Sequence record: NC_041972.1
Length of the DNA: 64,000 nucleotides
Reading direction: 5' to 3' (one strand)
Shown: one piece after another, positions 1 through 64,000 of the stretch
Layout: the number at the start of each line of letters is the position of its first letter
How positions within the stretch are numbered: position 1 is the stretch's first letter
Notes under the pieces: generated by a model
What the model was told of the DNA's origin: nothing
Databases searched by the model: none
Seen by the model: the letters and a program-made list of their open reading frames with translations, nothing else
Made by a program: the position numbers and the translations under genes

Positions 1-1
1 C

Positions 2-1006
2 AAAGTCTGTGCGGACATGGGTATCGAACGAGGCATAAACTCCTTGTACGATAACTTTGACGCTATCGTAACAAACCTACTTAACTCTCCGGTCGTGCGT
101 GATCAGGTCACGTCACAAGAAGTGCTGCGTCAACGTTCTGATTTGTTTATTAAATACCGTGATCGTTTCTTCTGTGAACACTTACCGATGCCATCCAAGC
201 TGATGTTTGTGGTGGAATCCAATGCAACCGGTCGCTATGCTGCTCCTGAGATGAAACTGGCTCTGGATGCAGCGTTAACCGTCTGTTCAGCAAAACGCCA
301 ACTGCATACGGTGCGGGATGTACGCTTTAATGAAAGCATTGCGATTAAAGTGGTCCGTCAGATCTCGAAGTTCTATGCGACACATGACAGTGACAACTTT
401 GCGGGTAAGTTAGGGTTACTGCGTAAGAACATTGCTGGAGCAAAACATCCGTGGACCGGTCGTTGTGTGATTACCTCGCACACGGGCGACCATGACATGG
501 ATGAAGTGATCCTACCACGTTGTTTGGCGATCCCGATGTTGAAATACCACATCATCAACAAACTGCGTCGTCGGAACTACACCCCAACACAATGCCTCAA
601 ACTGATCCAGGCGGGTATTAAGCAAACCATCCCAGTGATCGATGAGGTGTTAGATGAACTCCTCGCAGAAAGCCCTACAGCGTCGATACGGGTATATGTG
701 CAACGAAACCCAACCCTGCGTTGGTTATCGAACCGCCGGTTCCATTGCCGAACCATCAACCGCGATCCAAATGACATCAGTATCCGTATCAGTACCTTAT
801 CTATCAAATCCTCGAATGCGGACTTTGATGGTGATGAACTGAACGTGATGTTACAGCTGGATAACGTCTCAGCGAACTATGCGGAAGCGTTTGGTTCACA
901 CAACTGTGTGCTGGACATGAACACCCCGCTGAAGATCTCTGGTGACGTGGGTCTGCCGGGTACGTTGATCTCGACCATGAACCGTTGGATGTACAGTAAC
1001 GACTAA
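2..1006 (+). CDS. rpoC: Non-virion RNA polymerase beta' N-terminal/catalytic subunit (phiKZ gp55-like), 5'-truncated by window edge
   Basis: Catalytic motif SSNADFDGDELN preceded by QRNPTL (NRxPTL-like); TGRCVIT motif; frame is open back to position 2, so the start lies upstream; first gene of the conserved phiKZ-like block. Confidence 0.93.
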   Translation, partial: KVCADMGIERGINSLYDNFDAIVTNLLNSPVVRDQVTSQEVLRQRSDLFIKYRDRFFCEHLPMPSKLMFVVESNATGRYAAPEMKLALDAALTVCSAKRQLHTVRDVRFNESIAIKVVRQISKFYATHDSDNFAGKLGLLRKNIAGAKHPWTGRCVITSHTGDHDMDEVILPRCLAIPMLKYHIINKLRRRNYTPTQCLKLIQAGIKQTIPVIDEVLDELLAESPTASIRVYVQRNPTLRWLSNRRFHCRTINRDPNDISIRISTLSIKSSNADFDGDELNVMLQLDNVSANYAEAFGSHNCVLDMNTPLKISGDVGLPGTLISTMNRWMYSND

Positions 1007-1012
1007 ACTTAT

Positions 1013-1034
1013 GGCCAGGGGTAATTCCCTGGCC
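1013..1034 (+). terminator. GC-rich hairpin after nvRNAP beta' gene
   Basis: GGCCAGGG-gtaatt-CCCTGGCC, 8-bp perfect stem right after the stop; followed by TTATTACCG rather than a U-tract. Confidence 0.55.
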
Positions 1035-1057
1035 TTATTACCGACGGGATATTTTTT

Positions 1058-1705
1058 ATGGATAATTTGCTTGAAAGGGGACGGTTTCTTCTTGAGAAAA
1101 CTGCAGCCGCCATGAACCCTTATCCTTACACGATCATTTTCGTCACCACTCCAATGGATTGGGATGCTGTGGTCACCGCCATGCATGCTAATGATCCTGC
1201 AGCAAACATCATTCAACATAAAGGACAGTTCACGACCCGGCGCGATTACCAATATGTCATTTATCGAGATGAACATTGGTATATCGCTGGTGCGAACATG
1301 AGAAGTCTGCCTTACAACCATTACCATACCGGTGCGATGCTCGGTATCGCCATGGATCTGGGGCATGAGATCATTATCGATATCAGCAACCGCATCGGGA
1401 ATGATGCGACTGCGGCTCCGGCAATAACGGCGATCATGCACGATTGGTTTATGGTTAACTGGCGCGAAGCTGTGTGCGTGACCCATGAGAACTACCTGGC
1501 GTTTATTCCGGACGATGATTACTTGTACTTGAGTAACAACAAAAAGATACTCGGACAGGTGATTCGTGCACAAGAACAACTGGGGTCACCCCTGGCATTG
1601 ACGTCGGCGTTACAGCGTGAGTGTCAACGCCTGATGAACACCCAGGTGGTGATCGCACCGACAGGCTGGAACGCCACTACCTACTACAGCGGAGGTGAGG
1701 TATGA
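1058..1705 (+). CDS. Hypothetical protein, paralog 1 of tandem HExxH-like family (motif degenerate)
   Basis: Shares PYP.xIFVT...DWDAVVT, HKGQF and C-terminal L.RE...L.N..VV...G...TTY with the next two ORFs; MDLGH sits at the HExxH position. Confidence 0.75.
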   Translation: MDNLLERGRFLLEKTAAAMNPYPYTIIFVTTPMDWDAVVTAMHANDPAANIIQHKGQFTTRRDYQYVIYRDEHWYIAGANMRSLPYNHYHTGAMLGIAMDLGHEIIIDISNRIGNDATAAPAITAIMHDWFMVNWREAVCVTHENYLAFIPDDDYLYLSNNKKILGQVIRAQEQLGSPLALTSALQRECQRLMNTQVVIAPTGWNATTYYSGGEV

Positions 1706-2373
1706 CGTTCGCTGAAGCTGAACAGTATATTTACAGTCTCAGTCAAGACGGCGGGGTCTATAAACAAGAGTTCATCTTTGTGTTTGATCCCGAGTCGTGG
1801 GATAAGGTGAACAGGGCGTTGGATATCCTGGACAATAACCGCGGGATCTGGGGAAAGAACGTTGGGCAGTTCACAACCGCCGGTATGACGACCTACGGAC
1901 CGGTGTCGGGAAGACTTAAAGGGTATGTTGTTATTGCTGTCCATTTCATGGGTGAACGTAAACTGTTCAATCCAGGGTATCTGCAACATGTGTTGAATAC
2001 GGCGACCCATGAGTTGGTCCACGCTGCTCAGTTCGCTGTTCGGGCGCAGAGCTACCATGATCCGTTAATTGCTGTAGAACCATTGGCTTACCTGACCGGC
2101 TGGTTAATGGAGAAATGGATCTATGCGGTCTGGGAGAAGTTTAAAGTCACGATCGCAGCAACACCGACCGGCGAGATCTCATACAACGTGTTGTTTGACA
2201 TGCTGTATCGGTTTAATGACCGCCGGCTGGCAGATCGTTTGTGTGAACTTACCATGACACAGATTCAAAGCGCTTTAGTTAGGGAGTCGATTAACAGCTT
2301 GAATACCGTGGCAGTGGTAAACGATATCGGTTGGTCATCGACAACGTATCTTGATGGAGTTAACAAGAAATGA
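1702..2373 (+). CDS. Putative zinc metallopeptidase-like protein (HExxH), paralog 2
   Basis: THELVH followed by EPLAYL; ATGA overlap with the upstream gene; shared family motifs. Confidence 0.7.
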   Translation: MTFAEAEQYIYSLSQDGGVYKQEFIFVFDPESWDKVNRALDILDNNRGIWGKNVGQFTTAGMTTYGPVSGRLKGYVVIAVHFMGERKLFNPGYLQHVLNTATHELVHAAQFAVRAQSYHDPLIAVEPLAYLTGWLMEKWIYAVWEKFKVTIAATPTGEISYNVLFDMLYRFNDRRLADRLCELTMTQIQSALVRESINSLNTVAVVNDIGWSSTTYLDGVNKK

Positions 2374-2996
2374 AGATGCCGGTCAGTCAGTATGTAGATA
2401 AGTTTCTATTAAGGCTGTTCCCTTATCCGCGGCAGTTTATCTTTGTCACTAGTGTTGCAGATTTTGATGCGGTGGTTACCGAACTGGCACGTCGGCAGAC
2501 TGCGGCTGGGATTAGCAATAAATGGCTGAGTCACAGAGGGCATTTCAAAGGGAATGGGATTTGTGCTTCGGGGAATCAGATCTGTGTATTAGGTGCGCTT
2601 TATGATACCGGCACGCAGCTCAGCCCAGCTAACATTGCTGGGACGATCGGTACCATGCAACATGAAATCCAACACATGTTACTGCATACCTGTGCACAGA
2701 TTGGTTATAACCCGATGCGCGAACACGAACCGTTTACGTATTTAACGAAGTGGGTGTTTGAGTTGTTCCTGGCGTTTATGCGTAATTACCACGGCGTGAT
2801 GATCACCGATGTGCAGCGGCAAGATACTGGCATGCTGAGTCGGTTGCAGAAGGGAGGGGCTTTTGAGTTACTGCACGCCCTGCCCGTTGAAAATGTTCGA
2901 GATTCATTAGCAAGAGAATCTCGTGCATTATTAAACAACGCGGTGGTCGTCAGTCCTATTGGTGCATCCCGTTCCACAACCTATTTCGAATTATAA
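2370..2996 (+). CDS. Putative zinc metallopeptidase-like protein (HExxH), paralog 3
   Basis: QHEIQH followed by EPFTYL; ATGA overlap; shared family motifs. Confidence 0.7.
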   Translation: MKMPVSQYVDKFLLRLFPYPRQFIFVTSVADFDAVVTELARRQTAAGISNKWLSHRGHFKGNGICASGNQICVLGALYDTGTQLSPANIAGTIGTMQHEIQHMLLHTCAQIGYNPMREHEPFTYLTKWVFELFLAFMRNYHGVMITDVQRQDTGMLSRLQKGGAFELLHALPVENVRDSLARESRALLNNAVVVSPIGASRSTTYFEL

Positions 2997-3045
2997 TTAA
3001 CCCGGCCAGGTTTCCCTGGTCGTTATGCTAATTAAGGAGGTAAGT

Positions 3046-3621
3046 ATGGGTCACTATTTTGGTAATGCCGTTCGTATTACGTTGAAAAAAGAAGCGCCTG
3101 AGCACCTGCATCAGCTCGTGCGTAAGTTTGAGGATGAACGCGATTTCATTACAGCGTTACAGGAACTTCATTTACCAGCATTGCCACTTGATGTAGAAGA
3201 CACGGATAATCTAAGCAGTGTTTTCATGGTCAATGGTTTTCCGTATGATGCGTTCGAGTACAGTAAACTCGAGGAACTCCCTGAAGGGCTTTTATGCGAA
3301 GTGCGTGGATCTTCAAGACGACACTGCGTTGATGAAGTGCTGGTTATGTTACTGACGTTTGGCGGGCATCTGTTGCTGCAGGAAGGAGATGTGGTATTCC
3401 GCACCATCTACGAAGACGGTGGTAGTGAGACTATAATTTATTTTGACGGCAATCGGTTGGTAACCGGCACTGGGTGTAAATACCACGAAGATGATTACAA
3501 CGACAAACATCCAGCCAACCCCCAAGGCGCGATGTGTTACAGTCCGCCGTGGACAATGGCTGGTATTAAAAGTCACAACTGGCAAGATGAAATGTCGCGC
3601 AAAGAATACCGTGGCATGTAG
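3046..3621 (+). CDS. Hypothetical protein
   Basis: Strong RBS AAGGAGG before ATG 3046, preferred over the track start 3025. Confidence 0.75.
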   Translation: MGHYFGNAVRITLKKEAPEHLHQLVRKFEDERDFITALQELHLPALPLDVEDTDNLSSVFMVNGFPYDAFEYSKLEELPEGLLCEVRGSSRRHCVDEVLVMLLTFGGHLLLQEGDVVFRTIYEDGGSETIIYFDGNRLVTGTGCKYHEDDYNDKHPANPQGAMCYSPPWTMAGIKSHNWQDEMSRKEYRGM

Positions 3622-3686
3622 TTTTAATTAATTTAACCTGACGTACAACACAGCAAACAATAACACAAATTAATTGAGGGTAGTTT

Positions 3687-4388
3687 ATGAACGGTATGAA
3701 GATGATGATTGGTTCCCTGCCACTGAGCAGCATGATGGGTGGTAGTCGTTCAGACGCAGGGACTTTCAATCCTGCACCGCACGCTGCCCCTTTCCGCGCA
3801 GTTGGTGAGTACATCGCGGATGCAGCGTTTGAAGATCGTGGGGTATTGGTTTCTGCAGACGGGATCGTTGCTACTGTCCGAGCCAAAAAGATGACCTTCC
3901 AGGAAGCCGCAGATGCCCGCGGTGCAGCCACCGGACTGTATGCCATTATGTTCCCAGTCACTAACGGGGCGAAAGACGATACTGTCGTGATCACCACTAC
4001 CAGTCAGGCTGTGTTGTTTAACTTACTGGCAGTTGAAGATCTCCCTGATGAACTGTTTGTGCAGTTTGGTCTGGCAACGACTGCCGCTACAGTGAAAGCC
4101 ATGACCAATGACAGCAACGACCATATCCGGGTACTGGCCAATGCCGGCGGTATCGCCCCAAGCAATACTTCTCCGTCCCATTTGATTGTGGATAAGCAGC
4201 GCAATCTGATCATTGGTCATATTGTAAAAGAAGGTGATGATCAAGCAGACTTCAGTATCTTCGCCGCCTCACGTAAATCCAAATCATCACAGGACTACAT
4301 TATCAACGTGAGTACCGATGATAGTGATATCATCAAGCATATCGTCCAGGCTACAGTGGAAGAGATTGCACTGGGAGACGCTGTCTAG
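3687..4388 (+). CDS. Hypothetical protein
   Basis: 233-aa ORF with GAGGG RBS after an AT-rich intergenic region. Confidence 0.75.
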   Translation: MNGMKMMIGSLPLSSMMGGSRSDAGTFNPAPHAAPFRAVGEYIADAAFEDRGVLVSADGIVATVRAKKMTFQEAADARGAATGLYAIMFPVTNGAKDDTVVITTTSQAVLFNLLAVEDLPDELFVQFGLATTAATVKAMTNDSNDHIRVLANAGGIAPSNTSPSHLIVDKQRNLIIGHIVKEGDDQADFSIFAASRKSKSSQDYIINVSTDDSDIIKHIVQATVEEIALGDAV

Positions 4389-4445
4389 TCTGTAATTGCA
4401 GACAAAACCGGCGGATGATATAGCACCAGAAATTAAGAGGTAACT

Positions 4446-5258
4446 ATGGTGGTAAGAGGTCAAGGCGGTATTGAGAAGGGACACAAATACGGTCGTCTTA
4501 CTGCCGTACGTTTTATAGGTAAAAATAAAAATTACATGGCTAACTGGGAGTGGTTATGTGATTGCGGTAAGACTATTCAGGTCTATGCCGGGGATGTTAA
4601 ATGCGGGCACACTACATCTTGCGGGTGTTATGTTAGAGAAATGATGGCTGATAAACAAACCACTCATGGCTTAAGCAAGACTCGGGAATACAAGATATGG
4701 GCAGGGATGATAAAACGCTGCACGAATGCTAATGTCGAAAACTATCACCTGTACGGCGGTAGGGGTATTAAGGTTTGTGAGAAGTGGGCTTCTTCATTTG
4801 AAGAGTTTCATAAGGACATGGGTTTTGCACCGAGCAAACAACACAGCATCGAGCGTATCGATGGTGATGGTAATTACGAACCTGGTAATTGTAAGTGGGC
4901 AACGAGTGCAGAACAAAGTGCTAACCGTAATAATAACCGCTGGGTTGAATATAAAGGCGAGCAGAGATTACTCTGTCATGTTGTCGCTGAAATAGATACC
5001 CATGCAACAACTGTTTATTATTGGATGGATAAGGGGCTCACGGCTGATGAAATAGAAACCGTTGTAAACAGCACCCTTAAGAAAGGATTCAGGTTCTATG
5101 CACCTAGTGTAACTCATGTTGTCCTAAAGGCAACTGATTCATTAGCAGCAGTAATGGGAAAAGACTTTCATGTTGTTGTGAACAGCAGTCATGATCAACA
5201 CGGTAACGTAGTGTCTAAAGTCGTTCACGGGCATGTCAGGAAAATTAACCAGGAGTAG
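4446..5258 (+). mobile_element. Free-standing HNH homing endonuclease gene with C-terminal extension
   Basis: KYGRLT..., WLCDCG, TTSCGC, THGLSKTREYKIW..MIKRC, YGGRGIKVCEKW, SIERIDGDGNYEPGNCKWAT..EQ..NR: classic phage HNH architecture; visibly more AT-rich than its flanks. Confidence 0.9.
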
Positions 5259-5262
5259 AGTA

Positions 5263-5910
5263 ATGAGTGTAATGACCGGTGGATTTGGTGCTATTAACGC
5301 GTTAATGTCGAACGGCAGACCGACGCAAGGAGCACTTGAGTATTTTAACAATCAGTATCAGGGCATGCTGCAAGCAGCGCAGCAAGTGGGTAGTGTAGCG
5401 ATGCAGCAGATCTATCAGATCGCAACACACACCTATGAAAACCTGATGCAGACCCGTCCGTGGGAACTGGCAGAAGCAGCGTTGCGTCAAACAGTGCACA
5501 TGTTTGACCCGAACACGGTTCGTCAGCTTCTCAACCTGGCTGATATGCAAACCGCCAAACCGATCATGCAGCGGTGGGTGATGGCGCAACCGGATATCCG
5601 TCAGATGTATCATCAGCAGCGTATCGATGGTTACAGCGAAACGTATGAAGATGCCCAACCAGGGATGGTAGGTGCAGACCATTATGATTATCGTCGTGCA
5701 GCAAACGGCATGTTGCAGTTTGCACACACTGAAGAGGTGCCGATGGCGTCTTGGCAGGCGACGACCTATTATGAGCGTCTGGTAGAAGGTGATAACGAAC
5801 TGTCGTTCCATGAGAAGCGTGACATCCATGTAACCTGGGATGCGTGTCTGAATCTGATGAACACACAGGCGTATGATCCGACCTCCATCTTCAACATGAA
5901 GCTGGCGTAA
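5263..5910 (+). CDS. Conserved phiKZ-like hypothetical protein
   Basis: RBS AGGAG at 5251 before ATG 5263; codon usage like the core genes; core-block position. Confidence 0.75.
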   Translation: MSVMTGGFGAINALMSNGRPTQGALEYFNNQYQGMLQAAQQVGSVAMQQIYQIATHTYENLMQTRPWELAEAALRQTVHMFDPNTVRQLLNLADMQTAKPIMQRWVMAQPDIRQMYHQQRIDGYSETYEDAQPGMVGADHYDYRRAANGMLQFAHTEEVPMASWQATTYYERLVEGDNELSFHEKRDIHVTWDACLNLMNTQAYDPTSIFNMKLA

Positions 5911-5918
5911 GTTAATCG

Positions 5919-5946
5919 GAGGAGGGGTAGCCCTCCTCTTATGCCG
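5919..5946 (+). terminator. Hairpin + TTATGCCG element
   Basis: GAGGAGGG-gtag-CCCTCCTC followed by TTATGCCG. Confidence 0.6.
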
Positions 5947-5958
5947 TTTGAGGGTAGC

Positions 5959-6183
5959 ATGGCAAAAAAGGAACTCACGATGAAGCGACTTCAGATAGAC
6001 ATCTCTGAACAGGGCTTTAGCAAACTCAATGCACTCAAGGTGAAAATGGAAACCACTGCCATGGGTAGCGTTGTCAGCCGCGCCTTATCGATTACCGATC
6101 GTTTGTTCACCGCCAAGGAGAAAGGCAGTAAGATCCTGATCGTGGATAAAGATGGTAATGTCACCGAAATCGAATTACTGTAG
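5959..6183 (+). CDS. Small ribbon-helix-helix-like DNA-binding protein
   Basis: MKRLQIDIS (beta strand) - EQGFSKLNALKVK (helix) - MGSVVSRAL (helix) pattern, then KGSKILIVDKDG; start is 5959 or 5980. Confidence 0.6.
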   Translation: MAKKELTMKRLQIDISEQGFSKLNALKVKMETTAMGSVVSRALSITDRLFTAKEKGSKILIVDKDGNVTEIELL

Positions 6184-6191
6184 AGGTTAAC

Positions 6192-6419
6192 ATGGCTTGG
6201 TCCAAACGCCGTGCAAAGAAACGCATCATTCACTTACGTGGTTTTCATTATCGTGTTCAATCACGTAGTATCGCAATCTGGGAACAGTATCGCGAATATC
6301 ATCAAAATCGACCATTTGGATCTGGCGTTGGTTTATTGATGTTACTTGACCCTGAAACTGGTTGTCCAATAGGAGCTCATCGTGGCCTTAAGCAAAACAA
6401 AAATAAAGCGTCGTACTAA
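6192..6419 (+). CDS. Small basic hypothetical protein
   Basis: RBS GAGGT; Lys/Arg-rich N-terminus. Confidence 0.55.
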   Translation: MAWSKRRAKKRIIHLRGFHYRVQSRSIAIWEQYREYHQNRPFGSGVGLLMLLDPETGCPIGAHRGLKQNKNKASY

Positions 6420-6666
6420 TGCGCTGTATAACTACAAAACGCTGGTTGAACGCATTAGCTATAAATGCATGATAGCCCACATCGATGCTCAGGGTATCAA
6501 GCTTGAATTGAACCGCACGGGTTCGTCAATTAAAAGTGAAGACATTCCTGCTGCAAAAGAAGCCCGTCTTGCATTGAAACGCGAAATCGTCCGTCTGCGG
6601 AATATCCAGGGGCGTCGTCGTATCGTGAATGCCGGTAAGATCAAAGCGGCAATCAGCCAGTATTAA
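6382..6666 (+). CDS. Small basic hypothetical protein
   Basis: AGGAG RBS 6 nt before GTG start; ends just before a terminator. Confidence 0.6.
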   Translation: MALSKTKIKRRTNALYNYKTLVERISYKCMIAHIDAQGIKLELNRTGSSIKSEDIPAAKEARLALKREIVRLRNIQGRRRIVNAGKIKAAISQY

Positions 6667-6669
6667 TAG

Positions 6670-6698
6670 AAGGGACTTCGGTCCCTTTATTTTTTTTT
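6670..6698 (+). terminator. Rho-independent terminator
   Basis: AAGGGAC-ttcg-GTCCCTT followed by a long T-tract. Confidence 0.85.
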
Positions 6699-6726
6699 GT
6701 CTTGAATAATGAAATTTTTACGCTGT

Positions 6727-6760
6727 AGAAAATCTTAGACCTATATAACGGCACTGATAG
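6727..6760 (+). promoter_or_regulatory. Putative phage early promoter (copy A)
   Basis: AGAAAATCTTAGACCTATATAAC-N5-TGATAG; near-identical copies at 7333, 29649 and 37304. Confidence 0.65.
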
Positions 6761-6789
6761 AGTAATCTAAATTAACTTACGAGGTTATC

Positions 6790-7320
6790 ATGAAAAACAC
6801 TACTTTTCTAATTGAGACCCTGAAACGTACCTTGGAAGAGCTGGACCAGGCAACGTTATCAACTGAAGAAAAAATTGAATTAACCACCATGGTTGAGAAA
6901 GAACATTTTGCTAAGCTGTTCGGTGTCCGCGCAGAAGAAACCACTCAGTTAAGTGAGCGCGATTTCTCTAAACTGACCGGTTATCAGTACAACAGTGTTT
7001 ACGCGGGGTTAGATTTGGTTGGTAATTTTGACTGGGTGATCACGGCGGATGGCGCAGTCGTAACAAGAGAAATGCCTCATCACGGCAGTAACCATTGGTT
7101 GCCACCGCACAGGCAATTTATATTCAGACTGATCGATGAAGGTCGTGAAATATTTAATGAAGGCACTAGACTGCTTGTTATCAGAATTGAGAACACCATC
7201 ACCAAAGAGGTCTTTTCAATTAACTTTGAAGTTGCTGATATTCAAATCGGCAGTGCGGTTGTTAAAATGGTTGAGCGTTATCTGTTCGATTATTACAGGG
7301 TCAGCGTCAAGAAACTGTAA
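6790..7320 (+). CDS. Hypothetical early protein
   Basis: GAGGT RBS; directly downstream of promoter copy A. Confidence 0.75.
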   Translation: MKNTTFLIETLKRTLEELDQATLSTEEKIELTTMVEKEHFAKLFGVRAEETTQLSERDFSKLTGYQYNSVYAGLDLVGNFDWVITADGAVVTREMPHHGSNHWLPPHRQFIFRLIDEGREIFNEGTRLLVIRIENTITKEVFSINFEVADIQIGSAVVKMVERYLFDYYRVSVKKL

Positions 7321-7332
7321 AATATGAGTTGC

Positions 7333-7366
7333 AGAAAATCTCAGACCTATATGACTGGGGTGATAA
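7333..7366 (+). promoter_or_regulatory. Putative phage early promoter (copy B)
   Basis: AGAAAATCTCAGACCTATATGAC-N5-TGATAA. Confidence 0.65.
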
Positions 7367-7423
7367 AGAGTAGTGAATACTCTTAACCCCTAACCCAATT
7401 AACCTTAAGTATGGAGTAGTATC

Positions 7424-7714
7424 ATGACTGTAACTTTCTCTCAGCAAATGCAGGTTGTCGAATCTATCGCTGTGATGCAGGAAAAAGCAATGGAACTGCA
7501 AGTTGCTACCAAAGCGTGTTACGACGAAGTCACCCGTCTGGCCAACCGACTGGCTGACATCAACGATCCACTCGGCTTTCAGAAAGCCTATGAAGAATAT
7601 CGTGCCAAGCTGGCTGAAGCGGATGTATTAGCCGATGCTACTCGCCTGGCTTACAATATGTCAGACGCTGCACTGAAAACTATCCTGGGTGAAGCTAACC
7701 CAACCTTTCATTAA
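7424..7714 (+). CDS. Hypothetical early helical protein
   Basis: GGAG RBS; Ala/Glu-rich helical sequence. Confidence 0.75.
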   Translation: MTVTFSQQMQVVESIAVMQEKAMELQVATKACYDEVTRLANRLADINDPLGFQKAYEEYRAKLAEADVLADATRLAYNMSDAALKTILGEANPTFH

Positions 7715-7753
7715 TAGTTAATTACTCATCGTCATTACGCCCCGGAGAAACTC

Positions 7754-7963
7754 ATGAGCGATTTTATTAGCAACCTGTTCGAAATCGCTATTGCAGTTTC
7801 TTCTGTAGTGGCGATGGTTAAATTGATTAAATCTGATAATGCCTATATTGCAGAAACAGTTCGTATCATCGATGCCTGCGCTTCTTTACAGGAAGGGCAA
7901 GTAATTCAGGGCGAAGTGGTTAACACCAACACCCAGACAACCAACTTATACATCACCCATTAA
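7754..7963 (+). CDS. Small protein with N-terminal hydrophobic anchor
   Basis: GGAG RBS; LFEIAIAVSSVVAMVKLI segment. Confidence 0.6.
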   Translation: MSDFISNLFEIAIAVSSVVAMVKLIKSDNAYIAETVRIIDACASLQEGQVIQGEVVNTNTQTTNLYITH

Positions 7964-7985
7964 TCTACTTGTAAGGAATACACCC

Positions 7986-8447
7986 ATGTCAAACTCTATG
8001 TTCATCTGCCTGTCACTGTTAGCGGTTATCTCTGTCTCTGGTGGTATCGCCTTTGCCAAGAGCCTGTCACCGACCCATGCCATGATGACCGCCTTTGCTT
8101 ACTTACGTGAGCAACTCGGCGATGACGCAGCACAGTACGAATACGATAAACGCTCACACCTTCTTTGCATGACAAACCTGGTGGAAACTAACTATGCCCT
8201 GGTCTGCGGTAAGCACTTTGAACGCGCAGAACAAAAACGTGCATGGTTAGTTAAGGAAGCAGAAGAGATCCAGCTCACCCCGCGTCAACAACTGATGCTG
8301 CTGGACTCCTTACTGAACCTGAACACCCGTCCTGAACAAGCAAAGAAAATTGTTAAAGTACGTTCAACCAAAGAGATCGTTGACTTGGCTGCGAAGTATG
8401 CGAGCGACAACCGTCGTATCGAAGCTCCGCTGGCCTTGTTCCGCTAA
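7986..8447 (+). CDS. Protein with N-terminal signal/anchor sequence
   Basis: AAGGA RBS; MFICLSLLAVISVSGGIAFA N-terminus. Confidence 0.7.
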   Translation: MSNSMFICLSLLAVISVSGGIAFAKSLSPTHAMMTAFAYLREQLGDDAAQYEYDKRSHLLCMTNLVETNYALVCGKHFERAEQKRAWLVKEAEEIQLTPRQQLMLLDSLLNLNTRPEQAKKIVKVRSTKEIVDLAAKYASDNRRIEAPLALFR

Positions 8448-8481
8448 TGTAAGCTGTAGTGTATTGGTCACCTCATGACCG

Positions 8482-8514
8482 GAGCTCACCCTAACCGGTG
8501 GGCTCTTTTTTTTT
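8482..8514 (+). terminator. Rho-independent terminator
   Basis: GAGCTCACC...GGTGGGCTC stem followed by T9. Confidence 0.8.
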
Positions 8515-8540
8515 GTCTTCTTTTTTTTGTTCGGGGATTA

Positions 8541-8544
8541 TATG
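8541..8544 (+). promoter_or_regulatory. Candidate late-promoter TATG core
   Basis: TTATATGTAG in AT-rich context upstream of a core gene; phiKZ late promoters carry a TATG consensus; a 4-mer is weak evidence. Confidence 0.3.
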
Positions 8545-8570
8545 TAGTCCATATTAGCTAAGAGGACATT

Positions 8571-8975
8571 ATGGCAGAGCGTGTAGTTCCAACCATGTCC
8601 GTAACCGGGTACGTAACCGGCGTGACTGAAACCATTGACCGGATGTTTGCCTACTGGCTGACCGCACAATACTCTCAAACGTATCTTGCTCGCGGTAACA
8701 TTCACTCCCTTCAATATTTGATCCAGCAGTATGACGGTAACCCAGAACGTCTGTGTGATGCGGTGGTGAAAGACCTCAAGAACTATTTTACGGGTCCGTT
8801 TGATGCCGCCACGGTTACCTGTAATCCACGTTATGCGACCAGTGAGCGTGATGAGAAGTTCTATATGCTGGAGATCGATATCAAAGTTTCTAATGGCGAT
8901 ATCGGTTATGATGTTGGTCGCCGTCTGCTAGAGATTGAAGACGGTATCTTTAAACGCATTGTAGGTACTCTGTAA
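8571..8975 (+). CDS. Conserved phiKZ-like core protein (possibly gp25-like baseplate fold)
   Basis: PTMS..GYV...IDRMFAYW...YSQT...G.I.SLQYLI pattern recalled from phiKZ-like core genes; fold assignment tentative. Confidence 0.6.
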   Translation: MAERVVPTMSVTGYVTGVTETIDRMFAYWLTAQYSQTYLARGNIHSLQYLIQQYDGNPERLCDAVVKDLKNYFTGPFDAATVTCNPRYATSERDEKFYMLEIDIKVSNGDIGYDVGRRLLEIEDGIFKRIVGTL

Positions 8976-9577
8976 TGGCACAAACCGAACACGATAAAAT
9001 GATGCACCAACGGGCAGGGTCGATTGAGCGCCGACTGGCACAGGCCGCCCAGCATGAACGTAATCCCCAGATCCAGGAAGCGGAGTTCACACGGGTATTC
9101 CTGCCGATGTTTGTTGGCGGGGGCGAATACATTAATCAGGATGCTTGGGTAGCGGTTGCCGGTTCTGTTAATAATGAAGTCGATGTCTTCCGCGGGCAAG
9201 AGTATCTTTATACCCTGCCAGCCTTAGCCATCCCGATTCGCTCTGAGATCTCCAGTCGTAGCCAAAATGGTCGCATGGGTGATAACTGGATGGGCACAGG
9301 CTTAAACGCCGCAGACGATCCAGGCTCAATTGAGAGCGTGATGTCGATCGATGCCAAGGGTAAGCAGGTTGCGTTAGCCAGTACTGCTGAGGAGCACATG
9401 GCACGCTGGGATGAGGTGTTCAAACGCTACGGGTTGGACTACCGTGTAATCCGTGCTGACCTCCATGAACGTAAAACAGGTCAGAAAGTTAATCCCAACA
9501 TTATCGATCAATCAGATAAGGCATTAGCGACTAAACAGGTTGAGCTCGATGACAACGGTGATTACGAAGACTACTAA
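8975..9577 (+). CDS. Conserved phiKZ-like core hypothetical protein
   Basis: TAATG coupling; EAEF.RVFLPMF, WVAVAG...EVDV motifs; directly upstream of the SbcD-like gene. Confidence 0.7.
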   Translation: MAQTEHDKMMHQRAGSIERRLAQAAQHERNPQIQEAEFTRVFLPMFVGGGEYINQDAWVAVAGSVNNEVDVFRGQEYLYTLPALAIPIRSEISSRSQNGRMGDNWMGTGLNAADDPGSIESVMSIDAKGKQVALASTAEEHMARWDEVFKRYGLDYRVIRADLHERKTGQKVNPNIIDQSDKALATKQVELDDNGDYEDY

Positions 9578-10694
9578 AAAACCTGGCATCGTACGGATCA
9601 TTCAGACAGGCGATATTCACCTCTGTCATAAACGCACCCCGACTGCGAACATTATCCGTACACTGAACTACATCTTTTATGAAAACGAATCCTTGGCTGA
9701 AACTGACCTTATCATCCTTGCCGGGGATGTCTGGGATACTCTGGTGACCATGCCTAATGACGATGCGTTATTAGCTCGTCAATGGATTCGTAAGTTTGTC
9801 GAAGATTGCGCACAACACAATGTGATTTTAGATGTGTTAGAAGGCACCCCTGATCATGATTGGGAGCAGTCTTCTGAGTTCACCCTCTTTGAAACCAGTT
9901 GTGAAGTGCGCTACATCAAAACCCTGCAGATTGTCCGTCATGAGCACTTGGATTTAAATATCCTTTATGTGCCCGATGAATGGCGCCCAACCATTGAAGC
10001 GATCTGGGAAGATGTGTGTGTGGCGATGACTGAAGCCGGACTGGATAAGGTGGATGTCGCAGTGGTGCACGGGGGATTTGATTTTAACTTCCCGCCAGAA
10101 TACAACATCAAAGGCCACAGCGCTGAGCGCTTTAGCAGCATTGTCAAACATGCGGTGTTTGCTAACCACATCCACAAAGCCCAGAGCTTTATGAAAGTGC
10201 ACGGTCCAGGTTCACCGGATCGATTAGCACAGGGTGAGGAAGGGGACAAAGGTTACCATCGGGTGGTGATTGATCAGAAGACCGATCAGATGCGCATCCA
10301 GTGGATTAAGAACCCACATGCCTGGACCCATATCGCAATCAACGTTGCAGATATGTCGGTTGAGGAGATCGTCGCCAAAGCCAAAGCGATCGCAGCACCA
10401 CTAAGAGCCGGCAGTTATCTGCGTTTTGATAACGGTGATCCCTTAGTGGTGAAAGCGGTACTGTGGGCATTGAAAGCAGAAATCCCGCATGTGATCTTGG
10501 AATACAAAAACAAGAAGCAAGCAGGGATCACTCAGACGCACCAAACTTATGCCAAGAAGTTTTCTGGCACCCACATTAACCGCAACAATGCCAAAGAGTC
10601 GATCGTCGGCTGGTTGCAGGGTAAAGGGTTAACGGACGACTCACAGGGTCAGTATTTAAGCGATATCTTACAGCGCGCCATGGCGCTGAAGTAG
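9549..10694 (+). CDS. sbcD: SbcD/Mre11-like metallophosphoesterase nuclease (phiKZ gp65-like)
   Basis: Calcineurin-like motifs GDIH, AGDVWD, EGTPDHD, VHGG, NHIH, and PGS.DRLAQGE..DKG. Confidence 0.88.
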   Translation: MTTVITKTTKKPGIVRIIQTGDIHLCHKRTPTANIIRTLNYIFYENESLAETDLIILAGDVWDTLVTMPNDDALLARQWIRKFVEDCAQHNVILDVLEGTPDHDWEQSSEFTLFETSCEVRYIKTLQIVRHEHLDLNILYVPDEWRPTIEAIWEDVCVAMTEAGLDKVDVAVVHGGFDFNFPPEYNIKGHSAERFSSIVKHAVFANHIHKAQSFMKVHGPGSPDRLAQGEEGDKGYHRVVIDQKTDQMRIQWIKNPHAWTHIAINVADMSVEEIVAKAKAIAAPLRAGSYLRFDNGDPLVVKAVLWALKAEIPHVILEYKNKKQAGITQTHQTYAKKFSGTHINRNNAKESIVGWLQGKGLTDDSQGQYLSDILQRAMALK

Positions 10695-10704
10695 TGAGGG
10701 TGTT

Positions 10705-11505
10705 ATGGCTGACAGGACCATGGGAATCTTGCCGATGTCAGTCGGCACCTCCCTTTCATTTGAAGCATTAATGGCAAAACCCGTTGAACCGATTGAAACC
10801 TTAGTGCTGAACATCGGGACCATCTTTCGTAATGTCTATCAGGCGTATGATACCGATGACCGCGATCGCTTAGGGATTGATAAGTTGCATGACGATATGA
10901 TTGCAGATATGTCAGCGATTTACGACATCTTAAAAGACATCGGGAAAGCGGGTGTGCCAGATTACAAACTGTATCACGGGCGCTATGAACGGTTAGCTTC
11001 CGCCTTTCCACTGGCGAAGATCTGGGAGCCTTCTTCGGATATTCAGAAGACGTACGCACGACTTGAACGCAACGTCCTGGAGAAAGTGATCAAGACAATG
11101 CGGGGGTTGGTACAAGAGGTCGATCACACCTTACCGATTTCCGTAAAGAATACCTATGTGATGACCCATCACATCGTAGACCTGGTTGTGCCGGCTGGTT
11201 ACGGTGAGATTACGTTGGTGGAATCCCATACAGGCGCCTTGAAGAAGAAACCGTTATGGCACACCAAACTCACCAACGGGCGTTCGCTTGAGCGTATTCC
11301 GTTTAACCGACTGACCTTGCAGGTGTTCGGTGATAACTCTGTAAACTTCAAAGCCAACAGCTTTAAATACAAAGCGGCACTGATGAAGCTTGCAGAGGAG
11401 AACAAGTGGACACCCATGGCAACCCGTGATCGTATCAAGCTTGGCATTGAAACGTTAAAGGACGCGCAGCTGAAAGCGGACTTGTCAAAAATGCTCAGTG
11501 TATAA
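10705..11505 (+). CDS. Conserved phiKZ-like core protein (gp66-like)
   Basis: PMSVGTSL, THH.VDL, LVESHTG..K...W.TKL, IPFN..TLQVFGD motifs; lies between SbcD and the ChmC-like gene. Confidence 0.65.
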   Translation: MADRTMGILPMSVGTSLSFEALMAKPVEPIETLVLNIGTIFRNVYQAYDTDDRDRLGIDKLHDDMIADMSAIYDILKDIGKAGVPDYKLYHGRYERLASAFPLAKIWEPSSDIQKTYARLERNVLEKVIKTMRGLVQEVDHTLPISVKNTYVMTHHIVDLVVPAGYGEITLVESHTGALKKKPLWHTKLTNGRSLERIPFNRLTLQVFGDNSVNFKANSFKYKAALMKLAEENKWTPMATRDRIKLGIETLKDAQLKADLSKMLSV

Positions 11506-11514
11506 ATCAACATA

Positions 11515-11538
11515 ACTGCTCTAACTTTATAGAGCAGT
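11515..11538 (+). promoter_or_regulatory. 9-bp perfect hairpin in the 5' leader of the ChmC-like gene
   Basis: ACTGCTCTA-acttta-TAGAGCAGT, no U-tract, about 20 nt upstream of the AAGGAG RBS. Confidence 0.45.
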
Positions 11539-11568
11539 ATAACTAATTAGTCCTAAAAGGAGCAACAC

Positions 11569-12339
11569 ATGGCTGGTCCACAGCGTCAATTTAAAGCTCG
11601 TGAAAAATCTTACTTGAGCGAGTACTCGATGAACCTTCAGGGCCCGGTGCAAGCTGGCGCTCAGTTCCCTGCTGAATTCCGCATGGCCTTTGCAGCCAAC
11701 AAGGTGGCCATTCAGGTTGAAACCAAAAACCGCGATAACAAAAATAACGGTCGCTTTGAAATCGTTGTTCCTTATCTGGGCGCTATCGGTGTGCTGAATA
11801 CGATCGACAAGCTTATTCAGGACAAAGCACGCAGTAAGCTGCAATACAAAGTGAAAGACTTCGTTTACTTCGGTAAAGGTAACAAGTCTGACTCGCCAAT
11901 GATCAAAGGCACCCTGACTGTAGGGCGTGATAACGAAGGCTGTCTCTATATCGGCATGTCCGGTAAAGACATCACCCCAATCAAATTCATCTTCGCCCTG
12001 CCGGCGCATGATGAACTGTGCGATGACTCAGGTCAGCGTCTGGGTGATGCTGAGCACTCTGAGTTTGCTGCGAAGAACTTCGTGGTCGGTTACCTGGGCC
12101 TGCTGCCAGTGGTGATGGGTATTCACTATACCCCACCTGAGCCGAAGAACCCAGATGGCGGTAATGGCGGTGGCGGTGGTCAAGGCGGTGGCGGCTGGGG
12201 CGGTAATGGCGGCGGGAACCGTGGCGGTGGTAATGGCGGGGGAAACCAGTACAGCCAAGGCGGCAATCAGGGCGGCGGGAACGCCTCTGGTTCTGGTAGC
12301 AGCGGCGGCGGTGACTTCGCAGATGACCTGCCTTTCTAA
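11569..12339 (+). CDS. chmC: ChmC-like (phiKZ gp67-like) single-stranded nucleic-acid-binding protein with Gly/Asn-rich disordered tail
   Basis: Compact beta-rich N-domain plus GGNGGGGG/GGNQ tail ending DFADDLPF; gene order ChmC - gp68 - PicA - gp70 - beta matches chimalliviruses. Confidence 0.68.
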   Translation: MAGPQRQFKAREKSYLSEYSMNLQGPVQAGAQFPAEFRMAFAANKVAIQVETKNRDNKNNGRFEIVVPYLGAIGVLNTIDKLIQDKARSKLQYKVKDFVYFGKGNKSDSPMIKGTLTVGRDNEGCLYIGMSGKDITPIKFIFALPAHDELCDDSGQRLGDAEHSEFAAKNFVVGYLGLLPVVMGIHYTPPEPKNPDGGNGGGGGQGGGGWGGNGGGNRGGGNGGGNQYSQGGNQGGGNASGSGSSGGGDFADDLPF

Positions 12340-12391
12340 ATAGACAGGACGATGAATTCAGCATAAGTCATTGTCTGGGTTCATCCACAAC

Positions 12392-12422
12392 AGAGGAGGG
12401 TGAAAACCCTCCTCTTGTGCCG
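12392..12422 (+). terminator. Hairpin + TGTGCCG element (variant)
   Basis: AGAGGAGGGT-gaaa-ACCCTCCTCT followed by TGTGCCG. Confidence 0.6.
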
Positions 12423-12740
12423 TCCACGGACTGGGCTATAGCTCACGCTTACTCCCCAGGGTATGGGCGATTCAAACGCCGACATTTCAGGAAGAATACG
12501 CGCAAGCGACCCCCACGGTCATGTAAGAATAAAAGTAAGTTGATGAAGGTGGCTCAGAGTAAGTTGGGTTATGCGATCATGACAGGCAGGGTAATCAGGC
12601 AGGCAGTATGTGATGAGTGTGAGGCGGATGAACGTATCGAGCCTTTGCAAGTCAATTATGCTAAGCCGTATATCGTGCTGTGGCTTTGTCCACGTTGTCA
12701 TGCTGACTGGTACCTGACAAATGAGCCGGCGTACAGCTGA
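12417..12740 (+). CDS. Degenerate HNH-like zinc-binding protein or remnant
   Basis: CDEC....IEPLQVNYAKPYIVLWLCPRCHADW resembles the C..C...AHH.DY.KPL.V.WLC..CH family but lacks the His pair; start uncertain. Confidence 0.45.
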   Translation: MPSTDWAIAHAYSPGYGRFKRRHFRKNTRKRPPRSCKNKSKLMKVAQSKLGYAIMTGRVIRQAVCDECEADERIEPLQVNYAKPYIVLWLCPRCHADWYLTNEPAYS

Positions 12741-12771
12741 GGGTTTCGGCCCTCCTTTATGATACCAAGAG

Positions 12772-13170
12772 GTGACAATGTTTGAAGAACCGACACATGT
12801 TCGTTATGCATTGGTAACCCGCCCTCAACACGATGAGAAGGTAACACTGACACCCTGTGATAATCTGATCGAAGCGGTACACAAACAAGACCGTTACGAT
12901 TCGATTGCTTCCGTGGTGATCTGTGATGACTTCAAAGCGCAGGCGGTGGATGTCCGGTTACACTTTATCACGGGTCCGGATGACTCGGCGTACCGTGCAA
13001 AGGAAATGTTACTGGGTTCTTTTATACACCAGAACAATGATTGGATTCCCCGTCATGTTACGGGTTGTATGATAGACGCTTTTGATGACGAGACCCTTAT
13101 CTTCATCCAAAGCCTACTATCTTTCTTTGATTCACACAGAACCAATTTTGCTCGTTCGCTTGCTTCGTAA
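12772..13170 (+). CDS. Hypothetical protein
   Basis: AGAGGTG RBS before ATG 12778; 132-aa ORF. Confidence 0.65.
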   Translation: MTMFEEPTHVRYALVTRPQHDEKVTLTPCDNLIEAVHKQDRYDSIASVVICDDFKAQAVDVRLHFITGPDDSAYRAKEMLLGSFIHQNNDWIPRHVTGCMIDAFDDETLIFIQSLLSFFDSHRTNFARSLAS

Positions 13171-13178
13171 TTTTTATT

Positions 13179-13214
13179 GCTGGATGCGGTAAACCCGCTC
13201 CAGCCCTTATGCCG
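13179..13214 (+). terminator. Hairpin + TTATGCCG element
   Basis: GCTGGA.GCGG-taaa-CCGC.TCCAGC followed by CCTTATGCCG. Confidence 0.55.
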
Positions 13215-13265
13215 CCTGTAATATCGTACATTATTCTACTATCTATTAGAGGAACAAATAATCTT

Positions 13266-13288
13266 AAATATTTACAAGCCTACATTAT
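13266..13288 (+). promoter_or_regulatory. Putative early promoter (divergent copy E)
   Basis: AAATATTTACAAGCCTACATTAT upstream of the gp68-like gene; shares the CCTAYATNAY core. Confidence 0.45.
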
Positions 13289-13347
13289 CAACATGTCATA
13301 GCAGTATGTGATTTAACCTACCGTGTGATCACCGGGAGCAGCCACCA

Positions 13348-14892
13348 ATGATGTTTAAGTACACCACCAAATCGACCTCTGAGAAGGTATGGTTAAACAC
13401 AATCATAGTTGTCAGTCGTCATGGCGAAGAGATTGTGTTTAACGAAAACAACTTCTTCAAGTCGGAAGAGAAGGACCATAAAGGAACCTTCGACGAACTG
13501 AATCTCTATCTCTTGCGTTGCCTGAGTAACGAGCAACGTGATCGGATGTTTGAGTTCTATAAGCAAATCAGTTATATCCTGAAAACGGAACTGTCGGTCA
13601 CGAAGGTCCTTCTGCCAAAGTTGCAGCCTTTGGTTAAAGGGATCTACGACCTGGTTAGCTTAAGCGACCTGAACGTCTTCATGTATGAAAACAAACTGAC
13701 GCACATCCCGAACAGCGTACTGGATACCATCCCGTCCTCGAAAGAGTACCCGACGATGACCACGTATGTGAAAGCGGATTACGTCAAGCTGGTTAACCTG
13801 TCGGTGTTGTTGCATCTGATGGCGCCGATCATTGCGGACTATGTCAGCAAGGTCAGTGAGTCAACCGGCAAGCAGTTTAAAGAACACGCCGCCTTACCGT
13901 TACTGGAATACACCAACATCATGTATTCTGATGAGATGGTCAAGCTGCGTAACTTCGTGACCGCCAACTGCAGTAAAAAGCCAGTGCCGTTATCAGCCAC
14001 CTTAGAAGGGATGTCAGAAGAGTCGTTCCCGGATTGGATGCTGGCGTCGGTCATTGCACGTAAGCTGTGTATCAACCATGTACGGCGTGGGGATGAGAAC
14101 GGGCATCTGGTTGCTGCGGTGTTTGCCTACATCAACTACAACATCAAACTGGATGGTAAGTTTGGTGGCGGGGTCATGCCAAAGAAAGAGCGTCGGGGTC
14201 TGGGAGAAGATGAACGCGAGAAAGCGGTCATTGATAACTGGAAGATGAAAGAGGATGTGGACAAGATCGATATCTTAGCCTGTGCTGTTGGCTTTGATGA
14301 TCCGGTTGCTGCTGCCAAATTCATTGAGCCTGACATCGATCCAAACATGGTGATCCGTTGCCTGAATGCGATTCCACAAGCCTGGAACTTCAGCATGACT
14401 CGTCATCAGAGCATTCTGTTGCAGTGGGTAGTGGGTGAGCTTCTGCCGCATATAGGTGATACGTATGTGCCGCCGTTGACCGTTGAGTATTACGATTACG
14501 ATGTCTGCGTGAAGTTGGTCGGGATTGCACAAGCGGTACTGTGGCATCGGGGTTATCCGAAGCTTGCAGTGTTTGCTGCGACTTATCCGTCTGAAGTAGA
14601 TGCCGGCGGGATGCCGAATGCCGTGATGCCATTAGAACTGAAAGTGATGGCAGAGCTGGAAGCGTATTACGGTAATGTGCGTCTGGGTAAACGTCAGGAC
14701 AGCAGCGATGGCTTGGTGCATAAAACCATCAACACCATGGTTACCTCATTGTTAGAAGATGATTATCAGGTCGTAGGCCCTGATGAATTGTTAGCGTTAT
14801 CTGGGGTGGTAGATTTCGAACGTCGAATCGTCATTCCTGAAAGCCTATATTACGATATTGCTGGCTACATTCGTTTCTTAGCCACTCGTTAA
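13348..14892 (+). CDS. Non-virion RNA polymerase specificity (sigma-like) subunit, phiKZ gp68-like
   Basis: 514-aa helical protein in the gp68 position, between ChmC-like and PicA-like genes; size fits; no catalytic motif expected. Confidence 0.7.
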   Translation: MMFKYTTKSTSEKVWLNTIIVVSRHGEEIVFNENNFFKSEEKDHKGTFDELNLYLLRCLSNEQRDRMFEFYKQISYILKTELSVTKVLLPKLQPLVKGIYDLVSLSDLNVFMYENKLTHIPNSVLDTIPSSKEYPTMTTYVKADYVKLVNLSVLLHLMAPIIADYVSKVSESTGKQFKEHAALPLLEYTNIMYSDEMVKLRNFVTANCSKKPVPLSATLEGMSEESFPDWMLASVIARKLCINHVRRGDENGHLVAAVFAYINYNIKLDGKFGGGVMPKKERRGLGEDEREKAVIDNWKMKEDVDKIDILACAVGFDDPVAAAKFIEPDIDPNMVIRCLNAIPQAWNFSMTRHQSILLQWVVGELLPHIGDTYVPPLTVEYYDYDVCVKLVGIAQAVLWHRGYPKLAVFAATYPSEVDAGGMPNAVMPLELKVMAELEAYYGNVRLGKRQDSSDGLVHKTINTMVTSLLEDDYQVVGPDELLALSGVVDFERRIVIPESLYYDIAGYIRFLATR

Positions 14893-14927
14893 CTTAATTT
14901 AATCTACACCGTTAGGAGTCACCCAAG

Positions 14928-16445
14928 ATGTTACCTACCCAAAACATTCAGTTCGAAGGCTATGTTGAGAAAGCTGCTATCTGCCGTACACCAGCTTATC
15001 AGGACATGTACCGTCGACCGTACAGCATGAATATCAGTCAGGACACCGCATCCGTTATTGGTAACATGAGTGCCGGTGTGGATTATTCTCGTGAGCGTTT
15101 AGCGCCGATTGCCGCATCGGTCATTGCGCCACAGACTTACGTTGAATCGGTTTGTAACGTACCAGAGGGCTGGGGTTCTGAGCGTTGTCTCTTCATTCTG
15201 AAGATCGTTCACGGTCGTCCGGGTGACCAGGGTCTGAACAAACGTGTGCAGTATCTGACCGGCTACACCAGTCACATGGGCATGATGCCAAGTCAGATGC
15301 GTGCGAATGATGTTGTTGTTGATGACAACATGCGTCTGTTCTTTAACACCAGTATGCTGTTTAACGAAACCAGCCATATCGATGGCTATGGTCGTAAGCT
15401 CGTCACCGCCATGCCGTTGATGGCAAGTCAGTTGGTAATGGGTCAGCACGGTGGGGTGCATGGTCATAACGATCGTACGTTGCGTCCTGAAGATGTTTAC
15501 TCAGCAATCAATGTTGGACAGCTGATTCAGCAGAACAACCAGTATGATCAAAGCCGTGGTACCAATGGTCCGATTGGTCAGCTGTATGATGGTCGTACTG
15601 CTTTCCAACCTGGTCAGCCGTATAAGCTTTCTCAGCTGAATAACCTGGTGCCTTCAAACTACCTCAGTAAAGTGCTGACCGGCGCAGCCACCGAACAGCT
15701 GACCTTAGGTGGTCAACGTGCAAACCCAGCGGACACCAGCAATCAGATCGCAACCGGCCTGAACGAAGGTTATCTGTCTAACGACCTGACCCTGCAACAT
15801 ATCCTGGATCGCACTGGTCTGCGTGAAAACTGCTCAATCACATTTGGTGAATTGCGTCGTATTCTGCCGAACATTGACGCGCCAGGTATTTTGACCAAAG
15901 CAGGTATGGAAGGTGTCGGTACTGGTCAGGTTGCCGGTGCAGTAGGTGGTGCTGGTTCTGAACATCATCAGGGTTCGAACTATGAAACCGTGATTGCCAA
16001 CATGCTGAACAATGTGACCACTGCACTGATGATGGATCTGATGATCGGTGAGATTCATTGTAATGGCGGTAACATGACTGTAGCTGATGTGGCGACTGGT
16101 ACAATGAGCGGTCAGTTCCTGTTGAACACGCCGTATGCAACTTCCTTCGTGGATGGTCGTGATGCGGTGGCATTGTGTGAATCGTTTAAGCTGCGTCTGG
16201 TGCGTGAGTTCCTGTCAAGCTTTACCGGCCACAACCATGTGCCAATCGGTTTTGCAATCCATGCAAGTCTGATGGCCGAAACGGTTATTGATGTCTCTTA
16301 CAATAACCAACCGAAGATTCGCTTCGTGTTCCCGGTCTTTGCGAACGCGTCCTATACCCCGATTATCACTGGCGATCAGAACACTCTGAACTCCATTGCC
16401 GTACACACACGTGAACTGGTCCAGCAGCTGACCAACGTCTTTTAA
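14928..16445 (+). CDS. picA: PicA/Imp1-like phage-nucleus import factor (phiKZ gp69-like)
   Basis: 505 aa; directly follows the gp68-like gene; GWGSERCLF, YLTGYT, RPEDVY motifs; assignment mainly by synteny. Confidence 0.6.
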   Translation: MLPTQNIQFEGYVEKAAICRTPAYQDMYRRPYSMNISQDTASVIGNMSAGVDYSRERLAPIAASVIAPQTYVESVCNVPEGWGSERCLFILKIVHGRPGDQGLNKRVQYLTGYTSHMGMMPSQMRANDVVVDDNMRLFFNTSMLFNETSHIDGYGRKLVTAMPLMASQLVMGQHGGVHGHNDRTLRPEDVYSAINVGQLIQQNNQYDQSRGTNGPIGQLYDGRTAFQPGQPYKLSQLNNLVPSNYLSKVLTGAATEQLTLGGQRANPADTSNQIATGLNEGYLSNDLTLQHILDRTGLRENCSITFGELRRILPNIDAPGILTKAGMEGVGTGQVAGAVGGAGSEHHQGSNYETVIANMLNNVTTALMMDLMIGEIHCNGGNMTVADVATGTMSGQFLLNTPYATSFVDGRDAVALCESFKLRLVREFLSSFTGHNHVPIGFAIHASLMAETVIDVSYNNQPKIRFVFPVFANASYTPIITGDQNTLNSIAVHTRELVQQLTNVF

Positions 16446-16459
16446 GGAAAAGATAAACC

Positions 16460-18004
16460 ATGACAACTCCACTTATTAACTATTACACGGGCTTCCTGGA
16501 ATCGACGGGCGCTGTGATTGATCAGTCCACCGGTGTGGTGAGCTATGAACGTTCCACCGGTTTAAAGCCGGTGTTAATCGATGGCAAAGAGCTGATCCTG
16601 CCCATCCGTGCGTTTCAGGATAAGCCGGACTGGACGCGTTATGTACCATTCCATCCGCTGTCTGAATCGATCGCTCGTGGTGAATCGGAAGTGCTGCAGA
16701 AAGCCAAAGAGCTGATCAGCCTGAAGCTGTTCCTGAAATATGCGGAACTGTCTGAAGCGCTGCTGATGCTGGCAGTGAACTCTGAATCGCAGGCGAAGCT
16801 CACTCCTACCCAGATGAAGTTCCTGGAAGGGCTGGGCGATGCGGATGAGAAAACGGTTGAGAACTTCTCAAAGATCCTGGCGAAATCCAAAGCGACCTTT
16901 GAAGGCGGTGAGAACCGTTGTCTGGTGTCGTTGTTCCTGAAACGTGGCGGTACACTCAATGGGCAGAAGTTTGCCCGTCTGTGTGTCGTGGCATTCCCGT
17001 ACTACGAAGCGCTGTGTAAGATCGAAAACGAACCTGCGGATAAGCGCGTGGTGTTTGGTGTGCCATTGCGTGCCAAAGACATCAAAGTGCTGAAGCGTCT
17101 GCATGAAGTGATCGTACCGAACAGCGATGACGGGATCTACTCGATCGGGACTAACGTACAGACTGCGCCGTACTGGGGTGCCTTGATGATGACTTACGTC
17201 AACATCCTGAACCAGTTCAACAGCGTAATCAAACCGTTCTCGAAAGTGATCAAATCGCTGAAGGCGGTTGATACCTCGTGGGATGTGGGCGATGAGTTGC
17301 AACAGTTCCGTGCTGAGATTCCACCGATGCCGTATAATGAAGGTGCAGATTCCAGCAAGCCAGCTGAAACAACCCAGCCCCTGCAGACCCAACAGCAGCC
17401 TGTTGCGACGCAGCCACAAACCATCCCACAGCCAACCGGTAATCTGGTACAGCAGCCAGCAACCATCCAGCAAGCACCGAGCTTTAACGGTAATCAGAAC
17501 CAATCCAACACAGTTACCCATCCGCCAGCTCACAACGTTAAACCATCTAACGGTGGCGGTGTGAACTTCGCTGATGCGATGAACAAGTCGGGCATGGGGA
17601 TGATGCCACAAATGCAGATGCCAGGGATGATGCCGCAGATGTATCCTCAGCAGGGCTACCCACAGCAGCAGATGCCAATGTATCCGCAACAGCAAATGTA
17701 TCCTCAGATGCAGATGCAAATGCCGATGCAGCAGCTTCCAATGCCACCGGTCTCTCAGCCGCAGGGTCAGCAGCAATTCCCGCAGCAGATGTATTATCAA
17801 AATGGTCAGTTGCCAATGCCGCCGGTTAGCCAGCAGCAACAGCAAGGTTACCCACAGCAGGGCATGTATCCTCAGCAGCAGATGATGCAGCCTCAAATGT
17901 ACCCGCAGATGCAAATGCCTGGCATGATGCCACAAATGCAGATGCCAGGGATGATGCAACAGGGTTACCCGCAACAGCCACAGATGTTCCAGTTCGGGCG
18001 TTAA
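16460..18004 (+). CDS. phiKZ gp70-like core protein with long Gln/Met/Pro/Tyr-rich C-terminal low-complexity tail
   Basis: Globular N-terminal ~290 aa (FHPLSESIARGESEV; LFLKRGG...G.KF.R), followed by >200 aa of Q/P/M-rich repeats. Confidence 0.75.
   Translation: MTTPLINYYTGFLESTGAVIDQSTGVVSYERSTGLKPVLIDGKELILPIRAFQDKPDWTRYVPFHPLSESIARGESEVLQKAKELISLKLFLKYAELSEALLMLAVNSESQAKLTPTQMKFLEGLGDADEKTVENFSKILAKSKATFEGGENRCLVSLFLKRGGTLNGQKFARLCVVAFPYYEALCKIENEPADKRVVFGVPLRAKDIKVLKRLHEVIVPNSDDGIYSIGTNVQTAPYWGALMMTYVNILNQFNSVIKPFSKVIKSLKAVDTSWDVGDELQQFRAEIPPMPYNEGADSSKPAETTQPLQTQQQPVATQPQTIPQPTGNLVQQPATIQQAPSFNGNQNQSNTVTHPPAHNVKPSNGGGVNFADAMNKSGMGMMPQMQMPGMMPQMYPQQGYPQQQMPMYPQQQMYPQMQMQMPMQQLPMPPVSQPQGQQQFPQQMYYQNGQLPMPPVSQQQQQGYPQQGMYPQQQMMQPQMYPQMQMPGMMPQMQMPGMMQQGYPQQPQMFQFGR
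17600..17957 (+). repeat. 34-bp perfect direct repeat pair within the Q/M/P-rich tail
   Basis: ATGATGCCACAAATGCAGATGCCAGGGATGATGC at 17600-17633 and 17924-17957 (MMPQMQMPGMM). Confidence 0.9.
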
Positions 18005-18018
18005 TCTATAAATCTGAT

Positions 18019-18047
18019 CGGCATAAGGAGAGGCTACGGCCTCTCCT
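18019..18047 (-). terminator. Hairpin + TTATGCCG element on minus strand (convergent junction)
   Basis: AGGAGAGGC-tacg-GCCTCTCCT with CGGCATAA on its left, i.e. TTATGCCG 3' of the stem on the minus strand. Confidence 0.65.
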
Positions 18048-18056
18048 CTTTCAGAG

Positions 18057-18392
18057 TCATTTTTTATTTGAGTTGTAGAGATCTCTAATAGATGACAGAA
18101 GTGAACTGTTTTCATCTATTAGAAGAATGTCCGTTGTAATGACATCCCATTTAAAGGGATTCATGATGTTGTTGATTCGCATAGTTAACCAATGCATGTG
18201 ATAAGGAACGCCGTATTCCAGTAGTAGCATGCGAAAGTCACCACGTTCTTCGTACTGTTCAAGAGGGGTAGGGGGAGTAAACTTAGTTGCATTCGCCCGA
18301 AGCAAATCGAGATGATGCACCAGGACCTGACGAAAGCCGTGATCTTGAAACAGCTTATCGGTCGGGTGTTTGATTTCGTTGCTGACTCGCAT
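18057..18392 (-). CDS. Small reverse-strand conserved protein
   Basis: 111 aa, antisense to the core block and followed by a hairpin-TATGCCG element; HWLTMRINN..NP segment weakly recalls gp53/LysM-like baseplate proteins. Confidence 0.55.
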   Translation of the reverse strand: MRVSNEIKHPTDKLFQDHGFRQVLVHHLDLLRANATKFTPPTPLEQYEERGDFRMLLLEYGVPYHMHWLTMRINNIMNPFKWDVITTDILLIDENSSLLSSIRDLYNSNKK

Positions 18393-18416
18393 ATGCGTAA
18401 ATACCTATACTTGTTT

Positions 18417-18429
18417 AAGCCTATATTAT
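18417..18429 (+). promoter_or_regulatory. Putative early promoter core (copy F)
   Basis: AAGCCTATATTAT upstream of the nvRNAP beta gene; matches copy E. Confidence 0.45.
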
Positions 18430-18462
18430 CTCTTGGCAGTTAGGTTGATAAAAGGAATCATA

Positions 18463-20574
18463 ATGAGTCATATTACCGAGGCAAGTGAACTCTCTGCAGA
18501 GTTGTTAGGCAGTGTGTTATGTTTGAACCCAACCGTACATGGCGATAGCAGCCCACGTTCTGCTATGTTCGGAGGTCATGCAGGACAGGCCGTGACAATC
18601 GAGGGTAGCACGCCACGTATGTTAAAAACCGGGATCGAGTATGAGTACGGTCAACGGACCTTCAAGATTGAAGCGCCGTGTCAGATGCTCGTGATCGGTG
18701 TGATTAACCGTTTCGTCACCAACCACGTTGGTACTGGGGGTGTGAAAGAGAACCCTGAGAAATATGTGATCTATCAGAACTTAAGTGTAAATACGCCTAC
18801 ACCGACGTTTGGCATTCTGTGTATTCCGACCTATCACACACGCAACCACGCATTAGGGTTTAAGTATGTGATGGACAAGAAAGCAATTAACCGTTTGTAC
18901 AGTGTTGATGGTAAGGCGTATATCGAAAAGGGTGTGATCTTTGCCCGTTCCCCTAACTTAACCGAAGGTGGCGATTATAAGTACGGTCGTGAAACCAACG
19001 TAGCATTTATGTCATTACCGGAAGTCGAACAGGACGGAATGGTGGTAACAGAAAGCTTCGCACAAGCCATGGCCTGTACCAAGATCGAAAGCCGTATCGC
19101 GCAGTGGGGTGATGATCAGGTGTTGTTGAACCTGTATGGTGACGATGAGAACTACAAAGCGTTTCCGGATATCGGCGATAAGATTCGTGAAGATGGGATG
19201 TTGTTTGCGGTGCGTAAGATCATGCCAGGTACCGGCATTGTCAATCTGACCCCAAAAGCCCTTCGTACTTACGATCCGAACTTCGACTATCCGCAGTATG
19301 CTGAAGCCGGTGCCACGGTTGTGAACGTGCAGGTGAACTCGGACCGCATGCGTACAGGACGTACTGATGTGCAGTTCTATGATAAACAAGCTGAGCGGTA
19401 TGAACGTGCAGCGCGTGAGTTCTCCAAGTCTCTGCGTAAGATCTACGACGACCTCTATCGTACGTATGGTCACGGCATGATTCTGGAACCTGAACTCAAC
19501 CGGATGGTCACGGATGCCATCTCAGATACCGGTGGCATGGATCGCAAGATGAATAATCAAGGACAGATTATCAGCGTGGACAAAGGCACACAGGTCTATA
19601 ACAAAGTCCCGATTGGTGACTGGCGTGTGAAGATCACCTTTGTTAAACGGATTGAAGCCGGCGTGCGCTTTAAGATCACCGATACCCATGGCGGTAAAGG
19701 CGTTATCGTAAACGTGATTCCTGACGCCGATGCGCCGACCGATGATTACGGTAACCGGGCGGATGTGATCATGGATGATGTGTCGATCACCAAACGTATG
19801 AACCTGGGTAAGCCAACCGAGCAGTATATCAACGGTGCATCAGTATATGCAGCGAAGATTGCACGCCAGATGGCAACCAGCGGGGATCTGGATGGTGCCT
19901 GGAATCACCTCATGAGCTATTACCATGCGGCCGCGTATGAGCAATGGGAAATGATGCAATCACCGACGTACCTGGATAACAAACCGAATCGCGATCATCA
20001 TGTGCGTTGGGTGTGTGATCATGGTATTGAGTTGTTTGCACCAACTGACCGTCGCTACTTCGGGGCCGAGCAGGTACGGCGTATCATGAAGGAGCATGAC
20101 TTCCCGGTTACACCCGTGACGTATCGTGCACCCGATGGGCGTATGGTCCGTACGCGTGATCCGGTGGTGATCGCGCCGATCTATATCATCCTGCTGGAAA
20201 AGATGGGCGAATACTGGGCATCGTGTGCGATTCCAAAACTCACACACTTCGGTACACTCTCATCCTTAACACAGGCGGATAAGTTTGCGTTACCGTGGCG
20301 TAACACTCCAACCCGTTTCGGTGAGTCTGAGTTGCGTCTGTTCTTAGCAGCGTGTCGTGGTTATTATGCGAACCGCTTGCAAAGCATGGCGAACACTCCG
20401 GCGATGCAGAAGGAAGCTGCATTGATGTTCTTGCGTCATGATACACCAATGAACATCCCGAACGTGATTGATGAAACGAAGACACCACTGGGGCGTGCAC
20501 GTCCATTGCAGATGTATAAGCATAACCAGGGCTGTCGTGGTATTGAGTTTGAAACAACCGTGTTAAATAAATAA
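18463..20574 (+). CDS. rpoB: Non-virion RNA polymerase beta subunit, C-terminal part (phiKZ gp71-73-like), uninterrupted
   Basis: SSPRSAMF..H.GQ, EQDGMVV, GDKIREDG, KITDTHGGKGV, RMNLG motifs; AAGGA RBS before ATG 18463. Confidence 0.92.
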   Translation: MSHITEASELSAELLGSVLCLNPTVHGDSSPRSAMFGGHAGQAVTIEGSTPRMLKTGIEYEYGQRTFKIEAPCQMLVIGVINRFVTNHVGTGGVKENPEKYVIYQNLSVNTPTPTFGILCIPTYHTRNHALGFKYVMDKKAINRLYSVDGKAYIEKGVIFARSPNLTEGGDYKYGRETNVAFMSLPEVEQDGMVVTESFAQAMACTKIESRIAQWGDDQVLLNLYGDDENYKAFPDIGDKIREDGMLFAVRKIMPGTGIVNLTPKALRTYDPNFDYPQYAEAGATVVNVQVNSDRMRTGRTDVQFYDKQAERYERAAREFSKSLRKIYDDLYRTYGHGMILEPELNRMVTDAISDTGGMDRKMNNQGQIISVDKGTQVYNKVPIGDWRVKITFVKRIEAGVRFKITDTHGGKGVIVNVIPDADAPTDDYGNRADVIMDDVSITKRMNLGKPTEQYINGASVYAAKIARQMATSGDLDGAWNHLMSYYHAAAYEQWEMMQSPTYLDNKPNRDHHVRWVCDHGIELFAPTDRRYFGAEQVRRIMKEHDFPVTPVTYRAPDGRMVRTRDPVVIAPIYIILLEKMGEYWASCAIPKLTHFGTLSSLTQADKFALPWRNTPTRFGESELRLFLAACRGYYANRLQSMANTPAMQKEAALMFLRHDTPMNIPNVIDETKTPLGRARPLQMYKHNQGCRGIEFETTVLNK

Positions 20575-20581
20575 GGGGTGT

Positions 20582-22552
20582 GTGATGCAAAGCTATCATT
20601 GGCGTGATCTGTTGTCGATGTCTGAGGAGCAGATTTGGCAACTTGATCCTGCAATCAACAACCCAATCATTGAAGTGGTGGCAGAGGATGCCACCTTCAA
20701 GATTCCTGCCCGGCAGGTTATCGGTAGCTGGTATTGCTGGCCGTTTCAAAAGCTCTATCGCAACATGGTGTTGTGTAAGCGTCATTTCATCACAGCGTTT
20801 CGTCTGTCGAACAAAACCATCCTGGGGATCATGACCAACGGTTATCGTGATTATGATGCGATGATGAACGGCACTATCTTAGATGTCGTGGCATTAAACA
20901 GCTTGATTGCGAAAACGGCGAACCGCATTAACAATGCGTTTGTCACCAAGATCCCGGAGTATGTCACGACCTCGGGCATGAAGCAGTATATTGAAATCGT
21001 GGATGACCCTGAGTTTAAAGCGATTCGTGATGCAATGGAACCTAACCAGAACTCGATTCGTGATGGTTATGATGCGTCACTCAAACTGCTGATGGACCCG
21101 AAGAAGTATGTCGGTAATCAGGTGGCGGAGTATGTGAAGCAAGGATCAGCATCAGCAGGTCAGGCATTACAATGTCTGGTGGTGCGTGGTTATCTGACTG
21201 ACCATAACTCGCGTATCTTTGTTAAGCCGGTCATGGGTAACTATGTCGAAGGGTTGGGTAAGTTCTACGACTCGTTCGTGGAATCACGCTCAGCAACCAA
21301 AGCGGCCTTGTTTACCAAGAAACCACTGGAAGACTCCGAATGGTTTAACCGTAAAATGCAGCTGGTTGCACAAGCGGTGCAGAAGATCCATCTGGGGGAA
21401 GATTGTGGGTCGACGATAACAGTGCCTATTGTTATGCGTCGTGGCTGGGCAAGTGCGATGGCCGGTACGTATTATCTGGATGATGACGGATCGTACAAAA
21501 TGATCACGGAAGAGGACAAGCATCTGGAGAACCGGTTACTCAATATCCGCTCTCCGATGTATTGTAATCATCCTGACCGTACCGGTATCTGTGAGCGGTG
21601 TTATGGGAAGTTGGCGGTATCCATTCCGTACTTCAATGTCGAAGGGAAAGTTGGGGATAACCAGGTGATCGTGGGGCACGTCAGTGCAACAGAAATCGGT
21701 GAGGATCTCTCACAGAAGATGCTGTCAACCAAACACCTGGATACGTCCTCGACGGTAGATCCGTTTGCTATTCGTCGTGCCGATGCGTTGTATGTGAAGC
21801 CAGGCTTGCGTGAAAACGCCATTCGCCTGAATCCACGTCTGCGTAATGAAAAGGTCACGATGAAGGTATCTTTCGACAAAACTACCGCATTATCTGATAT
21901 CGCAGTTGCCGAAAACTTAGATGAAGTAGCAACGCGTGTTTCCGGTTTCAATGAGATCGTGCTGGAGTTTGAGCGTGAAGATGGGGGTAAAGAGTCTATC
22001 CCAATCAACACCACCCAGGGTTCTCGTCAGGGTCAATTCACTGTCGACTTCCTGCGTTACTTGCAGCGCGTAAGCTGGACGAGTGCGGACAAAGATTATA
22101 TCTCTATCCGTCTGGATCAATTTGAATATGATTGCGATGTGGTTGAATTGCCGTTAGTGCATGAAGACATGATGGCGTATCAGAAGCAGATTGAATCCTA
22201 CATCCGTTTCAGTAAGGAATCAGCGAACTGGAAAAACAAGTTTGTCACGCCGGATGAAGTGGGTGTGGTGCTGGATGAGTTCTTCTCATTACTGCGTCAG
22301 CGTTTGGGTGTGAACATTGTTCATGCACAGATCATGCTGTATTCAGTGATGACCATGGACCCAGCCAAAGGCGACTATCGTCTTCCGCGGGCGTATGAAC
22401 CACGGCAGTTCTCTTCCTATCACGAATGTATCGAGTACCGTTCTCTCTCGGTCCAGCTCGTGTATCAGGAACAGGCTGCGGTGATGCTGAAGCCGTCCAC
22501 TTTCCTCAATGACAAACGACAACCGCACCCGATGGATGAAATCTTCAAATAA
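20582..22552 (+). CDS. rpoC: Non-virion RNA polymerase beta' C-terminal subunit (phiKZ gp74-like)
   Basis: Zn-site EDCGS...CNHPDRTGICERCYG; SATEIGEDLSQKMLSTKH (A.SIGEP.TQ..L.T.H equivalent); bridge-helix-like region. Confidence 0.9.
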   Translation: MMQSYHWRDLLSMSEEQIWQLDPAINNPIIEVVAEDATFKIPARQVIGSWYCWPFQKLYRNMVLCKRHFITAFRLSNKTILGIMTNGYRDYDAMMNGTILDVVALNSLIAKTANRINNAFVTKIPEYVTTSGMKQYIEIVDDPEFKAIRDAMEPNQNSIRDGYDASLKLLMDPKKYVGNQVAEYVKQGSASAGQALQCLVVRGYLTDHNSRIFVKPVMGNYVEGLGKFYDSFVESRSATKAALFTKKPLEDSEWFNRKMQLVAQAVQKIHLGEDCGSTITVPIVMRRGWASAMAGTYYLDDDGSYKMITEEDKHLENRLLNIRSPMYCNHPDRTGICERCYGKLAVSIPYFNVEGKVGDNQVIVGHVSATEIGEDLSQKMLSTKHLDTSSTVDPFAIRRADALYVKPGLRENAIRLNPRLRNEKVTMKVSFDKTTALSDIAVAENLDEVATRVSGFNEIVLEFEREDGGKESIPINTTQGSRQGQFTVDFLRYLQRVSWTSADKDYISIRLDQFEYDCDVVELPLVHEDMMAYQKQIESYIRFSKESANWKNKFVTPDEVGVVLDEFFSLLRQRLGVNIVHAQIMLYSVMTMDPAKGDYRLPRAYEPRQFSSYHECIEYRSLSVQLVYQEQAAVMLKPSTFLNDKRQPHPMDEIFK

Positions 22553-22560
22553 GTAAGAGG

Positions 22561-24114
22561 TTGGCGATGCGCAATACTGCGACAATCACTATCAATAGTC
22601 ACGGCTTTACAGTCTCTGATTATAATAGTGAGTTCTACGAGAAGTTGAAGTTGTATTGCGCTCGTTTTGTCAAAACAAAAATGGTCTCTAAGGTCGTCCA
22701 TGGACGGAGGATCTTGGCTAAAGAAAATGACCGTGTTTTTGCGAGCGCTCTAAGCAACCGTCGAGAGATCCGCTTTCACATCAACTGCTATGAAGAGTTC
22801 AAACGTCATATGCAGCAGTGGGGATATAATGTCTCCCGCTTTAAGGAAGTGCGAACACCAATTCCAGAAGGCAAAGATGCTAACTTCGAATTCAAGTTCG
22901 AAGGTGTGCAGCCCCGTGAGCATCAAGTGGAATGGTTGGAGTACCAGTTAAATAAAGACCAGGGTGAAGTCACCACAAAGATCAATACCTTGCAAACCGG
23001 TAAGGGAAAGAGCTTCTGCGGTATTTACAACATGGTCAAGCTGGGAAAAGTAACGGTCATTGTCATCATGCCAAAATACATCAATACGTGGATTGTGGCG
23101 CTGAATGACTTTGTCAAGTTAGGTGAGAAAGATATCATGGTGGTGCAAGGCTCGGGTGAACTCAACGGCTGCATGAAGTTGGCTGAAGAAGGTAAACTTG
23201 AATCCCGCATCATTATCATCAGTCTCCCCACCTTTCAATATTACATGTCGGAGTATGAAGATAACAACGGCGTGATGACGCATTACAACTACACACCTGA
23301 TCAATTCTGGGCGATGATCCAACCCGGGTTCCTCATTGTCGATGAAGGCCATGAGTCAATCCACGCGCTGTTCAAGTTCGACCTTTACACCCATGTCAAA
23401 AATAAACTGGTACTCTCGGCCACCCTTGAGGCGGATGACCAGTTCATTAACGACATGTACTTTGTCATCTACCCGAATAAAATCAGGTTCCGTGGTGGCG
23501 AGTATGATAAGTACATCGAAGCGATCGCCTTGATGTATGGACTGGTGAGTAATAAGAAGGTCAAGACCAAAGGCTTTGGCGGGACGTATAATCACGTCAA
23601 GTTTGAGCAGAGCATCATGAAAGACAAGCAGCTGTTGAAGACGTACCTTACGCTCATCAACAAGGTGTTCTCCTTCTTCTTTATTAAAGTGAAGGAACCC
23701 GAACAACGCTGCCTCATTTATTGTGCCACGGTCGAGATGTGTTTGTACGTGACGGATTATCTGAGTAGTATTCATGATACCCTGATCGTGCGTAAGTATA
23801 CCCAGGAAGACCCGAAAGAATCGTTGTATGAATCTGACGTGAGTGTTTCGACACTGAAGTCAGCCGGTACCGGTGTGGATATCCCAGGACTCCGCACTTG
23901 CATCATGACGATCGCGATTGGGTCACGGCAAGCCAGTGATCAGGCATTGGGACGACTGCGGCGGTTGAAAGACTACCCGGACACCATCCCGACGTTTGTT
24001 TACTTCGCCTGCACGGGTATCGAAGCACACATGAAATACCACAGCAAGAAACTCGAACTCTTCCCAGTGAAGACGTTGAGTCTGCGTGAGGTGAACAGCG
24101 GCTTCTCGTTATAA
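22561..24114 (+). CDS. Superfamily 2 DExH helicase (phiKZ gp75-like)
   Basis: PREHQ (Q motif), LQTGKGKS (I), IVDEGH (II), LSAT (III), SAGTGVDIPGL (V), QALGRLRR (VI). Confidence 0.93.
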   Translation: MAMRNTATITINSHGFTVSDYNSEFYEKLKLYCARFVKTKMVSKVVHGRRILAKENDRVFASALSNRREIRFHINCYEEFKRHMQQWGYNVSRFKEVRTPIPEGKDANFEFKFEGVQPREHQVEWLEYQLNKDQGEVTTKINTLQTGKGKSFCGIYNMVKLGKVTVIVIMPKYINTWIVALNDFVKLGEKDIMVVQGSGELNGCMKLAEEGKLESRIIIISLPTFQYYMSEYEDNNGVMTHYNYTPDQFWAMIQPGFLIVDEGHESIHALFKFDLYTHVKNKLVLSATLEADDQFINDMYFVIYPNKIRFRGGEYDKYIEAIALMYGLVSNKKVKTKGFGGTYNHVKFEQSIMKDKQLLKTYLTLINKVFSFFFIKVKEPEQRCLIYCATVEMCLYVTDYLSSIHDTLIVRKYTQEDPKESLYESDVSVSTLKSAGTGVDIPGLRTCIMTIAIGSRQASDQALGRLRRLKDYPDTIPTFVYFACTGIEAHMKYHSKKLELFPVKTLSLREVNSGFSL

Positions 24115-24126
24115 ACTGACTGTGTA

Positions 24127-24160
24127 AAAGACCAGGGGGCTTACTCCTTGGTCTTTTATG
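24127..24160 (+). terminator. Hairpin + TTATG variant after helicase
   Basis: AAAGACCAGGGG...CTCCTTGGTCTTT followed by TATGCT and T-rich sequence. Confidence 0.6.
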
Positions 24161-24198
24161 CTTTCTTTCCTTTTCTTTTTGTTAAGGATACACAGCTT

Positions 24199-24525
24199 AT
24201 GAATGGTAACCGGCCAGTAATGGTGATTGGTGGTATGGGGTTGAGTCCTGCATTGATTGAGCGCTTACGACAGTTAGACGACCTGGAGATCAAGTTGGTG
24301 GCCGATGTGGCAATCAGCGATATCCTGGAGTTTGAACCGGGTTATGCTCGCGGCTTGGTTCAGGCGATTCAGCATCAGCAACAACGTGAGTGGAATCCCT
24401 TCCGGGAAAGCTACTGGGATAACTTCATTACCCTACGACATAAAGAAGTCGATAGACATACCCGCATCCCGCCTAAGAAAGCCACCTGCAGCTCCCGTCG
24501 TAAGGGACGGAGGTTCAAGGGATGA
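24199..24525 (+). CDS. Hypothetical protein with basic C-terminus
   Basis: AAGGA RBS before ATG 24199. Confidence 0.65.
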   Translation: MNGNRPVMVIGGMGLSPALIERLRQLDDLEIKLVADVAISDILEFEPGYARGLVQAIQHQQQREWNPFRESYWDNFITLRHKEVDRHTRIPPKKATCSSRRKGRRFKG

Positions 24526-24845
24526 GCGAGATCGATTATCGTGCATTGAAGTATTGTGTCACCAAGGTTAGTCGACGTATCCGCGACGGGGATTCCCGTA
24601 ACGCGTCACGTTGCCTCTTCCAGTATGTTGAGACGCATGCCGCATTACAAGACATGGCCGCCATTGATCGTCTTTTAGCACAGTGCCGAGAAAATAAGGT
24701 ACCCCTAAAAGAGATCAACAAAGTCTCGTTACTGCGTGCATGCTCATGTTTACGCCCCCACCTTACAGAGTATCAGTCGTGTATGGACCTGTGGCGCCAG
24801 GACATTAAAGCGGCGGGTATGGAAAACTTATTAATAGGATTGTGA
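24522..24845 (+). CDS. Hypothetical protein
   Basis: ATGA overlap with the upstream ORF. Confidence 0.65.
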   Translation: MSEIDYRALKYCVTKVSRRIRDGDSRNASRCLFQYVETHAALQDMAAIDRLLAQCRENKVPLKEINKVSLLRACSCLRPHLTEYQSCMDLWRQDIKAAGMENLLIGL

Positions 24846-24846
24846 T

Positions 24847-25209
24847 ATGTCTGATTATTGTGCGGATATCTTTAAAGCGATCAGTTGCAAAACCCCCACC
24901 AAAGGCAGTGAACTTTACATCGATGATTTCGGTGATCTGTGGATGTTGATTCCCAAGCTTAACCGCTTCGGTGAACAGTCAGTGTTTCGTCAGTATGCCG
25001 GTAACCTTGCGTTGATGGCTGACCGCGGGCAAATGTATCAGGGTCAGTTATATGTGTGTGAGTTGATCCCGGGATATCACTTGGTGTTAACCAACCAAGC
25101 CGTGATGGTCAACCAATACAGCCTGGTGCAGTATGTGAAGACCCGTGCTGCGAAAGTGGAAGCGCGCTACCGTAAGAAACCCAAGCCGATGAGCCGAGCT
25201 TACGCGTAA
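24847..25209 (+). CDS. Hypothetical protein
   Basis: AGGA RBS; tightly coupled to the upstream ORF. Confidence 0.65.
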   Translation: MSDYCADIFKAISCKTPTKGSELYIDDFGDLWMLIPKLNRFGEQSVFRQYAGNLALMADRGQMYQGQLYVCELIPGYHLVLTNQAVMVNQYSLVQYVKTRAAKVEARYRKKPKPMSRAYA

Positions 25210-25239
25210 GAAACCTGACTGACAAGAAAGGATAGACCT

Positions 25240-25749
25240 ATGTTCGAATGGTTCTCTGTGTTATTGATGAAGTGGTTGACCCGAAAGGAAAAGAAACACA
25301 ACAGGGCAGTGCGGGTAGAACCGGTGGTGTTTGAACCGCAACTCAAACCCACCCCGCAGCCGTTGAGTAACGCGTTAAAAGAAGAAGCGCAGCAGATTCG
25401 GGACACCCTGCTGTTTGAGTCGCCGTTGAATAAATCCCGACCGATCCCGACCAAACCCACCTTACGGGTAGTAAGACCCAGTACAAGCTCATCACGCCCA
25501 CACGGTAAGGCGAACGATGACAGCATGCTAACACATGCCTTATTGATGCAGCAGGTGTTAGCAGACGATACAGCGGCGTCTGATCGTCATCATCGTACCC
25601 ATGCCCCTCAGGATAACCACCGCCATGAAGACCGACCCTCGTACCATTCCACGCCCACTCATCATAGCAGCCCTGGTAGTAGTCGCGATGATGATAACGG
25701 GAGTAATGATTACAGTAGCGGACCTAGTGACAGCGGTTCGTCTGATTAA
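25240..25749 (+). CDS. Hypothetical protein with His/Ser/Asp-rich disordered tail
   Basis: AAGGA RBS; ends DDNGSNDYSSGPSDSGSSD. Confidence 0.65.
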   Translation: MFEWFSVLLMKWLTRKEKKHNRAVRVEPVVFEPQLKPTPQPLSNALKEEAQQIRDTLLFESPLNKSRPIPTKPTLRVVRPSTSSSRPHGKANDDSMLTHALLMQQVLADDTAASDRHHRTHAPQDNHRHEDRPSYHSTPTHHSSPGSSRDDDNGSNDYSSGPSDSGSSD

Positions 25750-25788
25750 CACCCTCGATTAACCTTACGTAATAAGGAACGCCTCACC

Positions 25789-26697
25789 ATGACAGACCCC
25801 CACCCCATTCTCGCCGCAGCCATCGGAGAGCCCCAGGATGACGATTGCTGGGATTTTCCGGGCGAGACTGTTGTTGGTCACGGTGACTTGATGTACACCA
25901 ACATCCATAAGCCTCAGGCGTTATGGAACGGTGTTATCCGGTCACTGCGAAAACGTTTCCTTACTGAGCCATCAATTAACCAAAAGGATACTTGTATGAC
26001 CGAGCAATACAAGCCATTGCCTGACACCGGGTACCAAAGCCCTTTCTGTGAGCCCGATGTTCTCAACACAAACGACCGGATTTATCCCCGCAAGAGTCTG
26101 GTAGCCTTACTGGAGAAATTCCCCTCCGATAATTTTCGTGGAACGCCCGCAGTTCGCTATCCTTTTATGCGCCGTCTGGCGGTGTTGTTTAAGATAGCGT
26201 TCTTACAGACCAGCCTTGACCAGAAGGCTTTATCCTTGAATACACGCCAGACCGGTAAGCCACGGATCACGCATCATTCATTAACTGGTATCTGTAATTT
26301 AATGCACCAGCTGCATTATGAGCTCAGAGAGCTTCAGTATCAGAACCCCAATCCGATTGACCTGACCCGTTACCTGAAACTTTTAACCGGTAAGGATGTC
26401 TGGGAGAAGCCAAGTGTGGGTGCGTGGGCTAGTGAATTTACCGAGCTCTATTTTCATAGACATCAAGCAGGTGTTGGTAAGTCAATGTTCTACAACATGC
26501 TACCAAAGATCAAACTGCACCTGGCGGGTATTCATGCGACGTTCGGTGGCCGACCATGGATCTATGAGAGTAATTGCAGGGGTCCTGCTGGCTTCTGGCC
26601 TGCCACGATTGAATACGGCATGGCGCATAATGGACCGGCCATCACTGCTCAGTTAAATCGCGAGCGTCTGGTGAAACCTAAGAAAGGAAAAGCATAA
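25789..26697 (+). CDS. Hypothetical protein (possible second in-frame start at 25996)
   Basis: AAGGA RBS before both ATG 25789 and ATG 25996. Confidence 0.65.
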   Translation: MTDPHPILAAAIGEPQDDDCWDFPGETVVGHGDLMYTNIHKPQALWNGVIRSLRKRFLTEPSINQKDTCMTEQYKPLPDTGYQSPFCEPDVLNTNDRIYPRKSLVALLEKFPSDNFRGTPAVRYPFMRRLAVLFKIAFLQTSLDQKALSLNTRQTGKPRITHHSLTGICNLMHQLHYELRELQYQNPNPIDLTRYLKLLTGKDVWEKPSVGAWASEFTELYFHRHQAGVGKSMFYNMLPKIKLHLAGIHATFGGRPWIYESNCRGPAGFWPATIEYGMAHNGPAITAQLNRERLVKPKKGKA

Positions 26698-27836
26698 TGG
26701 CACTGGATCAAGAGTATTATGAAAAGGCATTGGGCATCCTACTGACCAAAGGTTTCTCTAACCAAGAAGCTGACCAGATCGCCACCACGCTTTCGGTATA
26801 TCTCCCGATGCGTTTCATCAAAGCTGGTGTATGGGCACTCATACCTTACGACCAGCATCCGGCTGATTCCCTGGCATTTAAACACATGCGGCTACTCGAC
26901 CGTATCCCTGAGTTAAAGAAACCAGTGATCCTTCAAATGCCGACTGACTTTACTTACACCACGTATGGTCAGGAGTATTGCCCTGGTGCTGATGCACCGA
27001 CATACACCACAGGGCCCGATGGTTATACACATCATCCGGTTGGTTGGGAAAGTGGGATTACTGGCATGCCAGGCGTAATGGGTCCGGCTGGGGATGACAA
27101 TATTGAAGTCAGTGATCTGACCTGTGATCACCCCCAAGGCGATTTTAGACTATCGTTACCTGCCGAATCAATGGTTAGTCAGTTTACCGTCGTCATGCGG
27201 GTTGGTGGTAAACCTATTAAAATGACGCTGGAAGAACTCATCCAGGAAATTGGAGGTTATGACAAACTTCCTGCTTCTGCACGTGCTGCGATTGATCGTG
27301 TTATGGAAGAGCATCGCAATGCCCCTGTATCTACCGTATCTGTCCGCACGCCGTTACCAGGCGGAGTATCTCAGGAGCAAGCTAACTATCTGAAACTGGG
27401 CGACCTCAGCGACATCGAAGGGATCAAACGGGCTTACCCGCTCATCGACGAGAAAACAGCTGAACGGATGTCTAAGTTGCATTGTCAGCTTAATCAGCAT
27501 ATCGCGCGGGTTCATCGTGAGCCGAGAGACGTTGAGGTATTTGATCTGCTTGCGGGCGATCACTCTCAGCGGATGTTCCAATCTCGTCATGCTAAACGTC
27601 AGTACCCAAACAGTTTGTTTGAGAAGTTCCTGCCGGATCAAGCAGACATCGATGAACCCGAGGGCATGACTGTTAAAATCAAAACCCACAGCGTACGTCA
27701 CTTCGGACACGGTCTTGAAATTAGCACGCCTTTGTTTGGCCAATCCCACAAAAACCCTACTGGACCACAAACCATGCCGGGGCTTGAGAAAGGCCGTGAT
27801 GGTAAACGTAAACGTAATAAGAAGGGCAGACGATGA
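26697..27836 (+). CDS. Hypothetical protein with basic C-terminus
   Basis: TAATG coupling; ends KRKRNKKGRR. Confidence 0.7.
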   Translation: MALDQEYYEKALGILLTKGFSNQEADQIATTLSVYLPMRFIKAGVWALIPYDQHPADSLAFKHMRLLDRIPELKKPVILQMPTDFTYTTYGQEYCPGADAPTYTTGPDGYTHHPVGWESGITGMPGVMGPAGDDNIEVSDLTCDHPQGDFRLSLPAESMVSQFTVVMRVGGKPIKMTLEELIQEIGGYDKLPASARAAIDRVMEEHRNAPVSTVSVRTPLPGGVSQEQANYLKLGDLSDIEGIKRAYPLIDEKTAERMSKLHCQLNQHIARVHREPRDVEVFDLLAGDHSQRMFQSRHAKRQYPNSLFEKFLPDQADIDEPEGMTVKIKTHSVRHFGHGLEISTPLFGQSHKNPTGPQTMPGLEKGRDGKRKRNKKGRR

Positions 27837-28606
27837 TCGATCGCAGTTTTGAAGGTGGCTGGGAGTCTATACTGCAATGGCATGGGTTTGCTGATCGTGC
27901 TAAACAGGGGCTGTCTGAGCACTTTGTTATCGTGGATTACGGAACCCAGGCAGAGGCCGCCGCTTTTGAGCAATTGACAGCGCTGGCGGAGAAAGTGAAG
28001 TATGTCTCAGTCGAGCGAGTTAAAGCCGTTGACTTTACCCCGACGCTTGTACGTACGCTACATGAACGTGAACATGGCTGGCATTACTGTCATGTCATGG
28101 GGCGATGTGGTTACGGCGGCCACGGGATAATGATCGGTGATAATGGCGGCTGGACAGGCGCGCACGGCGGTGCAGGTGATGCAGGTCAGCCCTCAACACC
28201 TGATGATGGCTCGATACTATACCAGACAGATTACAGTAGTCTCGGTATCCAGGACCGAGGATTTACTACGCTGCAAGACATGATGGAAAATGCCAGCCCT
28301 TACGATTACCCTCGGGAGATTCGTATAGTAGGGGATCGGCATGACCCGGATGTCAAAGCGTTAACGCAGGCGGTGATAAAGCTTGTTGGGCGTCGAGCTA
28401 TCAAAGTAGTTAGCATACCGCATGCCGACATGATGTATAGACCCGGCCCGCACCGAACGTATAACCTCGCGCCGGAGAAATACCGGGAGCGATTTGACAT
28501 TGCTTATAAACAAGCATTAGAAAATGTCAACAAGGCGGCCATCCTACCGTATGCCCGTGGGCCATTGCAGTCTGTTCTGGCGACTCAACGCAAGAAACAC
28601 TTTTAA
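27833..28606 (+). CDS. Hypothetical protein with Gly-rich central segment
   Basis: ATGA overlap; 257 aa. Confidence 0.65.
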   Translation: MIDRSFEGGWESILQWHGFADRAKQGLSEHFVIVDYGTQAEAAAFEQLTALAEKVKYVSVERVKAVDFTPTLVRTLHEREHGWHYCHVMGRCGYGGHGIMIGDNGGWTGAHGGAGDAGQPSTPDDGSILYQTDYSSLGIQDRGFTTLQDMMENASPYDYPREIRIVGDRHDPDVKALTQAVIKLVGRRAIKVVSIPHADMMYRPGPHRTYNLAPEKYRERFDIAYKQALENVNKAAILPYARGPLQSVLATQRKKHF

Positions 28607-28633
28607 TCAGTTCCCCTCAACAGGAGAGTAACC

Positions 28634-28939
28634 ATGTGTAACATGCGATCGGATTGGTTTGTAGAAGACGAACCGTCCATGAAGGAAAGTGATCCGCATT
28701 TCGACAACAAAGCAATGGATGGCTTGATGGCAAAGATCCGTGACTTTGTTAAAGAGAGTGATGCGGCGACCTATGTCCCGCAAGCCCTGTTTGGCGAAGC
28801 CGGTAAAGTTAACCTGTCCAAAGTGGCAGCAGTAACCCGTCCGGTCGATCACCTCATTACCCTGAACCCAGTGGCCAATGACGGTGATGTGTACCTGGAC
28901 TTCGCGCGAGGGAAGCGACGTGGATATAAACCCCACTGA
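28634..28939 (+). CDS. Hypothetical protein
   Basis: AGGAG RBS. Confidence 0.65.
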   Translation: MCNMRSDWFVEDEPSMKESDPHFDNKAMDGLMAKIRDFVKESDAATYVPQALFGEAGKVNLSKVAAVTRPVDHLITLNPVANDGDVYLDFARGKRRGYKPH

Positions 28940-29150
28940 AGTTAACATCGAGCAGGCCAATCGTTATGAGGGGTCTACCGATGATTTGGTCCAGCAAGCT
29001 AATGATCGTGGTTTTCTCCAGGGGATTCGTATCACTTCTGGCGAGGACATCGATCCAAGCATTTGGACGCCTGAGAAGATCGAAAAGTTGAAAGCTGCAC
29101 TTCGACATATTCGTGACTCAGAACAACGCATCAAAGGTAGCCAGGGGTAA
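28920..29150 (+). CDS. Hypothetical protein
   Basis: GAGGGA RBS before GTG 28920, in frame with track ORF 28878. Confidence 0.55.
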   Translation: MDINPTEVNIEQANRYEGSTDDLVQQANDRGFLQGIRITSGEDIDPSIWTPEKIEKLKAALRHIRDSEQRIKGSQG

Positions 29151-29168
29151 CACCCTGGCTTTATGCCG
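29139..29168 (+). terminator. Hairpin + TTATGCCG element
   Basis: AGCCAGGG-gtaaca-CCCTGGCT followed by TTATGCCG; overlaps the stop codon. Confidence 0.6.
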
Positions 29169-29188
29169 GTTTAACGAGGACGTGTAAC

Positions 29189-29644
29189 ATGGAATCGAGC
29201 GGTTTGATTACGCTGGCAATGGTCTTTTTAACCTTCGTCATTGGGTTATGTTGTTGGCTGACGCGTTTCATACGCTATCACACCAACCGCTACACCGTTG
29301 ACACCAAGAAGGCGTTAAAGCAATTTGCCTGTAAGCTTGAAAGAGTACTGGATGTCCCGCAGCCGTATTCGCTGGCACAAAGCGAAATGACAAGGCTGGA
29401 TAATGAACTGAACGCTTCTCTCTTCCTCTTTGAAGAGATCACAGGGAAGATCCACGATGAAACCAGTCGACTGTACCTGGAGTCAAGTTTCATGGTGGTG
29501 CGCGGCACTCAACACGATACCCCGATTCGTATCTGTGTGGCGAACACAATCTTCAGCCTGTCAACGACTAACCACAATCACCACAGCGTCATGAAGGTCA
29601 TCAACGACTTTAATAACCGCTTGGCTAAAATTGTAGAAAGTTAA
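29189..29644 (+). CDS. Membrane-anchored hypothetical protein
   Basis: GAGGA RBS; LITLAMVFLTFVIGLCCWL N-terminal TM segment followed by RFIR. Confidence 0.7.
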   Translation: MESSGLITLAMVFLTFVIGLCCWLTRFIRYHTNRYTVDTKKALKQFACKLERVLDVPQPYSLAQSEMTRLDNELNASLFLFEEITGKIHDETSRLYLESSFMVVRGTQHDTPIRICVANTIFSLSTTNHNHHSVMKVINDFNNRLAKIVES

Positions 29645-29648
29645 GCAC

Positions 29649-29682
29649 AGAAAAACTCAGACCTATATCACGCCCGTGATAG
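29649..29682 (+). promoter_or_regulatory. Putative phage early promoter (copy C)
   Basis: AGAAAAACTCAGACCTATATCAC-N5-TGATAG. Confidence 0.65.
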
Positions 29683-29719
29683 ACCCCTCAACCCCCATTA
29701 ATCTTAAGTGAGTTCAATC

Positions 29720-30160
29720 ATGAAATACGTTTACGCTATTATCGCTGTTCTTGGTTTCTCTTTTGTGTCTGTTGCATTTGCTGCAGATCAAACCAAAGTG
29801 GTGAAAGGCTGGTACGCCGAATACAACACGGCTTCGGTCCTGTATTCTGCTGGGCCAAAGAAAGGACAAGAATTGACCATGGAATGTGTATTAGGTGGTT
29901 GGACGTTTGCGTATGCAGACAAGATGGGCGAGGAGATAAACTCGGTCGATGATGACATGACAATCCTGGTCGACGGTGCAGCCTTTGCTGTGCCGAAGAC
30001 GCAGGGTCAACGTGAGAAGTTATACGCCGCCATTCAGCACGCTAAGAGTGGTATTCAATACAAGACCCACGCCTATGGTGCGTCGGTAGTATTCCCAGTG
30101 GATGGCTTGGCCGAGATGTTTCGTGACCTGCCGTTTGAAGTCAGCCCGTGCATGAGCTAA
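29720..30160 (+). CDS. Secreted/periplasmic protein with Sec signal peptide
   Basis: MKYVYAIIAVLGFSFVSVAFA|ADQ (basic N, hydrophobic core, AxA site); two Cys in the mature part. Confidence 0.75.
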   Translation: MKYVYAIIAVLGFSFVSVAFAADQTKVVKGWYAEYNTASVLYSAGPKKGQELTMECVLGGWTFAYADKMGEEINSVDDDMTILVDGAAFAVPKTQGQREKLYAAIQHAKSGIQYKTHAYGASVVFPVDGLAEMFRDLPFEVSPCMS

Positions 30161-30173
30161 AAGGAAAACAATT

Positions 30174-30875
30174 GTGATGATCCCTACCAAACAAATTAAA
30201 CGTAGCTACCGTCTGATCAAAGTGACTGCCGATGTAACACGGGATAACTGGATCGGGAAAGACATCGATTTCATTGTTCAGCCCAATAAAGACATGATCG
30301 ACGACACCACACGTGGTGGACCTAATCGCCTGCTCGCGACATACATCGTGCTGGGTAACCGTATTCCTGTAACCGTTAACAGCCATGCGACCATTACCCG
30401 GGAAGAAGGCTTGCAGGATCTGCAGGTCAGTATTGTCGATGGTCAGTCAAAATACATTGACATCAGTAATGTGCGTTACGTTGTGTCGTGTGAGTTAGAA
30501 GAGCACTTCACCTACACTCCACCAAAAGAACCTTCGCTACTTGATCAGCTGGTTGGCGGACCAATGGGTGACCCAGCCCATATGTTCATTATCGATGAAA
30601 ACTATAACGTCTTTGTCGGCACAGCGAACGATTCACAGGAAGATTATACCTTGGCTGGTCGTCTGATCAGTAACCTCGGTTCTCATGATGCTGAAGCTAA
30701 TGATTTGGAGATTATCGGCAGTTATCCTGATGACCAAGGTGACCACTATTACGTCTCCATTGACTGGAACAAGTCATTCATTTCCGGGATTTCCAACAAC
30801 GAGAAATGCGCATGGTTTAACCAACTCGATGCACTGGTAGCAATGTTACTGGAAAAGATTAAAGTTACAGTGTAA
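30174..30875 (+). CDS. Hypothetical protein
   Basis: AAGGA RBS; followed by hairpin and T-tract. Confidence 0.7.
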   Translation: MMIPTKQIKRSYRLIKVTADVTRDNWIGKDIDFIVQPNKDMIDDTTRGGPNRLLATYIVLGNRIPVTVNSHATITREEGLQDLQVSIVDGQSKYIDISNVRYVVSCELEEHFTYTPPKEPSLLDQLVGGPMGDPAHMFIIDENYNVFVGTANDSQEDYTLAGRLISNLGSHDAEANDLEIIGSYPDDQGDHYYVSIDWNKSFISGISNNEKCAWFNQLDALVAMLLEKIKVTV

Positions 30876-30885
30876 GTAATATCAG

Positions 30886-30916
30886 GCAGGGGGACTACTC
30901 TCTGCCTTTATTTTTT
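30886..30916 (+). terminator. Rho-independent terminator
   Basis: GGCAGGGG-gactac-TCTCTGCC followed by TTTATTTTTT. Confidence 0.65.
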
Positions 30917-30990
30917 GTGGTATTCTGCCACAGAAAACTACTGGCCATACTGCCAGTGGTATTCACTCAATAGACTGTGAGGAATAAACG

Positions 30991-31548
30991 ATGTTTGATA
31001 AAATTGAAGGATTGGCTGATGTGATCGAGCTGAAGTACGGCTTGCTTGATATCACCTATCACCGCGATAACGACAAAGACCTCTATGCCGATGTCTTTTA
31101 TAAAGACACACGCTTGTCAAGCCGGCGTGACCTGACCGATGCCCTGGACTACGCTTATATCGGTGTGCGGTTGTGTAACCCTCAGTTCGGTGCCTGGTGT
31201 TATGGTGCTGAGCGTGAGTTGGTCATGTCGCATTTAATGGACGCATTGAGAATGGTGGGTAAGCCTGCACCCAGGGCGGTTGAAGACTCACGGTTAAAGA
31301 CAGGGATTCATCGTACCATTCAGCTGCTTGCCGAGAACGGTAACCTGCATCCGAAAGAGGATGATATCCGCATCACGATCCATCGTGCGGCGCGAGTGGA
31401 CTACGGTTCAACAGATACCATCGAAACAACCATCAGCATGACCAACCATGATATTACTATTAGTAAGCGACGGATTGAGTGTGTTAGTGGTGAGATGCGG
31501 GATTTACAAGCATGGGCGCGTAAGTTATATGCGAGACACTTTGAATAA
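30991..31548 (+). CDS. Hypothetical protein
   Basis: GAGGA RBS; 185 aa. Confidence 0.7.
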   Translation: MFDKIEGLADVIELKYGLLDITYHRDNDKDLYADVFYKDTRLSSRRDLTDALDYAYIGVRLCNPQFGAWCYGAERELVMSHLMDALRMVGKPAPRAVEDSRLKTGIHRTIQLLAENGNLHPKEDDIRITIHRAARVDYGSTDTIETTISMTNHDITISKRRIECVSGEMRDLQAWARKLYARHFE

Positions 31549-31558
31549 CGAGGTAGCT

Positions 31559-31960
31559 ATGGGTAGTGCGTACTGTAAGGTTGTGGCAATCCACAGCATC
31601 TATGTGCACAGTGCAGCGATGGAAGCGGTATCCGCTAAATACAGGAGCTGTTTTCGTTTGGCGTATAACTTCGTGAATGCTACGCAGTTAGCCCAACAGC
31701 TACGGCTTGCCGTGAAGAACAGCGAAATCCTGATTGTCGATACCAGTGACTTTACTCGCCGGGCACTTAACAATCTTAATGAGCAGTTCTACTGCATCTA
31801 TCCGGGTGAGGAACAACATTCCGATATGTCAATCAAGCATCAGCGTAACTGTCGCATGACGCCTGACTGTATTCATATCGAAATTCAAAACCTCAGCGAC
31901 TTTGAGCGCTTAAACTGGGAAATTCGACCCGATGCAGGGTTAAGGATATCACGCCGTTAG
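31559..31960 (+). CDS. Hypothetical protein
   Basis: GAGGT RBS before ATG 31559, in frame with track ORF 31448. Confidence 0.6.
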   Translation: MGSAYCKVVAIHSIYVHSAAMEAVSAKYRSCFRLAYNFVNATQLAQQLRLAVKNSEILIVDTSDFTRRALNNLNEQFYCIYPGEEQHSDMSIKHQRNCRMTPDCIHIEIQNLSDFERLNWEIRPDAGLRISRR

Positions 31961-31962
31961 AA

Positions 31963-32001
31963 CGGCATATAGGCCCTCCGTAACGGAGGGCCTTTTATGA
32001 C
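31963..32001. terminator. Bidirectional hairpin with TATG motifs on both sides (convergent junction)
   Basis: CGGCATAT-AGGCCCTCCG-taa-CGGAGGGCCT-TTTATGAC. Confidence 0.7.
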
Positions 32002-32023
32002 ATCTTTTTTTTGGTTTACAGCG

Positions 32024-32470
32024 TTATACCAGGCGCTGAGTTAACTGCGAACTATATTGAATAGCGTGATAGGTCGCAGGTTTCTCAAGCTGCTCGGTGC
32101 AGCGGTAGACCGGGGTCTTCATAAAAGGACAACCGGCATTCATTAATGCCTCACGGTTGCTGGGCGACTCATCAACGCGAATCACCACATCCGTGGACTG
32201 GAAGCCAAAGACTTCCCGCTTCGTTGCAGTATATTCTGCATCCAGCACCACGATCTTACGGTTGATCACCAGCTTCACGGCCACCGGGTATTTGATTACC
32301 AGGTCTGACCCTAAGCCCGCCAAGACAAACTTAATGACAAACTTCTTAAGTCCATTTAGCAACTGACTCTCACTGGCCCAACTTTTAACAATCTGCAGCA
32401 TGTGTGTATTTCCACTCATATAAGGGGAAGTTAAGAAAAGCAACCTGAGGGTCCGTCCGTGATCCCTCAT
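32024..32470 (-). CDS. Hypothetical protein, last gene of the reverse late operon
   Basis: 148-aa ORF; start uncertain (32470 or 32419). Confidence 0.55.
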   Translation of the reverse strand: MRDHGRTLRLLFLTSPYMSGNTHMLQIVKSWASESQLLNGLKKFVIKFVLAGLGSDLVIKYPVAVKLVINRKIVVLDAEYTATKREVFGFQSTDVVIRVDESPSNREALMNAGCPFMKTPVYRCTEQLEKPATYHAIQYSSQLTQRLV

Positions 32471-32476
32471 AATGTA

Positions 32477-32941
32477 TTACTTCATACCGTCCAACTGCTT
32501 TTGAAGTTCCTTTAACTGACGGCTTGCATCCGGCGTCTCGGCGTCATGATCTCTGATCGCTTCAATAAACGACTTCCGTTTGCAATAAGGATACTTCATC
32601 CATTTATCAAATGACAAACCAAATTTGCCCAAGATATCCGCACGCAGATATTCGAGCTCATACTTTCGATACCCAACTAACGCCAGCGAGTCTTCCTGCT
32701 CGACCTGTAAGATTAACGAGAGCGGCGAGGTTTCCACGTTATGGTCAATAATCCCAAACGTGTCATCGTAAAGCTCTGTTAATCGAATTAGTGGATACTC
32801 CCAGTTCTCGGTAAGAAACGTGGGGTTTTCTAACGCGACATCCCAGGCATCGGACCGATCACTTTCGGACAGACCGAAATCCCAATGGATTAGATGTCGG
32901 CTTGATCGAACGTCTGATTCAGTGTATTCGTCATTAGGGTA
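32477..32941 (-). CDS. Start-less ORF; predicted C-terminal extension of the upstream chaperone-like protein via -1 frameshift
   Basis: No RBS-supported start; the frame opens across the T8 run; ILGKFGLSFDKWMKYPYCKRKSFIEAI resembles the short helical domain of tail-chaperone gpT/P2 E'-type extensions. Confidence 0.65.
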   Translation of the reverse strand, partial: YPNDEYTESDVRSSRHLIHWDFGLSESDRSDAWDVALENPTFLTENWEYPLIRLTELYDDTFGIIDHNVETSPLSLILQVEQEDSLALVGYRKYELEYLRADILGKFGLSFDKWMKYPYCKRKSFIEAIRDHDAETPDASRQLKELQKQLDGMK

Positions 32942-34509
32942 AAAAAAACCCGTGCTACGTTCAGCGGGGTGTACGCAGGGAAGGTATTGCTCACCAGCGG
33001 CTGACGCGCCTGGCAGTTCGGGCATTTCCAACGCGGCACCGCAACCACACCGACCGTTACCCGGTTGATGAACTTGTTCAGCTCTTCAAAGAACGGTTTA
33101 CGCATATCCGGGGTTGCACTGAATTGCTTCAGCAGTAATGCCACGTCATCGGCCGACTCAACATAGTTGCCGTCGTTGAACTCGATCTTGGTCACCCAGT
33201 GGGCGTAACCGCGCATGGAGGACAGCGCTGCCTGTTTGTTGATGTGCTGCTCACGCTGCTCACGCGTCATGCTGTCGTTGAAGCTGTCGGTGATCGCTTG
33301 TTGAATACCGTTGATCCAGGCATAACCCGCTGCATTCTTATCTTCGAGTGATGGCACCCGCAGATAGAACTTCACATCTTTCACAGTGATGACATTGTCT
33401 TTCATCACTTCAAAGCCGGTCTGGTAGGCAATGACCTGCTCGACGGTACGGCCGCTGAAGTGAGACATGTGCGCACGCTGGGTTGGTGACAGACGATTGT
33501 TGTCAATGATCGACAGACGAGAGACGTTAACTTTCGCTGCTTCAACATGCACACACTTCTTCGGATCGGCGGCACAGGCAGTGACCATGTGGTAGCCAGA
33601 CTTAAAGCGTGCGCCCAGGTAGGCGTTAGCGATCAGATCAAGATCCTGCTCTTTGATTAACGGCAGCAGGGTTTTCTTATCGGAGACACCGATGCTGCTG
33701 TCAGTGACCATACCCAACAGGAAGTCAGTCATGTGCTTACGTACCACGACATCCAGGTTGTTAAACACCAGACCGTTGGTGCGACGACCGAGGATCGCTT
33801 TCTCAGCCATGATGGCGGTTTGCATATCCACAAACTCATCATCACCGGCAATCAGCAATGTGACCCAGATACCAGAATGTGGCAGCGGCAGATGGACATA
33901 GTCACCCATGTTCATCACGCCACGTGCCCGCATCACCGCCTGTGGGCCGGTCAGCAGTTTAGTGCCTTCGGTACTGCGCTTCACTGGCGGGCGAGAGACA
34001 CCCTGCACTTTGTTGCTGTCAAGCAGAATACCCTGCAACCACTGCGCACCATCTTGACGAATGGTCAGGTTCAGACCAGAACGGTACGACAGGTTGGTGA
34101 TGGCGTTACTGGCCAGGGATAGCCAGATCATCGCTTTATCAGCACCGTATAGACTGACGATCTCTTTTAAGATCTTCTTGTCTTCGGTGTTGGTGTCGAT
34201 CTCATTGATCAGCGCCGTCGCTGCATCGTAATCCTGATGCATAATAGACAGCACACCTTCCGTGCCGACATCCTCCATGGAATTCAGCTTTTCAATGATC
34301 GGGTTCTGATAGAGCGGATCGAATGCCTGCTCAACGGCTTCAGCTTCGGGTGCTTCGGCATCGCCCTGTTGGCCGGCTTCTGCTGGCTCGGGATCGGTGC
34401 CGATAGTACCAGTAGTCGCCGGACGACCTGGATCAACTTCAGGAATACCAGAGTGGTTTTCTTCAACAGGCTCTTGCTGTGACAGAATGGATGGGTTATC
34501 ACCGGACAT
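32890..34509 (-). CDS. Baseplate hub assembly / tail chaperone-like protein (T4 gp26-like C-terminus)
   Basis: AAGGA RBS; acidic N-terminus; CAADPKKC and WKCPNC Cys motifs; FYLRVPS and terminal ...VFF reminiscent of gp26-type chaperones. Confidence 0.6.
   Translation of the reverse strand: MSGDNPSILSQQEPVEENHSGIPEVDPGRPATTGTIGTDPEPAEAGQQGDAEAPEAEAVEQAFDPLYQNPIIEKLNSMEDVGTEGVLSIMHQDYDAATALINEIDTNTEDKKILKEIVSLYGADKAMIWLSLASNAITNLSYRSGLNLTIRQDGAQWLQGILLDSNKVQGVSRPPVKRSTEGTKLLTGPQAVMRARGVMNMGDYVHLPLPHSGIWVTLLIAGDDEFVDMQTAIMAEKAILGRRTNGLVFNNLDVVVRKHMTDFLLGMVTDSSIGVSDKKTLLPLIKEQDLDLIANAYLGARFKSGYHMVTACAADPKKCVHVEAAKVNVSRLSIIDNNRLSPTQRAHMSHFSGRTVEQVIAYQTGFEVMKDNVITVKDVKFYLRVPSLEDKNAAGYAWINGIQQAITDSFNDSMTREQREQHINKQAALSSMRGYAHWVTKIEFNDGNYVESADDVALLLKQFSATPDMRKPFFEELNKFINRVTVGVVAVPRWKCPNCQARQPLVSNTFPAYTPLNVARVFFTLMTNTLNQTFDQADI
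32941..32951 (-). other. Predicted -1 programmed frameshift slippery site (GGG TTTTTTTT; U UUU UUU in zero frame)
   Basis: Minus strand reads CGG GTT TTT TTT ACC (R V F F T); the -1 frame reads TTT TTT TAC CCT (F F Y P) and stays open for 154 codons. Confidence 0.65.
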
Positions 34510-34526
34510 TATGCTTATCCTTACCT

Positions 34527-34994
34527 TTACTTTTTAGTGGGGTCGACCTGAACCGGGTCATTGAGTTTGCTTGCTGCGCCAGCGGCAACCGCGTTAGCAT
34601 GGGCGCTGTCTGACATGGTCAGAATGGCAGCACCGTGACGCTGCATCGCATCCAGCAATTTACTCTGCAGGACGATGTATTGTTCGTGCACACTGAGGAA
34701 GTCAGCGATGGTGCTGTCATGCAAGGCATAACCGGTTTTGCCTTGATGCTGCTGCTTGATCAACGGCAGTGTTTCATCGATCTCTTTGACTACAGCCAGC
34801 GCCGCTTCGATGTGCGAGCTTAACGCAGAGGGGTTTGGCTGAAAGCGAATGATGTTGGTGTTGACGGCCATGAGACAAGTATTGCTCAGCTCATTGCGCA
34901 AATTAATCGTATAAGTTGCCGCAGAATCCAGGTACTCCCAGAACTGATCGGGCTGATGGACCTCTGGTGCGAGAGGCGGTTCATTGGTTGACAT
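34527..34994 (-). CDS. Conserved helical hypothetical protein
   Basis: AAGGA RBS; first gene of the reverse operon. Confidence 0.7.
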   Translation of the reverse strand: MSTNEPPLAPEVHQPDQFWEYLDSAATYTINLRNELSNTCLMAVNTNIIRFQPNPSALSSHIEAALAVVKEIDETLPLIKQQHQGKTGYALHDSTIADFLSVHEQYIVLQSKLLDAMQRHGAAILTMSDSAHANAVAAGAASKLNDPVQVDPTKK

Positions 34995-35028
34995 AACGGG
35001 TCCTTGAGGTGATTTATCTTGTGGCTTA

Positions 35029-35032
35029 CATA
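35029..35032 (-). promoter_or_regulatory. Candidate late-promoter TATG core
   Basis: AATATATGTAAG on the minus strand about 35 nt upstream of the 34994 start. Confidence 0.3.
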
Positions 35033-35086
35033 TATTGACACTACTAATGTCAACAATTACAACGTTTATACGGAAAAGGCGCGGTC

Positions 35087-35998
35087 ATGAGTGATTTTAC
35101 TGACTTAACGAAATTGAAGACCGAATTACCACAAAACATCCAAAAGATTGATGAGCAGGATGATGTGGGTGACTTCAGCGATCTTAACGACTACCTCATG
35201 ACCATCATTCCGGATGAACGGCGTGAGCGCTTGATCGCGATCTGTCAAAACTTGAGCACCCTGCAGTACCATCAAGTCCAGCCCGATGTGGATCGGTTAC
35301 TGATGATGGCTAACGACGGTGAAGCGCCGTCGGTACTCGATGACCTGACCCGGTTGTTATTTGAACACGCTTATGACTTAACGAAAAACATGGGCTTTAA
35401 CTGGGCTGATGAGATTGAGTTTGATCAGCTGTTCCTGCTCGGTGATGTAATCGAAGGTGCCATGTTGATTGATGGCATGGAAGACTACGGCGACCTCTCA
35501 GCGATCCTGGATGGCGATGACTCGGTTGAAGAGAAGGTGGTGGATATCTGGGGCCTGGTGCTCGACAAAGACATGCACCATCTCTTTGAACAAATCCAGT
35601 CCATCGAACCGGCAGTGATCAGCGGGATCAAACAAGTCACGACCCGCCCGTATGCCGAAGACGATTATGCAGATGTGCAACGTCCACTTGAGTTCGTGGT
35701 TGAGCGGTTGGTGAAAGTCCGTGAGATGATGAAGACCGATGGCATTGCTTACCAGCATGTGGCCAAGGGCGGGGCATTAGGCGTTGAACTCGATTCACTG
35801 ATTACGCTATACACCCCTGAGTTGAATGCCGTAACCGATCCGATCGAACTGACCGACCTGCTGGTTGCCTTTACCCTGATCAGCAACACCCCAGATGGTT
35901 TGGTGAAATCCACCGCATCCCGGCTGGCAGAAAAATGGATTGATGATATCGAAGTCATCAATGTGGTAGGTAAACATATCGACAGGTATCCCGTGTGA
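35087..35998 (+). CDS. Conserved acidic protein (phiKZ gp79-like, probable virion component)
   Basis: 303 aa, very Asp/Glu-rich; overlaps the start of the vRNAP subunit (GTGA). Confidence 0.65.
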   Translation: MSDFTDLTKLKTELPQNIQKIDEQDDVGDFSDLNDYLMTIIPDERRERLIAICQNLSTLQYHQVQPDVDRLLMMANDGEAPSVLDDLTRLLFEHAYDLTKNMGFNWADEIEFDQLFLLGDVIEGAMLIDGMEDYGDLSAILDGDDSVEEKVVDIWGLVLDKDMHHLFEQIQSIEPAVISGIKQVTTRPYAEDDYADVQRPLEFVVERLVKVREMMKTDGIAYQHVAKGGALGVELDSLITLYTPELNAVTDPIELTDLLVAFTLISNTPDGLVKSTASRLAEKWIDDIEVINVVGKHIDRYPV

Positions 35999-37305
35999 AT
36001 ATTCGCGACTATTTAATCATGGCCTTTCGGGCAGGGGCTTACAAGCAACGCCAGTGGGTGTTGAGTGTCATGAGTATCACCCAGACCCCGGATGGTAAAT
36101 CCGTAGCAGACAGTATGATCCCGTATCAGGCACACCGCATCAACATCGGCGCGACCCTCGATTGGGCTTACTGGGACGACTTCAACAAAACCTTTGTGCC
36201 GATTGAGGGAGTGGATGTTAACTTCCCGTTGTTTCGACCCGAGGATCAATACACACTACAACCTGGGGATTTTGCCAATGTCACTGAAGAAGTTACTACT
36301 ACTTTCGGCCGTATTCTGGCTAACCATTATTATTTTATCGATGTGGTCGGTGAACGTGTCCCATTTCAGAACGTAGAATTCAACCGTGGGATGTTGGAGA
36401 AGATCTACAAGGCCCGGGTATTAGAAGACGCCCAGGACTTGCGGCGCTCTGATCCGTTCTACCTGACTGTCGATGAATTCAAACGCTCCGTGGATAACGG
36501 CTTTGCCTTGGGTGGGTTGTCGAAACTTTGTGTACCGACTGCTTGTCCGGAAACCATGTATCCGCCGAAGTTCATCATCGAGATGCGTGACCGTCTGTTT
36601 GAAGAGCACAAGGATGAGCTCAACAACCCGGTGGTCATGGGGCGTATTCAGGATGAGCTGTTAAAGCACTACCGTGAGTTCCTAATGTCCACCCCGTCAG
36701 CCAAGTTCTTTGTGATCAAGAAGACCATCGACCAGGCCTTCAACAACATGTTCTTGACCGGCGGTATTGCCGGGGCTTTTGGTGGTAACACTGTTATTAC
36801 CAACTCGCTGTACGAAGGCTGGAACCTGAAGAACTTCCCGGCGTTAGTGAATGGCTCTATCGAAGCTTCCTTTGACCGCGGTGCGGCTACAGCCGATGGT
36901 GGTGAGAAAGTGAAGATGTTGATCCGTGCCACGCAGAACATCCGTATCACCGATGATGATTGCGGCACCCAGCTCGGGGTACCGTGGGTGATTGAAGATG
37001 CCGGCAAAGCCCGCTTCATTAACTCTTACATACTGGATAAAGGTGTGACGATTCTGTTAACTCCGGAGAACATTGATAAGTTCATCGGTAAACCGGTCAT
37101 GACCCGGTCACCTAGCTTCTGTAAGAAATCCCATGGCGACTCCTGTAAGTTCTGTGTCGGGGCACATAACGCCACCAACCCACGCGGGATGTCTTCCGGT
37201 ACCTCGAAAATCGGTTCTACCCTGATGTTGCTCAGTATGAAAGCGATGCATAAAGGCAGTAAGATCGATTTGATCGAATACAACCTGGATGAAGTGTTCA
37301 ACTAA
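35995..37305 (+). CDS. rpoC: Virion RNA polymerase beta' middle subunit (phiKZ gp80-like)
   Basis: TTFGRILAN, S.DRGAATADGG, ITDDDCGT, RSPSFC...GDSCKFCVG Zn-site; 436 aa. Confidence 0.88.
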   Translation: MNIRDYLIMAFRAGAYKQRQWVLSVMSITQTPDGKSVADSMIPYQAHRINIGATLDWAYWDDFNKTFVPIEGVDVNFPLFRPEDQYTLQPGDFANVTEEVTTTFGRILANHYYFIDVVGERVPFQNVEFNRGMLEKIYKARVLEDAQDLRRSDPFYLTVDEFKRSVDNGFALGGLSKLCVPTACPETMYPPKFIIEMRDRLFEEHKDELNNPVVMGRIQDELLKHYREFLMSTPSAKFFVIKKTIDQAFNNMFLTGGIAGAFGGNTVITNSLYEGWNLKNFPALVNGSIEASFDRGAATADGGEKVKMLIRATQNIRITDDDCGTQLGVPWVIEDAGKARFINSYILDKGVTILLTPENIDKFIGKPVMTRSPSFCKKSHGDSCKFCVGAHNATNPRGMSSGTSKIGSTLMLLSMKAMHKGSKIDLIEYNLDEVFN

Positions 37306-37337
37306 AAGATCTTAGACCTACATTATAAAAAGGATAT
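37304..37337 (+). promoter_or_regulatory. Putative phage early promoter (copy D)
   Basis: AAAAGATCTTAGACCTACATTAT-N5-GGATAT. Confidence 0.6.
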
Positions 37338-37359
37338 GATTTAATAAAAGGAGTTCCCG

Positions 37360-38076
37360 ATGTATGGTCTATTGATCTTAGCACTACCCCAGTCACCGTA
37401 TGTCCACATGAGTGCGATGACTGCGGACAGGTTTACTGAACTGCTCCCACAGTTCCAGAAAGAGCTCGATGCAGATATCTTTCCCAACGTCTGTTTCCAA
37501 GGCGCGTTTAACGTCAGCAACACTCGTACTGTAACGCCCTTATTCATTCCGTGTAGTGGTTTGGTATCGGCACGGGAGTTGGGTTACGAACAGATCCGTA
37601 ATATTCTTGCTAACCCAGAGAAAGAGATCCAGCACGTCACCAACATCGGTGATTGGTTAGGTCGTCCGGGTAAGGTGATGTTCGATAATGCGGATGGATC
37701 TGTGGATGAGGGCGTTGTGACCGATATGTACAAATATCTGGTACATGAGAGAAGAGAGCGTTCTGTCTTTCGGTTCAGTCCTGTTGATCTCAGTATCACC
37801 GATACCGAACCATTGCCAACTCACCTCTACCCGCGTGATCATTTCTACGACCAGGTCTACATCGACAAAGACGGTGAGCGTGCTTTCCTGTCTTACGGGT
37901 CGTGCGGTGAAGAAGGCTGTGCCATAGAGCCAGGCGAAGAGAAACCCGTGCAAGTGTACGGCGTTACCTACTCATCACTGGATGAAGCGGCCCGTTGCTA
38001 TAACCTGCCTGAGCAGTACGTGAAAGAACGCGTTGAGTCTGACAGCCTTGAATGGCTGGAGTGGTCATATTTGTAA
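37360..38076 (+). CDS. Degenerate GIY-YIG-derived protein with C-terminal NUMOD1/IENR1-like HTH (paralog A)
   Basis: C-terminal KPVQVYGVTYSSLDEAARCYNL...VKERVES...W.Y; shares TNIGDWL and VTD.KYL with 41626..42408. Confidence 0.6.
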   Translation: MYGLLILALPQSPYVHMSAMTADRFTELLPQFQKELDADIFPNVCFQGAFNVSNTRTVTPLFIPCSGLVSARELGYEQIRNILANPEKEIQHVTNIGDWLGRPGKVMFDNADGSVDEGVVTDMYKYLVHERRERSVFRFSPVDLSITDTEPLPTHLYPRDHFYDQVYIDKDGERAFLSYGSCGEEGCAIEPGEEKPVQVYGVTYSSLDEAARCYNLPEQYVKERVESDSLEWLEWSYL

Positions 38077-38204
38077 AAGTATTTGGGGATGAGACGCAGA
38101 GCTGATTCCCATCTACGGTAAGTTGTTCAAGGAAGCAGCAAACCGGTTATAAAAAATGAAAGGGTTTTCGTAAGATAGTCAGTGCTCCGTACCTGAGACA
38201 ATAC

Positions 38205-38402
38205 ATGACCACAAACCCGCAGTTTATTTTCGTGGCTCAGAATTCTGATGCTACACACAGCGTAGAGAAACTGGAAGTAGGACGCGATACCGATACCCAG
38301 AAGAACCTCACGGAACTTCGTAAAGGTTTGCCGTTCGACTTCTCGTTTATCATGTCTGAAGAGGCGATCTATCAACTTCGACAGGCAGGGCACATCAACT
38401 AA
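38205..38402 (+). CDS. Small hypothetical protein
   Basis: 65-aa ORF filling the gap; weak RBS. Confidence 0.5.
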   Translation: MTTNPQFIFVAQNSDATHSVEKLEVGRDTDTQKNLTELRKGLPFDFSFIMSEEAIYQLRQAGHIN

Positions 38403-38417
38403 ACTGCTGAGGTAGTC

Positions 38418-38870
38418 ATGACGAACAAATCGGAGATCTCACACGGTGGTGGCGATCAGCCTATGGAAAAAGAGCAAAGCAACTTATCCGTACTGGTGAA
38501 CTACTCCACAGGTGTGATGGAAGGTGACCGTTTTAATTACTCGGTTGCATTGGCGCTGTTGAAAGACGGCATCAAAGTGAAACGCGAAGACTGGAAGAAC
38601 GCTTTCCTGGTGTTCGTCCCGGGTAGTCAGAATGTTGAACTGCCAAAAGGGTCGCCGTATGAAGTCGCACTCCACGGTAAGAAGTCCGTTGCCAATATTC
38701 GTCCGCACATCGATCTGTACACGGAGTACGGTGAATTCGAAGTCGGTTGGACAGCCAACCAGGAAGACACTAACGCCGATGACTGGATGATTGTCTTAGA
38801 CAAGAACACCAATCAAGACGACAGTGCCGACGAAGAGAAAGAGTCCTCAAACGACGACTCGAAGTCATAA
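38418..38870 (+). CDS. tad2: DUF2829-family protein, Tad2-like anti-defence signal sponge
   Basis: FNYSVALALLKDGIKVKREDW...FLVFV...PHIDLYT.YG.FEVGWTANQEDTNADDWMIV matches F.EAL..LK.G.KV.R.GW...PYI...T..G...GW..SQ.D.LA.DW.IV. Confidence 0.8.
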   Translation: MTNKSEISHGGGDQPMEKEQSNLSVLVNYSTGVMEGDRFNYSVALALLKDGIKVKREDWKNAFLVFVPGSQNVELPKGSPYEVALHGKKSVANIRPHIDLYTEYGEFEVGWTANQEDTNADDWMIVLDKNTNQDDSADEEKESSNDDSKS

Positions 38871-38875
38871 ACCCC

Positions 38876-38904
38876 AGGAGAGCTTCGGCTCTCCTTTTAT
38901 GCCC
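38876..38904 (+). terminator. Hairpin + TTATGCCC element
   Basis: AGGAGAGC-ttcg-GCTCTCCT followed by TTTATGCCC. Confidence 0.65.
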
Positions 38905-38919
38905 ATTAAGGAACATGTC

Positions 38920-39279
38920 ATGAGTGAAAAGAAAGCGTTCGAAGTGGTATTAGACAGTCGTCATGAACCGTACGAGGCTTACCAGTTATTAGTGGCGCGT
39001 ATCAATACGTTATTACGCACCGGTCAAGGCTACCATGAAGTGAAACTCACGAAATGGCAGCTTTACGATAACGGTCTTCTTATCAAAGGAGATGATGATG
39101 TGCATATCTCCTTGTTGCGTCATTTCTATTACGATAAGCAACGCAATACATTTGGTGGTGGCTTCATGACCTTTGAAATCCTGGAAGATCTGGGTCGTTA
39201 CTACAAAGTGTCCGATATCACAGAAGGGATGAGCGAGAACGTTGGTCTCGTCTTTACGATCACGGTAACCACACCATAA
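38920..39279 (+). CDS. Unknown-family protein, tandem paralog 1 of 4
   Basis: AAGGA RBS; EVKLTKWQLYDNGLLIKGDD..HISL...YD...GG...FTITVT. Confidence 0.7.
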   Translation: MSEKKAFEVVLDSRHEPYEAYQLLVARINTLLRTGQGYHEVKLTKWQLYDNGLLIKGDDDVHISLLRHFYYDKQRNTFGGGFMTFEILEDLGRYYKVSDITEGMSENVGLVFTITVTTP

Positions 39280-39286
39280 GGAAACT

Positions 39287-39655
39287 GTGATGAAACCACT
39301 CTTCGCCATGAAGTTTGATACCCGGGATGCGGGATTAGGGGATCAGCTCGATCTCTTGCAATCACGGGTTAAGGCTTATTCTAAACACGGCACCATGATC
39401 AAGGATGTAGCGGTGACGGCCTGGGTGGTCTGTTCGGATAACATGCCGGTTGCCGGTGATGACCCTGCTCATGTCAGCATTATCCACCGTTACCGTTACG
39501 ACATCGAACAACAGTGTGTGGTCGGTGGGGTCAGTGCCATGGATGCTCTGCGTGAGATCTGGTCGGCGTATGGTCCTGACTCTACCCTCCCGCCGTTCAG
39601 CCGGATACCCGGTGCTGTCGATATGCAATTTACCTTAACTGTGTTCACTATTTAA
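39287..39655 (+). CDS. Unknown-family protein, tandem paralog 2 of 4
   Basis: DVAVTAWVVCSDNMPVAGDD..HVSI...YD...GG...FTLTVFT. Confidence 0.7.
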   Translation: MMKPLFAMKFDTRDAGLGDQLDLLQSRVKAYSKHGTMIKDVAVTAWVVCSDNMPVAGDDPAHVSIIHRYRYDIEQQCVVGGVSAMDALREIWSAYGPDSTLPPFSRIPGAVDMQFTLTVFTI

Positions 39656-39668
39656 AGGAGATACCCGT

Positions 39669-40061
39669 ATGGGAGTTTCTACTGCTGCTGCTCGTCGTTC
39701 TAAAGAAGGGGTGTTTACCCGGAGTATTGAAGTGCGTCATGATCACTGGAAACGGGACATCACGGATTTAGGACTGGATGTCCATAACCTGGTGTTGTGT
39801 AAACAGGAGATCGTATCCGTTACCCTCACTGCCTGGCGGGCGTATGATGAGTGCGGTGTATTGCGCGGCAGTGCCAAAGAGTTGAAGTTAGACATTACGG
39901 AATGGTTCCTCGGTGACAAAGGCCCGGTCATTAATGATGCGATCAAACCTCTCACGTTTGCCTTCATCATTAATCAACAACGCAGCCAACGCACGCCCTG
40001 GGTAAAAGATGTCCGCTTAGGGCTTAACCTGTCCATTGTCTACAAGAGGATTCAGCAATAA
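39669..40061 (+). CDS. Unknown-family protein, tandem paralog 3 of 4
   Basis: AAGGAG RBS; SVTLTAWRAYDECGVLRG...LNLSIVY. Confidence 0.7.
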   Translation: MGVSTAAARRSKEGVFTRSIEVRHDHWKRDITDLGLDVHNLVLCKQEIVSVTLTAWRAYDECGVLRGSAKELKLDITEWFLGDKGPVINDAIKPLTFAFIINQQRSQRTPWVKDVRLGLNLSIVYKRIQQ

Positions 40062-40405
40062 TGGAAATTGTCCACCAACTCGATCTTAGCCATGGCTGGG
40101 AACCCTTCAACCGCCTGAAAGCCGCCTTTGCCAAGAAACCCCCGGAGGCGATCCACATCACTGCCTGGGTCGCTCATGGCTATAAAGGAAACCTCATCGG
40201 CGATGAGCAAGTGGTGAAAGGGTCGTGCCAGGAGTGTCGGATTGATGTGACCCACATCTTCTTTCCCAGTCGGCCTGAGATCTTGATTGGTTTGTCGAGC
40301 TTCATTAACACCATTAATCGTGACGGGCCGGTGAAGATCCCGGCCTGGACCGGATCGATTACTCTTTGTCTTGAATTAGCGATAAGTTATACAGATAGAA
40401 TTTAA
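40061..40405 (+). CDS. Unknown-family protein, tandem paralog 4 of 4
   Basis: TAATG coupling; AIHITAWVAHGYKGNLIGD...LELAISY. Confidence 0.65.
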   Translation: MEIVHQLDLSHGWEPFNRLKAAFAKKPPEAIHITAWVAHGYKGNLIGDEQVVKGSCQECRIDVTHIFFPSRPEILIGLSSFINTINRDGPVKIPAWTGSITLCLELAISYTDRI

Positions 40406-40512
40406 TCGGCATATATTCTGTCTCGTTAGCGTAAGCTCGCTAAAAACCCTTTTAAAGTTTTGTATAACAAACTATCAACTTTGTAGAAAGAAACAAATAG
40501 GAAATTAATCTC

Positions 40513-41223
40513 ATGTTGCATGAAAACTTTGAAGCCTTAGTGGCGAACATCGCCAACCAAATCAATCAGCTGGAACCAGAGGATCTGCCGTCACTGATCC
40601 TGACCAAGAGCGAGGTCTACATCAACGACAAGCGACACGATCGCACGCGTCTACTGCTGAACCTGTTTACCCCACAACCCGGGCACACGCACGACGTGAC
40701 CTTCGATCAAGAGCTGCAGGATGCTTTCGCTCACAACAACCTGGAGTTTATCAAAGTCGGCGAGGGGATCGCCTACGGACTACTGCGTACCAGTATCGTT
40801 AACAACGAACCCGCGGTGTTCTGGATTCACGCCGATGTCTCCGATGATGCATCATTACTGAAGCAAGCCTGGGACATCATCACCGACCTGAAGAAGAATG
40901 CGGGTTACCCCCAGGCGTTTAACATTGACCTGCTCGACGTAAGCTGGCATGCGTTAAGCTGGGCACAACTGCTGGGGACTTTGCTTGACCGCACTGACCC
41001 GACCCGCCGGTTCCGTTTGGCAACTAACCCCGATTACGATTTTGTGTTATCCCAGAAAGCCATCACGTACTACCAGGAGACGTTGAGTAAACGTCCGATG
41101 GCACCGGTTGCTTACCTCGATGACACTAACCTGTTTAATGGTGGCGACTTTAACGACAGTGATCGCAACTGGGCAATCGCCCCGAACGACAGCACCCGCC
41201 CTATCGTGAAGGTGTATGTTTAA
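40513..41223 (+). CDS. Hypothetical protein
   Basis: AGGA RBS after an AT-rich intergenic region; 236 aa. Confidence 0.7.
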   Translation: MLHENFEALVANIANQINQLEPEDLPSLILTKSEVYINDKRHDRTRLLLNLFTPQPGHTHDVTFDQELQDAFAHNNLEFIKVGEGIAYGLLRTSIVNNEPAVFWIHADVSDDASLLKQAWDIITDLKKNAGYPQAFNIDLLDVSWHALSWAQLLGTLLDRTDPTRRFRLATNPDYDFVLSQKAITYYQETLSKRPMAPVAYLDDTNLFNGGDFNDSDRNWAIAPNDSTRPIVKVYV

Positions 41224-41281
41224 ATAAACACAAGCTCCAGATGGTATACTTGGAAACATTTATTGATCTGGAGCCCCAGCC

Positions 41282-41581
41282 ATGCAAAACAATGACGATG
41301 TGGTGCCGATGCACTATAACCACAACGTGGACATGAATAACCCGCTTGACGTGGATGAAGAGGCGTTAAAGGTTCGCTTCGCTGCGCGCCTGTGCAGCTT
41401 CCTTGATCTTGCCGAGCAACTGAATAAGGATGACTTAACCCAAAACGATATCAGTCAGTTCACCGTCGGTATCGTAAACTTAGTGTGTGACTCAATGGGC
41501 AGTAGTCCCAAACGAGACCTTTACAGGAGACAGATGGTTGACAAACTTGAACCTGTTCTGTCGAGGCATCTGATTAAATAG
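41282..41581 (+). CDS. Hypothetical protein
   Basis: GGAG RBS; 99 aa. Confidence 0.65.
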   Translation: MQNNDDVVPMHYNHNVDMNNPLDVDEEALKVRFAARLCSFLDLAEQLNKDDLTQNDISQFTVGIVNLVCDSMGSSPKRDLYRRQMVDKLEPVLSRHLIK

Positions 41582-41625
41582 TCGGAGGCGTGACGGAACG
41601 CGACTACATTGCAGTATAAAAGGAT

Positions 41626-42408
41626 ATGGCTATGACGTTCGAAAAAGAAGGGGACACGTTGCACATTGTGCGACTGAGAACCAAGGGCTGGTACCACATG
41701 ACGGTAACCAGCGATCCTGATGCGAGTATGGATATCGTTAACACGAACTTACGTCAGGGCACTTTTACTGATCCACTTTTACAACACCAGTACGACATCT
41801 GTAAAAAAGAGATGGGGCAAGATCCCAATCCAAATGACATCGTTTTCCACCAGTTCGTGACCACGCCAGACCAGACCGGGTATCAGTCTGGCCACTGGAT
41901 GATTCGTGATCACATTCGCCACGGCTATTCACTGAAGTGCCTGACTAACATCGGTGACTGGCTTTCGACCGCAGCCTATCTTTATATCCCAGACCCTGAT
42001 GATAAAGAGGGCGGTGAGAGAAAATACAAAGTAACTGACTTAGGTAAGTATCTCGACAAGGAAGAGTTATTGGGTCATTCTGACCACCTGCCGATGTATT
42101 TCTTGCCTGATGAGGAACCGGGTGACAGCTATGATGAGTTGATTGAAACCCATCGTCTTCCGCAACCTGACAAAGGTTACTCTTGTGTGGCCATCAAGAA
42201 CGGTATGTCGTTTAGTTTGCTGACGTACAACAACTCCAAGCGGGTGCTTTCAGAAGAGGAAGAACTGCAAACCACAACCGTCCCAGTCAGGGCAGATGGT
42301 TTGCTGTACAGCTCCGTCTTAGAGTTGGCTATGGCTAAGAACGCCCCAGTCTGGTTTGTCTTGGAGATGCTAACCTCCGAAACCGACCCAAACTGGCATT
42401 TCGTCTAA
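41626..42408 (+). CDS. Degenerate GIY-YIG-derived protein (paralog B)
   Basis: N-terminal LHIVRLRTKGWYHMTVT...LRQGTFTDPLLQHQYD mirrors GIY.I.N..NGK.YIGS...L..G.H.N..LQ..YN without GIY/YIG or the catalytic Arg; C-terminal PVRADGLLYSSVLELA. Confidence 0.6.
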   Translation: MAMTFEKEGDTLHIVRLRTKGWYHMTVTSDPDASMDIVNTNLRQGTFTDPLLQHQYDICKKEMGQDPNPNDIVFHQFVTTPDQTGYQSGHWMIRDHIRHGYSLKCLTNIGDWLSTAAYLYIPDPDDKEGGERKYKVTDLGKYLDKEELLGHSDHLPMYFLPDEEPGDSYDELIETHRLPQPDKGYSCVAIKNGMSFSLLTYNNSKRVLSEEEELQTTTVPVRADGLLYSSVLELAMAKNAPVWFVLEMLTSETDPNWHFV

Positions 42409-42496
42409 CCGAGATTGGCTGTGGGGAATCCTATGCAATTGCAAAGTGTAGAGAGAACCACGGCCAATCGTAAGCTGTATCATAAGGAGAGAGATT

Positions 42497-44077
42497 GTGA
42501 GTGAAGCTAACCAGAACATCGTAGAAAGCTACGACGACCTGCCGAAGAACGCGCAGAAAGGTGATCGCTATACCGTGCGTGAAGACGCGATCGTTTACGA
42601 ACTCCAGGAAGATGGTTCTTGGAAAGACGTAGACATCAACGAACAGGTTGATCAGGAAAACGAAGAGCAGGCGCAGACCGAAGATGGTCAGCAGTCTGAC
42701 ACCGGCGCAACTGATCAGCCAGCCTCTGATGAAGAGAGCGATGCTGATTCGTCTGAAACGGCAGCTACCGATGAAGAAGACCAGGTAGATGACAACGGCG
42801 ATGACAAGCAGACTCCGGCTGAAGAGAAGCAGGAAGAAGCAGCGCAGGCGGTTGATGAAACCCAACCACGTGATGACCCTTACGTACGAGGAGCGAACAG
42901 CGATGCCAATCCGGCACAACCTGAAGATGCGAATCAAACGCAAGATCAGACTGACGAAGCAGGACAAACTCCTGATTCTTCTGACGATACCAACGCGCAG
43001 CAGGAAAGCACTGATGGCGTTGCGACGCAGGATGCGAAAGAGCAGGCTAACATCCCGGAAGGGGTAGATCCTGAAGAAGCGCAACCTGACAACCAGCCAC
43101 TGGCGGTAGCGCCGGTTGAACAACCCCCTGTCCAGCACGAAGCGGTCGCGGTTGATCCTAACGCCGACCAACCATCACCTGAAGCGCGTCCAGACAGCAA
43201 GATCGAAGAAGCAGCTGAACTGAACGCACAGAAAGAAGATGCGGCTCGTGATGAGATCGCTGAAGCCGGTGCCGATGCACAAGCTGCGACCTCTGCTGAG
43301 CAGACTGACGCTGGCAAAGCCAAAGAAGACGCACAGGCTGAAGGCCAGTTGCCGAACGATGGTGCTGCTGATGATGTCGCCGCTGGTAAACCACGTAATG
43401 ACCAGACCTACACCGAAGATCAGAAAGCGGCGAACACGCCAGCGCCTGAAATCGTGCAGGCTCAGGAAAACCATACGTCAGAGCCAGACCCGGTAGTCAG
43501 CCAGGAAGAGATCCATGTGCAGAACGCCACGGACCCTGACCAGCCGACTATTATCCCGCAGGAAGCGAAGTCTGAATCACTGGCGCATCAAGCGGCTGAT
43601 CCAACGCAGGAAACTGTGTTTGTTAAGCAGGATGAAAACCTGGACCCGGAAGTGCGTGTGCTGCAACAGCGCATTGAAGAGTACATCGGCAACATGGGTG
43701 TGAACGGTAAGCACGATCGCCGTGACGGTCCGAAGTATCAGGCTCGCCTGTACAAAGACCTGCACTCCATCATGGCGCTGGAGCCAGTGAAGTTCAAGCA
43801 AGTGATGGACTACCTGCTGAACCGTGTGTATGAAGAACGTGCCGGTGCTTTCTCCGACACCTATACGCGCCGTTACTTCGATCAGCTGTCACCGATGCAC
43901 ATGCAGACCGATCGCGTGCGTGAGTTTGACAACATCCTGTCGCTGGTAACTACTGTGGGTCATTCCAAAAACCGCAGTCGTGCCCTGCAGCAGGTTGATC
44001 TGCAACGCGCCCTGAAGAACATTCAGGATGCCGGTAAGCAGCAGCGTATGGCAGCGTACTTTGATGCTCTGCGTTAA
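42497..44077 (+). CDS. Protein with long acidic disordered region and conserved C-terminal helical domain (phiKZ gp81-like position)
   Basis: AAGGAG RBS, GTG start; about 330 aa of D/E/Q/A/P-rich sequence, then LQQRIEEYI..M...G..YQARLY...FDNIL.L. Confidence 0.7.
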   Translation: MSEANQNIVESYDDLPKNAQKGDRYTVREDAIVYELQEDGSWKDVDINEQVDQENEEQAQTEDGQQSDTGATDQPASDEESDADSSETAATDEEDQVDDNGDDKQTPAEEKQEEAAQAVDETQPRDDPYVRGANSDANPAQPEDANQTQDQTDEAGQTPDSSDDTNAQQESTDGVATQDAKEQANIPEGVDPEEAQPDNQPLAVAPVEQPPVQHEAVAVDPNADQPSPEARPDSKIEEAAELNAQKEDAARDEIAEAGADAQAATSAEQTDAGKAKEDAQAEGQLPNDGAADDVAAGKPRNDQTYTEDQKAANTPAPEIVQAQENHTSEPDPVVSQEEIHVQNATDPDQPTIIPQEAKSESLAHQAADPTQETVFVKQDENLDPEVRVLQQRIEEYIGNMGVNGKHDRRDGPKYQARLYKDLHSIMALEPVKFKQVMDYLLNRVYEERAGAFSDTYTRRYFDQLSPMHMQTDRVREFDNILSLVTTVGHSKNRSRALQQVDLQRALKNIQDAGKQQRMAAYFDALR

Positions 44078-44090
44078 TTGATCATTTGAT

Positions 44091-44140
44091 CAGCATAAGG
44101 AGAGGCTTCGCGCCTCTCCTGTTTATGCCGTCTTTTTTTT
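44091..44140. terminator. Bidirectional hairpin flanked by GCATAA / TTATGCCG plus T-tract
   Basis: CAGCATA-AGGAGAGGC-ttcgc-GCCTCTCCT-GTTTATGCCG-TC-T8 at a convergent junction. Confidence 0.75.
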
Positions 44141-44644
44141 TTACACTAAAATGCCGTTAAAAGCCACCGGGTCATTAGCCAGGAATGGGTTGTACCGAAC
44201 CACAGACTCTAGCGTGTAATCGTAGTAGATAAAGTCCAAGCATTGTGCACCCTGGTAGGTAGTCCATGACTTTGATAGATAACCATTGCGGTCTAACGCA
44301 ACGTAAGCTGGACGGCTCGCCAACGTAGTAAACTTCATCAACACTTGTGGTTGGTTATTAAGGTTATTTGTAAATACAGGCAGGGAAGGATGCGCATGCC
44401 TTGCAATCGAACACAACCAAGAGTCGTAGGTAAACCACTCTTTATACGGCGTGCCATACATGTTGTTGGATGTGTTTAACGCGATATTAACATATTTACC
44501 GGCAGTAGCAGACATGCTGGTACTTGCGTTCGCTACCTTTGTATATTTAGCGGTATTAGCTGCAAGCCACTCCTGGAATTGCGCATAGGTCATTTTGGTG
44601 CCTATCTGCGGCTGTGACTTGCTGCCCATTAACATCTCTAACAT
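44141..44644 (-). CDS. Hypothetical protein, paralog of 44657..45166 (possible tail-associated)
   Basis: MLEMLM start; KMTYAQF..WL..NT.KY, MYGTPY, IARHA.P, DRNGY, LDFIYYD, FNGILV. Confidence 0.75.
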   Translation of the reverse strand: MLEMLMGSKSQPQIGTKMTYAQFQEWLAANTAKYTKVANASTSMSATAGKYVNIALNTSNNMYGTPYKEWFTYDSWLCSIARHAHPSLPVFTNNLNNQPQVLMKFTTLASRPAYVALDRNGYLSKSWTTYQGAQCLDFIYYDYTLESVVRYNPFLANDPVAFNGILV

Positions 44645-44656
44645 GGTAACTCCTGA

Positions 44657-45166
44657 TTAGAGCAACACCCCGTTAAACGGTACCGGTGTGCCGCCATTTA
44701 ACGGAGTCCACCGCATCACAACACCCTGGGTATTGTCGTAGTAAATAAAGTCAAGCACAGTACGGCCGTTAAATGATCCGTAAGACAAGCTGGTGTAACC
44801 GTTACGATTGAGGCCTGAATAGGCACTTTTGGTAACATAAGGTCCAAGCTTCATTAAACAAAACTGTTTATTCGCCAACATGTAATCAAACATCGTTTGT
44901 GCCGGACACGCATGTCGTGCGATCCTTGCCCAAGTTGAATCGTGAGTACAGGAGTTTAAATAGGGGGTACCCCACATGTTACCGCCATCAGCCGTCATGG
45001 AGATCCTGGCATAGCCGTTCGTAAACGTGGTGGACGAAGGGGTGCCTGTATTCGACGCTGCACTGACCGCACTGTACTTAGTGGTATTGGTATTTAACCA
45101 AGTAACAAAATCCGCATAGCTCATCTTTACAGTTTTCTTGCCAGCGTACATTAATAACTCGAGCAT
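44657..45166 (-). CDS. Hypothetical protein, paralog of 44141..44644
   Basis: MLELLM start; KMSYADF..WL..NT.KY, MWGTPY, IARHA.P, NRNGY, LDFIYYD, FNGVLL; GAGG RBS. Confidence 0.75.
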   Translation of the reverse strand: MLELLMYAGKKTVKMSYADFVTWLNTNTTKYSAVSAASNTGTPSSTTFTNGYARISMTADGGNMWGTPYLNSCTHDSTWARIARHACPAQTMFDYMLANKQFCLMKLGPYVTKSAYSGLNRNGYTSLSYGSFNGRTVLDFIYYDNTQGVVMRWTPLNGGTPVPFNGVLL

Positions 45167-45237
45167 AACTCCACCTCAAAATAAAATCCCGTTAGCAAGG
45201 GTTCTGGTTCTCTAATACATGACTTATAGGATTTAGC

Positions 45238-45267
45238 CGGCATAACGGAGCAGGCAACGCCTACTCC
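45238..45267 (-). terminator. Hairpin + TTATGCCG element (minus strand)
   Basis: Minus strand: GGAGTAGGC-gtt-GCCTGCTCC followed by GTTATGCCG. Confidence 0.6.
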
Positions 45268-45307
45268 TGAATCCTGGTGTGAATAACGGTTGGTCGATTG
45301 GGGTATT

Positions 45308-46285
45308 TTAACCCGCTGTAGTTTGATCTGGGTAACCTCGACCTGTCCCCCAGACAATACGAACAATACCATCAGCACCACTACCTAACAAACTGGTGCC
45401 GTCACTCTTGTACTGACTTGCCCCGCCGCCGCCTGCGCCCCCACCTGGAATCGCGGTAGGTATCCCCGCCCCTGATCCTGGCATATCCTTGATACGTCCT
45501 GTCGATTTAATTCCCCCACCACCTCGACCAGTATAGATCTTGGTAGTGCCTTGGGTCGTCAGGGTAACATTCCCGCCATAACCCGCTCCCGTATCCGCAG
45601 GGTTAGTGGGGGTTGCACCATAAGCACATCCTGTGCCGCCATCGCCCATGTAACCGCCTGCACCGCCACCGCCGACCGCACGTGTCGTTAATGACCCGGT
45701 GCCACCCTTTCCACCTGTACCACCCCCAACAATAGGTTTGGTAGCAGGGTTCTGGATAGGGTTGTTCGCGATCCCGGCTAACACACCGCCGACGACATTT
45801 AACAGCCCGCCGACCAAACCGCCTACTAATCCCCCTACTATATCCACCAATACCAGATCCAGGAGATTACCGGAAAGTCCATTCGACTGCGGCATGACGG
45901 TAACTGCCGTGTTACCGGATGCGTCCTCCCCGCCACCCACTGCTTTTAACAGATAAGTGCCATTACGCGCTATCCCGGAGAAAGACCCTTTATTCGCCGT
46001 GAAGGCGGTTTTAACGGGTGTTGGCGTACCAATCCCACCTTGCCCTACCACAACCGTCATCTTCTCACCAGGAGTCACAGGGATCGCATTACGATAACGT
46101 AACGTTCCGCCATTCCCGCCGGTGTGTACAAGGGTAGTGCTACTGGCTGATTGCCCACCCCCTACTGCGACGGCACTCATGCTCGTTGCCCCTTCTGGCA
46201 CAATCAGTTCGTACACCCCCGCCTTTGTGAAGAGCGTCTCTAGGGGTAACTTAATGTGTGTCTTGTTTAACAATAACCCAATCAT
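45308..46285 (-). CDS. Glycine-rich tail-fibre-like protein
   Basis: FTKAGVYELIVPEGATSMSAVAVGGG, VTPGEKMTVVVGQGG, GGGGAGGY, GADGIVRIVWG: typical glycine-rich tail-fibre domain. Confidence 0.75.
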   Translation of the reverse strand: MIGLLLNKTHIKLPLETLFTKAGVYELIVPEGATSMSAVAVGGGQSASSTTLVHTGGNGGTLRYRNAIPVTPGEKMTVVVGQGGIGTPTPVKTAFTANKGSFSGIARNGTYLLKAVGGGEDASGNTAVTVMPQSNGLSGNLLDLVLVDIVGGLVGGLVGGLLNVVGGVLAGIANNPIQNPATKPIVGGGTGGKGGTGSLTTRAVGGGGAGGYMGDGGTGCAYGATPTNPADTGAGYGGNVTLTTQGTTKIYTGRGGGGIKSTGRIKDMPGSGAGIPTAIPGGGAGGGGASQYKSDGTSLLGSGADGIVRIVWGTGRGYPDQTTAG

Positions 46286-46342
46286 GCATCATCCTTCTAG
46301 AATGAGTACCTTGACGACCTACTCGCGTCATAGCATTCCAGC

Positions 46343-46386
46343 CGGCATAAGGGGGTGGATACCCTGACCGTAGCCAAGGTATCCAC
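46343..46386 (-). terminator. Hairpin + TTATGCCG element after DNA polymerase
   Basis: GTGGATACC...GGTATCCAC stem; the minus strand continues CCCCTTATGCCG. Confidence 0.55.
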
Positions 46387-46394
46387 GTGGTGCG

Positions 46395-48116
46395 TCAAGC
46401 CGCAGCCATGAAATCGATCTCGATGTGTTTTTCTACCATAAAGTCTTTCAGTAACGTAATGGTCTCAGGTGCTTTGTACAACTTACGTGCAAGTTCACCG
46501 GCATTGTTCATACCGCCGGCTGCCAGGTTTACTGCCACCTGACGATATTCGGTATCATCCAATCCTTCGATCTGGGTCATCTCAATCCAGGTGGTTTGTT
46601 TCCCCACATTCATGATAACCGTACCGGTCGGGTATGCCCCTTCTACGTCGATGTCGTTCGTACCGGTGCGCACATAGGACTTGACATTCGGCAGTTCTTT
46701 AAACATCGCTTTGCCGTTTAAAGCAACCAGCTCTGTTGGGAGCATGACGATCCAGCCACCCAGCCCCTGAATGTGATCATCCAGTTCGGTACGCATCTGA
46801 TCTGATGTGGTACCCCAGATATACCCTTCTTTCATCACATCGTAATGCATCGCCTCAGCGATACGTGTCGGCTGCGATATAAAGTTACGGTAGTCTGACA
46901 CCCCGCAGAACGTTGGAACCGCTACAGAGAGATCTGAGGTCTTCTCGTCCATCATTTCAACCACGATGCAGTCGAAGATGTTATACATCACATATTCGTA
47001 CTTGTAGTTGCTCTGCATGAACTCATGCCAGTCCGCCCCGTGGTACCCTTCAGCTTCACTGAACTTCATCTTGGTCACACCGAGTACTTTCTCAGCGATG
47101 TTATCCAGTTTGTAGTTCAGCTCTTTACCGTTCATGGTACGCAGGTAGTAATAGGCTGACATCGATTCAGCCCAACGGAACGACGCAGGGGCATTGACGT
47201 AAGGCCACTTCTCATAGTTAGCTAATGATGTCTTGGTGACTTCTTTGCCATCATTTTTTACTTTGTGGGTTTTGCCCTCGTAGTAATAAACGTTACGGTA
47301 CTCTTGCGGTACCGAGGGATCGCAAATAACGTCAGCAGGGTTGATGCCGGCATTAGTTAATGTTTGGGTAAGAACCTTGTAGTCGAACTCGAGTACGTTC
47401 CAGCCAGTGATGAAATCGGGCATCCACTCATGGGCACGTTCAAACAGTTTGACAAAGCCATCTGCAGCGCTGTCAACCAACACAAACTCCGGGTTGGTGA
47501 TGCTGCGTTTGGTTGCCCACTCGCCCAGGTATTTATCCCAGGCCAGTTTCAGCTTCTGATGAATACGCTCATCCGCTTCCCCGCCGAAGTAGCGACGGAT
47601 CACAAAGGTAAAGGTGCGTTCTTTAAAGGTTAAGGATGCCATGATCGGCTCACCCTTATACCGCTCGTCTACCATTTCGGTTTCGATATCGAACACACTG
47701 ATTTTGTACGGAGTAAAGGTATCAGGAAACTTCGCTTCGTACATCGCTTTGACAATCGAAGAGGGTTCGATGTCAGCGCCATACACGTACGGACTGCGAC
47801 ATACCCGACGCAACTGCTGATCAGTAGCGCCTTTTCCCAGCATCTTTGAGATGTGGTTAGGAAGATCCCACTGTGGGCAACTGAACTTCTGCAGCTTGGA
47901 CAGCTCTTCGTAATCTTTCTTATCCTGGTGATTGCGGTACGCCGGTTTGGTAAGGTAGTAATCACGCTTCATGTCTTTGATGATGCGGGTGTGGGGTTTG
48001 CTGTTCCCGTTCTCGTCAATCACATTCTCTTTCACGAAGATGATGTCTGATTTGCCGCGCAGAGAAAGGGTATAGATCGCGTGCTTGCATTCGAAACGAA
48101 GGTTATTGCTGCTCAT
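46395..48116 (-). CDS. Split family-B DNA polymerase, exonuclease/N-terminal subunit (phiKZ gp82-like)
   Basis: ExoI VFDIETE, ExoII TGWNVLEFDY, ExoIII YNIFDC, PolB motif-A-like DIDVEGAYP; motifs B and C absent. Confidence 0.88.
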   Translation of the reverse strand: MSSNNLRFECKHAIYTLSLRGKSDIIFVKENVIDENGNSKPHTRIIKDMKRDYYLTKPAYRNHQDKKDYEELSKLQKFSCPQWDLPNHISKMLGKGATDQQLRRVCRSPYVYGADIEPSSIVKAMYEAKFPDTFTPYKISVFDIETEMVDERYKGEPIMASLTFKERTFTFVIRRYFGGEADERIHQKLKLAWDKYLGEWATKRSITNPEFVLVDSAADGFVKLFERAHEWMPDFITGWNVLEFDYKVLTQTLTNAGINPADVICDPSVPQEYRNVYYYEGKTHKVKNDGKEVTKTSLANYEKWPYVNAPASFRWAESMSAYYYLRTMNGKELNYKLDNIAEKVLGVTKMKFSEAEGYHGADWHEFMQSNYKYEYVMYNIFDCIVVEMMDEKTSDLSVAVPTFCGVSDYRNFISQPTRIAEAMHYDVMKEGYIWGTTSDQMRTELDDHIQGLGGWIVMLPTELVALNGKAMFKELPNVKSYVRTGTNDIDVEGAYPTGTVIMNVGKQTTWIEMTQIEGLDDTEYRQVAVNLAAGGMNNAGELARKLYKAPETITLLKDFMVEKHIEIDFMAAA

Positions 48117-48216
48117 GATGAATGATAATCCTATGTCAAAACACTACAAAGTGCACCAGTGTTTAATACGCGTTATAACATCAGGCGTGCAACTACATTT
48201 ATACAAAGGAGATCAC

Positions 48217-49479
48217 ATGATCCTATCTAGCGGTCTGGAAGCGATTAGCTTTCAAAAGAATCCGCTCTTTTACAAACAGTTGGTTGTCGAATTCTGCCGT
48301 CTGATGGAACTTGCTAAAGCCAACGGTAAGAAGCGCCTGACCGAAGAGATGATGGCGCAGTCTAACCTGGCGAAGATCACCATGGCGAACACCGGCATCA
48401 AAGTCTCACCTGGGGTGGATACCCGCATGCAGTGTAATGCGTACGTTATGATCCCGAGCATCAACTCCTATCACGTCTTCAATGATCGCATGCGTCAGAT
48501 CTTCTCAGGGTATGCCGAATCGTTTGAGCAGTTTCGTAGAGCCAACGATGTGTTGATTGGGTTGGTTGATCTGCAGAACTCCAAAGTGGGCGGGGTCTTC
48601 TCGACTATTGATCACCGCATCTGTCTGTCGTACGATATGATGACCGACTACGACATGACCCCGGGTGAAGTCGCAGCCATTTACATGCATGAAGTCGGCC
48701 ATGCCTTTACCTTCCTGGAGATGCTGCACTATACCGCTACCACCAACCTGGTGCTGACCGCTGGCATTGAAGCGATCATCAAATCAGAAACTTCTCGTAA
48801 GCATGTCATCTTAAGTGATATCGAAAACTCCTTAGGGATTAAGATTGATAATAAAGATGAACTGGTCGCTTACGACAAGTATGAAGATTATGCTGTCACG
48901 ATCCTGTCGAAGTACAATCGCACCTTAGCGGCGGCCCTGGGTTCACCGGCACACGATGAATCGATGTCTGAGCAGATGGCAGATATGTTTGCCACCCGAC
49001 ATGGCGCGGGATTGGATCTGGCGCGGGGATTGTCCCGTATTCACAAATATTACAATTCACCGAAGTTCAAGTTTGCCCGCTATCTGGAGATCTTTGTCGG
49101 CATCCTGCAGACCATGGGCTTGTCCCTGGTGTTCGATGTGCTGGGAGTAATCGTTGTCCTGACTGTCGGTAACTTCTTTGGTGGGACGTATGACCGGGCG
49201 AAAGACCGTTTCATCCGCATGCGTAACGAAATCGTGGTCGGCCTGAAAGATGAAGAGATCAGTGCAGCTGACCGCAAACTCTTGATCAGTCATATCGCCG
49301 AGCTGGACAAGATCATTGCCCAGGCCAAAAACGAAAGCTCCTTTGTCGAGCAGCTGTCTCTGGTGGTGCGCGCCAGCCAGCGTGAGCGGTATGCCAGCAA
49401 GTACCTGCAAAAGGACCTTGAAGCCCTTCTTAATAATCCGCTCTATGTCAGTGCGGCCAAACTGAAAACATTGCAATAA
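48217..49479 (+). CDS. Virion head protein with HExxH motif
   Basis: AAGGAG RBS before ATG 48217; MILSSGLE|AISF protease-type site; HEVGH and EQMADMFATRHG. Confidence 0.7.
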   Translation: MILSSGLEAISFQKNPLFYKQLVVEFCRLMELAKANGKKRLTEEMMAQSNLAKITMANTGIKVSPGVDTRMQCNAYVMIPSINSYHVFNDRMRQIFSGYAESFEQFRRANDVLIGLVDLQNSKVGGVFSTIDHRICLSYDMMTDYDMTPGEVAAIYMHEVGHAFTFLEMLHYTATTNLVLTAGIEAIIKSETSRKHVILSDIENSLGIKIDNKDELVAYDKYEDYAVTILSKYNRTLAAALGSPAHDESMSEQMADMFATRHGAGLDLARGLSRIHKYYNSPKFKFARYLEIFVGILQTMGLSLVFDVLGVIVVLTVGNFFGGTYDRAKDRFIRMRNEIVVGLKDEEISAADRKLLISHIAELDKIIAQAKNESSFVEQLSLVVRASQRERYASKYLQKDLEALLNNPLYVSAAKLKTLQ

Positions 49480-49492
49480 GGATTCATCAGAA

Positions 49493-49999
49493 ATGATTAT
49501 TGACGTAGCAGAATTAAAGAAACAGATCGTGTCGGTGCGTTCTATTGCAGAGATCCCAACTACCCTGCGTACTAAACTGATTGAAACCGGTCTGGCCCGT
49601 GCGGTAGCGTATGGTGTTGATCTGCCAAAAGAGCTGGTCGGTAACCCGGTCTCCTATTTCGCCAGCAACGCCACTGATGCTAAGCAGGCACTGGCGGTGA
49701 TCAACGAAACCAACGTGATCAACATCTCCCGTATCCTGTCACTCGCCACCATCATCTGGCAGGCGCGCTACAACATGGTTTATCTGCCAGCCACTCGCGA
49801 GTCCATGGAGTTGACTCATCAGGTACTATCCGATCAGCGTGAATGGTTGTTCGATGCAGAGCAGCAGGATTTCCTGTCAGCGACCATTGGCGACGGTACC
49901 GTGCAAGACAGCCTGAAGCTGGCCCTGTTAAACTTCACCTGCCCGGCTGTGATCAACCCTAACCAGGTAGCACCAGTCACCACCGCTGACGAGGAGTAA
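49493..49999 (+). CDS. Virion structural protein
   Basis: AAGGA RBS; within the late head-protein cluster. Confidence 0.65.
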   Translation: MIIDVAELKKQIVSVRSIAEIPTTLRTKLIETGLARAVAYGVDLPKELVGNPVSYFASNATDAKQALAVINETNVINISRILSLATIIWQARYNMVYLPATRESMELTHQVLSDQREWLFDAEQQDFLSATIGDGTVQDSLKLALLNFTCPAVINPNQVAPVTTADEE

Positions 50000-50001
50000 T
50001 C

Positions 50002-51468
50002 ATGTCTATTGATCTGATCGCTTCCTTTATCGACGATTCGGGCAATGTCCCGATGACGGCGCTGACCGTGGTAAAGAAAGAGAACGACGAGGCCAACGCA
50101 CAACTGCCGAAACAGGTAGCGATGCTGAAAGCCTCTAATGAACGTATCGTTGAACTTCAGTCTGTGATCGAACGCGTACGTCGTGAAGGCATGAGTCGTG
50201 AAGTTGCCGCGATCGTTGCCTCGATTGCACCCGAAGCGTTGCCGGTTGGCTACGGTGCTGAAGGTTTCACTGAGCAACCCTCAAAGCTTGGGATGGCTGC
50301 TGGTCTGGAATCGATCACCGCCTATGTGATTGATGGTATCAAACGTCTGATCGCGTTCCTGATTGATAAGGCCAAGAAAGCCGCTGCCTTTATTGTGGAT
50401 CAGTATCGTCGACTGACGGGCATTGCTCCCACTGCGTACAAGATCGATCGTCGTGCTGCTTATCTTACGGCGATGTCTGCCCGGTTTGCTCAGCACTTCG
50501 GTACGGATCTGGCGACCCTGTTAGAGCAGGATATCAATGCTGGCTTTACCAGTATCGAAAGCACCCGCATGGTATTGAGCGGTATGTTTGCTGATGCGGA
50601 AGTACTGCAGGCGGATCTGTCTAAATATGGCAAGCACATCAATGTCATGTCCAAACAGATCGAAGCGTTACTGGCAGATGCGCCAGCACGTGTGGTGCGG
50701 GTCAATGCGATTGTTAATGATGTCACGGTATCGCGCAATGGCAGCAACGATCGCAGTGCAGAGATCCTGCGTCTGATCGACACCCGTAACCTCGATGCCC
50801 TGGTCAGTACCTTGCGCAGCGTCAGTAAGTTACTGGTCAGCAGCCCGATGTACAAATCCACTGGCACTGGTAAAGACGGCAAAATCAAACAGACTATCCT
50901 TGAGCAGTTAAACAGCGATGGTTTCCGTGAGATGATGTCCGGCCTTTCCATGGCTGCTAATGCTGGCATGACCCACACCATGGACATGACGGATGCCTCG
51001 GCGATCATTCGTTCACGTAATCTGGCTGAGGCTGTTAAAGAGCTCACCAATTACGAAGAAGTGAAGAAGCGTTCACTGGATGACCTCAAGTCTGCTACTG
51101 GTTCGATCAACAGCAACAAATATGTGCAGGCCGCTGAACAGTCACCGGGTGATGACCCGACCATGGCAGCTGTGGTGCAGTTTAACCAATACTGGGATGA
51201 TGTCACGACCGCCGTAAAAGTGGCACAGGACATCACCACCGCCTACGCGGAGACGGTATTCAAACTGCAGCTGTTCTCGGTGCGTTGTCAGGATCTGGCG
51301 CTGGTACAGTGGTCCGCTAACCCAGCCAATGCCGGTCTGGCAGAAGCCAATGCCGCGACTGAACGTCTGCAAGCGGTGGTCAAGCAGTATCTGGATAAGG
51401 TCGTGAAGAACACCACGGGCTTGAAAGGTGCGCTGGATGACCTCGGCAAACTGGTCAATCAACTGTAA
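50002..51468 (+). CDS. Inner head / ejection-type protein with propeptide
   Basis: EG(M/I)S.E...P...FT..PS...AGLE|S propeptide pattern followed by amphipathic helix AYVIDGIKRLIAFLIDKAKK. Confidence 0.7.
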   Translation: MSIDLIASFIDDSGNVPMTALTVVKKENDEANAQLPKQVAMLKASNERIVELQSVIERVRREGMSREVAAIVASIAPEALPVGYGAEGFTEQPSKLGMAAGLESITAYVIDGIKRLIAFLIDKAKKAAAFIVDQYRRLTGIAPTAYKIDRRAAYLTAMSARFAQHFGTDLATLLEQDINAGFTSIESTRMVLSGMFADAEVLQADLSKYGKHINVMSKQIEALLADAPARVVRVNAIVNDVTVSRNGSNDRSAEILRLIDTRNLDALVSTLRSVSKLLVSSPMYKSTGTGKDGKIKQTILEQLNSDGFREMMSGLSMAANAGMTHTMDMTDASAIIRSRNLAEAVKELTNYEEVKKRSLDDLKSATGSINSNKYVQAAEQSPGDDPTMAAVVQFNQYWDDVTTAVKVAQDITTAYAETVFKLQLFSVRCQDLALVQWSANPANAGLAEANAATERLQAVVKQYLDKVVKNTTGLKGALDDLGKLVNQL

Positions 51469-51477
51469 GGAAATCGC

Positions 51478-52734
51478 ATGGAATCCACATTACTTCAAAC
51501 GATCAATGAAACCACGGAGTTGTGTGACTCTTTGATTTCGTTGTCACAACGTCTTGAGATGTTGGGTCCCATTGCTGCTGAGTCCGTTAACTTCGCAAAG
51601 ATCCACGAATCGATTAACCTGAAGGTGGCGAAGATTGCCGCTTCGATGGAGTCGATTGAAGCTAACGGCATCAACCAGGAGGCAGTGTTAGAAATCAATA
51701 CTGCCATGCCTGGTATCATTCCCAACACCATCCCTCTTAATGGATACACCAAAGCCCGCAGTCAGATGAATGTGGGGTTTGCCTTAGAGTCGTTGGAGTC
51801 AGGTAAAGCAGCAATGATCTCCGGTTCAGTAACAGGGATCGTGGCCGTGATCGTTAAACTGTTTCGTTGGGTTGTCATGACCATCAAGCAGTATGTCAAA
51901 TCACGCCGTGATGCGAACCGTCTCGGTGTCTCTGTGACACAAGCGCTGCAACGTGCGGGGACGATCAACGAATACCTGTTAGAGCAGTTGGCGAAAACCC
52001 CTGAAGCCAAAGCCGCTCGTCCGGGCTTTGAATGGCTGGTATCGATCTGGCGTCCGCAGGCTGGGATCTTTAAGTTCAATGAAGATGCACTGGTACAGTG
52101 GTGGCCAGAACTCGTCAATGAACTGGAGTACGAATACAACCAGATCAGCAAGGCGTTTGAAACACTGCGTAGCGGTGGGTCGTTTGTCCCGAACATTGCG
52201 AAAGCGCACCAGTCTCCCTCCATGAAGCGTTTCTTTGAAGCCTTACCGCAAGGGACGGATCGTCAAGGGAATATCGTTGAGGTAGAGCTGGCGAAGAAGC
52301 AATTTCAGGAGAACCCACAGCGTGCGTTGTTCCAGCTGGCTGAACGTCTGCGCTACATGATCATGCGCGAGCCTAAATCAAAAGGTACTGACTTTGGACA
52401 AGAGCTGATTTCAGTAGGTCGCAGTATTGAAGCCTACACCAATGTGGATCGTCTGGTGTTTGATCAGCTGAATACCTACGACACCAACAACCGATTAGGG
52501 AAACTGGAAGAGGCGTTTGGTGCGTTGTATAAGCAAGTCCAAGCCACACGCTACACTGCAGACAAAGCCCTGGTTGATGAGTTCGTGGGTTACCTGAACC
52601 GTTATTCAGAAAAGCTTAACTGTTTCGTGCAACTGATCACCATTGTGAGTTACCTGGATAGCTGTAGTTTCCAGATCCTTGACAATGTATCCAAAGCCAC
52701 CATGAAGTACGTTGATATTGCTGCCAGTAATTAA
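51478..52734 (+). CDS. Inner head protein with related propeptide
   Basis: NGINQE...MPG...GYT..RS...FALE|S, similar to the N-terminus of 50002..51468. Confidence 0.7.
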   Translation: MESTLLQTINETTELCDSLISLSQRLEMLGPIAAESVNFAKIHESINLKVAKIAASMESIEANGINQEAVLEINTAMPGIIPNTIPLNGYTKARSQMNVGFALESLESGKAAMISGSVTGIVAVIVKLFRWVVMTIKQYVKSRRDANRLGVSVTQALQRAGTINEYLLEQLAKTPEAKAARPGFEWLVSIWRPQAGIFKFNEDALVQWWPELVNELEYEYNQISKAFETLRSGGSFVPNIAKAHQSPSMKRFFEALPQGTDRQGNIVEVELAKKQFQENPQRALFQLAERLRYMIMREPKSKGTDFGQELISVGRSIEAYTNVDRLVFDQLNTYDTNNRLGKLEEAFGALYKQVQATRYTADKALVDEFVGYLNRYSEKLNCFVQLITIVSYLDSCSFQILDNVSKATMKYVDIAASN

Positions 52735-52736
52735 AT

Positions 52737-52788
52737 CGGCATAAAGGCCTGGCCCTCCGCAAGGAAGGCCAGAGCCTTGCTTATGCCG
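52737..52788. terminator. Bidirectional hairpin flanked by CGGCATAA / TTATGCCG
   Basis: CGGCATAA-AGGC.CTGGCC...GGCCAG.AGCCTT-GC-TTATGCCG at a convergent junction. Confidence 0.7.
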
Positions 52789-55738
52789 TTAAGCTTGACT
52801 TCGCTGAGGTATGCTTCAGGAAGGTGATGGAGATGTCTTCTTTCACCGTTAAGGTTTCATCCGACGCCACATCTACCCGTTTCTTGATGGCACACCGCAT
52901 GGTGTCATCTAATGCGGTCATGACTTTGATGTCACCGTTCACCCCGAGTGCTTTAAACTCGATGTCAACCACATCAGACGTTCGATACGGTTTCAGCGCA
53001 TCAACCAGATCTGTCAGACCAAAGGTCGCCCGGGCAATTACTGCGGCAATCGCCGGACTCACTTTCGCTGACAGGTTGTCACGCAACGAGGTGTTCTTGT
53101 AACCGTTGTCGGTCATGTAGAAGGTTACGTCAAAACCAATCGCGGCGGAGATCTGACGAGACTCTCGTGCATTGGCAATCACATCGATCAAGCCCAGGGT
53201 TTGTTTCGGTCGTAACGACACCGTGGTCTTCTCAAGCAACTGCCGCTTCACCGTGACCATATCTTGCGTCACCCAGTCAACCAGATCAGAGATCACATCA
53301 GTGATGTATGTCTTATCCAGCGGGTTACCGGTAAAGTAGTAGACACCGTCCAGACCCACCACATCGATCTCACGCACCACCACACGTTCATTAAGCGGGA
53401 TAGGGTTACCTTGCTCATCCGACTTAATGTCACCCACCCGATAACGATAGATGATGTTGTTATCAGCGTCATACATGATGTCGCCTTTGGCATGCAGGAT
53501 GATCGGTTGGTTGTTGCTGTCAAACACCAATTGGTTAGTGATCGCATCACGCTGATACACCGTCTCTGCATAACGCCATGGTACATCGACATCGTACTTC
53601 TGATACTCGATGTCAGACACCACTGAACGCGAACGCTGATACAGATAGGTCAGGGCTTTACCCATCACCACATCGTAGGACTGCTCCGTCACCACCACGA
53701 ACTGCTGATCCAGGTAGAAACTCCCCAGCTTCTTATCGCTGTCGCTGTACACCACATCGTTCGGTGATTTGGCCACGGCAATACAGTTCAGCAGGATGAA
53801 GTTCTTTTCCAGTACCGAGCGCAACTTAGACGGCGCATTACCAAACTGACCAAAGGAGGTCAGGATGATCTCGTCCTCGTTGGTGATGTCGAGATTACTG
53901 TCAATGTCAAACTGCCAGACACGTTCGCGGGTTGCTGTCCGACCGATCATCACGCCATTGAGGTAGCCGTAGTTGCTTTCCCCTTCTGGTATGAACAGTA
54001 ACTGACACGCCACATCGCTGTCTGCCAGGTCTTTGTAGTAATCACCTGAACTTGTCACCACGGTTGCTCTAAAGCCATTGGTGGTTTTGGTAAAGGTAAA
54101 ACTGTCCGCCACAAGTTCAACACCGATGGAGTTGTTCTCATAGCTGAATACCCGACCTGCTACAGAAGGACGATCCAGATCATAGACCCGAGTGGTAAAC
54201 GCATCGTTATTCGCATCCAACACCATGTAGAAAGGTGAGAACATGAACACGTTGTTGTTGACCGTCAAGGCACGACTGTCTAATCCCGCACCGTTGATCG
54301 TAGCCAGCTCCGCATCGGATACCATGTTGTAGATGCCGTTGACCAACCGGTATAAGGCGGTCGGGGTGATAGTGATGCGATTGCCGTTATCACGCACTGC
54401 GGTATTACTGACCAACTGCAACATCGATGACTGCAGGGTAATGATCCCGGTACCGGCCGGCGTGTTGATACCAGACTTGTTGGTCTGCGGATTCAGCGAC
54501 CGGGTCGCATGGTAAATACGTTGCGTCACTGTGTCTTCTGATTTCAATGCCCCGTAGCCTAAATCGACCAGGGTTTGTGAGACCTGCGCTTCAGTAATCG
54601 GTAAGACCGTTTTGTTGGCCGAATAGATCACCGCTTCACGCAACGCTTCAACACTGAGACCGTTCACCCCACCGCTGACACCGCTGCTGATCGACATGGT
54701 CTTTTCATTAAAGACGGTCAATGGGGTAGAGTACTTATCCAACACCCGATCTTCGTAATTGAAGTCACGGTAGACCGCACTGATCGAAGAAGACTGCAGC
54801 GCCAGGGTTTCGATAACCAGGTTACCTTTACTGGTGTAGACATCTGCCCGCACCTGACGACCTACTGCCAGATTGTTGGAGATGTAGATTTCCGGTAACA
54901 CAACCTTCACTGAGTCTTCTAACACCTGGGCGACGAAGGTCAGCTTGGTGTTGTCATAGACCAGGTCATCATGGGTGACGTACGCCTCTTCCCACTCATC
55001 GGTCACATTCGCCCGCGTAAAGACGCGCAGGTAATAGAACTGATCACCTTTTAATGGATAGGTATTGCGATACCCACTCATGCTGGTAATCTGACCGTAA
55101 TAAGGCTGGGCTTTGAACTGACGTAAAGGTACCGTGATGTAGAGCAGTTCAACCCCGTTGAAGATCGCAGTCCGCCAGGTTAACTGGTTGGTTTCAACCG
55201 TCAGGAGTGGGCTGGGTTGCGACACATCGTACACCACCACAAAGCCGCCATGTTTCATCACTCGGATTTCAATCGGATACTCCAGACTGAAGGTGACATC
55301 CATCACTGTGATTTCCGTGTTGCGTGGAATCACCATCTTCGAGTAGATGCTGTCGATGTCATCGCTGCCACTGCTGTCGAGTTGCACTGCTCGTGCCCGA
55401 ATCTCATCGGCATTGAAAATGAAGTTGGTGGTGATACGCGACGGAGTACAGAAACGGTTCTTGTAATCCTCATCACTCATGTTGCGATACAGATCTTCAT
55501 ACGTCCGCGCCATCTTCGGGTAGTACGCCGTATAAAGGTCTTCATGGTTTTGCATCACTGCTGAACCGGTCAGGGCAACCAGCTCAAAAGCAAACATCGC
55601 AGGGTTGGTGGCATTCATGATATCAATCGTGCCGTCCATGTTTTGGTCTAACAGATCGAGTGTGTAGTCCATCATCAACGATGGATCATTACGCAGGTCG
55701 ATCATTTTCTGTTTACGTACGTCGATGCTGTCGCTCAT
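52781..55738 (-). CDS. Large baseplate wedge-like virion protein (phiKZ gp87-like)
   Basis: 985 aa, beta-rich; YPKMA.TYEDLYRNMSD, GG.NGLSVEALRE.VI motifs like gp6/gpJ-type wedge proteins; reverse-strand pair position. Confidence 0.65.
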   Translation of the reverse strand: MSDSIDVRKQKMIDLRNDPSLMMDYTLDLLDQNMDGTIDIMNATNPAMFAFELVALTGSAVMQNHEDLYTAYYPKMARTYEDLYRNMSDEDYKNRFCTPSRITTNFIFNADEIRARAVQLDSSGSDDIDSIYSKMVIPRNTEITVMDVTFSLEYPIEIRVMKHGGFVVVYDVSQPSPLLTVETNQLTWRTAIFNGVELLYITVPLRQFKAQPYYGQITSMSGYRNTYPLKGDQFYYLRVFTRANVTDEWEEAYVTHDDLVYDNTKLTFVAQVLEDSVKVVLPEIYISNNLAVGRQVRADVYTSKGNLVIETLALQSSSISAVYRDFNYEDRVLDKYSTPLTVFNEKTMSISSGVSGGVNGLSVEALREAVIYSANKTVLPITEAQVSQTLVDLGYGALKSEDTVTQRIYHATRSLNPQTNKSGINTPAGTGIITLQSSMLQLVSNTAVRDNGNRITITPTALYRLVNGIYNMVSDAELATINGAGLDSRALTVNNNVFMFSPFYMVLDANNDAFTTRVYDLDRPSVAGRVFSYENNSIGVELVADSFTFTKTTNGFRATVVTSSGDYYKDLADSDVACQLLFIPEGESNYGYLNGVMIGRTATRERVWQFDIDSNLDITNEDEIILTSFGQFGNAPSKLRSVLEKNFILLNCIAVAKSPNDVVYSDSDKKLGSFYLDQQFVVVTEQSYDVVMGKALTYLYQRSRSVVSDIEYQKYDVDVPWRYAETVYQRDAITNQLVFDSNNQPIILHAKGDIMYDADNNIIYRYRVGDIKSDEQGNPIPLNERVVVREIDVVGLDGVYYFTGNPLDKTYITDVISDLVDWVTQDMVTVKRQLLEKTTVSLRPKQTLGLIDVIANARESRQISAAIGFDVTFYMTDNGYKNTSLRDNLSAKVSPAIAAVIARATFGLTDLVDALKPYRTSDVVDIEFKALGVNGDIKVMTALDDTMRCAIKKRVDVASDETLTVKEDISITFLKHTSAKSSLTA

Positions 55739-55747
55739 CGTAGCCTC

Positions 55748-56773
55748 TTATTTTTGATCCTTCGGAACCCACCACTGGAATTCGTTCGTCATCACGTCGA
55801 TATAAGGATAACCAATAAAGTTGTAGCGCTGCATTTCACCCGGGGAGATTTTGCGGAAGAACGTGTTACGGTTCGCGGCTTTCATCTGCGGGTTAAATAA
55901 CTCGACACAACTGTTGAAATCCAGGATCAGGGATTGCGTGTTATAGCGCCAGCCCACACACTGCCAGTTACAACTGATTTGGTTATTGTTCTTGATCAGT
56001 GGGGTGTCTTTGGTGGTGCCAAAGTCAAACGCATTACCAATCGGGTTGGTGGTACAGATTGCTGCGTAGGGTGCACCGATCTTCGTCACATAGCGTGAAG
56101 TCTGATCCAGGATGATGCGATAGAAGCGCATGGTGTAATCAATATAGTTGTTAACAATGGCGTCCCAATAGGGAACCATGTCGCCAAGGTATACCGATGA
56201 GCTGTACGTTTGCAGCAGATCCAGGATCATGGTGATCGGGTCACCTGAGATGTTGGTGTGCGTTGATGTCACCTGATAGGCTTCATTAAACTCCGACTGA
56301 CCATCAACCATCGACCAGGTTTCTTTACGTGAGCCTGGTGGTGCAGTAAAGGTATCAATCACGATATCGGGAAAACCGGTCATCGATTCCAGGGTGTTTG
56401 ATAAAATGGACACGAAGGCCTGTTGGTTATCAAACAGTCTGGAGTAGCTTTTTCGATCAATTGTACCGGTCGCATCAAACATCGAACGGATCGCACCTGG
56501 GATCGTATCAGCGTTGTTTGAAGCAAGCGAAAGCAGCTTTTCTTGTCGATTCAGATTATCGTATGACAGGTTAAGGATTGGGCGTGTGAAAAAGGTATAC
56601 CCCATGACGTCTTTGTTGATGGGTAGAAAGGCGCTACGGTTACTGAATTTGTTCAAACCCCAATAGTTATGCGCAAGCGATGAGGTTACACTACCATACC
56701 CGGACTCCCTTGCAGCCGAGTCAATACTCTCGGTCCACAACCCAGGATTGTAGTCGTCATTGTCATTGGCCAT
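55748..56773 (-). CDS. Tail tube-like/baseplate protein (phiKZ gp88-like)
   Basis: GYTFFTRPILNL, LSNTLESMTGFPD, DYTMRFYRIILD pattern; GAGGTG RBS. Confidence 0.6.
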   Translation of the reverse strand: MANDNDDYNPGLWTESIDSAARESGYGSVTSSLAHNYWGLNKFSNRSAFLPINKDVMGYTFFTRPILNLSYDNLNRQEKLLSLASNNADTIPGAIRSMFDATGTIDRKSYSRLFDNQQAFVSILSNTLESMTGFPDIVIDTFTAPPGSRKETWSMVDGQSEFNEAYQVTSTHTNISGDPITMILDLLQTYSSSVYLGDMVPYWDAIVNNYIDYTMRFYRIILDQTSRYVTKIGAPYAAICTTNPIGNAFDFGTTKDTPLIKNNNQISCNWQCVGWRYNTQSLILDFNSCVELFNPQMKAANRNTFFRKISPGEMQRYNFIGYPYIDVMTNEFQWWVPKDQK

Positions 56774-56826
56774 TACTCATCACCTCTTTGAAATAGAATA
56801 TCCGTTGAATCCATAGGAGTACTTTT

Positions 56827-57993
56827 ATGTTACCATTAGTTACGGGGGCGATTACACTGGCCAGTTCGCTTGCGCTTGTCGCCGAACGTATTCTGGCAGC
56901 CAAGAAAGCTGCTGGTGAAGTCGCTGGTACTGTTGACAATACGTTGGCCACGTTAGGCCAGATGGGCACACGTGATTTGGTAACCTTTACCAAAGTGACC
57001 CGCATGGAACCTCTGGTGTTGTTAGATGATCGTTTGAAGTTTGATCCTTCGACCCCGGAGATCCTGCAAGTACTGACCAGTTTGATTGCCGGCTACTATA
57101 CCCAGGCGTTTGCCCTGCTGGGCCAGGTCGACGGTATTGACGTCATTGGCACCCTGGATAAGCTGAACCCGTCACGTACTGGTATTGGCCTGAACAACTT
57201 TGAAGGTGATCTTGAGAAAGACGGCCTCCATAAATTTAGTAACCAGTCAAATACCCCTCTCTATAGTATCGGGCTGGAAGCACTGACTGAAGTGCAGAGC
57301 GCCGAGAACAAGCCGGTTAAAATCCAGACCGATAAAAATGTCGTGGCTGATATTTCGGCACCGACTAACCTGGCGCTGGGTAAGATGATCAAGGTGACCT
57401 TGTCAGCTAATGGCAACACCATCGAGATCCCAATCACCATCCGTGTGAAACCTGTCACCACCGGTAGCGATGCCGTTACAGCGATCCTGGCCATCGGTAC
57501 CACGAAGAACACCGTGGCTGAGCGCTGGAACCGTTTCAAAGCTGGTGAGCTGACCTTCACTAACCTGGCCACTGGCGATGACGTGATTCGTCAACACAAG
57601 AAGATCCTGGTGCAGGATACCTCTGGCTTCTATGCCGAGATCACCCGCCGTGCCCGTGGTAATGCGAAGAAAGGTGCCCTGTCCGGTAACCTGTCGCTGG
57701 CTACGGATTCTAACGTGGTAATGATCTCTTCAGCCACGGCGCTGGATGTGGGTCGTGAGCTTGGTGGTGAGCTGTCCAACTTCCGTATCCGTGAAGCGAT
57801 GTTCGCCAAGGTGTACTCTAACATGCTGATCATCGTGGATGACCTGCGTGGCATGGTCTCCTTCTACTACCGCGGTGAGTCATTGCCAAACGTGCTGTCG
57901 CTGCAGGATATCAAACTGTATAACAAAGGCAGCGGTCCAGACATCATGTCGATCTTCAGTGCGTTTGCTGAAAACAAAATCCCTTCCCTTTAA
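56827..57993 (+). CDS. Inner head protein (phiKZ gp89-like)
   Basis: AGGAG RBS; IGLE|AL site; LALGKMIKVTL..NG..IEIPITIR. Confidence 0.65.
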   Translation: MLPLVTGAITLASSLALVAERILAAKKAAGEVAGTVDNTLATLGQMGTRDLVTFTKVTRMEPLVLLDDRLKFDPSTPEILQVLTSLIAGYYTQAFALLGQVDGIDVIGTLDKLNPSRTGIGLNNFEGDLEKDGLHKFSNQSNTPLYSIGLEALTEVQSAENKPVKIQTDKNVVADISAPTNLALGKMIKVTLSANGNTIEIPITIRVKPVTTGSDAVTAILAIGTTKNTVAERWNRFKAGELTFTNLATGDDVIRQHKKILVQDTSGFYAEITRRARGNAKKGALSGNLSLATDSNVVMISSATALDVGRELGGELSNFRIREAMFAKVYSNMLIIVDDLRGMVSFYYRGESLPNVLSLQDIKLYNKGSGPDIMSIFSAFAENKIPSL

Positions 57994-58005
57994 GGATCTC
58001 GTTCG

Positions 58006-58899
58006 ATGAACATTTTTAACTACGTCAAAGGCCTGATTGGTACGGTTGACAAACGCGATGTCCTAAGCGAGATCGATGCCCTGCGTGATGAGCTCACCCG
58101 GTTCACCATTAACAACTATGCGAAAGCCATGGATGTTAATGTCAACACCGACGGCAGTAATTACTACGTAAAACAGATCAGCCGTGAATTCGCGAAAGTG
58201 AAACAGGTTGAAGGTTTACGTGGTCAGAACCTGATCGCTCAAACGTACATCTCCTTAAAGCAGCTGACCCTGACCCTGGAGTGGATGCGCAAACAGGTTG
58301 AGCGTGAGTACGGCGGTCGTATTGCCCGCGAAGCCGTTGACTTTAAACAAGCCAACTTCCTGCGCTATATCGACTCGATCGACTTCTACCTGCGTTACGC
58401 TCGCTCCATGCTGCTCGTGGTGACGTCCCTGAATGCTAACCCATCAGCGGATATCACCAAAGGCTTCACGGTGCATGAGATCCGTTTCCTGACCGATACT
58501 GCTGTGCACTTCATCTACCTGACCTCGCTGTTCTCACAGCCGGTGAGCGTGACTGAGAAAGTGTTCGATGCGGTGCCATCGGTTGTGGTCTCCGATGCGG
58601 ATCAGCAAGCGATCGAAGCAGTACTGGGTAACAAGACCGATGTGGCGAGGTCTAACTTCATCCCACTGGGTTACAACCCGTTCTTCCTGATTGGTCGTCT
58701 GCGTGCTGAACGTCGTGTGAAACGCCTGCGGGCAGCTGAAGCGGCAGCCATTGCCACTGAGCTGACCTTGAGCAAGCTCATGGACAAACAAGCAGGCGGG
58801 TCAGAAGACCCCACCATTCAGAAACAAATTGATCATTATCAGAATCAGTTGAACCGACTGAACTTTGAGATCGATCAGATCAAATCCGAAGTCGAGTAA
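58006..58899 (+). CDS. Inner head protein (phiKZ gp90-like)
   Basis: AAGGA RBS; follows gp89-like; YNPFFLIG and C-terminal coiled coil. Confidence 0.65.
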   Translation: MNIFNYVKGLIGTVDKRDVLSEIDALRDELTRFTINNYAKAMDVNVNTDGSNYYVKQISREFAKVKQVEGLRGQNLIAQTYISLKQLTLTLEWMRKQVEREYGGRIAREAVDFKQANFLRYIDSIDFYLRYARSMLLVVTSLNANPSADITKGFTVHEIRFLTDTAVHFIYLTSLFSQPVSVTEKVFDAVPSVVVSDADQQAIEAVLGNKTDVARSNFIPLGYNPFFLIGRLRAERRVKRLRAAEAAAIATELTLSKLMDKQAGGSEDPTIQKQIDHYQNQLNRLNFEIDQIKSEVE

Positions 58900-58909
58900 G
58901 GAGTCCGTC

Positions 58910-59449
58910 ATGGCAGATCGTGTTAGTACCGGTGCAGAGATTATCTACGGCACCGGCTTTACCTCCCATGGCGGTCCAGGACAGCAAGGTGTAAAGATCA
59001 ACGTCGACAACAACGTCATTGATCTTTACCAGCGTTTGGCAGGCAACATCACGCTCGCCGGTAACTTTAACTTCCGAAAAGAAGTGTGTGTTACTGCTGC
59101 ACGACTGTTACTGCCATTGCCAAACTGGCTCCTGGCCACCCGTAGCAATTACCTGCACTCCAAACACGCGCTGCTGTTCGCCCGTGACCTGGGGTTGATT
59201 GCAATGGGTAAGAGTCCGGACATGAGTGTGATGACGCGCATGCGTCTGTTTTCACCCAGTTCTGTGAAGTCCAACCCGGGTGAGCTGAATGCGTCGAATT
59301 ACGATGCACTCTCGTTGATCCCTAATAAGTTCATTGATGAGCTGCGTACCTATTCCAACGGTACACAGCTGGCTAACCTGACCCGCGACGCACAGCATGT
59401 GAAAGACCTGGTCACGTCATTATATGTCATGTTTGGTTCTGTTGAATAA
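58910..59449 (+). CDS. Virion head-associated protein
   Basis: AAGGAG RBS before ATG 58910. Confidence 0.65.
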   Translation: MADRVSTGAEIIYGTGFTSHGGPGQQGVKINVDNNVIDLYQRLAGNITLAGNFNFRKEVCVTAARLLLPLPNWLLATRSNYLHSKHALLFARDLGLIAMGKSPDMSVMTRMRLFSPSSVKSNPGELNASNYDALSLIPNKFIDELRTYSNGTQLANLTRDAQHVKDLVTSLYVMFGSVE

Positions 59450-59486
59450 CAGGCCTCAAAATCGGAATGTAGAGGATACGTAAAAA

Positions 59487-61076
59487 ATGAGTAAAGCATA
59501 CCTCCATACCCTGCTGACTGCAGGTAATGAAGCGTTTGATGCAGCCGGCGAACCAGTGGGTGTGACTGTGGTTGATGCCCCGATCGAAGTGCCTGTTGTT
59601 GCAGACCCAGCAGTTGAGCCAGAAGCCCCAGCGGTAACTGACGCGCCGGTGGTTACGCAGGACCCGGTTGAGCCTGATCCAGAACCAGCAGCGGTCGTCG
59701 TTGCCATCAACGAAGATGAGAAAGAGCTGGTCATTGCGTCTACTGAAGCGGCTGCGGCCGAAGTGGTTGTGATCGAATCTGATTGCGCGCTGGAAGAAGT
59801 CGAAGACCTGCTCGACGACCAGATCCAGGTTGTAGCGGAAACTGAAAACATCGTCGCCTCTATGGAATCGTTCGTCGGTTCTGCGATGACCATGCAGGAT
59901 GCGCAAGCCCTGCAGCAGTGGGTGCATAACGCCACCCGTGGTCAGTATGACCAAGCTAAAGTTGTCGGCTCTCTGGAAGCGTTCGGTAACGACGTCTCTA
60001 CCGATGATGCGCTGAACGCTGGCCTGGAAGGGATCGGTGAGTTCCTGAAAGCCGCCCGTAACAAAGCAGCTGATCTGCGTAAAGTCATGGTTGCGCGCTG
60101 GAACGCATTCTTCAAAGATGTGTTCGTGGGCTTTGATAAAGTCGCACGTCGTGCTGATGCGCTGGGTAAACTGGCGAAAGGTACTTCAGGCGAATCCAAT
60201 TCCTCTACTATTCAGCTGCCGCTGGATACAGCCTGGCGTCTGGTGAAAGATGGTAAGGTTTCTCAGAACCTGCCGAAAGATCTGGGTGACCTGGGTAAAT
60301 TTGCCAAGGCGGTCTTTAAAGACAACCCGGAAGCGCTGCTGGTTCATCGTAAGAAACTGGTTGACATCGCTGTTCGTCTGTCTACTGCTGACTATGACGA
60401 CGCGCTGAAGATCGGCAAAGAGCTGGTGAACTTCGAACTGCCAAGCGTTGGCGTGTGCAAAACCAAAGTGGTCAACAACTCCAACACGGTTGATGTGTAT
60501 CGCTCTGATGAGTTCCTGGGTGCGCTGTCTATTTTCTATTGCAAACCTGTTGACAAAATCAATGCGCAGTTACCACTGCCGCGTCAGCTGTCTGACAAGT
60601 TCAACTCCATCATTGCGATCGATGTGAGCGTGTCTGAAACCGGTAAGAAAACACCGAAGCTGGATGTCTCTATTGATACCCTGCAGCCGGCTGAAATCGC
60701 CAAAGTGGCTGATGATGTTAACGCTATCCTGGGTGACATCCGTCAGTACCGCACCAACTACGGCGAGTGGTATGCGGCGAACAGCGATCTGGATCGTGTG
60801 ATCGGTATCCTGGCGAACGTACCGTGGTCTGGCGATGCTGGCACCACTACTGTCGACAGCACCACTGATGCCGAGGGTAATACCTCAACCATCGTGAACA
60901 TCATCGGTCTGAACCGTGACCTGGCGGATGTGATTGAAGGCATGCATGACATGTATAGCTACCTGTCTGTAAGCCCGATCCGTGTCCTGTCTGCTGAACT
61001 GCTGCCAATCCTGAACCGTGCACTGGAAGTGGGTGAACGTTCTCTGGCAACCTACAGCGACAACAACCTGGCGTAA
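59487..61076 (+). CDS. Inner body/ejection protein, phiKZ gp93-family paralog 1
   Basis: AGNE|AF near the N-terminus, Pro/Val/Glu-rich propeptide, SLE|AF and AGLE|GIGEF sites. Confidence 0.75.
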   Translation: MSKAYLHTLLTAGNEAFDAAGEPVGVTVVDAPIEVPVVADPAVEPEAPAVTDAPVVTQDPVEPDPEPAAVVVAINEDEKELVIASTEAAAAEVVVIESDCALEEVEDLLDDQIQVVAETENIVASMESFVGSAMTMQDAQALQQWVHNATRGQYDQAKVVGSLEAFGNDVSTDDALNAGLEGIGEFLKAARNKAADLRKVMVARWNAFFKDVFVGFDKVARRADALGKLAKGTSGESNSSTIQLPLDTAWRLVKDGKVSQNLPKDLGDLGKFAKAVFKDNPEALLVHRKKLVDIAVRLSTADYDDALKIGKELVNFELPSVGVCKTKVVNNSNTVDVYRSDEFLGALSIFYCKPVDKINAQLPLPRQLSDKFNSIIAIDVSVSETGKKTPKLDVSIDTLQPAEIAKVADDVNAILGDIRQYRTNYGEWYAANSDLDRVIGILANVPWSGDAGTTTVDSTTDAEGNTSTIVNIIGLNRDLADVIEGMHDMYSYLSVSPIRVLSAELLPILNRALEVGERSLATYSDNNLA

Positions 61077-61094
61077 CCGTCATAAGGCAAAGAG

Positions 61095-62480
61095 ATGTCT
61101 TTACACCAAAAGCTCCTCTCTGCCGGGCTGGAGGCGTTTGACGCGCCTCCGGCTGCCCCGGTAGTAGCGGCAGTAGTACCTGCTCCATTTGATAACAACG
61201 CCCCGGTTAGCGAAGACCCGGAACTGATTCGTGAAGAGACTGCTGCCCGTTTAGCGCTCGTGTCGATCATCGAAGCGGAACGTGACGAAGAAGACTCTCG
61301 GTCTGCGGTTTATGAACTGCGTCGTCTGTCTGATGGTTTGGAAGGGTTGATGGTTGAGATTCAAAACGTCAACAACCCAGAAGAACCGACTGAAGACGAA
61401 ATGGCGATGTTGAAAGCCACCGCCCAGCAAGTACGTAAAGAGCTGCTGGAAGATGGTGAGCAAGAACTCGTCATCAATGTCGAAAACGGCATTCTGGTTG
61501 GTTCACAGGAAGGCCTGGCTGACGCCCTCAGTAATGTGGCGAAGAAGATCGGTTTTGCATTAGGTAATGCCGCGAAAGGTTTACTGAGCAAAGGCGAGCA
61601 GGCGAAAGCGCCGTTGTCTTATAACCGTAAACTGACAGCTGAACTGAAAGCGAAAATCGATAAGCTCGGCACGACTGAATTTGACTTTACCATGCCAGCT
61701 GATCTGGTCCGTCAGATTCGTGTGAGCGATACCGGTCCGGTTGATGCACTCAAAGCAGTAGCAGACTTCCCAGCAGCACTTGATGCCTGGTATCTGACCC
61801 CTGCTGATGCAGCAATGAACCTGTTTGAAAAACACGCCAACATCGTGCAGGCGATTGCCGGTAGCAAGACTCTCGAAGAGTTCAACACGAACTATGCGAA
61901 GCTCGGCTCCCTAACACCACCACTTCCTGCGGGCGCTAAACGTCTTGATCCGATTAACACGCGGGATTATATCTTCGATGTTAGTGAACATCACCCAAGC
62001 ATGGGTCGTGTGGCTCGCTACTATTATGTTGCGCGTCCGGATGTGGGTAAAACGCCTGAAGATAAAGCGCTGGATAATGTCATTGCTTTGGCGCAGTATT
62101 CGACCGGGATCTATCCGTTCGATAAGATCTCTAAACGTAAAGCAACTGATGAGCAGGTGAAGTTCAGTGCGGCTGAAGTCAAAGGCTTGCTGGATGACAT
62201 GCTGAAAGCGTGTGACGTGGTTGATAAGTACCTTTCACGTCTTGCAGTCGCCAGCACAATGGATAAGCGCTACAACGCTCTGGTTGATTTACTCAATAGC
62301 GACTTGCGTAAACAAGAGTGGTGTTCCACAGAAGTCAACCGCATGGCACGCGTTGCGTTGATTTCAATGGATGCGTATTATTCGTACGGGTTTGCTTATA
62401 CCAGCCGTGCTTACGAACTGATGGATGTGATCGTCAAGTTGGTGAAGAAAGCCGTGTATAAATCTGACCTCAGTAAGTAA
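61095..62480 (+). CDS. Inner body/ejection protein, gp93-family paralog 2
   Basis: AGLE|AF near the N-terminus; GSQE|GLADAL. Confidence 0.75.
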   Translation: MSLHQKLLSAGLEAFDAPPAAPVVAAVVPAPFDNNAPVSEDPELIREETAARLALVSIIEAERDEEDSRSAVYELRRLSDGLEGLMVEIQNVNNPEEPTEDEMAMLKATAQQVRKELLEDGEQELVINVENGILVGSQEGLADALSNVAKKIGFALGNAAKGLLSKGEQAKAPLSYNRKLTAELKAKIDKLGTTEFDFTMPADLVRQIRVSDTGPVDALKAVADFPAALDAWYLTPADAAMNLFEKHANIVQAIAGSKTLEEFNTNYAKLGSLTPPLPAGAKRLDPINTRDYIFDVSEHHPSMGRVARYYYVARPDVGKTPEDKALDNVIALAQYSTGIYPFDKISKRKATDEQVKFSAAEVKGLLDDMLKACDVVDKYLSRLAVASTMDKRYNALVDLLNSDLRKQEWCSTEVNRMARVALISMDAYYSYGFAYTSRAYELMDVIVKLVKKAVYKSDLSK

Positions 62481-62491
62481 ACGGAGAAAAC

Positions 62492-63862
62492 ATGTCCGCG
62501 ATTAATGACTTTCTATTTACTGCGGGCATGGAGGGGTTTAACGACCCCTCCTCTATACCGCCCGTTGGTATAGTTGTGCCCTTTTTTGGTGTTGAAGAGT
62601 TCGCTGAAGCGGATGCTGAACAATCTGTACGTATGACAGAGATGAACCAGCAAGCTGAAGCAATTCAACGTCTGCAACAAACGCTGGTCTACATCAACGC
62701 TCACCGCCCAACCTTTGACCGTGAGAACGCCGCTGTCGTGCAGCAAGCGCTGGGTGAAGTACAGGTACTGATGCCTGACATGGAAGACCCGGTCACCATC
62801 ATGGGGTCGCTGGAGCATTATACCCCGGCTTACACCAACCACTTGCTTGCGCACGGTATTGAAGGCATTGGTGATAAGATCCTGAGCGTGGTCAAGAAGA
62901 TCATCGAACTCTTGAAGAAAGGTTATGCCTTCTTGAGTAAAGCCATCCAGGCAAAGGGTGTGGTCTTCGGTAAACAGAAGCGCGAACTCGATGAGCTCAA
63001 TGCATGGTTTAAAGATCAACGCAAAAGCAACGATAAACCCGCTACCACCACCGGTAATGAACCTAAGGTTGTTACGGTCACTGCCCCGACCTATCTGTAC
63101 ACCGTCGACAGTAACAAACCGTTAGCGGCGGATCGCTTAGCAAGCGAAGTGGCGAAGTACAACAAATTCCTGCAGGCCTTCTCGGTTGATTTCATCCGGG
63201 CGCATATTACCCTGGGTGATCTCTATATTCGTGCACTGGGCAGTCTGGATATCGCCAGCACCAGTAACGAAGAGTTGTTCACCAAGATGTTTAAGGGTCA
63301 GTTTAAATACCAGGCCTCGGGTGCATCGCTGTACACCAAACGCAACGGCGAGATGTGTGATATCGAAACAGTCGGGTTGATTGGCGGGATTGGCTTTAAA
63401 GCCTCCATCGCGAATATCCTGGTCGCACCGCTTGAGATGACTGCAGACGGTTCTAACCAGCGTAAGTTCTTCAAGCAGATGAACGGGTTATACAACTACA
63501 GTTTTGTCTCCAAAATAAAAATGGATGGCAGTACGGTAGGGAATACCCCAATCTATGCTTGCAGTCTCGCTGACGCTGAGCGGTTGGTGAATCAACTTGA
63601 TATGTTGACCAACTGGATGATTAACAGTCAACACGACGAAGAGATCCGTGACTTTAATAAGCGGGTGACTGAGTGTGTGGATAAGCTGGCTGATCGTGCC
63701 GGTCGTCTGGGTAATGACCGCAGTGATTTTATCACTACTGTGATCAACGCCTTGTCTGGTATCTCCAGTGGTCTGGAAAATGTGTCTCGTGGCATGAATC
63801 AGCAAACGAACACATTGATCAACAACTTGCGTGAGTACGTTACCAAATCCACGAAAGCGTAA
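62492..63862 (+). CDS. Inner body/ejection protein, gp93-family paralog 3
   Basis: AGME|GF near the N-terminus; SLE|H and HGIE|GIGDKI...IIELLKK. Confidence 0.75.
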   Translation: MSAINDFLFTAGMEGFNDPSSIPPVGIVVPFFGVEEFAEADAEQSVRMTEMNQQAEAIQRLQQTLVYINAHRPTFDRENAAVVQQALGEVQVLMPDMEDPVTIMGSLEHYTPAYTNHLLAHGIEGIGDKILSVVKKIIELLKKGYAFLSKAIQAKGVVFGKQKRELDELNAWFKDQRKSNDKPATTTGNEPKVVTVTAPTYLYTVDSNKPLAADRLASEVAKYNKFLQAFSVDFIRAHITLGDLYIRALGSLDIASTSNEELFTKMFKGQFKYQASGASLYTKRNGEMCDIETVGLIGGIGFKASIANILVAPLEMTADGSNQRKFFKQMNGLYNYSFVSKIKMDGSTVGNTPIYACSLADAERLVNQLDMLTNWMINSQHDEEIRDFNKRVTECVDKLADRAGRLGNDRSDFITTVINALSGISSGLENVSRGMNQQTNTLINNLREYVTKSTKA

Positions 63863-63880
63863 ATTATTATATGTGTTAAC

Positions 63881-63903
63881 GGCCCTGCAGGAAACGCGGG
63901 GCC
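63881..63903 (+). terminator. Hairpin after head-protein gene
   Basis: GGCCCTGC-aggaaac-GCGGGGCC followed by TTATCAC. Confidence 0.45.
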
Positions 63904-63955
63904 TTATCACAATACGATCGTATTTAATTTCATGAAATTAAGGTAGAGACTCACT

Positions 63956-64000
63956 ATGTCTATTCAAGCATTTTTAAACCTCGGCGCCGAGGCTTTCGAA
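63956..64000 (+). CDS. Start of a fourth gp93-family paralog (3'-truncated)
   Basis: AAGG RBS; MSIQAFLNLGAEAFE carries the same N-terminal G-x-E|(A/G)F signature. Confidence 0.7.
   Translation, partial: MSIQAFLNLGAEAFE

Follow-up and report, generated by a model that had tools for sequence, protein, structure and literature searches.

Proteins of the Tad2 family inhibit Thoeris I, II and IV, as well as CBASS and Pycsar (10.1101/2025.08.24.671296; PMC10680739). In the pangenome of Erwinia amylovora, CBASS_I and Pycsar are only rare, and neither Thoeris nor tad2 is mentioned (PMC13480210). Here we examine a Tad2-like gene and its neighbors in Erwinia phage vB_EamM_Deimos-Minion (Agricanvirus, Chimalliviridae), a nucleus-forming jumbo phage, using a window of 64,000 nucleotides (NC_041972.1, 186001-250000) whose own numbering is followed below. 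The locus lies downstream of gp276, whose ortholog in phage RAY, gp270 (vRNAP beta' subunit 2), shows the localisation of a virion RNAP subunit (PMC10299810). Between gp276 and gp287, a 5-kb block (37304-42408) holds ten small plus-strand genes, gp277-gp286, and the gene order that a first-pass annotation of this DNA had given between the vRNAP beta' gene and a gp81-like gene matches them exactly:

35995..37305, plus strand: gp276, vRNAP beta' subunit 2 by annotation, a conserved core gene and the left anchor
37310..37336, plus strand: promoter-like motif copy D, core ACCTACATTA with GATA downstream, aligned with copies A-C
37360..38076, plus strand: gp277, paralog A (phrog_6749)
38205..38402, plus strand: gp278, a 65-aa protein (phrog_11788)
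38418..38870, plus strand: gp279, Tad2 family (DUF2829; Pfam PF11195, E 4.6e-14, 53 bits against a cut-off of 25)
38877..38903, plus strand: terminator-like hairpin, 7-bp stem and UUCG loop, then TTTTATGCC (-16.8 kcal/mol, z -3.3)
38920..39279, plus strand: gp280, small-protein array member 1 (phrog_6658)
39290..39655, plus strand: gp281, array member 2 (phrog_6658)
39669..40061, plus strand: gp282, array member 3 (phrog_11644)
40061..40405, plus strand: gp283, array member 4 (phrog_11536)
40513..41223, plus strand: gp284, 236 aa (phrog_11471)
41282..41581, plus strand: gp285, 99 aa (phrog_11459)
41632..42408 (alternative ATG at 41626), plus strand: gp286, paralog B (phrog_6749)
42497..44077, plus strand: gp287, virion-associated, the right anchor, whose homologs adjoin beta' in Eowyn

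Of the anchors, gp276 matches 308 phage records by tblastn, and gp287, in which an acidic, low-complexity N-terminal part precedes a conserved C-terminal domain, is abundant in mass-spectrometry data, where it was detected as RAY gp281 / Deimos-Minion gp287 (PMC6690015). By its sequence, the block comprises one unit made of motif D, gp277, gp278, gp279 and a conserved, covarying hairpin terminator, and a second made of the tightly packed gp280-gp283 array with its two paralog pairs, followed by gp284, gp285 and gp286, each set apart by hairpins or spacers.

The first-pass annotation had taken the block for an insert, and this was borne out by Klebsiella phage Eowyn, in which the beta' gene directly adjoins the gp287 homolog with 0 genes between them. 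The same anchors enclose 4 genes in Proteus phage 10, 8 in SA002, 10 in Agricanvirus and 11 in pEa_SNUABM_37, the range across relatives other than Eowyn being 4 to 13. When compared across phages, as had been proposed, the content proved identical in nine E. amylovora agricanviruses but different in AH06 and three metagenomic Agricanvirus-like relatives. The first slot alone has at least three alternative occupants, namely a gp277-like gene, a 217-aa AH06_288-like gene or an HD_4 gene. The last of these is small-alarmone-hydrolase-like and present at the hotspot in several relatives; its product is, besides Tad2, a second hotspot protein acting on nucleotide signals. These comparisons confirm a real, lineage-specific insert at a variable accessory hotspot.

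Homing endonucleases move through this very site in relatives. Apart from one stretch, L016 and its near-identical relative SA002 are collinear (88-91% nt): L016 has 1,502 bp where SA002 has 37 bp, with the extra DNA placed exactly between the beta' stop codon and the next gene. Besides a 454-aa gene, this 1.5-kb insert carries a promoter motif and a T-run hairpin (terminator); in the gene, Pfam GIY-YIG and NUMOD come after an N-terminal half that resembles gp277, and its C-terminal half matches I-TevI 1mk0 at 7e-5. Among the agricanviruses, divergence is sharply confined to 37195-37940 and is raised in the last ~100 bp of beta'; gp277 and the beta' 3' end form mosaic alleles, and dS in gp277 reaches 0.4-0.5 versus about 0.1 in its neighbors. 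Since every gene has a dN/dS far below 1 (purifying selection), positive selection was rejected as the source of the local divergence, which is allele replacement. The same holds for gp281 (dS 1.37, dN/dS 0.14), which occurs in two allele classes in agricanviruses: in Desertfox, MadMel and Ea35-70 its aa identity falls to 74%, where its neighbors show about 100%. Assembly linked to homing endonucleases, as first suggested, is thereby upheld in the form of traffic at the exact site in relatives (cassette presence or absence, mosaic gp277/beta'), but not in the form of gp286 as a recent mobile bracket. That role was rejected, as gp286 is fixed before the gp287 homolog across the whole clade: it is the last gene there in Agricanvirus, SNUABM_37, SA002, Proteus phage 10, L018, L019 and L022-L025, with 31-83% identity across these members and 100% within the E. 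amylovora phages.

The motif at the start of the block, described at first as an early promoter, is real and recurs in intergenic DNA. ACCTAYATNA occurs four times in the window, always intergenic and on the plus strand, against 0.65 expected by chance, a count reached in 0/100 shuffles. Across the 164 kb of genome examined, a looser core, CCTAYATNAY, was counted 18 times versus 5.1 expected (200 shuffles, maximum 12), with 17 of the 18 copies on the plus strand and about 15 intergenic. Copy D keeps its place in every agricanvirus and in AH06, L016, L017, L019 and Proteus phage 10. The motif stands directly upstream of the 65-aa gene in L018 and L019, and gp286 is preceded by a degenerate version of the motif-D region. 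The promoter class and "early" timing of copy D are what we infer for Agricanvirus, the published account (PMC7598289) giving only a general rule.

The 65-aa ORF and the DUF2829/Tad2 gene were both confirmed. In addition to its Pfam match, gp279 matched the solved structures SptTad2 8wjd (1e-5), MoTad2 9eib (3e-5) and 8v3e (3e-5), and more weakly SPO1 Gp34.65 and HgmTad2/AcrIIA7. Its identity across lineages is 82-87%, where beta' shows 76-78%, and its variable columns are grouped at residues 112-121 and 60. Both genes are present in all five Agricanvirus-like lineages, gp278 (72-85% identity) always immediately 5' of the Tad2-like gene; in Pectobacterium phage Koot, which has the closest gp279 relative outside the genus (42% over the core), that relative lies beside no gp278-like partner. 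In AH06, L018 and L019 the stem of the terminator hairpin differs in sequence while its pairing is kept, and an invariant TTTATGCCCATTA(A)GGAA follows. Together, the 65-aa gene, the Tad2 gene and the covarying terminator form a fixed cassette that only Agricanvirus-like phages carry.

As to the array, the first-pass annotation spoke of four paralogs of one unknown family, of which two clear pairs remain: gp280/gp281 (25% over 119 aa) and gp282/gp283 (26-31%, E 1e-6 to 1e-8 in a small database). Kinship between the pairs is tentative: over 49 columns, hhalign gave a probability of 70% and E 4e-5. A homolog of gp280, SNU37_312, shows 47% identity; gp283 has no homolog in L018, L019 or L022, and an unrelated 143-aa gene fills its slot in the first two. 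Of the supposed orphans, gp284 is indeed genus-restricted, with no tblastn match outside Agricanvirus and none in PDB or Pfam, and is flanked by a 107-bp AT-rich spacer before it and a long hairpin (z -4.1) after it. The other, gp285, is essentially an orphan as well, with weak relatives in SA002 (SA002_2900) and SNUABM_37 (SNU37_320) and no significant PDB match. Reading the whole block as an anti-defence island fares unevenly: gp279 is a genuine Tad2-family gene, but the seven genes other than it and the gp277/gp286 pair match no known anti-defence, defence or other characterised family. The label comes down to one gene and guilt by association; for these seven an anti-defence role is hypothetical, and with gp279 the sole carrier of counter-defence evidence, the remaining genes may be further host-interaction factors.

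The two outer genes had been called degenerate GIY-YIG paralogs. Their paralogy stands (shared phrog_6749, 26% identity over 227 aa), whereas GIY-YIG descent finds indirect support, with no Pfam GIY-YIG match in either. They could instead be clade-specific DNA-binding regulators that share a common NUMOD1-type helix-turn-helix, the GIY-YIG fusions in relatives being secondary. The family profile retrieved 44 proteins solely via the C-terminal ~45 residues (I-TevI_DNA-bd in 40, NUMOD1 in 39, GIY-YIG in 9), and the I-TevI_DNA-bd match of gp277 itself, weak alone in Pfam, was confirmed by profile search. P0032 and P0035 have an N-terminal half that best matches gp277 and an intact GIY-YIG domain downstream, yet in these two and P0034 the true domain lies after the gp277-homologous region, not inside it, in keeping with regulators, as is the fixed, strongly conserved state of gp286 with its own invariant residues. 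Alignment by hhalign to the bona fide nuclease half reached a probability of only 7%, but it is collinear over the full length and sets the first beta-hairpin onto the GIY...YIG strands. Similarly, Foldseek searches with the gp286 AF2 model (pLDDT 64) gave E-values of 0.4-0.6, but every PDB hit with a probability above 0.1 was an I-TevI catalytic domain, including the top three (probability 0.8, E 0.4). All family members examined sit at this locus, and a member may occur in one phage and be missing from a near-identical one, as is the case for mobile endonuclease genes; gp277 is not present in AH06, L018 and L022. We therefore consider pure regulators unlikely. The data point, indirectly, to gp277 as an intact ORF matching the N-terminal half, without the nuclease, of a gene for a free-standing GIY-YIG homing endonuclease, and to gp286 as a protein derived from a homing endonuclease, fixed long ago and bearing a NUMOD1/I-TevI-type helix-turn-helix.

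Doubt may also be cast on gp279, which could be a DUF2829 protein with another role, for example virion-internal or injected, or in phage nucleotide metabolism, leaving the island without any anti-defence content. The Koot gene lies between two internal-virion-protein genes, the pocket residues of gp279 are conserved only in part, it has terminal additions (described below), and Thoeris is not reported for E. amylovora (PMC13480210). Against this, both conserved family blocks, (R)xxW and WxxxQxDxxAxDW, are intact; tested members across the diversity of the Tad2 family commonly inhibit at least one signalling system (10.1101/2025.08.24.671296); and the proteins that PMC6690015 discusses as detected by mass spectrometry do not include any mention of gp279. 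Such a role strikes us as quite improbable. A broader alternative, possible though doubtful in our judgment, is that no common theme unites this region, a generic one for accessory or host-takeover genes, in which the Tad2-like gene is one passenger and there is no collective counter-defence role. It would fit the 56% of RAY genes that are accessory and of unknown function (PMC10299810), the seven of ten genes here matching nothing characterised, the purifying selection throughout, the sub-units split by terminator, hairpins and spacers, and the sister clade of SA002, SNUABM_37 and Proteus phage 10, which occupies the hotspot without any Tad2. It fits less well with the recurrence of two distinct nucleotide-signal proteins, Tad2 and HD_4, at one hotspot across lineages, and with gp280, gp282 and gp284 diverging much faster than the flanking core genes (58%, 33% and 37% identity to AH06, compared with 83-90% for gp275 and gp276).

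Taken together, these results lead us to favor, with moderate confidence, a lineage-specific accessory hotspot between vRNAP beta' subunit 2 and gp287, both conserved genes of chimalliviruses, that was shaped by homing endonucleases and includes one probable signal sponge. As the comparison of relatives suggests, free-standing GIY-YIG homing-endonuclease cassettes, every one with its own promoter motif and terminator, would insert exactly after the beta' stop codon. One ancient copy would have become fixed as gp286, its nuclease motif no longer recognisable and its NUMOD1-type DNA-binding helix-turn-helix retained; gp277 would be a second relic, lacking the nuclease half and still exchanged between phages, and the other genes would have built up between the two. 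Made in the cytoplasm, gp279 would most likely bind and sequester a nucleotide messenger of Thoeris-, CBASS- or Pycsar-type immunity, and if so, it would blunt abortive-infection systems that the phage nucleus is unable to keep out.

Like I-TevI-type enzymes, gp277 and gp286 have the order of N-terminal alpha/beta domain, linker and C-terminal NUMOD helix-turn-helix. From the solved Tad2 proteins gp279 differs in several ways: a 38-aa extension at its N-terminus, almost invariant, and an acidic tail are both missing from them, the loop that follows its conserved Trp is shorter by two residues, and the "SxTD" pocket motif of Tad2 reads N-Q-E-D in gp279. Because of the shorter loop and the altered pocket motif, ligand binding by gp279 is not assured, and we regard it as a probable nucleotide-signal sponge. 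The sponge of PhiKZ is Tad1, an unrelated protein (PMC13282480).

Ten genes, gp277-gp286, lie between the vRNAP beta' gene gp276 and gp287, whose product is abundant in published mass spectrometry, and their order is exactly the one listed in the first-pass annotation. The window matches Erwinia phage vB_EamM_Deimos-Minion (NC_041972.1, positions 186001-250000) at 100% identity. The phage belongs to Agricanvirus, a chimallin-encoding, nucleus-forming group of jumbo phages with a characterised close relative, RAY (PMC10299810), whose gp276 ortholog, vRNAP beta' subunit 2, shows a virion-protein-like localisation.

Features of the block and its borders (window coordinates)
35995-37305, gp276, vRNAP beta' gene, preceding the block
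37304-42408, + strand, block of ten genes, gp277-gp286
37310-37336, + strand, copy D of a promoter-like motif
38205-38870, + strand, gp278 (65-aa gene) and gp279 (Tad2/DUF2829)
38877-38894, hairpin after gp279
39290-39655, + strand, gp281, member of the small-protein array
42497-44077, gp287, following the block

The block had been taken for an insert, and comparison with related phages bore this out: in Klebsiella phage Eowyn the gp287 homolog directly adjoins the beta' gene, and across related phages the same two anchors enclose 0 to 13 genes, i.e., the locus is fixed and its content varies.

Genes between the two anchors
Klebsiella phage Eowyn, 0
Proteus phage 10, 4
SA002, 8
Agricanvirus, 10
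pEa_SNUABM_37, 11
Metagenomic relatives, 9 to 13

A comparison of content among close relatives had also been proposed. Content differed in phage AH06 and in three metagenomic Agricanvirus-like contigs (L018, L019 and L022), and was invariant within the nine E. amylovora agricanviruses only. In AH06 and the three contigs, the first slot is occupied by a 217-aa gene, a gp277-like gene or the two together, or else by an HD_4 gene, and the small-protein array (gp280-gp283 in Deimos-Minion) has three or four members; gp283 is missing in all three contigs, and an unrelated 143-aa gene takes its slot in L018 and L019. Neither boundary repeats nor a known RNA family were found in the block. Positive selection on the island genes was considered and rejected, as their dN/dS values lie between 0.00 and 0.29 without sign of it, and the divergent alleles of gp281 and gp277 have the high dS of allele replacement.

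Two observations concern the flanks. Beyond gp287, the adjacent genes gp288 and gp289 (44141-45166, - strand; 167 and 169 aa) are visibly similar, as if they had arisen by tandem duplication; AH06 has one gene where Deimos-Minion has the pair, and gp288 dS is raised between agricanviruses. Upstream of the beta' gene, the gp275 homolog of Proteus phage 10 (L011:8384-9217) carries the record label ‘putative anti-crispr protein’; gp275 homologs are syntenic in the whole clade, and we saw nothing to back this label.

Within the block, gp279 is the gene for which a function can best be proposed. Its identification as Tad2/DUF2829 was confirmed: gp279 scored 53.2 bits against Pfam PF11195 (curated cut-off 25, E 4.6e-14), with residues 40-126 spanning profile positions 2-73 of 73, and it matched solved sponges at about 1e-5 (SptTad2 8wjd, 1.1e-5; MoTad2 9eib, 3e-5; Tad2 8v3e, 3.4e-5). 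With a 4-sequence profile, SPO1 Gp34.65 (4e-3) and HgmTad2 8kbi (0.026) were reached as well. Both family blocks are kept, namely WxxxQxDxxAxDW in the C-terminal part and, in the N-terminal part, the helix that ends in a conserved Trp. The loop that follows this Trp has 2 residues fewer than in the solved Tad2 proteins, and gp279 also has an acidic tail at its C-terminus. We take gp279 to be a probable immune-signal sponge.

The putative ligand pocket is where gp279 departs from its relatives. The positions matching the S-x-T-D pocket motif read N-Q-E-D in gp279, and across Agricanvirus-like lineages N/T/S-Q-E/P/Q-D instead of S-Q-T-D, with Trp, Gln and Asp kept; this mapping to HgmTad2 numbering was inferred via SPO1 and SptTad2, without direct alignment. 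HgmTad2 no longer binds gcADPR when W21/N22 and S90/T92/D93 are mutated (PMC10680739). An alignment of four Agricanvirus-like lineages has 20 variable columns among its first 128, of which 7 fall within residues 112-121 and 1 beside the Trp (residue 60), so that 8 of the 20 lie in or beside the pair of segments lining the gcADPR pocket in solved Tad2 proteins. The pocket positions are the most variable part of the protein, and the rest, including a 38-aa N-terminal extension, is almost invariant. The Tad2 family inhibits Thoeris types I, II and IV, CBASS and Pycsar with a specificity that differs by homolog (10.1101/2025.08.24.671296), and the ligand of gp279 is therefore not predictable. In an E. 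amylovora pangenome study, CBASS_I and Pycsar are listed among the rare systems, and Thoeris is not mentioned (PMC13480210).

The gene gp279 always has the 65-aa gene gp278 upstream, and this Tad2 cassette was found only in Agricanvirus-like phages, the sister clade being without it. The nearest relatives of gp279 elsewhere are in small phages of Pectobacterium, Escherichia, Lactobacillus and Vibrio. We considered gp278 as a universal Tad2 partner and rejected this, as it is absent beside the Tad2-like gene of Pectobacterium phage Koot. That Koot gene (L020), a 91-aa DUF2829 gene and the closest gp279 relative outside the genus, lies between two internal-virion-protein genes of an autographivirus, a setting unlike the early-type cassette of Agricanvirus. 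Across lineages gp279 is 82-87% identical, compared with 76-78% for beta'. Relative to AH06, gp278 and gp279 of Deimos-Minion both have a dS of ~0.54, and the genes around them have values of 1.4-2.9. The low values could alternatively reflect constraint at synonymous sites; our own reading is that they suggest a Tad2 cassette younger than, or exchanged after, the split of Deimos-Minion and AH06.

How the cassette may be delimited is indicated by its two ends. At the upstream end, the core of copy D recurs at three further sites in the window (6733, 7339 and 29655); all four copies are intergenic, lie on the + strand and precede a start codon by 50-85 bp. The sequence ACCTAYATNA occurs 4 times in the window against 0.65 expected, a count reached in 0 of 100 shuffles, and the looser core CCTAYATNAY 18 times in 164 kb of genome against 5.1 expected (maximum of 200 shuffles, 12), with 17 of the 18 on the + strand and ~15 in intergenic spacers. 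Directly after the beta' stop codon, the motif is kept in all agricanviruses, AH06, L019, the SA002-like contig L016, the metagenomic relative L017 and Proteus phage 10, even though the beta' proteins are only ~55% identical; in L018 and L019 a copy sits directly upstream of the 65-aa gene. A recurring intergenic, coding-strand motif upstream of genes, kept across genera, is what a vRNAP-type early promoter would look like, and the motif copies fit the published rule that jumbo phages encoding an RNAP have, ahead of their presumed early operons, a conserved AT-rich motif that is specific to the phage (PMC7598289). The early promoter of the first-pass annotation thus stands as a recurrent, intergenic motif conserved across genera; its ‘early’ timing we infer, since a literature search returned no transcript data for Agricanvirus. 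Sigma-70-type promoters were discarded as a candidate, as a scan found fewer sites than chance. In the spacer upstream of gp286 (41582-41631) there is also a degenerate copy of the motif D region (ACTACATT...TATAAAAGGATATG); it is similar to the spacer that precedes gp277 and is conserved in none of AH06, L018 and L019.

At the downstream end, the hairpin after gp279 has a UUCG loop (z -3.3), and in AH06, L018 and L019 its stem changes in sequence with pairing kept, followed by an invariant TTTATGCCCATTA(A)GGAA. Given this conserved, covarying hairpin and the placement of the motif, the unit [motif, (gp277), 65-aa gene, Tad2, terminator] is predicted to be a self-contained cassette. G+C-rich hairpins, each followed by (T)TTATGCC(G), were also seen in intergenic spacers at 5939, 13207, 18020(-), 29161 and 38897, and further at 44123, 45239(-), 46344(-) and 52738(-). 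TTATGCC occurs 15 times in the window against 6.75 expected, and the elements look like a family of terminators. A short TATG element has been reported at the late transcription starts of phiKZ (PMC7598289), and the TATG of these hairpin elements is similar to it, so that such an element may end one transcript and start another.

We then turn to the two genes that bracket the block, gp277 and gp286, which had been described as degenerate GIY-YIG paralogs. Their paralogy was upheld (both phrog_6749, 26% identity over 227 aa), and a helix-turn-helix of the homing-endonuclease type was identified; the GIY-YIG motif itself was not found. Neither protein matched PF01541 (GIY-YIG) at E up to 1, PDB sequence searches with either returned nothing significant, and the family alignment has no invariant Glu and its catalytic positions are not conserved. 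Aligned by hhalign with a true nuclease half, the family is collinear over its full length, weakly so (probability 7%, E 0.005), and the GIY...YIG motif strands are filled by other residues. The AF2 model of gp286 (pLDDT 64) has a beta-hairpin at 9-26 followed by helices, and its top three Foldseek matches in the PDB were the I-TevI catalytic domain (probability 0.77-0.80, E 0.4-0.6, target TM 0.50-0.55), all matches beyond I-TevI having a probability < 0.06.

The C-terminus was more informative. Its direct Pfam match to a helix-turn-helix (I-TevI_DNA-bd) was weak (E 0.0045), as was an ‘HEase’ match on the gp277 helix-turn-helix among defence-system and NCBIfam models. When a profile of 14 family members was run against 1.84 billion representative proteins, 69 were found, of which 44 matched via the last ~45 residues alone; 40 of these 44 carry I-TevI_DNA-bd (PF20987), 39 NUMOD1 and 9 GIY-YIG, a domain content from which we take the C-terminus to be a homing-endonuclease-type helix-turn-helix. 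Another 12 of the 69 matched over their full length, and in 3 of these (P0032, P0034 and P0035; 441-454 aa) the gp277-like part is followed by a true GIY-YIG domain, the GIY-YIG half matching I-TevI 1mk0 at 7e-5. All family members whose context was read sit in this one locus.

One of the long relatives also gives evidence of mobility. The P0032 gene sits exactly after the beta' stop codon in L016, a contig otherwise collinear with SA002 (88-91% nt), and the interval after beta' measures 1,502 bp in L016 (promoter motif, gene, and hairpin with T-run) versus 37 bp in SA002. This insert bears the signature of a mobile, free-standing endonuclease cassette and substantiates the homing-endonuclease connection proposed for this site. 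The same two near-identical phages differ by a second clean indel of 434 bp, with a 142-aa gene. In L017 (Logan SRR28879900), the beta' subunit-2 gene was called as two ORFs (218 and 206 aa) with one break, directly upstream of a GIY-YIG-containing gp277-like gene.

Presence and absence in near-identical phages was thus seen for a full-length relative, whereas gp286 is fixed: it is the last gene before gp287 throughout the clade (31-83% identity; 100% within E. amylovora phages), which suggests a domesticated DNA-binding protein. The gp277-like genes occur in Deimos-type phages and L019 and are missing from AH06, L018 and L022; the gp277 ORF itself is intact and corresponds to the half of the long relatives that lacks the nuclease, and its alleles are mosaic. 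Divergence is sharply raised in a stretch made up of the final ~100 bp of beta' and gp277, with 20-59 differences per 150 bp compared with 0-6 elsewhere. We read both genes as derived from GIY-YIG endonucleases with the chemistry lost, one copy having been domesticated at the locus.

As for the array, which had been described as four paralogs, two clear pairs emerged, gp280/gp281 (phrog_6658) and gp282/gp283 (26-31% identity). The pairs are linked by one 49-column hhalign match around a common T-x-W strand (probability 70%, E 4e-5), and a single family is accordingly a tentative proposal. The array family was found in Agricanvirus-like phages and SNU37_312 only and had no similarity to Pfam, PADLOC or NCBIfam models or to PDB entries. 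A relationship of the array to Tad2 was rejected (hhalign probability 0.1%; array profile without a PDB match), as was membership of the 143-aa genes of L018 and L019 (probability 0.2%). Two allele classes exist for gp281, with 74% aa identity in Desertfox, MadMel and Ea35-70, agricanviruses being otherwise 95-100% identical. The replaced tract is limited to ~39290-39740, and its dS of 1.37 at a dN/dS of 0.14 marks recombinational replacement, not positive selection. Of the two orphans, gp284 is genus-restricted and fast-diverging (AH06 identity 37%), gp285 has weak relatives in the sister clade, and PDB sequence searches with either gave nothing significant. Apart from the ‘HEase’ match on gp277, defence-system and NCBIfam models found nothing among all ten proteins, and word-indexed protein searches returned narrow families of 3, 10 and 11 proteins.

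Further hints of function came from the relatives, in which an HD_4 (small-alarmone-hydrolase-like) gene occurs within the interval between beta' and gp287; it is absent in Deimos-Minion.

HD_4 genes in the interval between beta' and gp287
L022:6286-6906, metagenomic contig, in the first slot, directly upstream of the 65-aa and Tad2 pair
L012:8977-9603, pEa_SNUABM_37
L017:9461-10411, metagenomic relative
L023:6571-7179, relative's contig

The L022 protein matched MESH1, Lmo0812 and RelA/SpoT hydrolase structures at 1e-9 to 1e-6; Pfam searches of the island genes of SA002, Proteus phage 10, pEa_SNUABM_37 and the metagenomic relatives returned HD_4 and helix-turn-helix only. Small alarmone hydrolases neutralise toxSAS toxins (PMC7229694, PMC11782079), and these toxins have been implicated in anti-phage immunity (PMC7229694; 10.1101/2024.07.05.602228). 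The presence of HD_4 genes in this hotspot favours a counter-defence theme, being the sole comparative evidence for one beyond Tad2, by association and not as proof.

The phage nucleus shields DNA from restriction enzymes and CRISPR, and nucleotide-signalling abortive-infection systems are still a threat. The first-pass annotation proposed an anti-defence module; of this, the Tad2 gene gp279 stood, and no other gene matched a known anti-defence family, so that a cluster of at least two known anti-defence genes was not found. An anti-defence role of the other seven genes is unproven. The block is best described as a variable accessory hotspot shaped by homing endonucleases, with one probable immune-signal sponge. 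A more ambitious reading, which we consider unlikely, is that the hotspot is the first multi-gene counter-defence locus of nucleus-forming phages, where endonuclease cassettes keep the site open, different lineages load different tools against cytoplasmic signal-based immunity (Tad2, and in relatives the alarmone-hydrolase-like enzyme), and gp278, gp280-gp283 and gp284 are new inhibitor or sponge families without known relatives.

According to a 2026 jumbo-phage review, phiKZ Tad1 is the only anti-defence protein described in jumbo phages (PMC13282480). If gp279 is a sponge, a Tad2 cassette fixed throughout an Erwinia chimallivirus genus would be a second, independent jumbo-phage case; since the review names Tad1 only, it would add a member to a known kind and not a new kind. 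The locus is a defined place to seek further counter-defence genes, its value lying in a short, well-delimited list of seven candidates and not in a demonstrated system. It also offers a clean natural example of endonuclease cassettes beside a core polymerase gene creating and maintaining a site of gene gain, loss and allele exchange.

Phage anti-defence genes are known to cluster in islands, e.g., in phages T4 and lambda (Tesson et al., cited by PMC13480210). The block resembles these in its small promoter-proximal accessory genes, in its variable locus and in lying beside a gene of a known counter-defence family, yet it has one such family member and lacks the defining cluster of several. 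The resemblance to small alarmone hydrolases (MESH1/SpoT-hydrolase-like) lies in the putative HD_4 hydrolase of relatives, by sequence, and does not extend to Deimos-Minion. Compared with free-standing GIY-YIG homing endonucleases (I-TevI/Seg-type), gp277 and gp286 have a helix-turn-helix of the same module family (NUMOD1, I-TevI_DNA-bd) and the same overall domain order, and relatives in the same slot keep an intact GIY-YIG within a cassette that is flanked by conserved genes, brings a promoter and a terminator of its own, and differs in presence among near-identical phages; gp277 and gp286 differ in having no recognisable GIY-YIG motif or catalytic residues, gp277 matching what precedes the true nuclease domain in the full-length relatives and gp286 being fixed clade-wide. 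In the phiKZ-like phages PhiPA3 and phiKZ, an endonuclease recognises and nicks the rival's virion RNA polymerase gene, according to a review (PMC13282480). Both cases tie an endonuclease gene to a chimallivirus multisubunit RNAP gene, and divergence is raised here at the beta' 3' end; the cassettes described here differ in being free-standing, of the GIY-YIG type and downstream of the beta' gene. Among Tad2 proteins (SPO1 Gp34.65, HgmTad2/AcrIIA7, SptTad2 and MoTad2), gp279 matches four solved members over the whole core, differs from them in its N-terminal extension, acidic tail, shorter loop and altered pocket positions, and stands apart from the known members as one encoded by a nucleus-forming jumbo phage, with a 65-aa gene as its constant upstream companion.
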